Shown piece after piece: positions 1 to 64,000 of a stretch of DNA of 64,000 nucleotides. The stretch lies in the NCBI RefSeq assembly GCF_009914755.1, contig NC_060928.1; one strand, 5' to 3'. The notes below the pieces were generated by a model. That model searched no databases. It saw nothing but the letters and a program-made list of their open reading frames with translations, and had not been told where the DNA came from. The first letter of the stretch is position 1; each line of letters begins with the position of its first letter. Source of the stretch: the human T2T-CHM13v2.0 reference genome, Homo sapiens. A program made the translations under genes and the position numbers.

Positions 1-518
1 GGATAATTTAAATTATTATTTAAATTTATATTATTATTCTCTATAGGCAAATATTTGACAAATTATTTAAAGCATTTCATCCTTATATAAACATGAATAA
101 TAAATTTCAACTGGCTTTTTCTTGTACTTTATGTTTTTATTTTTCTGAAATAGAATGCTGGCTGGGAATTGGGTTACTTGGCCCTGGTTTTAGCAGTTAC
201 ATAACTTTGGCCAGTGTCACTTAATATATTGGCATCAGTTTCTTTAAAATATCTCTCCTCTATCAGTGCCTATGAGTTTAGAACTGGTCCATCAGCAACA
301 TTTATGAGGCACCAGTATTGTAAGTAATTCTGAGAACAAACATAGGTTATGATCAAACTTTAGAATCATTGAGTCAAAGTCCCTCATTTTACAGATGTGG
401 AAACTGAAACCAAGAGCCATTACTCAACTTGCCCATGATTATAGATAGTAGATCTTCATTTTTAAATGTTAAAGGTGTGTGTATGTAAACTATTACACCT
501 GTACATAGAAGATAAATA

Positions 519-597
519 TTAGGTTGAAACATATGAAACTACTTGTCATAGGGTTCAAATTGTTCAGTTATCATCAATTTCATATAGTTCAACATAA
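519..597. mobile_element. MADE2-like mariner MITE
   Basis: ~80 bp with terminal inverted repeats TTAGGTTGAAACATATGAAA / TTTCATATAGTTCAACATAA and TA on both flanks. Confidence 0.75.
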
Positions 598-1852
598 TAT
601 AAGAACATTAGAAGTACTGTTTGTAGGACCTGTAAATTACTTAAATATCAATCAACTATAAAACAGAAAAATTAGTTGTGTGATAGTTATACAGTGGAAT
701 TCTCTAGAACAGTGGGGAAAAAACAAATCCTGCAGCCTCATGCATCATGTTTTGATGAATCTCAAAAACAAGTCACCTAAGAACAAATTCTTTATCATTA
801 CACTTTCATAGGTGCAAAAAGAGGCAAAAGCATTTTCAAGATATATGGAGAAAATCTTTTTTATAAGCAAAAGAATGTTAAAGAGAAAATCAGGATAGTT
901 ACTAACTCTGAGGGGTGATGCTTTATTTCTTAAACTGGCTGGTTGATACATTGGTGTGTATATATATATATTTATAATATATATTTCCTAAATATTCATT
1001 ATTCTCTATTTAGAAAAATAACATCAAAGAAGAAGTACATGTTCGTGGCTAGCAAGAGTGTACTTTGGTACAGTCACTTTAGAGGACTATTGATAGTGTC
1101 TGTTAAAAATGAAGCATAATGAATGGAGTAGATGTTCTCTTTCTGTGGAATAAAGTCTGGATTAAACTCCCTGGAAAATTACTGTGCTTACTTAAATCTT
1201 GATAAGCCAATTGTGACTTGAGATGTCTTTGATTCCTTTAAAACACTCCAAATTCCCTGCCCACACACCATCCATTACCCATCTCTTCCCTTCTCCCGTA
1301 GGCCACTCCACATCCACTAACCCATCCTTTCTTTCCTCTTTCAGTCATATCTGCTGTAGGCTCTCTCCCTAACATGTTCCCAAAGCATAAAACAATTTAA
1401 GTCCTAAGGTCAGTAACCAGACAAGATTTTTATTATTTTTCCTGCCATAAAACTTGGAGCATTCATGCCTGCCAGTTGCAATGAGAACTTGCAAAATGCA
1501 ACAGTGATCATTTGATCTCCCTTATGACCCTCTGCTCCCACACCCCCTACAATGTCAGAAACATTTTGCTGTATCAACAGCTTAGAAGGAATATTGTTTC
1601 ACTGGAATGAGATCCACCCACACTGATTTCAGAGACAAAGTTTTGGAGTGGTTATGTTAACTGCATAGTAAATGACATGAATGCAGCCATGGAATTCACT
1701 GGTAAGTCAGGTCCGATGTTTTCTTAGGAATGAATGTAATCAAAATTCTTACAAAAATATACTTAATCACTTTCCCTTCTTGGGGCTTAGATGAGATAAA
1801 CATCGTGTGGAACAAGATTGCTAAGGGCTAGCTTGCTTGAAAATTTGCAGCA

Positions 1853-2069
<217 letters not shown>

Positions 2070-2127
2070 TGAAAATTTGCAGCAGTTAGGATATTTAGTT
2101 TTGACTTTGAGTTTATTCTGGATTTCT

Positions 2128-2276
2128 ATTTCTTTGTTTTGTTTTGTTTTTGTTTTTGTTTTTGTGGAGATCTCGCTATATTGCCCAGGCTGGTCTTGAA
2201 CTCCGGGGCTCAAGCAAACCTCTAGCCTCTGCCTCCCTAAGTGCTGGGATTACAAGTGTGAGCCACCATGTCCAAC
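2128..2276 (-). mobile_element. Alu left monomer (FLAM-like)
   Basis: Single Alu arm with (TTTTG)n tail; TSD TATTCTGGATTTCT at 2114-2127 and 2277-2290. Confidence 0.85.
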
Positions 2277-3042
2277 TATTCTGGATTTCTGAAACAAAGT
2301 TGGATCATTTTCAAATTACAGAGATAAATGAAATAATAGTCATGAAAACCTTGAATTCCATTATTTTATTATTTTCCAGACCTGAACTTCATGGGTGTTT
2401 CTTAACTTTGCATGTGGTAAAATTCAGGTGGCTTCATGAAGCTTTGCCAGGGGTACATAGGTCCACTTATGGAAGTCTTGTTGCTAAGACATCATTTGAT
2501 CAAACTGCCTCTTGTTGCTTATATGCCTTCTTAAGATTTTTGAAATGTAAAACTTTTCTAAAAATTGAATTACAAAATTGTTTCTGATTAATTTTCCTTT
2601 ACCCTCTTTTGTTTAGGGTAATTCATAATGGGAGAATTTGCCATTTTTAAAGGAAAGATGGGAAGACAGAACATCTTGTCACAATGTCACCTTGTTGGTG
2701 TCTTTTCAAGTGGAGAACAGATTATAAAAAGTTTCTTACATAGTGTAAAACGTTTTCATTTTGTATTTTAGTGTTTAGCCTCAAAATTCCAAGACATTTA
2801 TAATAGTGGACTTGGTTCAGGGGATTTACATGCTTCTTTGAATCTCATTTTTTAAAAAGCCTAATGATATTTAAATTCTTTTTATTAGATTCCATTTTCT
2901 TTAGGACAAAGTGGATTAATAGACCTGAAAAATCAACTAAACTAGAAAACTAAACCCACTTTTAAAACGTTTTTTGAAATATATAACTCTTCATACCCAC
3001 CAAATGACTCATACCCCACCAAATGAGTTAGACAGATTTCTT

Positions 3043-3646
<604 letters not shown>

Positions 3647-4132
3647 AACAGATTTCTTGCAATGTGATTTCTAGACTGAGGTTGCTATGCTTTCTCCCTA
3701 CATTCAGGCCCCACAAGCCCTGCTTTCCAGTAGCCAGGCTGATAATGCAGAGTGAAGTGGATGTGATGGGCTGTGTTGAACTGTTGAGCACAAGCTGGTC
3801 TGAACAGCTATTCGCTGCTCCATCAAGTTGCTGATTCACCAGAACAAAGACATAAGTGTTCCCAGATCGAATTTATAGGGGAATCCAGGCTTTCATGTGA
3901 AATAGCTCATTTTTAAATGATGACAGCTAAACACTTAAAAATCATTTTTAAAAATCTGTGCAAGCCAAATTGACAGTGTCTATAGGTCTGTGGGCCACCT
4001 GTTAGCGACTTCCCTACATGTAGTAAAATGTTTCAGTACCATCCACTCAAGGCTCTGTTTCCTGCAGAAAGCCGGTAAGCATTAATACCTCTCCCTTTCA
4101 TTCCTGACATTCTCTTCTTTCCTTTTTTCCAG

Positions 4133-4399
4133 GATATGTGCTGTCTCTGGTCTGTCCAAACTCCTCCCAGGCTTGGTGTGAGATCACAAATGTGTCACAG
4201 CTGCTGGCTTCTCCTGTGCTCTACACGGACCTGAATTACAGCATAAACAACTTGAGCATTTCAGCAAATGTAGAAAACAAATACAGTCTTTATGTGGGCT
4301 TGGTACTGGCAGTAAGCTCAAGTATTTTTATTGGCTCCAGCTTCATACTGAAAAAGAAGGGCCTCTTGCAACTGGCCAGCAAGGGCTTTACTAGAGCTG
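4133..4399 (+). CDS. NIPAL1: NIPAL1 coding exon (exon 2), NIPA-like Mg2+ transporter
   Basis: Polypyrimidine tract and AG at 4131-4132; GTAAG donor at 4400; encodes (G)[12 protein letters not shown]...[22 protein letters not shown](G) with the NIPA TM1 motif; phase joins next exon. Confidence 0.97.
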
Positions 4400-4461
4400 G
4401 TAAGAAACACATGCAACTAATGAATTTAAGTTTCTAACTGCAGAAATGATGTGAGGCCACA

Positions 4462-5491
4462 TCTCAGCAATACTCTTATAAACTTGCTTGTGTAATTATA
4501 GTTATTGATTTTTTTTCCATATGGATGTTAGAAAAATACTTAGGTCTTTGATTAAAATGAATAGAAAACTCATGGTTAATGAAGGGATAGTCAGGCAGAC
4601 CTACTCAGCATCTTAAGTGTCACTATAAATAGCAGCCTAATTCCATTGCTATCCATTTATTGATTTAGTAAATATCTATTAGGTGCCAAACACTGCTAGG
4701 GAAGGTTCCTGTTCTTGAGAATCTGCTATAAATGAGCAAGTAAACCTGTCAGCAATAAAAAAGAACACATGTACAACTAAGAATTATCCTAGGCTACAGT
4801 AATAATAACTCACTGGCTCGGTTTATCTTAGTCTCTATCTTCTTGATGGAGTCAGCTGTGTCTCCCAGTCTCTGATCTCTGCCACCTCTCCAACTTCCTC
4901 TTGCTTTTCTCCCCATCACCTACTTTTCTCTTGTTCCTGGAATATGTCTGGTTCTGTCCCACCCCCAGGTCTCTTCCCATTGCGTGGAACCCTTCTTCCT
5001 GCCCTTCATTCAGCTCACTCATCCTTCAGACTTCAGTGTGAGTAGCATCACCTCAGAAAGGCCTTCCTTGACCATCCTCTCACAGCAGGTCTCCCCACCC
5101 CACCCCCGTTATTCTCTGTCATTGCACTAATAGTTTCCCTCACCGTACCTAGGATAATTTTTAGTTGTACATGTATTCTTTATTGTTGCTGACAGGTTTA
5201 CTTGCTTATTGATAGTAGATTCTCAAGAACAGGAACCTTCCCTAGCAGTGTTTGGCACCTAATAGATATTTATTAAATTAATAAATGGACAACAATAGAA
5301 TTAGGCTGCTATTTATAGTGACACTTAAGATGCTAAGTAGGTCTACCTGACTATCCCTTCATTAACCATGAGTTTTCTATTCATTTTCATCAAGTGTACT
5401 ATAAGATCTAAGCTTTTTTCTAACATCCATATGGAAAAAAATCAATGATTATAAATTACACAAGCAAGTTTATAAAAGAGTACTATTGAGA
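4462..5491. repeat. Long inverted repeat (arms 4462-4793 and 5148-5491, 354-bp spacer)
   Basis: Arm 2 is the reverse complement of arm 1, including a perfect 56-bp block (4669-4724 vs 5217-5272). Confidence 0.95.
4860..5290 (+). mobile_element. L2 (LINE-2) 3' fragment
   Basis: L2-like CATCCTTCAGACTTCAG...CACCTCAGAAAGGCCTTCCTTGACC and L2-type tail CCTAGCAGTGTTTGGCACCTAATAGATATTTATTAAATTAATAAATG. Confidence 0.6.
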
Positions 5492-5772
5492 GGAGATTTG
5501 TACTATCAGAAAAGAAAACATATGCTGTATTAAAACAATTTGATACTGGCATTAAAGCGACAAAATCATAACAGATAATTTAAAACTTATAAGTGGACCC
5601 AAGTATATATAACAATTGAATTTGTTATTTTAAAAAGTGACATTTCGAAACTGTGGAGAAAGGACAAATCATTCAAAGTATTGAGATAATTGGAAAAAAT
5701 TAGAGGAGAAAAACATGAAAGTTCTGCTTCACACCATTCAGCAAAATACATTCTAGATAGGTTAGAATTTAA

Positions 5773-6119
<347 letters not shown>

Positions 6120-6367
6120 CTAAGCATAAAGATAAATAATTTATTTTATATAAAGGAAGAGATTACCTAGATTGACAAAAAAAATCCTATATGGAAACAC
6201 TTTAACTGAAACTAAAAAGCAAATGATATATTGGGGGAAATATGATGAAATATGTGACAAAGTATAGTTTCATAATATATAAAAAGTGACTGCAGTCAAT
6301 AAGTAAAAAGGTTAGTACCCTAACAGAAAATAGACATGGCATATAAACAAGAAACAAACAAAATAAG

Positions 6368-6601
6368 AAATGCAAATGACCAATAAACATACGTAAGTAA
6401 ATATTGTTTCACTAGTACCCAAAGAGATACCAACTAGACAATAGTCAGGTTCAGTGTGGTAACATAATTCCAACTTAGTTATTTGTAAATGTAATGACCA
6501 ATAAACATACATAAATAAATATTGTTTCACTAGTACCCAAAGATACCAACTAGACAATAGTCAGGTCCAGGGTTGTAATATAATTCCAAGTTAGTAATTT
6601 G
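6368..6601 (+). repeat. Tandem duplication, ~119-bp unit x2
   Basis: AATGACCAATAAACATAC...TATTGTTTCACTAGTACCCAAAG...ATACCAACTAGACAATAGTCAGGT present twice; copies start at 6368 and 6487. Confidence 0.9.
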
Positions 6602-7187
6602 CCAATTTCTTAAGAAGAAAGTCCTAAATAAGCACAGTTAACTACTTTGCAAAATAGTCTTCATAGCTTATATATCCTGTTTAATTATAACAAAATCAAT
6701 TAGGTCAAATGCAGAGGGCTAAGTATATTAAAATTGATAAGAAAACTCCATTTTCTATAGTAAATATAATGACAAAGTCACAGATTAGAGTAGTAGGAAG
6801 ATAACCTTTTGAATACCTTAAAAACATTTTGTCCTTTTCAGTAGACAAAACAGAAACTTGATTTCAGCATGACAAGGTAGAGGTTAAGCAGAGTGCATCT
6901 GCCCAATGCTTGTTATTCTCTCATTGACTAATCCAAACTCTCAAAAGCTCTTATGTCAACCATCTTCTTCCCTTTACAGTCCTCATTACTACCAATGTAA
7001 TTTACTATTTATGTTTTCTGTTTTTAATTTTAACCATAGCTGAAATGAAGTATTTATGTCCACACCTCTGACTGACATAAATATGGTGAACCTGGTGATT
7101 AAATAAAATTTCCTACAAATTAAGAAAAACTTATGATTTGTGGAAAAACAAAGGGATGACATGGAAACATCATACAGAAAGTTTTAA

Positions 7188-8645
7188 GCAATCCTAAGCA
7201 AAAAGAACAAAGCTGGAGGTATCACAGTACCTTCAAATTATACTATAAGGCTATCATAACCAAAACAGCATGGTACTGGTATAAAAATACACACATAGAT
7301 CAGTGGAACAGAATAGAGAACCCAGAAATAAAGCCAGATACCTACAACCAACTGATCTTTGACAAAGTTGAAAATAATATACGCTAGGGAACGGCTACCC
7401 TATTCAACAAATGGTGCAAGGAAAATTGTAGAACCATATATAGAAGAACGAAACTGGACCTTATATCTGACCATATACAAAAACCTACTCAAGATGGATT
7501 AAAAACTTAAATGTAAAACCTGAAACTATAAAAGCCCTAGAAGAAAAACTAGGAAAAACTTTTCTGGACATTGGCCTAGGCAAAGAATTTGTGACTAAGT
7601 CCTCAAAAGGAAATGCAACAAAAACAAAAATAGACAAATGTGACCTAAAGTAAAAAGCTTCTGCAGAGCAAGAAAAATAATCAACAGGGTGAAAAGACAG
7701 CCTGCAGAATAGGAGAAAAAACTTGCAAACTAAGCATCTGACAAAGGTCTAATACCCAGAATCTACAAGGAACTCAGACAACTCAACAAGAAAAAAACAA
7801 ACCGATGAAAAAGTGGGTAAAGGATATGAACATACATTTTTCAAAAGACATGCAAGCGACCAACATATATATGAAAAAATCCTCAGTGTAACTAATCACC
7901 AGAGAAATGCAAATTAAAACCACAATGAGATAACCATCTTACACTAGTCAGAATGGCTATTATTAACAAGTCAAAAAACAACAGATGTTGACAAGAATGC
8001 AGAGAAAAGGGAATGCTTATACTCTGTTGGTGGGGATGTAAATTAGTACAACCACTACGGAAAACAATATGGAGATCTCTCAGAGAACTAAAAATAGAAC
8101 TGCCCTTTAATGCAGCAGTCCCACTACTGGGTATCTACTTTAAGGAAAAGAAATCATTTTATGAAAAGACACTTGCATTCAAATGTTGATCACACCACTA
8201 TTCACAACACCAAAGTCATGAAATCAACCTAAGTGCCCATCGACAGAGGACTGGATAAAGAAAATGTGGTATAATTATATACACACACCATAGAATACTA
8301 CTTAGCTGTTAGAGAAATGAAATCATATCTTTTGCAGCAACATGGACGGAACTGGAGGCCATTATCCTAAGTGCAGTGACTCAGAAACAGAAAATCAAAA
8401 GCTGCATGTTCTTACTTATAAGTGGGAGCTAAACCATGGGTACACATGCACATTCAAAGTGGAATAATGGACATTAGAGATTCCAAAAGGTGGGAGGGTA
8501 AAAGGGTAGAAGCAGGTGAGGGATGAAATACTACCTGTTGGGTTCAGTGTTCACTATTCAGGTGATAGATACACTAAAGGCCAGACTTTACAGTAGATTT
8601 ATGTAACACAACTACACTTGTACCCCTGAATCTATTTTAAAAATC
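7188..8645 (+). mobile_element. 5'-truncated old primate L1 (L1PB-like), ORF2 3' end and 3'UTR
   Basis: Degenerate ORF2 sequence GCAATCCTAAGCAAAAAGAACAAAGCTGGAGG... through 3'UTR ending CACTTGTACCCCTGAATCT and an A-rich tail. Confidence 0.85.
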
Positions 8646-9184
8646 AGGAAAAATAAAACAAAAATGAACTCCTGATTCATGAAAGAATAAAATGGGTGAC
8701 AAACAGAAAAATGCAGATTGAAATGACATACCATTTTAAGACTCAAATTTGCAAAGTTTTTAAAAAAATTGACATAACTTTTCTGGAGGGCAATTTGGTA
8801 ATACATGTAAAGTTCTTTAAAAAATGCATTTCCTCCTACCCAACAATTACACTTCTAGGAATTTATCGTGAAGAAATAATCATTCCAGTGTTGCAAAGGT
8901 AAATGCGTAGGGAGGTTCGTGAGAGCATTATATTTATAACAGAAACATGGAAAAAAATCTAAATGCAATTAATCCATTAGGGGATTTGTTAAATCATTGT
9001 AAATTGGGGGAAAAAAAGCTTTAGAAGAGCTTTGGAAATGACCAAGTAAATAAGCTAAGAGACTTTAGATTTACTGACTTAACTTTTCTAACCATAATCC
9101 AGTACGCTTCCTAGAAGTTAATTCTTCAAACCTTCCTCCAGTGTAGAACCCATTTTTTGTTAATTTTTACTTTTTGTATTTTAG

Positions 9185-9241
9185 GACAAGGTGGACATTC
9201 TTACCTGAAGGAATGGCTCTGGTGGGTAGGATTGCTGTCAA
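9185..9241 (+). CDS. NIPAL1: NIPAL1 exon 3
   Basis: TTTTAG acceptor, GTAAGT donor; encodes [19 protein letters not shown] (NIPA GGxxYLKxxxWW motif). Confidence 0.97.
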
Positions 9242-10082
9242 GTAAGTTTTTAATACTGAGAATACTGTTTATTTGTAAGATAGTAAATAGATTACATGAA
9301 ATTTTTCATAATTGGTTAATCTTCCTGTCAAGAATGGAACAAGGATGGAATTTAAGTCTAAACATTTTTGTGTTAGTCAATATATTGTCCTATATATACT
9401 ATTATATATAAATAAATTAATTTTTACTCTTATTTCCCACCCCCTGTGCTCTCAGTACTGTCCTGGAATGCAAGGGAAAAAGTTGACCTTTGAAATATTA
9501 CATTTTAACCACAGACTTCTTGTATTTTCTTCACCATAACAATAGAGAAAAGTACTTTTCTTTCATATTTTCCCACCTCCTAATTTGAACAACTATTGTA
9601 GCTGCATATTTTCTCAAGAAAGAGTACAGTTTCCTTGCCAGGACAACACGGATAAGTGAAAGGCTTCTGTGGCTGCTTGGTACTGAACAAATGGAGAAGA
9701 AATGAAGGGTGTCAGCACTCTCCTTCCTCCCAGACCTGCTGTGAGGATTAAACGAGACTTTACAGGATCTGAAAGCACTTTCTAAATGCTAATGTGATGT
9801 CCAAATAGAAGGCAGTGTTCATCTCCCTCAGCCACTTTTGCTGACTTCAGTCTCCCCACTAAGTGAAATTTCTTAAATCCCAAAGCGGAGGCTCCCCTCA
9901 AAAAGGGCATCATAAATTCCCTCTGTAGCCAGGAGTCTTAAAGCTTCCCTGAATTTCCCCAAACCAAGCAACACATTTCAGTATTTGTAAGATCCTGTTA
10001 TGAGAAGGAACTGGGTACCTTTTCTTTAATAAATGGTGGAATCTAAAAGGATGATTAATAAAGAGAATTTAAATATGTATAG

Positions 10083-10424
<342 letters not shown>

Positions 10425-10771
10425 CACCCCTTCAGTTTTTAGGGTGCTTTTACATCCATTTTCTTTATTTGAATAAAAATTGACAAGGGCTGTCTGGGAA
10501 GATTCCAGATAGGTATTTGGATCTTTCTCTTTTTCTGTCTTACTTGCATCTCCCCACCCTCTACCCATACTTTATAATGAAAATATGAGGAGAGTATTAT
10601 GTGACTACATTTGCAATTTTGTTTTCACCATGTAAAAAAGTTTATGTCAGTATTGAAGAGAGAAAAGCATACATTAGAGATTAAGTAAGTGATATATATA
10701 CAGTACTTTAATCATGAAGTCGTTGTTTTCCTGGAAAGCTATCTATAAAGATAAAAATATAAATAATATAA

Positions 10772-11167
<396 letters not shown>

Positions 11168-11990
11168 TAATGATGTTTTCCTAATGGTGAATACTCCTAT
11201 AGATTTGGGGGGATGTAGCGTAGCAGCCAGACAAAGGGAAAAAGAAAAAAATCATGCTGGTGTTCCTTTCTCTCTCTACAATAAGCATTTGCCTGGTGTA
11301 GTTGCCAGCATGAAATACTACATTCTGTGGGCAAGTTTCCCACTGTGTTCTGTGAGAATAACTTGGCCCCAGTACCAGAGCCCAGCTCTTGAAGGGATTT
11401 CTCTCACTCTAGAAGTTATTTATAGCACACTATATCATGCAAGTCTAGAGTTCCTCAGATAAGAAAAAGATTACATTCAGGAGCATATCATGACTTTAAA
11501 ACAGCTGCCTGGATCTCGTTAAGCTACTGAGATACTGTTACTTGCTTATAGATCACTTACAATAGAGGGATATCTAACTTCATGGGCCTATGGCAGGTAT
11601 TTCTGGCTATTCCCTACCTACACACCAGATTTAACCATTCTAATTTTCCAAGCTGGTTTTGGTTTCTGTGGGTAACCTACAAAGCTGTAGGTATTCTTGA
11701 GCAAGTGAAATAATTCTCTGCTTACTACAAAGCTACCTCTACTAGATTTCATTAGAGTCACCAAATATGTCTTCAATATTGAAGTAGCTAAAAATTTCTA
11801 TTGAAAGCCATTTAAAATGAGTACTCATCTGTCACCATTTTTTGCATCTTTTGAGTTTATCACCTGGTATTACAGTTTGTCTGCATCTCTTAATATTAAT
11901 TATCTCCTACCTGCTATAAAACATGTTACATTATTCTTTTTAGCTAGATCTTCCCATGTATTTGGGTTAAAAGTCCACTGCTTTGCATGA

Positions 11991-12236
<246 letters not shown>

Positions 12237-13273
12237 TAAAAGCAAACACACAAATCTAGACCAACCTGGGCTCTAAAAGTCTAGATGAACCCAAATTATT
12301 TCTGAGGCTCCTGGGAAGCTTTGGTCAAGTCACTCAGGCTCAGTTTACTCATTCATAAAGTGAGAACAATACTTTTTCTTGCCTGAAATCACAAAAATAA
12401 CTTGAGAAGACTATAAAATAACAGTAGAAATAGGAAATAGACTGTCACATTATTATTTTAAAAACCTAAGACACAGTGAGTTTGATTTCCTACTAACATA
12501 AATGTGTTTTACATTTGTAACACTGCAATGAAGCATAGAAGATTTTTTAAATCTCTCATCAGAACAAATTGCCAGAGTCCTGTCAATTATTTTTCTCATC
12601 ATAGTGGTTAATGACCATAGTTATCAGAGGACTTTTACAAGCATGGTGTTTTGGTTAAATTTTAACTCTCACTACAATTCTTGCATTGTTTGCTGGATAC
12701 TTCTGTTTGGAGACCCTGTAGTTTTGATAGTGGAAACAGGAATAATTTTCCTATTTCATGGAATGTGGATCTAATTTTTCTGAGTTTATTATGATCCCAA
12801 ATGAATGTGTTTGATAAGCATATACATTTTTGTCTGTTCTTTTCTTGTCTTTTTGTTTTCTATTCATTACCAACCTCTAGTATAAAACCTATGATTGAGC
12901 CTACTAAATTCTTTTTAGCTTCTGTATAGGATTGTTATGAAAATTAAGTGAGTTAATACACATAAAGCACTTCAAACACTTGTCTATGCAATGAATAGCT
13001 AGTAGTAGTAGTAGTAATAGTAGTATCTTCACTAAGGCTGCAGTCCTAAAGGTGGCCACATGAGGGCAACTCTAGGAAAGTACCTGGTAATTTATCATAA
13101 TCTTGAGGACAGATGGGTACTTAATTGCCTTCATGGGGATGCCAGAGCATTAGAGGAAGGAGGCTGGCTTGCAGAAACCACAGCAACTGAAGCATTAGCA
13201 GTACTGGATAGGTCTAAGTATCAGAGCAGTAACAGGTGGTAAGGAAGTATTTTGATATTTTGAAAGTCTGTAT

Positions 13274-13495
13274 CAAGCTTCTCCAACCCATGGCCCATGG
13301 GCTGCATGTGGCCCAGGACGGCTTGGAATGTGGCCCAACATAAATTTGTAAACTGTCTTAAAATATTATGAGTTTTTTTTGTGATTTTTTTTTTCTTTAG
13401 CTCATTAGCTACCATTACTGTTACTGTATATTATGTGTTGCCCAAGACAATTCTTCCAGTGTGGCCTAGGGAAGCCAAAAGATTGGATACCCCTG
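13274..13495 (+). mobile_element. MER30-like hAT MITE
   Basis: TGCATGTGGCCCAGGACGGCTT...GCCAAAAGATTGGATACCCCTG matches recalled MER30 consensus; degenerate 8-bp TSD. Confidence 0.75.
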
Positions 13496-13946
13496 GTCCG
13501 TTTGATTGTAGTGGTGTGAACTAGCTGATTATTAGCCCTGAGCAGAGTAATTTTTCTTTAGGAATGTATCTTTCTTGGAAACATCCATGGGCATACATAT
13601 TCTAAATGTATCATGCCAGTAAGATATAAAAGATTTTCTATTTTGTTTGGCTTTACAGGAAAAGATGGGTAAATTGAAAATGACTTGAGTAGAACCTCTT
13701 GTAAGATCACTGGAAGATTATGGGATATAGAATATTATAGCTCTTTAGATATAAAAACAATGAAGCATATTTGATTGCCCATCAGTTCTGAGTTTCAAAC
13801 CAATCTAGGGTTTCAGTGTCATATAGCATATTCCAGTCAGCTCATTGGGATACATGGTGGCATGTACCACAGTGTGACTTCTGAGCTGCCATGGGATCAA
13901 AAGGTAATTGAGCTATAGTGATTTTTAATTTTTTCTCTCCCAACAG

Positions 13947-14107
13947 TGCAATATTATCTTCCTACTTTTTAAACGAGCACTTGAACATTCATGGGAAAAT
14001 AGGCTGCATATTAAGTATATTGGGGTCAACTGTGATGGTTATCCATGCCCCACAAGAAGAGGAAGTCACATCTTTGCATGAAATGGAAATGAAATTGAGA
14101 GACCCAG
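13947..14107 (+). CDS. NIPAL1: NIPAL1 exon 5
   Basis: CAACAG acceptor, weak GTCTGT donor; encodes [41 protein letters not shown]...LRDP. Confidence 0.96.
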
Positions 14108-14627
14108 GTCTGTGATTCAACCTAAAGAACCACTCAAATTCTGCTCCACTTTCTCTCCTCACCAAATAGTATCTGTAATAATATTGTAATAAGCTTTCTA
14201 CATTGTGGGCCGCATTGTGGGTTGTGAGACACAGTGAGGTTTGATTATTATTTCTCCTGAAAAGATGGCAGAACTTATTTTTGTGTTCATGCTTCCCCTG
14301 TTACACAATGAAAGGGAGAGGTGGGGATGGTAGAGGCAAAAGACATATATTCAAAATCAAATCTTTGCCACTCTCTTCCTCTGAAAATAAAAAGTTAATC
14401 TGATAATATTCGCCCTAGCTCATAGTGGTATTGGTGAGATTTAAATGATATGTTTGTGAAAATCCTTTGTAAAATATTGAGAACTATGCAATAGAATGTT
14501 GTTTTTAATTTGATCTCACTTCTATTTCTAAAATACCTATGCTCTTAAACTCATGACTAACAAGATTTCAGAAAGGTATAATCCTGTGAGCATTTTCTAA
14601 AGTCAAATTCTTTTCTCCTTCTAACAG

Positions 14628-15238
14628 GGTTTATTTCCTTTGCTGTGATCATAACTGTGATCTCCTTGGTGCTGATTTTGATTGTGGCTCCCAAGAAAGG
14701 ACAGACCAATATATTGGTTTATATTTCAATCTGTTCCTTGATTGGAGCGTTTTCAGTTTCTTCTGTGAAAGGCCTGGGAATTGCCATTAAGGAGCTGATA
14801 GAATGGAAGCCAGTTTACAAACATCCGCTGGTCTTTGTTTTGCTGGCTGTACTTGTGCTTTCAGTAACTACACAGATTAACTATCTCAACAAGGCACTGG
14901 ACACCTTTAATACCTCTCTTGTGACACCCATTTATTATGTATTCTTCACATCCATGGTAGTGACTTGCTCTGCCATCTTATTCCAAGAGTGGTATGGCAT
15001 GACAGCTGGAGATATCATTGGGACCCTGAGTGGATTCTTCACTATTATCATTGGCATCTTCCTTCTACATGCTTTTAAAAATACTGACATTACTTGGAGT
15101 GAGCTTACATCCACTGCTAAGAAAGAAGCCGTCTCTCTGAATGTCAATGAAAACAATTATGTTTTACTAGAGAACTTGGAGTGTTCAGCCCCAGGATACA
15201 ATGATGACGTTACCTTGTTTAGTAGAACTGATGACTGA
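14628..15238 (+). CDS. NIPAL1: NIPAL1 terminal exon (exon 6), coding part
   Basis: CTAACAG acceptor; [15 protein letters not shown]...[23 protein letters not shown]...FSRTDD then TGA at 15236-15238. Confidence 0.97.
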
Positions 15239-15711
15239 AGTCTCTAGAAACACTGAGTTTTAACCAATATGAGACACACGAAGAGGAAAATGAATGCTTG
15301 CTTCTTGGAAGAACTGCTAGGAAAGTTAGCATTTTTGCAGTTCTAACTAATTTAGATGTGAGGCCAAGTAAAAATGCCATTTTTTTGGCCATTGAATTTG
15401 AAAATCAAATTGATTATCCTCCAGAATTTCTACAAACTTTGAAATACTCTCTAAGGATCAAAGAAGTCAAAGAGCTATGTGTGTCTCAGAATAATCTCCT
15501 TCTTCTGGTCACAGTATCTTTGTCTCTGCCAGGTGGCTCTTCATTTCTTTGGTAGCTATTTTTAGACTTACAGTCATTCACCAATATACAGTTAGCAGTG
15601 TTCTGATAGACACAGTATCAGTCATATTCTCCATTGAGTCATAATTTCAAACTCAACAAGATTTCAGAAAGGTATAATCATGTAATTTCTCATATTAAAA
15701 CTGAGAAGAGA

Positions 15712-16010
15712 GGCCAGGCATGGTGGTTCACACCTGTAATCCTAGCAGTTTGGGAGGCCAAGGCGGACAGATCACTTGAGCTCAGGAGTTCGAGACCACC
15801 TTGGGCCACAAGGCGAGACCCTGTCTCTACAAAAAATACAAAAATTAGCCAGGCGTGGTGGCACATGCCTGTAGTTCCAGCCACCCGGGAGCCTGAGGTG
15901 GGAGGATTGCTTGAGTCTGCGAGGTTGGGGCTGCCGTGAGCCCAGATTGCGCCATTGTGCTCCAGCCTGGGTGACAAAGCAAGGCCCTGTCTCAAAAAAG
16001 AAGAAGAGAA
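15712..16010 (+). mobile_element. Alu in NIPAL1 3'UTR
   Basis: GGCCAGGCATGGTGG... dimeric body and A-rich tail. Confidence 0.9.
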
Positions 16011-17432
16011 AGGGCCAGGGGCTTTTGCTTTAAAAAACTTTTTTTAAAACAGAAGTGAAACCACGGGTGCTTTGTTCTTCCTTCTGCACCTCCTTCTTAA
16101 ACTAGATAGCTAATTAGTTATTTTAAGAAAAAAGAAATTTAAAAAAAAGCCTGCTTTATTTGTTAGTGGGCTAGAATACACAAGACATACCCACCCATGA
16201 AGAGTTTATGAATTGTAACTTATTGACATTATCATAGGAATTTACTACCAGTTAAAGAGGGAGAACGGAGGAAGAGAAAAATACTTCAGATAAAGGAAAA
16301 AGTTTTCTTCTCACAAAAACACAGACACGTGATTGTTTTCACAGGTTCCATTAATTAACTCAGGTCTGGAAGACATAGGACAAAATGGAGTTTCTGAAGA
16401 AGTCCAGGTGAATTCAGCTTTGGAGTCACTTATGTTCATTTTTTTTCCTTTTCTTTTACTATTATCCTAAAGGTTATTTTTCTTGTTGATATAGAGATTT
16501 TTGTAAAAGATTGCTACATTATTTCAGGATTATATCCTACATTTCGATTGCTCTCAAATGTTTTATCCCTAAAGAGTGAGTTTTCCACAGACTGTTTGGA
16601 AGCAACTAGAAAAATCTTTGTGAAAAATCTGAACAAATTATCATAATGGCTCTCTTGAAATTTTGCACTTTCACCCTTATTAAGGAAATTATAATTAGTT
16701 ACTAACCTTTAAAAATAGGTATATTCTAATAGGATAGAAAGTTAACTTCCTGGCAAACAAAATACTAAGATCTCAGGGGCTACTGCAGGAAAATACCTTT
16801 TTCGCACATTAAAATGTTTATAAAATTTTCCCCTCTCATTTCAAATGCATGGCAGGAATAACATTTTTGGTGGTCTTTAATGTGATGGACAGATTTACTG
16901 TCACTTATTGATTTTATGGAAAATAAATTGGCTATCTTATTTTTATAACAATCTTATTTTTCTCAAAACAAAAATCCTAACCAAAAAGTTGTCATTAAAA
17001 AAAAAAAAATTCAGGTAGACTGAATGTTTTTCTGCTCTAACCTTAAATGTTATTAGGTTTGGTTTTTGTTTCTAAGCTACTTCAAGACTACCTGAGGTAA
17101 TAATGGTAAACTTTATTATTCAGAATTCGATTAAACTAACTTCAGCATTTCCACAGTTCTATTAAACAATGACTGATGTTCACAATGACAACCTACCTGA
17201 GATGGCTGCAAGGCCCTAATGTTCCATTATACATTATAGTCTTTTCAGCATAGTTTAGTGTTGAGTGCAATTCTAATGCATTCTACGTTTTTGAAAATCG
17301 ATAATCCATGGAAGGTCCATGGGTTGATACCTCAGGTCAAAAATGTGTTTACTCTGTTGATTGCTGTTTCACTTTACTTGTATATCAGATATATAAGCTA
17401 TGAACACAAGTTTGTAGTAAAAGTATCTTCTG

Positions 17433-17676
17433 TCTGGGCAATGGCTCACACCTGTAATTCCAACACTTTGGGGGGCTCAGGTGGGAGGATTTCTAGTCCC
17501 CAGGAGTTTGAGACCAGCCTGGGCAATAAACTAGACCCCATGTCTCTAAAAAATGTAAAAAACATCAAGAGGCTGAGTCAGGAGGATCATTTGAGCTTAG
17601 GAGTTCAAGGCTGCAGTAAGTTATGATTGTGCCACTGCATTCCAGCCTGGGTGACAAGAGTGAGACCCTGACCCAA
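17433..17676 (+). mobile_element. Degenerate AluJ with internal deletion
   Basis: Alu motifs; TSD AAAAGTATCTTCTG at 17419-17432 and 17677-17690. Confidence 0.85.
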
Positions 17677-18130
17677 AAAAGTATCTTCTGATAAAGTGGC
17701 ATTTGAAAATTGCAGAAATTTTAATATTTTTTCTTTTAATATTAAGAACTTTATTGATCTCTCTAGGACACCTTGGTGAGGAAATTAATGGCACTTTTCT
17801 TGACATCCAACCTGGGACTCTGGTGATTCTGTGTTCTGGTGAATTTAAGTTTCAGACATTTCTTTGTGTCACCTTTTACAAGGTGTTTGCCCTTGGTACG
17901 TTATGACCAGGTCAAAGGTTCCCAAACACAAGGCTCATTGTGTACCCTGGACAGGAAATTGAACTGATGTTGACATGTATGCATGCCCAGGAGGAAGACT
18001 GGGAAAGATTTAATGAGTTGAAGTATGCTGAGAAACAATGAAATATTTGAAAACTGTCTACATAAAAGTTACTGATGCACATGCATTAAAAAAAAAAATG
18101 TTGTTGCAAATCTAACACTAAAAAATTTTT

Positions 18131-18420
18131 GACTGGGTGCAGTGGCTCACACCTGTAATCCCAGCACTTTGGGAGGCTGAGGCGGGTAGATCACAAGGAC
18201 AGGAGTTCAAGACCAGCCTGGCCAACATGGTGAAACCCCGTCTCTACTAAAAATACAAAAATTAGCCAGGCATGGTTGCGGGTGCCTATAATCCCAACTA
18301 CCCCGGAGGCTGAGGCAGGGAATTGCTTGAAGCAAGGAGGGGCAGGTTGCAGTGAGCCAAGATTGTGCCACCACACTCCAGCCTGGGTAACAGCAAGACT
18401 CCGTCTCAAAAAAAAAAAAA
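18131..18420 (+). mobile_element. AluS in NIPAL1 3'UTR
   Basis: Dimeric body and poly-A. Confidence 0.9.
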
Positions 18421-19217
18421 ATTCCCAAATAGGAAGATATTTTCTAAGGAAGAATAAAATGCTGGACCCCTATATTCAGACTATTAGTCTTAACTGGTAG
18501 TTTATGTATATATTTTAATACTTTGTCATCATGTACATATCTTAAGATTTATTATGTGAATATCTGCATGTGTGTTATTAAGGATTACAAAGTTGTGCTC
18601 ACACAGGACAAATGGAAAGATTTTCCTACTTCTGTAAAGATAAGTTTCATTATACTTTTGTCTTACAATTTTATTCTTAGGTCAATGGTTATTTATTATA
18701 AGTTCAGATTGCACAATTTTCATAAGACCCTTTGGATTTAGCACATGAAATTAACACATATTTTAAAGTATTAAATACATGGAAAGCATCTGGCATTATG
18801 CCTGATAATAGGCACTTAGTAAAATGTACTTTTCTTTGAATCAACATTTGAATTCTTACAGTCTTGTCACTAGAGACTTAAAAGGACCATTGAGTGCCTA
18901 TTTTTATACATTCATCTTTTCTCAATTTGTCACATTATCTCATTTTAAATAATGCAAGTGAAAGTGAATTCATCATACTATCTCAACACCAATACAAAAT
19001 TATTCCAATAAAAATATTTTTCTTAATAAAACCAGAAAAACTGAACTAAATGCTATTTAGCCCCGCCAACAAAGCTTTGTGGAAAAATATATGAATATAT
19101 GAAATGTTCTCAAATATTTTGAATAAACTGTTCATGAAGCCTTATATTTTGCAAGTGTTTTTACTGTTGATTTTAGAAAGTTTATAAATCTTAAATGTTT
19201 GTATATTTTTCATTTGC

Positions 19218-19223
19218 AATAAA
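19218..19223 (+). terminator. Candidate distal polyadenylation signal of NIPAL1
   Basis: AATAAA with T/GT-rich downstream sequence. Confidence 0.65.
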
Positions 19224-19330
19224 ATGTTATTTAATTATGCTTTTGAGTTCAGTTTTTAGTTTATAAATGTTAAGCATATGTAATGGCAAAACTATTCCCA
19301 TTTTGTTTTGAGATTAAAAGGAAAGTTTCA

Positions 19331-19776
<446 letters not shown>

Positions 19777-20031
19777 TTATCCTTCAAATTGAACAAAAGC
19801 TCAAAGCTGTCAATAATAAAATCTCCCCTCAGAACAATAACTAGTATAAATATATTTGGTACCATGCTTTATAAACCCTCAGTGAGTTTTCTTCTAGCTC
19901 TGTGGAACTACAGCTTTGCTTCATGGATTAGCCACATCATGTTATAAATTTTCTGTTTTGGTTTGAATTCCTGTTTGAGAACAACACCCTCAATTGTTTT
20001 AAATTCATAAAAATTCAAAAAATTATCTAGG

Positions 20032-20690
<659 letters not shown>

Positions 20691-20836
20691 TTACCTCTAG
20701 AATGGGTACTGGGTAATGACATATGGCTCCTCCCTGAGTTAATTGTGCCTCGCAAACATTCAGAAAATAAACTCAAGCACGCCCCATAGCTCAAGGCCAA
20801 TAACACAGATTGTTTCAGGAATGGGCAAAATAGCCT

Positions 20837-21562
20837 TCTAACTGCCCAATGGGTTCAACCTTGCCCCACTGACTAGACAGAGTCAATTTATCAAGACAGG
20901 GAAATTGCAGTGGAGACAGTTATTCATGCAGAGCTGGCTAGTGCAGAGACAGGAGTTTCATTATTACTCAAATCAGTCTCCCCAAGTATTCGGGGATCAG
21001 AGTTTTTAAGGAAAATTTGGTGGGTGGGGGGCCAGTGAGTCAGGAGTGTTGGTTGGCTGGGTTGGCAATGAAATCATAAGGAGTAGAAGCTGTCTTGTGC
21101 CAAGTCAGTTCCTGGGTGGGGGCCACAAGATGCGATGAGCCAGTTTATCCACCTGGGTGGTGCCAGCTGATCCATAAGGTGCAGGTTCTACAAAATATCT
21201 CAAGTACTGATCTTAGGTTTTATAATAGTGATGTTATCCCCAGGAGCAATTTGGGAAGGGTCAGAATTTTGTAGCATCCAGCTACATGACTCGTAAACCA
21301 TAATTTATAATTTTGTGGTGAATTCATTAGTCCTACAAAGGCAGTCTATTCCACAGGCAAGAAGGAATTTGTTTTGGGAAAGGGCTGTTAACGTTTTTGT
21401 TTCAAAGTTAAACTATAAACTAAGTTCCTCCCAAAGTCAGTTCAGCCTACGCCCAGGAATGAACAAGGACAGCTTGGAGGTTGGAAGCAAGATGGAGTCA
21501 GTTAAGTCAGACATCTTTCACTGCAACAATCCTCTTAGCTATATTCTGCAATGGCGGTTTCA
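20837..21562 (-). mobile_element. Solo LTR8-family ERV1 LTR
   Basis: Minus strand begins TGAAACCGCCATTGCAG; homologous to 58133-58808; TSD GCCT/GCCC. Confidence 0.8.
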
Positions 21563-23065
21563 GCCCTTCAGCTCAAAAGGCCTCTTTGTCGCTTAATTTG
21601 CTTTTGCCTTTGTGTTCACGCTAATGTTTCATCGTATTACCAAGAGTTTTCAATAAAATGTATTTCAATAAAAGAAATATCTCCTCTCCTTGACCATGGA
21701 ACTGTAAAGCTGGGTTAGAATGGGCAAGACTTGGAAGAAAAAGAAAACAAATTTTTATGGGAAGAATGAAATGAGGCTTTGTTTACCATTGTTAGCTTGC
21801 TAGAACTTAATTCCTTCTGAGTAATCTCGCATGCACATTTTTAAAAGGCAAGGCTTTCTATCAGTTTTGAGACTCCACTTTCAGGATCTCAGGGCATGAA
21901 TTTAAATAATGCAGTGATTTGGTCTTTTCAGCCAATACTGAAACAGACTGGATCAAGTTTATCTGGACAAAAAGGACCACCATCAGTGCCATGTTGATTT
22001 CTCACTGTGAGAATCAAACTGGTTTAGAATCAGACAGACCTAAGGAATTCAATGCAATTCAGGTTACACAAAACAGTTTCACTTCTTACGGGGAGATCTG
22101 CTGATTGAAGATTAACCTGCAGCAAAAAAGGAAAAGTGAAAAGCTTGGAGGAACTAGTCAAACTAGAGAAAGTGTTACTCTTTGTTTTGCTGTTCAGCGT
22201 GGGATAGCAGGGGCTGGAGAAAGGAGATACCTGCAATGTAAACATGTGATCTACTTTCACAATATCTAAACAATTCACAGTCCAACAGAGTGAAGAATAA
22301 ACACTGCCATCAAACACATGTATGTGTCTGGTGTCTCTGAAAGGTGACTTCATCATCATGAATGAGAATATAAAGGGCGAGAGGCAAAATATGTAGCTAA
22401 GCAGAAACATGCTCAATTTCATTACCAAACAGACCAGATATCACTGCCTTTAGTCAGAAATATACTCACCTGATTGTCATTTCTCTAATCAACCAGCAGA
22501 CTCCACACAATAAAAAATCCCCTTTTGAAATACTTGAATCTCTGGCTCTTTGCTAAGGTTTCATGGAATTCTGCATATAGCACAGCCTCCTGATGAGATA
22601 CATAGTGTAGAATTCCACCAGTTTCTCAGCACCTCTAGTATTTTGTTCCAGAGTCCTGGTACTATTGAAATCAAGTAAGGAGAAGCCACAAGCTCCCTGA
22701 TGGGTTTCTGGCTCTCTGTTACATAGCGTTGTATTCCCTCTGCTCTACTTAGCTTTGATCCATAGCTATTCTGGTGGCTGACACAACTGCTTTTAACCCT
22801 TGTCCATCAGTGAACTAGCAGGGAAACTAGCTAAAACATGTGAAGTTAACCAGCGATAGCCTGTTGAAAAGCTGTTAGTCATCAGCATTGAGGGGAATCT
22901 TTCTCCCTGTGATCCACTTTTTAATAAACCTCACAAGAAGCCTCAACCCAGAGTAAACATTTGTACATAAAGTATTTTATCTAATCTAATGTTTTTGGCC
23001 CTGGCTATACATTTACCTTCACCTGCAGAGGGTTTTAAAATCTACTTTAAAATTACCTATTCCTG

Positions 23066-23372
<307 letters not shown>

Positions 23373-23787
23373 TTACCTATTCCTTAGGTCTGTCTGATTC
23401 ATGCCTGGGCCCCACCTCAGACCAATTAAATAGAACATCTGAGGGTAGGATCAAGATAACAATATTTGTTAAAATCTCCCCAGATGATTTGAATATGCAA
23501 CTAGGGTTGAAAACCACAGATCTAATCTAAGACCTCGCCTATTAGAAGTCACATCCCAATTTCAGAGTTCCTTTCAAAAAAAGTGCTGAAATAATGATAT
23601 ACACATTCTGTGGTTGTGGTTGTTCTCAATTTCTTAGATTTTGACCATCTCTGAAATAAGGTACATAATCTGCTCCCACCCTCCCCCAACAATGATAGTT
23701 ATACTTTCTTGAAAAACATAGCGAATTCAACAATGTTATTAATAACATACCTAAGATATTTACATGAAAATTGACATAGAATATCTT

Positions 23788-24471
<684 letters not shown>

Positions 24472-25009
24472 TTTTTACTGCAAGCAATTCAACTAATTCA
24501 AATAAATAAGTACATATTAGCTAAGACTTATCAAGTACTGAGACTGTTCTAAGTATCTCATACACACAATCTTATTTAATTCTAACAACTCTGTGAAATA
24601 TGGGTTATCATGCCCATTTTACAGAAGAGGAGGCACAAGTTGGTGAAGAGCTTAGGAAGCTAGGAAGCAGCAAAGCTGCATTTGAGTGCTGTCCTTGGCA
24701 TCCACAATAGCCATTCCTATTAGAGTCATCAGTATAATTAAGGGCTTGATAAAGATTTCTAAGTGGAATTGGATAGCCCACTAGCTGCCATCAGAAGAGT
24801 CAGCAGAAATGCAACATTTAGGAATAAGACTTAAGTCCTATTTCTTAAGACTTAAATAAAGCACTCTGATTTCTGGGGTGCTTGGTTTTAAAACCACCAA
24901 TGCCTTGTCTCATATAACAAGTCTGGAAGTGGGCAACTCAGAATCAGTGCAGCATCTGAAGATCACTAGGAGGGACCAGGCTTCTTCTATTTTTCTACTT
25001 CATAGGTGG

Positions 25010-25597
25010 AGCTGCCAGATTTAGCAAATAAAAACACAGGTTAGGACATCCAGTTAAACCTGAATTTCAGATAAAGAATGGAAAAAATTTAGTATAAGCA
25101 TGTCCCATAAAATATTTGTAACATAGTTATGGTAATAAAGAGTCTGACTTTGTTTTCCATATTTGCTGACAACTTGCAAGCCCCAGCACACCCCTGCCCC
25201 TTCTTCCCTACACCTGGACAAGACGATAAGAAAGTCAAAGTAATTCCCTTCCTCCGTGCCAGCTGGAAGTTCAAACCACACCGGCCTCAGCCCTTTCATA
25301 AAACCCCAAGGCAGCCTGCCCTCCCCACTTGCTCAACCTATTTTCAGACCTGCTTGGGAGCCTGCCCTGTGCTCCTCAGAAAGCCTCATTATTTGAGTCA
25401 TAAACCTTTTCATATCCTCTTGGGGTATGGCATCAATAATCCCAATCTTTGAACCAAATTTGGGGTAAGGGGTTCATCCATTTCTGGGGTTGATGACAAT
25501 ATAGAGGGTGACCACAACACATACACTAAAAAATGATTCATTATTTATCTGAAATTCAAATTTACCAGTTGTCTCATATTTTATTTGGCAACCCTGT
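25010..25597. mobile_element. Palindromic MER53-like MITE split near its centre by an LTR-like insert (~25120-25518)
   Basis: Left half TGCCAGATTTAGCAAATAAAAAC...GAATTTCAGATAAA; right half TTTATCTGAAATTCAAATTT...ATTTTATTTGGCAACCCTG is its inverse. Confidence 0.65.
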
Positions 25598-26019
25598 CTC
25601 CAGGACTTCATCTTCATGCCCGTTTCCTCAGAGTCACAGATGGGTGCTCTACTTCCAGGTCCCAAAGCCATATTCCAAGCAGGAAGACACAAAAACTTTT
25701 TTCCTTCTATTAAGACCTGGGCTTTGTATTTGGGAAAGGAAGTCCTCCCCAGGCACTTCTAGCTATATCTCACTACATGGAACTTTCTCATGTGGTATGC
25801 TTGCTATGAGAGGGCCCTCAAAATTGAGTATTTTAGCCTTCCAAAACATGAAGAATAGAGAGTTGTAGGTGACTTTTGGAATATAAACCCAGTGTCCACT
25901 GGGAAGCTGTCTGTTGCCATATATTATGGGTATAATCCTTTTGAAAGTCTTCTATTTACCCGCAAGCTAGTTTTCCTCTTCCTGAAATCCTGTTAGTTAA
26001 GGGAGTTGGGGGACAAATG

Positions 26020-26555
26020 CCACCCTGGGAAGAATGATATGGTCCAAGGACCAGCACCTGTGTCATTATCTGAGAGCTTGTTATAAATTCAAAATCTAAA
26101 GCTCCACCACAGACCTCCTGAATCAGAATCTACATTTTAACCAGGTCCCCAGGTGACTGTATGTATTAGTGCATTAAAGTTTGAGAAGAACTGGCTTAGA
26201 AGGACCCTAGTTTTCACATTTGCCATTGGAATAGCCCAAGGACCCTTTAAAAATACCAATGACTTCCCTAGATATTTTGATTCAATTGGCCTGGGGTGCA
26301 GCCTGGGCATCAGGATTTTTTAAAGCTCCCACAAGATTTTAATAGGCAGGGACGTTTAATAACAACTGCCCTAGAACAGCGACGCTCAACCCTGGCTGCC
26401 CATTGGAATCACTTGGGGTGCTTGGTTTTAAAACTACCAATGCCTGGGTCCCCCAAGAGCAGTTAAATCAGAACTGGGGAGATGAAGGAGGATGAGAAGG
26501 TAAGACACGGGCAATGGTATTTTTGAAAAGCTGTCAGATCATTCTAGTGTGTGAA
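26020..26555. mobile_element. Cluster of MER5A/B-like hAT fragments
   Basis: CCTGAATCAGAATCTACATTTTAACCAGGTCCCCAGGTGA...AAAGTTTGAGAA and related motifs. Confidence 0.6.
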
Positions 26556-27715
26556 AACCACACCAGGAAGAGGAAGTGAAACACTCACATTCTCCAGCCC
26601 AGTGGTTTGCGGGCAGAAGAGGGAGAGTGATATTAGAGGGGTTAAAGATACTGCAGGGGCAGGAGGGCCAGGTAGAGGGTACTGGCAAGGGCAGGGAGGC
26701 TTGCACTCTGCCTTGTGTTCAGATTCCTGGAGGGAATTGCCCCACGAACTGTCTGGAAAGCAGCCATGGACAAACTCTGCAGCACAGCATGATTAAGCAG
26801 GGGAGTGAGGGTAGAGGCAGGAGTGCAAAATTGTAAAGTTTTAGCTTTTTGAGCTAGTCTCAGTCCCTGTGTGGTATGGACAGGACCCAGAAGCTCCCAC
26901 ATGTGCTCAAGATGGTCCTCTGGAAGCAGCTGAGTTGAATCATTTCCCAAAGAAATGACTTGGCACTCACCCTTCAAGAGCAAGGTGACCTGCAGCCCAG
27001 GCTGAGGGGCCAATGAAGACTGTGGCAGAGTCTAAACTTACACCATAAGCCTGCAGTGCCAGCAAGAGCTGGGGTGAGGTCAAATCAGCCAGGGAGAACT
27101 CCTGTGCCCTAGCCAAGTCAGGAAAGACCAGTCCACACCAGTCACCAGCTCCACCTGCAAAAGCTAGCTGGATAAGCAGCAACTAGGATGATAAGAAATG
27201 TTGTGGAGATCAGAGGTGCCAAGAGACACTGCTCCAATACAAACAGCCCTTCCCCTTCACTTCACCGCTGTGAGGTCACCTTGCCAGGGCTGAGAGTCAC
27301 AGTCTGCATTGGAAGGGCTACTAATTGCTAGCTGTTAGCATCCACTCCAGTGGGTCTGTGTCTGTGTCAAATCAGTTAATTATGTTGAATGTCACTCCTA
27401 GATAAAGTTCCCCCTTTCCCTGCTCTACCCAGATGCTGTGTTGGGCAGAAACAGAAAAGGAGAAGCAAGACCTGAGAGCCTATCCATTTTACTGAATGAG
27501 AATATTTTCATCATTGCACTAAGCTAAAGTTATAGGGTTAAAATCAATCAAGTTTCGCCAGCCCTACCCAGCCAGTAGGGACACATGAGGAAATCTACAG
27601 AAGTTACAGGCAAAATAAAAGAGCTACAGCTTGTCTGTACATCTAACAGTAGTGTGAGGAAACTTCCATTCCTGCTGTAGACGTAAGGATAATCTGCTTC
27701 TTCTATGAAGTATTC

Positions 27716-28049
<334 letters not shown>

Positions 28050-28399
28050 TAAAATATGGATTTGTATTTCTCCATAGATGTATTCAGGTGTCTTTTTTTT
28101 CTATCAATCTGATATTAGTCCCTAACATAGTGTATTTTTCTTTGTCTATTTAAACAGAGAAAGGGAGATACAGAAAGTTGTGTGTAAACCCAAATTGTTC
28201 TGAAAAAAGTAAGATCTATACCAAAAAGAAGAAGGACAATGACCAACTGAGGTTGTCACGTGGAACTAGATGAAAAAACAGCCCATTGCTCTATAGAAAT
28301 GCAATGGGTTGGCCCAGAATCCCGAGAGGAGGCTGCCTACCAGATTGGATCTCACATCTCTGGAAAATGAAGCTTCTGGGTGATCCCACTACTTTTATT

Positions 28400-28960
28400 T
28401 AACTGGGTCATGCCATTAATACTTACTTAGCTCAGCTCTATGCCAGGCCCTGTCCTAGGACCTAGAGATGCAACAGTGAATGCAACAGACAAAAATACCT
28501 GCCCTCACAAATGTTACAGTTGAAAGAGAGTGGGGATAAAAGACAGACAGTAGACCAAAGAAATAGGTAAAAAAAAAATGTGTATGATTTGTTATATAAT
28601 GTTAAGAGCTATAGAGAACAATGATACAGAGAAGGGAGACAGGGAATGCCCACGTGGGGTTGCGATTTTAATCGGAGGTGGTCAGAGAAAGCTTCAAGGA
28701 GAGGGCGACAGTTGAGCAACGACCTGGAGGAGATGGGGAAGTGAGACATGTATCCAGAAACATTGCCAGCAAAGGGAACAGCAGCAGGTGCAAAGGCCCT
28801 GAGATGAAAGGGACTGGCTGGCATGTGCAGCGGGCAGCAGGAAGGCCAGGGGCCGCATGGATGAATGGGAGAGTAGCAGGAGGTGAGCTCAGTGAGGTTG
28901 TAGATCCAGGTACAGAGAGGAAGCCGAGCACATTGCTCCAATCCAAGCAGATTCTTCAAC
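28400..28960 (-). mobile_element. L2 fragment
   Basis: CTATGCCAGGCCCTGTCCTAGG...GTGGTCAGAGAAAGCTTC...GCAAAGGCCCTGAG resembles antisense L2 3' region. Confidence 0.6.
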
Positions 28961-29281
28961 TTCATCTTCAGCTTTCCCAGACAGCTCCATGAGGTGGAAG
29001 CCACCAAATCCACCACTGCTTGCACTCAAGGAAGGTACCTGCATAGGATTGTCAGCTTTTTCTTAAGATTTTCATATATTGTTAAGGCTGTCTAATTTTG
29101 AGAAAATTTGCCCCCAGATCACTTCAAAATGTTAAAGTACTAGAGAAAACAGAACCTGGCCAACCGGCACTAAATATTGACAACATTCTCCCAACTTACT
29201 CATCATGTTTGAGCTAATTTGCATTAGAAAAACAAAGGTCATAGCTGAAGCATTCCAGTTTGTTACTAGAGAAGATGGTGG

Positions 29282-29634
29282 GGCCAGGTGCAGTGGGTCA
29301 CACCTGCAATTCCCACACATTGGGAGGCCAAGGCAGGCAGATCACTTGAGGCCAGGAGTTCGAGACCAGCCTGGCCAACACAGTGAAACCCCCGTCTCTA
29401 CCAAAAAATACAAAAGTTAGCTGGGTGTGGTGGCACACGCCTATAATCCCAGCTACTCTGGAGGCTGAGGTAGGAGAATCACTTGAACCCAGGAGGCAGA
29501 GGTTGCCAAGATCACACCACTGCACTCCAGCCTGGGCAACAGAGTGAGACCTTGTCTGAAAAAAAAAAAAAGAAAGAAAGAAAGAAAAAGAAAAGAAAAG
29601 AAAAAAAAATAAAGAAGAAAAGAAAAGATAAGAT
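29282..29634 (+). mobile_element. Alu with expanded (AAAG/AAAAG)n tail
   Basis: Alu body; TSD AAGATGGTGG/AAGATGATGG. Confidence 0.9.
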
Positions 29635-30139
29635 AAGATGATGGACTGCATGGAAAATGGCCAGAAAGCAAGAGGGGAATTGGGAAAAGACGAGCATTTG
29701 GTATTTGTTGATTATCATTCCAGCATTTATCACTCCCCTTTCCAGACCCTCTGAATGGCTCTCATTTTCTATTTTCAAGGTAAATGGATTTCAGCTGTGG
29801 CTCTTGAGGAAACATGTGCCCAAGTCCAAACCAGTCAAAGCATTCCATATCCCTAGCTACAGAGATTTGTTCCTGGAGGGCGTGTGGATCTGATCCAGTC
29901 AGAGAGAACCTCAGGACTCTGGTGGAAATGCTGGGATAGAGACGTTCTCTCCCTCTGGATAGTATAGTATGTCAAGTTAAGGTATGTGACCACAACATCC
30001 ACTTTTCATCTGGGAGGGGTGGAAGAGGAGGCAGCCTGAGACATGAGAAATGGAGCCGGAAGGATGATAACAGGGTGAATGTCTGTACCCCTGGACTTCA
30101 CAGTCACAGGGTCTAATGATACCCCTTTTAGCCTTAGAA

Positions 30140-30280
30140 CTGTTAACATTTTGAGCTGGATAATTCTTTGTTGTGGGGGTATGTGCTCTTTGTAGGATGT
30201 TTAGCAACATCACTGGTCTCTACTCACTAGATGCCAGTAGCACACCCTGCCTGGTAGTAATAACCAAAAATGCCAGTTCA
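30140..30280 (+). mobile_element. MER20-like hAT MITE
   Basis: GATAATTCTTTGTTGTGGGGG...GGATGTTTAGCAACATCACTGGTCTCTACTCACTAGATGCCAG. Confidence 0.7.
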
Positions 30281-30847
30281 AATTGGATTTTGTTTTGTCT
30301 TGTTTTGAAAGTGGCATGGAGCTACCCTGCCTCCAGAGAGGTATGATTCACCCACTTTGTCTCCCTTCAACTAGCTGGGGTGTGGCTCCAGAGGAAAAGA
30401 GAGGCTCAAGTGCCCATCTGAAGATGAACCCCAGGCCAATTGGAGGGGGTGGTTGGAGACAGCTTCTCTCTCTCTGCTGCCAAACATGGGGGCAGTTGAG
30501 GCTCTTCACTCATCACGTCTTGGATCCCACCATAGAGGGTTCAAGGCCAGTAGTAAAGGGGACATGCAAACCAGAACCAAGCACCAGTCCCGACAATATG
30601 TGGGGTGAAAAAGGCTTGGCTGGATATGCACATCAGGGAATCAGCTTGCTGGACTGGCCAAAATTAAATCCTCATGGGTCGCTTTGTAGCCAACAGTAAG
30701 TGGCTGATTGGTTGTGTGTGGCCCAGCATATATCCCTCCAGATTCAGAAATCCTACTGGATACAGAAGAGTTTTGAATCTTTTTTTATGCTACAGATCTC
30801 TTTAGAAGTCTAGGGAAGGCTTTATACTCCTTCTTGGAATAATTTTT

Positions 30848-31011
30848 CTGTTTTTTTTCCTTTTTTTGAGACAGGTTATTGCTCTGTTGCCCCAGCTGGA
30901 GTGCTATGGCACAAACAGTTCACTGCAGCCTTGACCTTCTGGGCACAAGTGATCCTCCTATCTCAGCCTCCTGAATAGCTGGGACTACAGACGTGTACCA
31001 CCATGCCTAGC
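30848..31011 (-). mobile_element. Alu right monomer (FRAM or truncated AluJ)
   Basis: Right-arm Alu sequence with poly-T; TGGAATAAT(G)TTTTT on both sides. Confidence 0.85.
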
Positions 31012-31239
31012 TGGAATAATGTTTTTTTTTTATTATTATACTTTAAGTTTTAGGGTACATGTGTACATTGTGCAGGTTAGTTACATATGTATACATGTGC
31101 CATGCTGGTGCGCTGTACCCACTAACGTGTCATCTAGCATTAGGTATATCTCCCAATGCTATCTCTCCCCCCTCCCCCGACCCCACCACAATCCCCAGAG
31201 TGTGATATTCCCCTTCCTGTGTCCATGTGATCTCATTGT

Positions 31240-35094
<3,855 letters not shown>

Positions 35095-35130
35095 TTAGTT
35101 GATGCAGTTTCTTCCTAGTCTCGATGGTCT

Positions 35131-36148
35131 TTACATTTTGGCATGATTTTGCAGCGGCTGGTACCAGTTGTTCCTTTCCATGTTTAGCGCTTCCTTCAGG
35201 AGCTCTTTTAGGGCAGGCCTGGTGGTGACAAAATCTCTCAGCATTTGCTTGTCTATAAAGTATTTTATTTCTCCTTCACTTATGAAGCTTAGTTTGGCTG
35301 GATATGAAATTCTGGGTTGAAAATTCTTTTCTTTAAGAATGTTGAATATTGGCCCCCACTCTCTTCTGGCTTGTAGGGTTTCTGCTGAGAGATCCGCTGT
35401 TAGTCTGATGGGCTTTCCTTTGAGGGTAACCCGACCTTTCTCTCTGGCTGCCCTTAACATTTTTTCCTTCATTTCAACTTTGGTGAATCTGACAATTATG
35501 TGTCTTGGAGTTGCTCTTCTCGAGGAGTATCTTTGTGGCGTTCTCTGTATTTCCTGAATCTGAACGTTGCCCTGCCTTGCTAGATTGGGGAAGTTCTCCT
35601 GGATAATATCCTGCAGAGTGTTTTCCAACTTGGTTCCCTTCTCCACATCACTTTCAGGTACACCAATCAGACGTAGATTTGGTCTTTTCACATAGTCCCA
35701 TATTTCTTGGAGGCTTTGCTCATTTCTTTTTATTCTTTTTTCTCTAAACTTCCCTTCTCGCTTCATTTCATTCATTTCATCTTCCATTGCTGATACCCTT
35801 TCTTCCAGTTGATCGCATCGGCTCCTGAGGCTTCTGCATTCTTCACGTAGTTCTCGAGCCTTGGGTTTTCAGCTCCATCAGCTCCTTTAAGCACTTCTCT
35901 GTATTGGTTATTCTAGTTATACATTCTTCTAAATATTTTTCAAAGTTTTCAACTTCTTTGCCTTTGGTTTGAATGTCCTTCCATAGCTCAGAGTAATTTG
36001 ATCGTCTGAAGCCTTCTTCTCTCAGCTCGTCAAAATCATTCTCCATCCAGCTTTGTTCCATTGCTGGTGAGGAACTGCGTTCCTTTGGAGGAGGAGAGGT
36101 GCTCTGCGTTTTAGAGTTTCCAGTTTTTCTGTTCTGTTTTTTCCCCAT
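35131..36148 (-). pseudogene. L1 ORF1 with a +1 frameshift
   Basis: Span 1018 nt versus 1017 expected; extra base in GGG at 35863-35865 splits MGKKQNRK... from ...NHAKM. Confidence 0.95.
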
Positions 36149-37053
36149 CTTTGTGGTTTTATCTACTTTTGGTCTTTGATGATGGTGATGTACAGATGGG
36201 TTTTCGGTGTAGATGTCCTTTCTGGTTGTTAGTTTTCCTTCTAACAGACAGGACCCTCAGCTGCAGGTCTGTTGGAATACCCTGCCGTGTGAGGTGTCAG
36301 TGTGCCCCTGCTGGGGGGTGCCTCCCAGTTAGGCTGCTCGGGGGTCAGGGGTCAGGGACCCACTTGAGGAGGCAGTCTGCCCGTTCTCAGATCTCCAGCT
36401 GCGTGCTGGGAGAACCACTGCTCTCTTCAAAGCTGTCAGACAGGGACACTTAAGTCTGCAGAGGTTACTGCTGTCTTTTTGTTTGTCTGTGCCCTGCCCC
36501 CAGAGGTGGAGCCTACAGAGGCAGGCAGGCCTCCTTGAGCTGTGGTGGGCTCCACCCAGTTCGAGCTTCCCAGCTGCTTTGTTTACCTAAGCAAGCCTGG
36601 GCAATGGTGGGCGCCCCTCCCCCAGCCTCGTTGCCGCCTTGCAGTTTGATCTCAGACTGCTGTGCTAGCAATCAGTGAGATTCCGTGGGCGTAGGACCCT
36701 CTGAGCCAGGTGTGGGATATAGTCTCGTGGTGCGCCGTTTTTTAAGCCGGTCTGAAAAGCGCAATATTCGGGTGGGAGTGACCCGATTTTCCAGGTGCGT
36801 CTGTCACCCCTTTCTTTGACTCGGAAAGGGAACTCCCTGACCCCTTGCGCTTCCCAGGTGAGGCAATGCCTTGCCCTGCTTCGGCTCGCGCACAGTGCAC
36901 GCACACACTGGCCTGCGCCCACTGTCTGGCACTCCCTAGTGAGATGAACCCGGTACCTCAGATGGAAATGCAGAAATCACCCGTCTTCTGCGTCGCTCAC
37001 GCTGGGAGCTGTAGACCGGAGCTGTTCCTATTCGGCCATCTTGGCTCCTCCCC
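36149..37053. promoter_or_regulatory. L1 5'UTR: CpG-rich sense and antisense promoters
   Basis: High CpG density; intact YY1 site CCAAGATGGCCG (37033-37044, -); antisense GT donors at 36710, 36795 and 36858. Confidence 0.85.
36604..36819 (+). pseudogene. L1 antisense ORF0 with premature stop at codon 25
   Basis: ATG at 36604 reads MVGAPPPASLPPCSLISDCCASNQ then TGA at 36676-36678; frame continues DSVGVGPSEPGVGYSLVVRRFL... to TGA 36817-36819 (71 codons). Confidence 0.85.
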
Positions 37054-37345
37054 GGAATAATGTTTTTAAATGCATAAAATAGAAGTACATAGAACTAAAT
37101 AGGAAACCAATTATATTGGCATAAAGTTATCAAAATATTTAAAAAACAAATGTGTTTTCATAATATGTCTTTTTTATTGTGTTAAATGACAAGATCTAGT
37201 GACAGTTCTAAAAACTATCGCAACTTTGAAGTAGTGATGAATGTAAATTGAGAAAGTTGAAAAATCTCCCATGATATGAAAATAATAGTTTTTCATATTT
37301 TGACAGTCACAGAAACTGCTTATAGAAAGTACTAGAGTTTTGTTT

Positions 37346-37417
37346 TTTCCCATAATTCTAAATGTAAATTCACATTTAGAATTCTAAATATGAATTCACA
37401 TTTAGAATTATGGGAAA
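37346..37417. repeat. 72-bp near-perfect palindrome of nested palindromic units
   Basis: Centred on GAATTC (37379-37384); two mismatched pairs. Confidence 0.9.
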
Positions 37418-37518
37418 TGCTAAAGCTTAGAGATTAATAAAAATAAAGATGTAATTTTTTCTCCATCCAAGTCCATGGACCTCCTTAAACCCAGGGCAAG
37501 ATCCTTTGGTAATGAAAT

Positions 37519-37715
37519 CAGTGGTTCTCATCCCCCAGGGGACATTTGGCAATGTTCTAGAGACATTTTTGGTTGTTTCTCCTGGGGGAGGGGTATTGGC
37601 ATCTAATGGGTAAAGGCCAAAGATGCTACTAAATATCCTCCAACACACAGCACGTCCTCCTACAACAAACAATTATCCAGCCCAAAATGTGAACTGTGCT
37701 GAGATCCAAGAACAC
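37519..37715 (-). mobile_element. MER20-like MITE
   Basis: CAGTGGTTCTCA...GGGACATTTGGCAATGTTCTAGAGACATTTTTGGTTG...AATTATCCAGCCCAAAATGT. Confidence 0.7.
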
Positions 37716-38280
37716 TTGGATCTGGAGAAACTAGAGTCTGAATGAAGAAGATTCTCCAAAGAGAGCTGAGAAACTGACCTTGCACATACCACACACCCTG
37801 TCGTTAGGAAACCTGAAAAGCATATTGCCCCTACTTGCACCCTCAGTGTTGCTAGTGTCTACAAGATGTTCCCATGGTAACACAATTCAAGGCAGACACA
37901 GGAAAGAGCACAAGTACAATATGGGTAAAGGAACTGCGTATGTTTTTAAGAGAAAAGCAACTCACTGATAAAAAGACATTTCATTTGGTTTTGAAAGTTT
38001 GGAAGTTCATCAAAAAGTAAGTAATAAAGCCTCTCCTTCCCCACTCTCATGCCAGGAAAAAAAGGCAGGATTGTGATTCACAAGGTTTGTGCTTCTTATA
38101 ACACCTAAGTTCCCCAGAATGAAAATAGTGTTTGAGACTTAGATCCAGTGAAGACAATCTGGATATCATTTTGTGACATCCAGAGTGGGTTGAGGGTGGT
38201 GCTTAAAGATGAAACAGAAATGTGCTGATCTGGAGGCGAGAGGCTGGCTTTCCTGAGACTGGCAGCTAATATGAGGGATG

Positions 38281-38658
38281 GTAACAGATTCCCCTCTTGA
38301 TCAAATTTTAGTTAACGTTTCTACGAGCCCTCTTCTTATCTAGGCCTTATCTTAGGTCCATCCTTGGCCTGGCTTTAGCAAGAATCCTGCTAACTCAGTT
38401 TAGCAAGAAGTCCCCAGCCCTTGTTATCTGATCAAATTCCTCATCCTTGATATCTTAATATCTTAGTCCTTGACCTGCCTTTAGTTAGAATCTTGTTAAG
38501 CCAGTTTAGCAAAAATCCCTCTACTATTTCATATCTACTGTCCCCAGCTGTCTTTGCTGTAGTCAGAGCTGAGTTCAGTCTCTCTCTACTATTTGAAATA
38601 CTCTCAAATAAAGTCTCCCATATCATTTTAACAAGTGTCAAAATAATTTTGTTTCAAG
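38281..38658 (+). mobile_element. Old ERV1-type LTR (MER31/MER67-like)
   Basis: Repeated CAGTTTAGCAAGAATCC motifs and AATAAAGTC near the 3' end; family from recall only. Confidence 0.5.
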
Positions 38659-38885
38659 AGTCAAGGCCCAAGCTCCACAGCACCGAGAATGGGAAAGTGG
38701 TCCCAGAATGTGTGAGAGGCTGAGCACTAAGGGATATGGCTTTCTAGAGAGCAGTGGCTAGGACCTGGGGACTGAGCCCATGATCAGCAGGGAGGACTCC
38801 TGTGAGGGGGATCTCTATGCCTGACAGAAGCAGAGGACCAGCAGCAGCTCATCCTGAAAGGGAAAGAACAATAGAACTCACAGGG

Positions 38886-42624
<3,739 letters not shown>

Positions 42625-42900
42625 TAGTTAAAAATTGGAAACAACTCAAATATCCATTGAAATTAGAATAGATAAATATGTAAAATAGTTGTACAATTCA
42701 AGACAATGCAGAAATGGGAATAAATGAAATACAACTACATACAACATAGGTGGATCAAACAAACATATCATAAAATTCCATTTATAGAAGGTTTAAAAAT
42801 AACCCATACAAATCCAAGGTGTTGGAACTCAGGATATTAATTACTCTTGGGTTAGTGACTTAAATAGGGAATGAGAATGGCTTCTGGAATTCTAGAATGT

Positions 42901-43249
<349 letters not shown>

Positions 43250-44160
43250 AGAATGTATCATTTCTTGATCTGAGTCTGGTTACAGAGATGTATTCACTTT
43301 GCCAATATCAATGATGTTACATACTCATGATTTGTGTACTTTTCTTTATGTATGTGTGAGCAAAGAGTTAATAGCAGGTCTGTACCATTTTTCTCCCAGA
43401 ACTATGCCTGCTTGGGAAATTTTAGGTTTGTCTTATCCCAGCACGAGTTTCTTGTAAATGACCCAAATTAAGATAAATTTGGAATATTGGGTACCAGGGA
43501 CAGACATCCATTTTGTGCACTGTGAAACCTACAATCTATGGGACAGTACATGGGGCTGGGAGACCTGTGAACCGTAGGCCTATATGACTGGTGGGAAACC
43601 CACATAGAAGCTTCTTTGCATCAAGGCAAACCCCCACATACCACAACCTCATCCAAATACCACAAGCTCATGCACGCTCTTTAGGCAGGTGAGGAGGGAC
43701 CCAAGCATCATGCATGCTTAATTTCCTGTCCTGTATCCTACTATAAAGCTAAGCAAATTTAGTGCTAGGCTAAATGCTATTGTATCTCATCAGTTTGCTT
43801 GCCAGTCCAAACATGTTCCCAATACCATGGTGGTACCATGTATTGCACTTCAATAAAAAGTTTACTAAATTCCTTTATCTATTCTTGCCAAAAGGTTATT
43901 TTCACTGATTATATATTCCTCTTGGCCTCCAAATTCCTTCCATTTTTCTGAGCCTCCTCGCTGTCTGTTGACCTCCTATATTCTCCTTTTTAGGACTCTA
44001 CAATTGACCCCTAAACCTCCTATTCATTTTTTTATGCAGAGCTGTTTAAATATTGCACTATCTCACCTCAAATGACCCAGAGAACCCTCATATCAATAAC
44101 TAATATTAAGATTGGTTGCAAAACATAGTTCCTTTCCAGGAGAACTTGTATAACTATCTC

Positions 44161-44450
44161 TTTTTTTTTTGACAGAGTCTCACTCTGTCACCCAGGATAG
44201 AGGGCAGTAGCACAGTCTCAGCTCACCGCAACTTCCACCTCCTGGGTTCAAGCAATTCTCCTGCCTCAGCCTCCCGAGTAGCTGGGATTACAGGCACGTG
44301 CCACCACGCCTGGCTAACTTTTCGTATTTTTAGTAGAGACAGGGTTTCACCATGTTGGCCAGGCTGATCTCTAACTCCTGACCTCAGATGATCCACCCGC
44401 CTCGGCCTCCCAAAGTGCTGGATTACAGGCATGAGCCATTGTGCCTGGCT
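44161..44450 (-). mobile_element. AluS
   Basis: Alu body; TSD ACTATCTCTT/ACTACCTCTT. Confidence 0.9.
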
Positions 44451-45115
44451 GACTACCTCTTAAGGAAACTTTTTTGTTTAGTTAGACAAAGAATGGTAAA
44501 TCTCTTTCCACGCACATTCAAAATTCACACATTATCTGGACTCTTAGTTACCTAGGACATACCCCCAGTTATTCTTGTACCTAATTTGGTACCTCAAATT
44601 TTCCCGAGGTGTTAAAACAAAAGGAATAGAGCTTGCCTAGCACCTTAGAAGTGCTGCACCCTCTTAGAAGTGCCAGGCACTGTCATAGTTGTTGCCCTCT
44701 TAGAATGATTTGCCTCTGGGTGTCACTCTTTGCTCTGTACCTGGTACAACTATAGTGATGGCAGATGCTCCATACTCAGTCCTAGCTTTTCAGTGTTTGG
44801 CTTTGCTGGGTTTTTTCTTTCTTTCTTTTTGAGAGAAATGGGGACTTCCAAGCTGAGTAAAACCTGGAAAGGGCAACTTACTGCAGCCATATATTGATAC
44901 TACATTATTTCCTATGTCATAACATTAACCTCCCTTCCATCTGCTTTTGCTGTTTAGTAGTCTCATGTCTTCTTGAGCTAGACTATCTTATGTAAATTCA
45001 TGTTATGTGAATTGAGGTCTCAGTAATAACAGCCTTCTGTCTTTCCTCACCGTAACAGGAGTCATAGGAAAGGGGGTGTGATAGTCTCAGAAACAGCCTA
45101 GCATCTCATACAAAC

Positions 45116-45416
<301 letters not shown>

Positions 45417-45459
45417 TGAGACCACTACTTGAACTATCAAGTCTCCTCTTGTAACTGAT

Positions 45460-46702
45460 TCTCATTAGAAATAATACACATTTATTGAATGTCATTGATA
45501 TATAAAGATACCATTCTTTGAGTGGGGGAAATATAATTTAAAAGTCGCAACTACTGACAATCAACAAATAAACTCTAATGAGAATCATAAAGCTTGTTCC
45601 CAGAGAACCATGATACAGGGTGGGACAGTACGCAAATAATGGGCTCCTGTTGTCAGACTTCATGGTGATTACACTTGTGCTTTCTCCAGTATCTTTCTTC
45701 CTATTGTACTCCTGAAGCACTCAGAATGATAAAGATAAATTTCTGATCATTCCTACAAAGAGTGCAGGCAAAGTTAAGATTTAACTGTGATTGCTGGTTG
45801 TTTCATCTCGAATTCAAAATCCTGGATTTCCGAAACAATGGAGCTTGATGTCACATTTGGCTATCTTGCTTTTGTCTCCTCTTCTGGAAAGAACAAATCA
45901 TCTTCCTGAAAATTACAGGAGACACTTAGTATGACAAAATAAGGCCTCTGAAACTGTCCAATCTCACATGTAAAAAGTGTAAAATCACAGAACTAAAATC
46001 AGGTTCCGGATTTTCCTGGAAATAGAATGTCACCGGGATCTGTTCAAAGGTGAGCTTTGGCTACATTTTATAACAGTGTTTAAAACTCGAATGCAAAAAA
46101 CTGCTTTCAATATAATCAGATATGTGCAAAAACAATTTGTTAAATAACATGGGAAGATTATATTAACAAAAGACATTTCCAGAATACTAACATTCATGTG
46201 ATTTATAAAGGTGCATTTTCTGTAAAGAGCTATACAGCCCAAAAACATGAAATTCTTCAAGGGAGTCCCCTTTATCCCATGAGTTGGAAGAATTTATTTT
46301 CATATTCTATGCATGGATCACTGAAGTGATGAATGACACTCGTCTTCAAGAAGGAAGCACTCTCAGCCTTGTGAAGAAGAACCTCAAGGGTTCCTGGGGC
46401 TATGATCATGAAGAGCACCACAATGAAGACTGCTGCGAAGTCTTTTTCACTTCTTCACATTTGGGATGTGAAATATTTTACAGAAAAATAAGAGTGTGCA
46501 AATCCCTCTCACACATAGAAAAACGATTGTGTGAATATTCTTAAATTTTTAAAACTTTTAAAAACTGTGATCTTTGCACTGTTTTCAAGAGTCAGCAACT
46601 CTGAAGAAAGATATTCACCATAAGTGACCCCATATGGTGAAGATATTCACAATAAATGACAGTTTTGCAAGATGACTCTTTGGGTTGGCATTCTGTTTCC
46701 GG
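45460..46702 (-). other. TXK: TXK 3'UTR (~1.24 kb)
   Basis: Between the stop codon and minus-strand AATAAA at 45481-45486; a proximal AATAAA lies at 46293-46298. Confidence 0.75.
45481..45486 (-). terminator. Candidate TXK polyadenylation signal
   Basis: TTTATT on + is AATAAA on -. Confidence 0.7.
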
Positions 46703-46771
46703 TCACCAGGTTTCCGCAATCTCTGTGACAGCCCGCAGCAGCTCGGCAAATGTAGGGCGGCCTTCAGGTTT
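46703..46771 (-). CDS. TXK: TXK terminal coding exon
   Basis: CTAAC branch point and CCCTTTTCCAG acceptor; encodes KPEGRPTFAELLRAVTEIAETW then stop (kinase subdomain XI RPTF). Confidence 0.96.
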   Translation of the reverse strand, partial: KPEGRPTFAELLRAVTEIAETW

Positions 46772-46808
46772 CTGGAAAAGGGAAGTGGGGGTGGTTAGCT
46801 CAGCTTAA

Positions 46809-46948
46809 CCAACTTATGCCAAGGGTTCCATTTTTGGAACGCTAAGCATGTGGGAGTCACTTATATCCCACTGCTCGAGGTCATCGCCAAGGTCTGATTT
46901 TTCACTCATGCAAAAATTCAAAAAATTGCCACCTGCGGCATAAATAGG
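46809..46948 (+). mobile_element. MER85 piggyBac-derived MITE (140 bp)
   Basis: TTAA at 46805-46808, TIR CCAACTTATGCC, internal palindrome GTTCCATTTTTGGAAC (46825-46840), 3' TIR GGCATAAATAGG, CTAA at 46949-46952. Confidence 0.88.
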
Positions 46949-47134
46949 CTAAGGATCACTCAGAGACCAGCTCTGGAACTTGCTGGCAGAGACCTGAATC
47001 CAGGCTGGCTCTTCACAAAAAGGAAGAGAAAGATATCTTGACTGACTGACATAGCACAGCATGATTGGCAGTTGAGTGAGGCGTGAATATGAAAATGTTA
47101 GAGAATGTTGCAAAAATAAAACGGCTAGACCTGC

Positions 47135-47320
47135 AAACACTAGCCACATGTGGCTATTTAAATTTAAATTCCTTAAGATTATATAAATGTTTAAATTCAG
47201 TTACTCAGTCGTGCTAGCCACTTTTCAAGAACCCAATAGCCAGAAGTGGCTGCCATATTGGGCAGCACAGATATAGAACGTTTCAGCATCTCAGAAAGTA
47301 CTCTAGGACACCACGACCCT
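47135..47320. mobile_element. MER3-like hAT MITE
   Basis: CACTAGCCACATGTGGCTATTTAAATTTAAATT...GTGGCTGCCATATTGGGCAGCACAGATATAGAAC. Confidence 0.65.
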
Positions 47321-48103
47321 AGAGATATATTTGAATGACTTGACATGTGTGAGGTAAAGAAAGGGCTGGGAGAAGGGGCATCTAGCATACCAGGCTCCCA
47401 AGCTCAGTTCAGGGTATCTATGACACCTGAGCCATTATAGAAAGGAGGATTTCAGTCAGAAAGCAAAAGGCATGTTTTCATGAGGGACTTTGAAGGTCTT
47501 GGGGCACAGGTTGTGCTTTCAGTCTCAGTCAACAGAAAAATAAGAGTGTGGAAGTCCCTCTCACACATAGAAAAATGATTGCTGAATATTCTTACATTTT
47601 AAAAAGTTTTAAAAGCCTGTGATCTTTGCACAGTTTTTGAGTCAGCAACTCTAAAGGAAGATATTCACCATAAGTGACCCCATATCCCTGGTCATGGAGC
47701 CAAGGATTGGAGCATTTTTTCCTACTTCACTTAGGGGTGTGGTTTAGCTCTGATTCCAAGAGGAAGAAGAGATGGCACTGTCAGCATCTTTTAAAACCAT
47801 GGGAAACAGAGCTACTCATAGTAGCCACATTCTCACAGGGGTCATTGACAGTAGGGTCAGCGGAAAGACACCCCTCTTCATGGCTTATAAACAGAGAGCA
47901 TCAATAAAATAAACAGAGCAGAAGACAGCACAAGTGCAAGTGAGGGTCCTTATTGAGACTCTGGGCATAAATTGTGGAGCTCTGTGAGGAGCCTGTTTCT
48001 GTGCATGAATCCTGAAATTTGTCTCTCAAAGATAGCATAATCACGTTTGACTCTAATGCCCTAAGCACATGGGGTAAAGCTGTAGGCAATATCAACTTTT
48101 GCA

Positions 48104-48836
<733 letters not shown>

Positions 48837-49495
48837 TCAGTTCCACTTACATATAACATCTCAATAAGCATTATATTACACACACACGTGTGTATTATTT
48901 CATACACAACATATACTTCTGAGCTACTTACATTGTTATTGCAAAGATGCTCCTAAAACGGCTGCTTATTACTACTCACTGAACATTTTTCTGAACATTT
49001 TTTTCTTACAGCTTGCTGAGCATTTTTCTATGTCTTTCAAGATTCCTTGTAAAGTAGTTAATATATGTAAAATATTTTCATACATTGGGGCTCTCTATAA
49101 ATGTAATGCTTTTGGAATATGAATAACCACATCACTCTTAAAATATTCAATATTCTAGTGTTTGTGGATTGATAATCAAGTGCTTTATTTTTTCAGCCAG
49201 GAGGAAACTTCTCATCAAGCTGCAATTTCCAGCTGAAACTGTCAGCTGGAAAGAGAGCAAAGCTCTCAAAATCAAAGGGAATTTCACTGAGAAGGGCAGG
49301 GGTGTGTTGAGTCAGTGCCCAGAGGTGGAAAAGAAGCCCCTCTGGCTTTATTTCTAAGCTTGGCATTTCAACAAATAGAAAAACTAAGTTCTGGAGAGAT
49401 TTCTTCCTGAGTGGAAGTTCCTGACACACTTTCTGCCTCCATTCCTATTCTAGTTTAATCTGTAGCAGGAGTCCTGACTGCCAGAAGACAGATGA

Positions 49496-50266
<771 letters not shown>

Positions 50267-50584
50267 CCATTAATTCTTAAAGCTAATAAAACATCTAATC
50301 ACTGAGGCTTGAGTAACACCAAGAGTTTCTGCAAGAACCAATCTCAAACAGATAAGACTCAGAAAATGCACTGAATTCCTCAGATAAAAGGCCATTGTTC
50401 AAAACAAAATGGATTCATGACTTTGTAGTGAGTTTGAGATAGTACTTCAGACTCTCAGGATCATGACCAAGACACAGATGCCTTTTCCTGCCATGACAGA
50501 GTTCTGAAGTAATGTTTGTGATAATCAGGTCTGCTCTCAGATGCTGGGACTTCCAACCTTCATAGGAAAGTAACATATGCTTAC

Positions 50585-50742
50585 CTCATGCCAGCAGCTG
50601 TACATGACTTCATATATGGACATTGGTGCCAGGTGAGGGCGATATAGCCTGAAGCCTTCAGAAATAGCTTCCACGACTTGCAAATTTGACTTATTTTCAA
50701 AAGGCATTTTTCCTTCTGTAAAAACTTCCCACATTAAAACTC
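50585..50742 (-). CDS. TXK: TXK penultimate exon (exon 14)
   Basis: TTTGCAG acceptor, GTAAGC donor; encodes [15 protein letters not shown]...[11 protein letters not shown] (subdomains IX-XI). Confidence 0.97.
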
Positions 50743-51019
50743 CTGCAAACAAAAATGCAGGAAAACAAGGGGTTAGAGAGAAATGATTGCTTGGGAACTG
50801 AAAGAACAATTTCAAACTACAAGGCATTATTTTTGTGCTCCAGGCTTTGGGCTATAACCATCCTGAATAACAGCGGTTCTGTCAAGGAAGCAAATCATGT
50901 TCACTTTAGTTTTCAAAGAGGCCTGTAACCTGAAAATAATCTAAGTGAAAACAATGCCTTTCCTTGTCCATGGGTCTTGATTGCCTCTCCTATCAGGAGA
51001 AAATGCCAGTAGCATTTTC

Positions 51020-51440
<421 letters not shown>

Positions 51441-51994
51441 TAGAAACTGACAGGATTATGTGAGCCTCTGCTGCCTACTTAGCCAAGAGTTTCAGCCAGT
51501 AAATGGCATGTGTCCCCTTCTTTCTGCTAAAAGATTAGACTGATGGGCAGAGCCCCAGAATATCTAGCAGGGGCTCTGTACATAAGTAGATGTCCAATAA
51601 TCATTGATTGATTGATTAGTGAAACTCCTGCAAGAACTCCTAATTTGAGTTCATTTAATTATTCACTTATTCTACAAATATTTACTAGACATTGATGAGA
51701 GGCGAGGCCTCTGCTGGGGCCTGGAGATTTTATAAGTGTGAGATCAATCCATGTGCCTAAGGAGCTCACTGTTCAGTGAGGGAGACAAGTAGGTAAAATT
51801 CAGGGAGTTCTAATTGTTTGGCAACCTTCGATGAGGTCGTTATATTGCTCTTCATTGGTCTCTAAGATGTGGTCTCACAACCTAATTGCTCTTCAGTAGA
51901 GCTTCAAGTGTCACCTGCTGAGACTATCATATGTCCATGGAGAGCTAATGAGATTAATGACACAAGCTTAACTTTATTGTATGTTTTTAAATTT

Positions 51995-52292
51995 ATGTTT
52001 TAATTTTTTTGAGGCAGGGTCTTGCTCTGTCATCCAGGCTGGAGTACAGTGGCACGATCCTAGCTTACTATAACCTCAAACTCCTGGGCTCAAGCAATCC
52101 TCCTGCCTCAGCCTCCCGAGGAACTGGGACTACAGGTATATGCCACCACACCTGGCTAATTTTTTTTTTTTTTTTTGTAAAGACAGAGTCTTGCTAGGTT
52201 GCCCAGGCTAGTCTTGAACTCCTGGTCTCAAACAATCCTCCCACTTCAGCCTCCCAAAGTGCTGGAATTGTAGGCCTGAGCCACTGTGCCCA
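51995..52292 (-). mobile_element. AluJ
   Basis: Alu body; TSD TTAACTTTATTGTA/TTAACCTTATTGTA. Confidence 0.9.
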
Positions 52293-52992
52293 GTTTTAAC
52301 CTTATTGTAGACAATAAAACTGACACCCTTCTGAGGACCCAGAACCCACAAGCCTCCAGGAAGTTTGGGGTGAAAGAGGATAGATAGATTTTTGCATATT
52401 TATTACCATTTTTTGAAAATCAACCCCGAAACTTCATTGGACGTGGGTCTATGGTGTCTCTTTCTCAATGAAGAACATTATCCAATATGAATATCAATTT
52501 ATAGATCCCAAGGAAGCCTATGTCTAAATTCCACAAACTTTAAAGTTAAGGAAGTAAATGAGATGCCACCATTTTTTAAACTCAGGTTTTAAGTTCAGGT
52601 TAACAACTGAACAACTGGAAAATAGTCAACCTGCTTCACAGTTTAGACAATTAAGTTTATTAATTACACTCTAAACAATGTCATAAGATCATTTTTCCTT
52701 CAAGCCTCTGCGGAGTGGAAAACTTATCTGAGTTTGTTTTCTAGATCAGTAGACTCTTTGTTATGGTTTTATAGTGAGTGCCCATGGAGGAAGGAAAAGA
52801 TCCAAAAGGCAGACTTATGTAAGAAGGTATGTGACACCAGTTGCCAAAGACAGTCGGGATGTGGTTAGAACACACAGAAGGAAGCACAATTACAAGAAGA
52901 CTTTTTAAAAAATGCTATATCAATTAGGAAATCAAAGTTAAAAATAACACATTGCCCATTTTATTAAATCAAGCTCCAGCAAGTGAACATCA

Positions 52993-53169
<177 letters not shown>

Positions 53170-54438
53170 CTATTTACTTCAAATCCCTTTAGTTAACTCT
53201 AAGTTGCTAAAAGACAAAGTATTTTACCCCAGAAAGGTTGTGGATGCCTTCTTGTTAGTAGAGTGTGAAAGTGTCCCTGATAATGTTTCCTCCCCAAACA
53301 AAGTCTCAATTGTATTTGTTTTACGTGGACCTCTGAAAATCATAATGCTGCTTCAGTTCAAAACATGGCTCACTGTTTATGTTAATTATGGTAAATTCTT
53401 AACTCTACAAAGAAGCCTGCTAAAGGCTCTAACAACCAAGATTATAAAAAGGAAATAAAAGACCACTCTTCCCAGGGGTGGGGAAAACAAAGACCACTCT
53501 TCTTAAAATGGAAATGAATGATTCAAAGTTGGATGTCAAATTTTCTTCCATGTGCATGTTTTTTTGTGGGGCATACAGAAGGGGGGAAAGTAAAAGTATA
53601 TGAACATAATGCTACTGATATGACAAATCTCTAATGCACTAGAATGGCCCTATATGGAAAGAAACCAAGAATAACTACCGTCTCCTTAAAAAAATAACAA
53701 GTTGAACCCTCTCTCTTTTTTGAGAATTGTACACCGGGATGTCCAAATGTCAGACACTGAGGAGAAGAGACAAAAATAAACTTGTGCTTGTTGCCCCTTA
53801 AATATACAATATAGTGTTTTCACAGCATTTATTAATGCTGCCCCTATACTCTCACTTTTTTTTTAAATACACTACCTCCCTCCACCTGTCAGCACTTTAT
53901 TGAGTCAGAGGTCATTCTACTTAGGTAAAGAATGACTAACAGAAAACAAAGAGAGAAAAGCCACTGTTTATAGATTTTGAATTTTTCAAGTCTAGGCTCT
54001 TCAGAGAAGAAAGATTGAGTTATTAACAAAATATCTTGGAAAATGGGCCATGAACAGGAGTGAGATCTCACTACCACCACCCCTATTACCACCACTATCT
54101 AGAAAAAGATCCCCTGAGCTTTGGGGGGATCTTTTTCCCCCAAAAAGAGGAATGGGGGAAATAGAAGGGAAAGAAAAGGGGGGTACTAGACATTAGTAGA
54201 TCAGTGGGTTAGGGTCCTGTATCTTGTACCCTAAAGGGCTGCCCAAGTACTTTAGGAAAGAAGCTCCTACTCCCACATTAGGTTGGTGGGATTTAAAAGT
54301 GACACAGAACCAGTGCTCTTTTCCCCAGGTGGAGCCCTTGGAAAGGCAGAAAGATGCCAGTGAACAAATGGCTGTGGATGTGCCTAGGTAAATGAGATCT
54401 GAGATCACACCATGGAGTTTTGTAATCATAAAGAACGC

Positions 54439-54777
<339 letters not shown>

Positions 54778-55470
54778 CTACCTGTTTGAATGGCCAGCCA
54801 AAGACAAGACCGGAGGATGGTGGCTGCAATGATGCCATGCACACAGATAACAAAAGGACCAGTAAGCCACCTCCCTACCAGTACTATAGCCCCACGAGAC
54901 ACAAGAACTTGGACTTTGAAGCTTAGGGAAGCTAGAGAGAAACCCCAAATTCCCTGTGATTATATTTCTAGCACCACCCCAAAAAAGGATGCTCAAAATT
55001 TAAACTATATTGAGTTGTAGAAAAATATGGTTAAATTTTTCACACTCTTGAATTTTAGACTTAAAGTCAACTACTATACTTAATAATAGAAATGTTTGGT
55101 GAGGACACAGAAAAATCAGAGCTGAGCAAACAAATTTATTTCTTTTTCTTCCATAAACATATGTATATCAGGAATGCTTTTTTCTTCACGTTTCTCAGTG
55201 TATCAAGAAATTCCTTTTTTAATTTTAAGATATACCATAGTTTTGCTAAAAGATGAGAAGAATAGCCCACAGTAAACATTTACCTCACAGCTAAAATTGG
55301 TACATGTCCCAAAATTCAAAGTGGGTCAGTAGGCCATACAACCAGGCCTACAACCTAGGAAGATAAAAACACAGCCTGCAGCATCTTCAGTTTATCAGTA
55401 AACAAATGTAAGATTCCCTCTTATGAGTAAACAAACAAACAAAATACATATATATATACATAGCATGTAC

Positions 55471-55535
55471 CTTGTCATTCCAAAGTCTGAAATTTTTACT
55501 ATGCATGTTGAACTGACCAAACAATTCCTTGCCGC
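55471..55535 (-). CDS. TXK: TXK exon 12
   Basis: TTTCCATAG acceptor, GTACAT donor; encodes AARNCLVSSTCIVKISDFGMT(R), catalytic loop end and DFG. Confidence 0.96.
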
Positions 55536-55694
55536 CTATGGAAAGAAGAAAAGAATCCAAGTTTGAATACAAGCTTTTATTTCAAGAGTTTTTCCTCTCC
55601 TTTTCCTTAGGTTATTTGGACCCCACACTACCTCTCTGTGTGTAACGCCAAGTCATTTTTATGGTGATATCCATCAATGGTATAGATTCAATAG

Positions 55695-56019
<325 letters not shown>

Positions 56020-58132
56020 TGAAAGATGATACAACTATGAATCTTGGCATAAAAATAGTGTATTTTTTTTAACATCTTTATAGGAAAGCCCAAAATACAT
56101 AACAGATAAGGCATAGTCATTTTATATCTTTGGGATCTCTAATACGTAATAAAAATTAAGAAAATATATTTTAAAACATATCTCACTAAAGATAACTATT
56201 TACAGTGATAATTTCATATTAAAATTATCACAATGAACTGAATATAATGCTATGTAGAAACAATATGTCTGATGCCAAAGCAATTCATTTTCAGCAACTT
56301 AATCAAGAAAATCATTGATTTGATTATTTAGCCTCATGTAGGTAAACTAGATAAACTATTTGATAGAATTTTCCTCTTTTCAGCTAATTTGTGGTTCAAT
56401 TAGTCAAGCAACAAAAGCAAGAAACTTGAAATAATAAATCACAAGTAACCAGTTTAGAAGATGCCAGCAAGTCCTAGCAATGACCAAACCACAAGAAAAG
56501 TTTTTGACAGGGAAAAGACTCATTGTTCACGGACATATTTTAAGTAGCATATAGGGAGATAAAATAGAACACAAAAGAAAATGAGCAAACAAGAAAAAAA
56601 AAAACAGGAATAGGAGGACCTGTGAGAAGCCATTTAGAGCAAATAAAATGACCGGAACTTTCACCCAATTGTTATCCGGAAAGACAAACCTGCAGAGACT
56701 AGGAAAGTGAGCTAGGTGGAGTTTACACCATATTCATCCACTCAAAAATCTGCTCATTTCTCCTAGGTGCTGGATACGAGGGAATGTGACTTTAGGGATT
56801 TTTTTTTTAATGATCTATCTCTGTAATAGCAATAGTTAGCACTGCTGAGCTCCTCTACATGCTAGACACTGTTTATTAATTCATGTAATTCTCCCAACAA
56901 ACCCATATGAGGAAGGTGCTATAATTAATACCATTTTACTGGTTAACTAGCTTGCCCAAGGTCTCACAGCTAGTAAAAAACAGAGACAATATTTCAACCC
57001 AGCTAGCCTGGCTCTAGAGCAGTTATTCTCAACCTCAACTTCACATGAGGCTCATCAGGGGAATTTTCAAAAAATATTGATGCCTGGGTTTCAGCCACAG
57101 AGATTCTGATTTAATTGGTCTGGGGTACGGCCTGGCTATTGCGATTTTTCTAAAAGCTTCCAAGTAATTGTAATGCGCACCAAAGTCTGAAGTTTGAGAA
57201 TGACTGTTTGCAACCTGTGTTCTTAATCACTGCGTGGCATCTCAGATATCTAGGCCTTGATCTCAAAGACTCTAAGTCTCATAAGATAGACTCTAGTATT
57301 TGTGTAAATGACGTAAATAATTAACTATTGGGTGAAGCAGTAAATAGCAAATGACCTGAGTGTTCCAAGCCATGGGTGGGATAAGCATACTTCCCAAGGT
57401 GTGCTGGGGCCAATGTAATTATGCTCCCTTTTTCTCCCCAAAATACTGCAGCCTGAACAGTGAGTAATATGATCACTTTGATCATGTGTGATGGAAGCAC
57501 AGAATTACTTCCAAGGGGCGATATCAGGGATTTCTCATAGACTTCTCCAATTCTCATTTGAGTTAATTTTTAGATTTAGAAATGAGACATGGACGAACAT
57601 AAGGACATCAAGGGAATAGTGTGAATATCACGAATAAATGTGGAATGAACAGAAAGTGTTACTCAAGGGGAGGTAGCAATGCAGGGAAGCAGTGCTCTTA
57701 GCATATCGTTTGGGGCAAGACAATCATTTATTTAAATAGGAATGTTCTGAGCATTACAGAAAAAAATAATTTAGCATTCCTAGTCTCTTCAATAATGCCA
57801 GTAGTGCTCTTGAAATCCTGTTAGGACCAAACAACCTCCACATCAGGAGCAGTTATGCCCCTAGGTGACATTCTTTATATAAAGTGGAGACTAAAACTGG
57901 AACTTGTTCTTCACTGTTGTATCTCCAGTGCTTAGCAGAATGCTTGGCATATACTAGGCACTTGATACATGTTTGATTATGGGTTGAAAGAGAGAAAGGT
58001 GGAAGGAAAGAAAGAAGAAGGAAGAGAAGGAAGAAGGGAGAATGGAAAGGAAAGGAAATCAGTTTTAGTCACATGATAGGTTAGGTGGTTAATTAGTTCA
58101 AGGCATATTTAGAGTAAAGCCTTACTTGGCTA

Positions 58133-58808
58133 TGAAATCTCCTTTGCAAAATTATGACTGAGAACCTAACTGACTCCATCTTGCTTCTAACCTCCAAGCT
58201 GTCCTTGTTCATTCCTGGGCGTAGGCTAAACTAACTTTGGGAGGAATTTATAGTTTATAGTTTAAAACGAAGATGATAACAGCCCTTTCCCAAAACAAAC
58301 CTCCCTCTTGCCTGGGGACTAGACTTCCTTTGTAGGACAGACAAATTAGCCACAAGATTAGAAATTATGGTTTAGGAGTCAGACAGCTGGAGGCTACAAG
58401 ATTCTGATTCTCCTTAAACTGCTCCTAAGATCAGTGCTTGAGATATTTTGCAGACCCTGCACTTGATGGATCAGCTGGCACCACCCAGATCGATTAACTG
58501 GCTCACCTGATCTTCTGGCCCCCACCCAGGAACTGACTCAGCATGAGGACAGCTTCAACTTCCAATGGTTTCATCTCCTACCTAACCAATCAGCTCTCCT
58601 GGCTTACTGGCTTCCCCCCACCCACCAAGTTGTCCTTAAAAACTCTGGTCCCCATATGCTCGGGGAGACTGATATGAGTAATAATAAAACTCCAGTCTCC
58701 TGCACAGCCGGTTCTGTGTGAATTACTCTTTCTCTATCACAATTCCTCTGTCCTGATAAATCGGCTCTGTCTAGGCAGCAGGCAAGGTGAACCCATTCGG
58801 CCTTTACA
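58133..58808 (+). mobile_element. Solo LTR8-family ERV1 LTR in TXK intron 11, antisense to TXK
   Basis: TG...CA termini with perfect 4-bp TSD GCTA; internal AATAAA; homologous to 20837-21562. Confidence 0.85.
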
Positions 58809-58986
58809 GCTACAGCATCAATGGACAATTGAAAACAAAGTTACATTTTACAACAAATTGCATGAATAGGTAAATGTTTAAAAATTAAATCAAGGACACA
58901 TTATTCAAAGTATTGAAAGTAATTGTCACATCCTTCTGAATATAGGTATGATACAAAAAAAAAAAGTAAATTTGCACCATACTTAC

Positions 58987-59203
58987 CAAATCCCTATGAA
59001 TATAGCCATTCCTCTCCAGATATTCCATTCCTTCACATATATCCTGGCATACACTCAGTAGCATTTCCTTCCTAAGCTTTCCTTTATTCTCCCTGAGATA
59101 GTTAAGCAGGCAGCCATTTTCCATGAACTCTGTCACAATGTAAAGGGGCTTCCGCTGTATACAGACTCCATAAAGTTGCACTAGCTTTGAATGAGATAAT
59201 TTC
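58987..59203 (-). CDS. TXK: TXK exon 11
   Basis: TTCTTCACCAG acceptor, GTAAGT donor; encodes [14 protein letters not shown]...[14 protein letters not shown]...YIHRDL, including the gatekeeper Thr and Tec-family front-pocket Cys. Confidence 0.97.
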
Positions 59204-59736
59204 CTGGTGAAGAAAAACATACACCAGTGAGCAGAATTGTGTTTGCATTTTTAAATGTTTGAACACAACTGGTAGTATTTACCATCTATTTATCACTCTC
59301 ATTATCAAGATAAGATAAAAATCAACCCAAACACAGAGGAAGTAGTTCAGTTTCCTTGCCACTTAATGCACTGAGAATGTGGGGTCAAGAGTTTAAGTGG
59401 TAATGCCAGAGGCAGAGTGGAGACAGAATATGCACTATATTCTACGCGTAAGCATTTTATGTTTCTCCTCTTCATTTTATAATCCTTTTGTTTCTTCATC
59501 ACTGTTTATCCTTGCTAGGTCAAGCAGATTTCCTTTCCTGTTCCTTGAATTCCAACTTTCTTACCTGCAGCTGTCCAGATGAAAAATTCTGGACAGACAA
59601 GAGGGAGGAAAGAGTGACTAAAAGAGAAAACAAAAATTAAATTCTAAAGCATGAAGTTCTTTAAAAGGAAAATTGTAGATAAAGTTGGAAACTAAAAAAC
59701 ATTTACCAACATGAAAACTTGCAGTGTATTTGGTAA

Positions 59737-59737
<1 letters not shown>

Positions 59738-59779
<42 letters not shown>
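59738..59779. repeat. (CA)21 microsatellite
   Basis: Perfect dinucleotide run. Confidence 0.97.
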
Positions 59780-59781
<2 letters not shown>

Positions 59782-61240
59782 GACTTGAATGTTGCCTATT
59801 AAAATATACCCAGAACTTTTTAGTTATCTAGACTTCAAAAGTTTATTGGTTTTGTGTGCGTGTGTGTGTAATACTATATTCAATCTCTAAAAGCCTTTTA
59901 TGCCAACTAGTCATCATGGAAAATAATATTCAAATTAATGCTTATAATTTTAGAAGATGTACCTTGTGTCAAATGCATCTTGAAAAGTTATTGCTTCTTT
60001 TCATTCTTTTCATTCATAAAGGTAAAATAAAATCAGTGACTTGGGAAGACTGTGTACCTTAACACAATGTATATGAACAATTTTTGACTCATTACCATAA
60101 AATTAGCTTGTGAAAACACTCCAGTTAATGTGGAAGAGAGGCATTCAGAGAACTTAACATTATCTTAATTTGGAGATATATATATATTATATATATTTTG
60201 TCTGATTTACTTTTTGAATTCATAAAGTGTACTTTCAGTTAAGAGATGCAGTTTACATATATATAGAGTAAGTGCAGAAAAGCAAGTCTTGAGATGAAAT
60301 ACTAATTTGCCACAAGAAATCCACCAAGTTGATACCCACATGGAAGCATTTGAGAATTGAAATGTTACTGCATTTCCTTATCAAGATCACTGGTAAAAAT
60401 CTAACAGAAATAAGGCAAACCTTTATCAGAAATCAGGCAAAAACAAACTCTCGCATGTGATTCAGTCTAACAAATATGACAAATATTTCTCACAAGCATA
60501 GAAAGATGCAAATGGAAAATCTACATTCTTGTTTGTTATAACTCTAGGACTTCTTAATACACATTATTTCTCAGTTTAGAGAAGTATGTGGGATTCATCA
60601 TAGGGCAAACACACATTTAAATTTATTTAAATTTGTTATTTAAATATTTTCAGACCCTTTGCAGGCTTCTCCAGTTCTCCTTTTCTAATCATTCTCTTTC
60701 CCTAAGTAATCGCATTAAGTTTCAGGGTTTTAAATATCATCATATCATTTTGATCACTCTCAAGTTAATACCCTCCACTCTGACCTTTTTCCTGAACCCC
60801 AGACTCATATATTTACCTCAACACTTGATCACACCTAATAAATAACAGGCTTCTCAAATCCAACATGTCCAAAGCAGAATTCTTGATTTTTCCCCCTAAA
60901 CCCGTTTGGTCTTCCCCCATCTTTGTAAATGGTGCCATCCTTCGCCTGATATAATAATGTACACCAAAACCTCAGCATCATCTTTGTTCCTCTGGTTTCT
61001 TCCGACTACCTGCCACATTCAATTTATCAGCAAGTCTTGATGACTTTATCTCAAAAATGTATCCTGAAACAATTCTCCTCTTTCCATCTCTTGCCCTCTG
61101 ACATATATTAGTTTTCCAAGAGTGTATTGATAATTATGTTCATTAAGATCAGGGTTTTTGTGCCCAGATAGTTCACAGTTTTGATTTCAATTAGAAGCTC
61201 TAACAATGTTTTGTTGTGGGACTACAGGCAAATTACATAA

Positions 61241-62648
61241 TGTAAACCAAAAATAAAATTCTAAGCCCCTAACCATCTGAATGGACTCTTCCTCTTAGCC
61301 AAGGGCATTCTAAAATTAACCTGTAAAACTAGTTCAGGCCACGATGGGAAGAGGGAGTTGGACATGCCTCATAACCATTAACATCAACACAGACACTGAG
61401 ACTGATAGAACAGACTCTTTAAGTCTACTAAGAAACATTTACAATCTATTTTCCCTGAAACCTTCTACCTGGAAGTTTCATCTGCATAATAAACACAGAC
61501 CATCTGTATTGGTCTCCACAACTCTTTAGAGTAACCAAGACATTCCTTTCCATTGATTCAAGTTCTTTGGATAATAACTCAACCAATTGTCAATCAGAAA
61601 ATCTTTGAATCTGCCTATGACTTGGAAGCCCCCACTGATATGGACAGGAGACAGGGAAATACTGGGTAGAAGATGACAGTTTCCCCAGGAAAGTCCTCAC
61701 CCTCAAGCCTAGATACCTATGGCCTTAAGTGAGAACAGCCATTCCTGTTTTTGTGCCCCAAAAGTTGCTTTTTGGCCCACCACGCCCCCTATCCTGTACC
61801 CATACAAATCGCAAACTCCAGGTCCAGAAGCAGATGAGGAGATGAATAGACAAACAGCAGAATGGTACAGCAGAGAAGGGGAGGAAAGAAGGAACGTCAG
61901 GAGGAGTTCAGCTGGACCAGTCAGAGAATCGGCTGTTGGATGGCCAAACTCCAGGGGAAGATCATCTTCCTACCCCATCATCCCCTGTCCAGCTTCCCAT
62001 CCATCCTGCTGAGAGCCACCTCCAACAGTCAATAAAATCCCACATGCATCCTTCAAGTTTGTGTGTGACCTGATCTTCCAGGACACTGGACAAGAGCTTG
62101 AGATACAGAAAGCTGTCATACTGGCCCCCTGCCCTTGCAAAAAGGCAGAGGGTTCACTGAGCTGGTTAACCCTTAAGCCATCTGCGGATCACAAGGCTAA
62201 AAGAGCACACTACAACGCAGACCCACTTGGGCTTTGGGAGTTGCAGACACCCACCCCTAGATGCTGCTGTTGGGCTAGAGCCCAAAAGCACTCACCCTGA
62301 TTCCTGCACCTGCCCATCTGCATGCTCCCCATCCTGTAAAAGGTCATAGTGGCTGACCAGAGAGCCACACCTCTGTTGCATGTCCTGCAAGTGGGGGCCA
62401 GAAAACTTTCCTGTTTCACCACTCATGTTGTCCTGCCTTTCCAGACCAAACCAATGTACACCTTACATGGATGGATTGATGTCTTATGTCTTCCTAAAAT
62501 GTGTAAAACCATTTTTACATTTTGTAGGCCGATCACCTTGGGCACATATCATCAGGACCTCCTGAGGCTGTCATGGGCATGTCCTTAACCTTGGCCAAGT
62601 AAACTCTTAAATTAATTGAGACTTGTCTCAGAAACATTTTGGTTTATA
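61241..62648 (+). mobile_element. MER4-family solo LTR inserted in a MIR and itself interrupted
   Basis: TGTAAACCAAAA ... TTTTGGTTTATA termini, TSD ATAA; flanks rejoin into a MIR-core-like sequence. Confidence 0.75.
61636..62418 (+). mobile_element. MER50-like solo LTR nested in the MER4 LTR
   Basis: TGATATGGACAGGAGACAGGGAAATACTGGG ... CCTGTTTCA with perfect TSD CCAC. Confidence 0.78.
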
Positions 62649-63169
62649 ATAAGCCTTCTAAATGTTCTCTTTCTTACCTATAAAGTTGGGATCTTAATAG
62701 AAGCTACCACTTGGAGTTGTGGTGAGGATTCATTAATTCATTCAATAGTCCATAAATGTTTTTAAGCACCAACTACATGCTAGTCATCCTTTTAACACTC
62801 ACCAGGTTAAACAGGAGAAATAAATAAAGGTTATATTATTAGAGAGCTTGCATGCTAGTGGGAGAGAAATAAAACAACTACACATGAAGCTTCAGAGTAT
62901 GACAAGTACTTTGATGGAACTAACACAAGGCGATACAACAGAAAGCATTTGGCAGTGGGTATGCCAACTTAAACAGAGTAGTCAGAGGAGACCTCCTGAA
63001 AGAGGTAATATTTAAACCACACACAGAAAGGAGCTAATATGTGCAAAGCTATATATACTCGGTAGATAGTATGTCAATGCATGTCAACTATTTTAAAAAT
63101 AAATATATTTGCAATAGAATGTTAGAATGGAAGATTTTCTGCCTCACTTTTTTAGAAATCAGGGATTTG

Positions 63170-63430
63170 TGTGTGTGTGTGTATGACAGGGTCTCACTCT
63201 GTCACTCAGGCTGGAGTGCAGTGGTGCCATCATGGCTCACTCTAGCCTCAACTTGCTGAGCTCAATTGATCCTCCCACCTCAGCCTCTTGAGTAGCTGGG
63301 ACTACAAGTGCTCCCTACCATGCCTGGCTAGTTTTTTTGTTTTTTTTTTGTAGAGACAGGGTTTCGCCATGTTACCTAGGTTGGTTTCAAACTCCTAGGC
63401 TCAAGTGATCCTCCCATGTTAGCCTCCCAG
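63170..63430 (-). mobile_element. AluJ with (TG)n tail
   Basis: Alu body, slightly 5'-truncated. Confidence 0.85.
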
Positions 63431-63898
63431 AATGAATCAGGGGAAATATTGTCCTCAAAGATCCTGACCTCAAATGCCCCATCAGGCTTGTACCTTTCAA
63501 GAATTCTCTCATTATGACATTAAACATCTTCAATTCTTTCTTGTTTGATAGACAGTCAAACATGTTTTTAACTCTCCCTGAATAACTTGTCTCCCATTCA
63601 TTCTTTTTTTATTATGCCTATTTAATCCAACACAGGAATACAATTTTTGTCCTTTAGGTATAGAAAAACCACGGTAGGATGCAGATATCTACAGGAAGCA
63701 AAGGCAGATAGAGATAGGTGCCTGGGGCACCTAGGGACCCAAAAACATCATTGGGAAGCTGGTGTCACTGGGAAATTGTGTTTGTAACAACTTCCCTTGG
63801 AATTCGTTCTATTGTAAGTGAATGGAAAGGATATTTTGATAGGACCCTCAGGGTATGGGTTGAGAGCCCCAAGGGATATACTTGCTCTGCCTTCGAAA

Positions 63899-63998
63899 GA
63901 GAATGGGTCCAGTTAATCGAGAATGGGTCCAGTTAATCGAGAATGGGTCCAGTTAATCGAGAATGGGTCCAGTTAATCGAGAATGGGTCCAGTTAATC
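63899..63998. repeat. Perfect 20-bp minisatellite x5 (GAGAATGGGTCCAGTTAATC)
   Basis: Five identical units in TXK intron 10. Confidence 0.97.
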
Positions 63999-64000
63999 AC

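What the first reader, a model, noticed from the sequence alone, without database searches (positions are those of the whole stretch)
4462..5491. 1-kb non-Alu fold-back starting 62 nt after the NIPAL1 exon-2 donor
Seen: 4462-4793 is the reverse complement of 5148-5491 (332 and 344 bp, 354-bp loop), with perfect blocks of 56, 42 and 37 bp and one 10-nt indel. A hand count gives about 23 substitutions; in the pre-mRNA about 10 become G-U wobbles and about 9 become A-C mismatches, so the duplex is nearly continuous. This is not two independent TE copies: the inner ~140 bp is an L2 tail continuous with the spacer, and the outer ~200 bp looks like unique intron sequence. Established: L2 is a very ancient family, so ~90% arm identity requires a later inverted duplication or arm-to-arm gene conversion; long duplexes with A-C mismatches are preferred ADAR substrates; some miRNAs (miR-28, miR-151) derive from inverted L2 ends. 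Inference: a locus-made dsRNA element that could be hyper-edited, give small RNAs or affect exon-2 splicing. About 14 of 19 transitions have G/C in arm 1 and A/T in arm 2, an unexplained asymmetry.
Basis: partly seen in the sequence, partly recalled or inferred. Interest (0 to 1): 0.8.

Follow-up and report, generated by a model that had tools for sequence, protein, structure and literature searches.

The report
Intronic inverted duplication forming long hairpin
A 340-base piece of NIPAL1 intron 2 was copied in reverse next to itself tens of millions of years ago, so the pre-mRNA can fold into a long double-stranded hairpin; this is real, but it is an ordinary kind of repair scar with no sign of a selected function.

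Summary
Arms 4462-4800 and 5142-5491 are reverse complements: 337 aligned columns, 24 substitutions, a 10-nt indel and perfect blocks of 56/42/37. BLAST finds the arm only twice in the genome. The RNA fold has 321 inter-arm base pairs, z = -55.

It is a segmental inverted duplication, not a pair of transposons. Arm 2 is the parent. An L2-like tail runs from the spacer into it and ends near 5288-5292. A LINE-1 ORF2 fragment starts inside it at 5417 and runs past its outer end to 5766. About 125 bp between the two is non-repetitive. Arm 1 is the derived copy. It has no target-site duplication, and no homology continues beyond the arm ends. This layout fits a fold-back or template-switch repair event.

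Arm divergence (K2P 0.076) suggests roughly 20-50 million years. The G/C-versus-A/T asymmetry is not significant (p = 0.06-0.12). Wobble and A-C mismatches are 10:10, so there is no sign of selection for pairing.

ADAR editing is likely but untested. No paper on it was found. It is a new member of a known kind, of low to moderate interest.

The parts
4400..4461 (+). 62-nt linker between the exon-2 donor (GTAAGA at 4400) and arm 1. This is the old flank on the far side of the junction made by the duplication.
   Evidence: Sequence and exon end 4399 from the hub annotation. It has no homology to the sequence beyond arm 2 (shuffle p = 0.81).
4462..4800 (.). Arm 1, the derived inverted copy (339 nt). 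Its sub-parts mirror arm 2: about 4462-4534 is the inverted LINE-1 ORF2 edge, about 4535-4649 is non-repetitive sequence, and about 4650-4800 is the inverted L2-like tail.
   Evidence: Alignment. The L2-like profile hits 4697-4663 on the minus strand, or 4699-4651 with the longer profile. The LINE-1 profile hits 4534-4447 on the minus strand, E = 3.8e-6. There are novel junctions on both sides and no target-site duplication.
4801..5141 (+). Single-copy spacer, which forms the hairpin loop (341 nt; 354 nt if the arms are cut at 4793/5148). GC is 0.50 against 0.31-0.33 in the arms. At least 4960-5141 is the body of the L2-like repeat.
   Evidence: Profile hits 4960-5288 (E = 1.2e-16) and 4968-5292 (E = 5.2e-19). 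The two halves of the spacer are not complementary to each other (p = 0.32).
5142..5491 (+). Arm 2, the parent copy (350 nt). 5142 to about 5290 is the L2-like 3' tail. 5291-5416 is non-repetitive. 5417-5491 is the start of a LINE-1 ORF2 fragment.
   Evidence: Both repeat families run across the arm's ends into the flanking DNA. The 21-mer at 5340-5360 has 40 genomic hits against 66 for the control. The 22-mer at 5244-5265 has 166 against 3. The 21-mer at 5418-5438 has 858 against 100 at <=3 mismatches and 67 against 3 at <=2.
5393..5402 (.). 10-nt indel: bases present in arm 2 and absent from arm 1, next to a short CTT direct repeat.
5492..5766 (+). Continuation of the LINE-1 ORF2 fragment outside arm 2. 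It is included as context because it shows arm 2 lies in its ancestral setting.
   Evidence: A profile of 28 genomic copies aligns to 5417-5766, E = 1.5e-13. A copy of the family (L049) translates to a peptide that matches LINE-1 ORF2p residues 908-1025 of PDB 8uw3, E = 2.7e-7.

Best explanation
This is the fixed scar of one small inverted duplication. A 350-bp stretch of NIPAL1 intron 2 (now 5142-5491) was copied in reverse and joined about 340 bp upstream (now 4462-4800). The stretch held the 3' tail of an old L2-like element, about 125 bp of plain intron and the first 75 bp of an old LINE-1 fragment. The most likely route (inferred) is a DNA break at the left end of the present spacer. The resected 3' end folded back on a short inverted microhomology, copied about 350 nt of its own strand, and was then end-joined to the other side of the break. 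A replicative template switch would give the same product. Arm divergence dates the event to roughly 20-50 million years ago, that is, within the primates (inferred). Because both arms lie in one intron on the sense strand, every NIPAL1 pre-mRNA can fold into a hairpin of about 320 bp and 93% pairing with a 341-nt loop, starting 62 nt after the exon-2 donor. It is probably bound and edited in many places by nuclear ADAR, then removed and degraded with the intron. It most likely has no selected function.
For: Shown. BLAST finds the arm only twice in the genome. The L2-like family has a core 19-mer with 566 genomic hits against 16 for the control. It aligns continuously from the spacer across the inner arm boundary and stops at 5288-5292. 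The LINE-1 family aligns continuously from 5417 across the outer arm boundary to 5766 and is identified through PDB LINE-1 ORF2p. So arm 2 keeps its old neighbours on both sides and arm 1 does not. Divergence is equal in the repeat-derived and other parts of the arm: 11/150 against 13/187. There is no target-site duplication; the best shared flank k-mer is 3 nt. Homology ends sharply at both arm ends. At the spacer boundary the homology continues for 6-7 nt with one gap and one mismatch, next to a CCTAGG palindrome. Hermetz et al. 2014 report the same layout, a single-copy spacer with short inverted sequences at its boundary, as the mark of fold-back inverted duplication (PMC3907307, abstract). 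K2P distance is 0.076 +/- 0.016. G-U-making and A-C-making transitions are 10:10, the neutral expectation. Context: dsRNAscan predicts about 5 million human dsRNAs, 96% of those in protein-coding genes intronic, and edited ones have a median length of 297 bp and 85% pairing (PMC11838218, passages). This duplex is longer and better paired than that typical edited substrate.
Against: No orthologous sequence could be examined, so the date and the 'single event' reading rest on one genome and on recalled substitution rates. The three longest perfect blocks together are longer than expected under evenly spread differences (p = 0.029). That leaves some room for partial gene conversion. Transitions are somewhat over-represented: 20 of 24, p = 0.059 against a 2:1 expectation. 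Neither editing nor duplex formation in cells was observed here; no RNA data were available. 'No function' is an absence-of-evidence statement. The position 62 nt from a donor is unusual enough that a splicing effect cannot be excluded. The name 'L2' comes from recall of the L2 3' end, not from a tool.
Confidence: 0.7

Rival explanations
1. The inverted duplication is much older, close to the age of the L2 and LINE-1 fragments. The arms have been kept about 93% alike by repeated arm-to-arm gene conversion.
For: The three longest perfect blocks (56 + 42 + 37) exceed random expectation, p = 0.029. Close inverted repeats are known substrates for intrachromosomal conversion (general knowledge).
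Against: The longest block alone is not unusual (p = 0.115). Divergence is even between the inner and outer parts. Homology stops sharply at both arm ends, with no more-diverged inverted repeat beyond them; an old larger duplication with a converted core would be expected to leave such a repeat.
Confidence: 0.12
2. The hairpin is a selected cis-regulatory RNA element. It might recruit ADAR as an editing inducer element, change exon-2 donor use or intron-2 kinetics, hide a cryptic exon in its loop, or give small RNAs.
For: It starts 62 nt from the donor. It is a long, nearly continuous duplex. Long intronic stems can raise editing at nearby sites (PMC5654063; title and start of abstract in the listing only). 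Many L2-derived miRNAs come from two opposed L2 elements (PMC6433296, passage). The loop holds a 69-nt candidate exon with a polypyrimidine-AG and a GTGAGT.
Against: Transitions that keep pairing (G-U) and those that break it (A-C) are 10:10, and all 4 transversions break pairs, so there is no signature of selection on the stem. No Rfam family matches at E <= 1. No miRNA or extra exon is annotated here (hub table). Long hairpin RNA gave little RNAi or editing in mouse somatic cells (PMC3245926; title in the listing only). Six literature searches with NIPAL1 among the terms found nothing relevant; one search did not require the gene name.
Confidence: 0.08
3. The arms are two independent insertions of one repeat family, or the terminal inverted repeats of a single long-TIR DNA transposon.
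For: Parts of each arm do belong to dispersed repeat families.
Against: Each arm carries pieces of two unrelated families plus non-repetitive DNA in the same order and with the same divergence. The whole arm has only two copies in the genome. There is no target-site duplication. Both repeat fragments continue out of arm 2 into its flanks.
Confidence: 0.01
4. It is an assembly artefact, a false fold-back join in the reference.
For: None found.
Against: The arms differ at 24 substituted positions and 5 indels. A chimeric read or assembly fold-back would not produce that. The window comes from a telomere-to-telomere assembly (hub note).
Confidence: 0.01

Closest known systems
Fold-back inverted duplications with a single-copy spacer (Hermetz et al. 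2014, PMC3907307; abstract read)
   Same: It has an inverted copy and a direct copy separated by a single-copy spacer, and a short inverted sequence at the spacer/duplication boundary. One copy remains in its original context.
   Different: The scale is about 0.35 kb, not kilobases to megabases. It is interstitial with both flanks kept, with no terminal deletion, translocation or ring. It is fixed in the germ line rather than a patient rearrangement. The yeast cases found in the listing (PMC11724301, abstract start only) are far smaller, about 5-34 bp.
Intronic inverted-repeat Alu pairs and other predicted long dsRNAs, as in the dsRNAscan catalogue (PMC11838218; passages read)
   Same: It is an intramolecular duplex of about 300 bp in an intron, the class that carries most human A-to-I editing. 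Its length and pairing exceed the medians for edited dsRNAs (297 bp, 85%).
   Different: The arms are not two insertions of one repeat but one duplicated composite segment. The loop is short (341 nt against a median of about 2 kb). At 93.2% paired nucleotides it falls below the catalogue's '>300 bp and >96% paired' class of 2,018 putative MDA5 ligands, and it is intronic.
L2-derived miRNA loci such as mir-28 and mir-151, formed by two opposed L2 elements (PMC6433296; passage read)
   Same: Opposed L2-like 3' ends supply part of the stem.
   Different: No Rfam miRNA model matches the arms at E <= 1. The stem is about 320 bp, not a pre-miRNA-sized hairpin of about 70 nt. The two L2-like tails are one element plus its copy, not two elements. 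No miRNA is annotated here.
Editing inducer elements: long intronic stems that recruit ADAR to nearby sites (PMC5654063; listing only)
   Same: It is a long intronic stem close to an exon.
   Different: No edited site in NIPAL1 exon 2 is known to me or was found in the searches. There is no evidence of conservation.

Membership tests
Fold-back / template-switch inverted duplication | Inverted and direct copies separated by a single-copy spacer | tested here: met
   The arms are 4462-4800 and 5142-5491. The spacer halves are not complementary (p = 0.32).
Fold-back / template-switch inverted duplication | Short inverted sequence (microhomology) at the spacer/duplication boundary | tested here: inconclusive
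   4795-4800 pairs with 5142-5147 at 5 of 6 positions after a 1-nt gap, beside a CCTAGG palindrome. After about 7% divergence, pre-existing microhomology cannot be told apart from the end of the copied tract.
Fold-back / template-switch inverted duplication | One copy in ancestral context, the other bounded by novel junctions | tested here: met
   The L2-like and LINE-1 profiles both run through the ends of arm 2 into its flanks. The flanks of arm 1 are unrelated.
Fold-back / template-switch inverted duplication | Arose as one event after the repeats had decayed; arm 1 absent in outgroup species | not testable with these tools
   No primate or mammalian orthologues are available. Equal divergence of the arm's parts is the only indirect support.
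Pair of independent inverted transposon copies (IR-Alu-like, or opposed L2 elements) | Each arm is a separate insertion of one family, with arm similarity set by the family's age | tested here: not met
   Each arm holds two families plus non-repeat DNA in the same order. Arm identity is 93%, although pairwise BLAST between the window and 29 other L2-like copies finds only 27-80 nt around the core, in 12 of the 29.
Long-TIR DNA transposon / MITE | Target-site duplication and multiple genomic copies | tested here: not met
   The best shared flank k-mer is 3 nt. The genome holds only the two arms.
Rfam miRNA precursor families (including the L2-derived mir-28 and mir-151) | Match to a covariance model | tested here: not met
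   All 7 matches at E <= 1 in 3900-6100 lie in 5800-6100, in the Alu. None lies in 4462-5491.
ADAR-edited intronic dsRNA (editing-enriched region) | Long, largely paired intramolecular duplex within a transcribed unit | tested here: met
   There are 321 inter-arm pairs and a longest helix of 78 bp, z = -55. Both arms lie in NIPAL1 intron 2 on the sense strand (hub annotation).
ADAR-edited intronic dsRNA (editing-enriched region) | Clusters of A-to-G mismatches in RNA reads on both arms | not testable with these tools
   No RNA-seq data or editing database is available. The supplement of PMC11838218 was unreadable.
Putative MDA5-activating long dsRNA (dsRNAscan definition) | >300 bp, >96% of nucleotides paired, present in mature cytoplasmic RNA | tested here: not met
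   The length criterion is met (321 bp). Only 93.2% of nucleotides are paired, and the duplex is wholly intronic.

The most novel reading that the evidence does not exclude
The fold-back may be a primate-specific regulatory hairpin. By forming within seconds of transcription, 62 nt past the exon-2 donor, it could recruit ADAR and loop out a 341-nt segment. That segment contains a ready-made 69-nt poison exon (AG at 4966-4968, GTGAGT at 5038-5043, in-frame stop). NIPAL1 output would then depend on duplex integrity and editing level. Loss of pairing, or heavy editing, would unmask the exon or change exon-2 splicing.
Probability: 0.05. Interest if true: 0.55.

Novelty: new member of a known kind. 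Interest (0 to 1): 0.25.

Why it matters
If the reading is right, the locus is a clean, datable natural example of a sub-kilobase fold-back inverted duplication fixed in the human lineage. Two unrelated old repeats act as built-in markers that show which arm is the parent. It also gives a non-Alu, single-locus hairpin of about 320 bp that can be mapped uniquely. That makes it a convenient test substrate for nuclear ADAR editing, J2 or PARIS duplex mapping, and the fate of intronic dsRNA. It does not change what is known about NIPAL1, about dsRNA biology or about repair mechanisms.

Tried and rejected
1. Whole-genome BLAST with the spacer plus arm 2 and sensitive blastn within the window were too insensitive to name the old repeats. 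They returned only the two arms and one 35-nt match.

2. Pairwise blastn of the locus against 29 other copies of the L2-like core matched only 27-80 nt, in 12 of 29 loci. Profiles were needed.

3. The longer L2-like profile and the LINE-1 profile picked up Alu sequence from the flanks of the training loci. Their hits at 5761-6200 are Alu contamination and were ignored.

4. I tried to polarise the 10 inner-arm differences with the two L2-like profiles as outgroup. It failed: the profiles disagree at 8 of the 9 sites where both give a call, and posterior values are low. Which arm changed therefore remains unknown.

5. In the LINE-1 profile alignment, the 15 nt beyond arm 1's outer end (4447-4461) seemed to continue the consensus in phase. 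Alone, neither that 62-nt flank nor the first 62 nt beyond arm 2 gives any nhmmer hit. The planned shuffle test then stopped with a script error. I treat this as chance.

6. Pfam found nothing in two translated pieces of a LINE-1-like copy. The PDB sequence search did.

7. The window file carries no soft-masking, so NCBI's repeat mask could not be read for this stretch.

8. A fold of 4100-5700 showed only short, unremarkable helices involving exon 2 and the donor. I draw nothing from it.

9. Literature. NIPAL1 with 'RNA editing' gave 2 papers, with 'ADAR' 7, with 'inverted' 15 (10 listed) and with 'dsRNA' 1. A six-term search found no top-20 paper containing NIPAL1. None is relevant by title and abstract start. 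Supplements are not covered by these searches.

11. The idea that arm 1 was made from an edited RNA copy was rejected. The excess is seen for both G/A (8 against 4) and C/T (6 against 2) columns, so it is not strand-specific.

Full report
**Observation.**
The repeat finder gives a gap-free core, 4548-4793 against 5148-5393, 94% complementary and 354 nt apart. Collinear outer pieces reach 4473/5478.
- A gapped local alignment runs 4462-4800 against 5491-5142. It has 337 aligned columns, 24 substitutions (20 transitions, 4 transversions) and 15 gap columns, including one 10-nt indel. The perfect blocks are 56, 42 and 37.
In RNA these give 10 G-U wobbles and 9 A-C mismatches, or 10 with the 4798/5144 site.
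- Arm 1 begins 62 nt after the exon-2 donor (hub annotation).
- Folded as RNA, 4462-5491 has an MFE of -543.7 kcal/mol against -216.0 +/- 6.0 for 25 dinucleotide shuffles (z = -54.8). There are 321 inter-arm pairs (214 A-U, 97 G-C, 10 G-U) and a longest uninterrupted helix of 78 bp. The 4400-5550 fold shows the same stem.
- 93.2% of arm nucleotides are paired.
- Of 19 inverted pairs of at least 120 nt within 5 kb in the window, this is the most similar.

**What the arms are made of.**
- BLAST of arm 1 against the whole assembly returns only the two arms. The spacer plus arm 2 adds one 35-nt match elsewhere.
- Old repeats are invisible to that search, so I used short probes and profiles.
- A 19-mer from the spacer (5059-5077) has 566 genomic matches at <=2 mismatches against 16 for the reversed control.
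- A profile of 29 such copies aligns to 4960-5288 (E = 1.2e-16). A longer one aligns to 4968-5292 (E = 5.2e-19). The family therefore runs without a break from the spacer across the inner arm boundary at 5148 and ends in an A/T-rich tail near 5290.
- A 22-mer from that tail (5244-5265) has 166 matches against 3. From recall, this is the 3' end of LINE-2; no tool named it.
- A 21-mer from the middle of the outer part (5340-5360) is at background: 40 against 66.
- A 21-mer at 5418-5438 is enriched: 858 against 100 at <=3 mismatches and 67 against 3 at <=2.
- A profile of 28 of those copies aligns to 5417-5766 on the plus strand (E = 1.5e-13) and to arm 1 in reverse, 4534-4447 (E = 3.8e-6).
- One copy (L049) translates to a peptide that matches LINE-1 ORF2 protein residues 908-1025 (PDB 8uw3, E = 2.7e-7). 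Pfam found nothing.
- Arm 2 therefore consists of an L2-like tail (5142 to about 5290), non-repetitive DNA (5291-5416) and the first 75 bp of a LINE-1 ORF2 fragment that continues 275 bp beyond the arm.

**Origin.**
- Both repeat fragments pass through the ends of arm 2 into its neighbours, so arm 2 is in its ancestral setting and arm 1 is the derived inverted copy.
- The whole composite unit was copied at once. Divergence is 13/187 in the outer part and 11/150 in the L2-like part.
- There is no target-site duplication.
- No weaker inverted homology continues beyond either arm end. The outer flanks give p = 0.81 and the spacer halves p = 0.32.
- At the inner boundary the homology continues 6-7 nt past a CCTAGG palindrome, with one gap and one mismatch.
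- Hermetz et al. take this layout, an inverted copy, a single-copy spacer, a direct copy and a short inverted sequence at the spacer edge, as the signature of fold-back inverted duplication after a double-strand break (PMC3907307, abstract).
- The case here is about 0.35 kb, interstitial and fixed. A replicative template switch would leave the same product. I cannot separate the two mechanisms.

**Age.**
- The K2P distance between the arms is 0.076 +/- 0.016.
- With recalled long-term primate rates of about 1.0-1.2e-9 per site per year, this gives 32-38 million years, with a sampling range of about 19-53.
- The duplication would then be of roughly catarrhine age, long after the L2 and LINE-1 fragments had decayed.
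- This could not be checked. No primate or mammalian orthologue is reachable with the tools.

- None of the sites is a CpG; the arms hold 0 and 1 CpG.
- The excess is present in both purine (8:4) and pyrimidine (6:2) columns. It therefore fits neither transcription-strand asymmetry nor an edited-RNA origin.
- Polarising the inner-arm differences with the repeat profiles as outgroup failed.
- I regard the asymmetry as unproven and probably chance.
- Transitions are mildly in excess (20/24, p = 0.059 against 2:1). The three longest perfect blocks together are longer than random (p = 0.029), though the longest alone is not (p = 0.115). This leaves a little room for partial gene conversion.

**How it most likely works.**
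- Both arms lie in one intron on the sense strand, and the second arm is transcribed less than 1.1 kb after the first. The hairpin should form on every pre-mRNA. This is inferred; only the fold is shown.
- Its length and pairing exceed the medians of edited human dsRNAs (297 bp, 85%). 96% of predicted dsRNAs in protein-coding genes are likewise intronic (PMC11838218, passages).
- Nuclear ADAR editing at many sites is therefore the expected fate. The ten A-C mismatch adenosines are the likely best sites.
- It misses the same catalogue's '>300 bp and >96% paired' class of 2,018 candidate MDA5 ligands. Being intronic, it should not normally reach the cytoplasm.
- Nothing points to a selected role. 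Pair-preserving and pair-breaking transitions are 10:10. No Rfam family matches the arms at E <= 1; all 7 matches are in the Alu at 5800-6100. Nothing is annotated there.
- Searches pairing NIPAL1 with 'RNA editing', 'ADAR', 'inverted' and 'dsRNA', plus a six-term search, gave nothing relevant by title and abstract start. Supplementary tables of editing catalogues were not searchable, and the one I tried was unreadable. A listing of editing sites here may still exist in print.

**Comparison and verdict.**
- The locus works like an inverted-Alu dsRNA but is not a transposon pair.
- It is built like a fold-back inverted duplication, but in miniature and without chromosome-end loss.
- It shares opposed L2-like ends with L2-derived miRNA loci (PMC6433296, passage) but is not a pre-miRNA.
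- It is a new member of known kinds: a neat, datable and uniquely mappable example, not a new mechanism.
- Interest is 0.25.
- The boldest reading not excluded is a primate-specific hairpin that tunes exon-2 splicing or masks the 69-nt in-frame-stop candidate exon in its loop. I put it at about 5%.

Noticed in passing
window 4969-5037: The hairpin loop holds a candidate 69-nt cryptic exon. A polypyrimidine run ends in AG at 4966-4968, and a GTGAGT donor lies at 5038-5043. Read in the exon-2 frame it ends in a stop codon, so inclusion would act as a poison exon. It is not annotated, and no splice-site scoring tool was available.
   Followed up: partly
window 1903-2068 and 5789-5954: Alu-like elements in introns 1 and 2 lie in inverted orientation around exon 2: 166 nt, 78% complementary (pair I14). 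Rfam SRP/Alu-type matches lie at 5800-6081. This arrangement is known to favour back-splicing of the enclosed exon.
   Followed up: no
window 48171-48376 and 48404-48609: An inverted pair of 206 nt, 73% complementary, with only 27 nt between the arms, lies in a TXK intron (pair I6). It overlaps a stretch the hub lists as repeat-masked, so it is probably two adjacent repeat copies.
   Followed up: no
window 33993-34738 and 39337-40082: The longest inverted pair in the window is 746 nt, 90% complementary and 4.6 kb apart. It lies in the intergenic, repeat-masked block between NIPAL1 and TXK (pair I1, with I16 alongside).
   Followed up: no
window 4447-4461: In the LINE-1 profile alignment, the 15 nt just outside arm 1 seem to continue the LINE-1 consensus in phase. 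On its own this flank gives no hit, and it has no similarity to the sequence beyond arm 2. It is probably chance. If real, it would hint that the outer junction formed between two diverged, opposed LINE-1 pieces.
   Followed up: partly
window 5393-5402: The 10-nt indel between the arms sits beside a CTT direct repeat. That would fit a slippage deletion in arm 1, or a skip during copying.
   Followed up: partly
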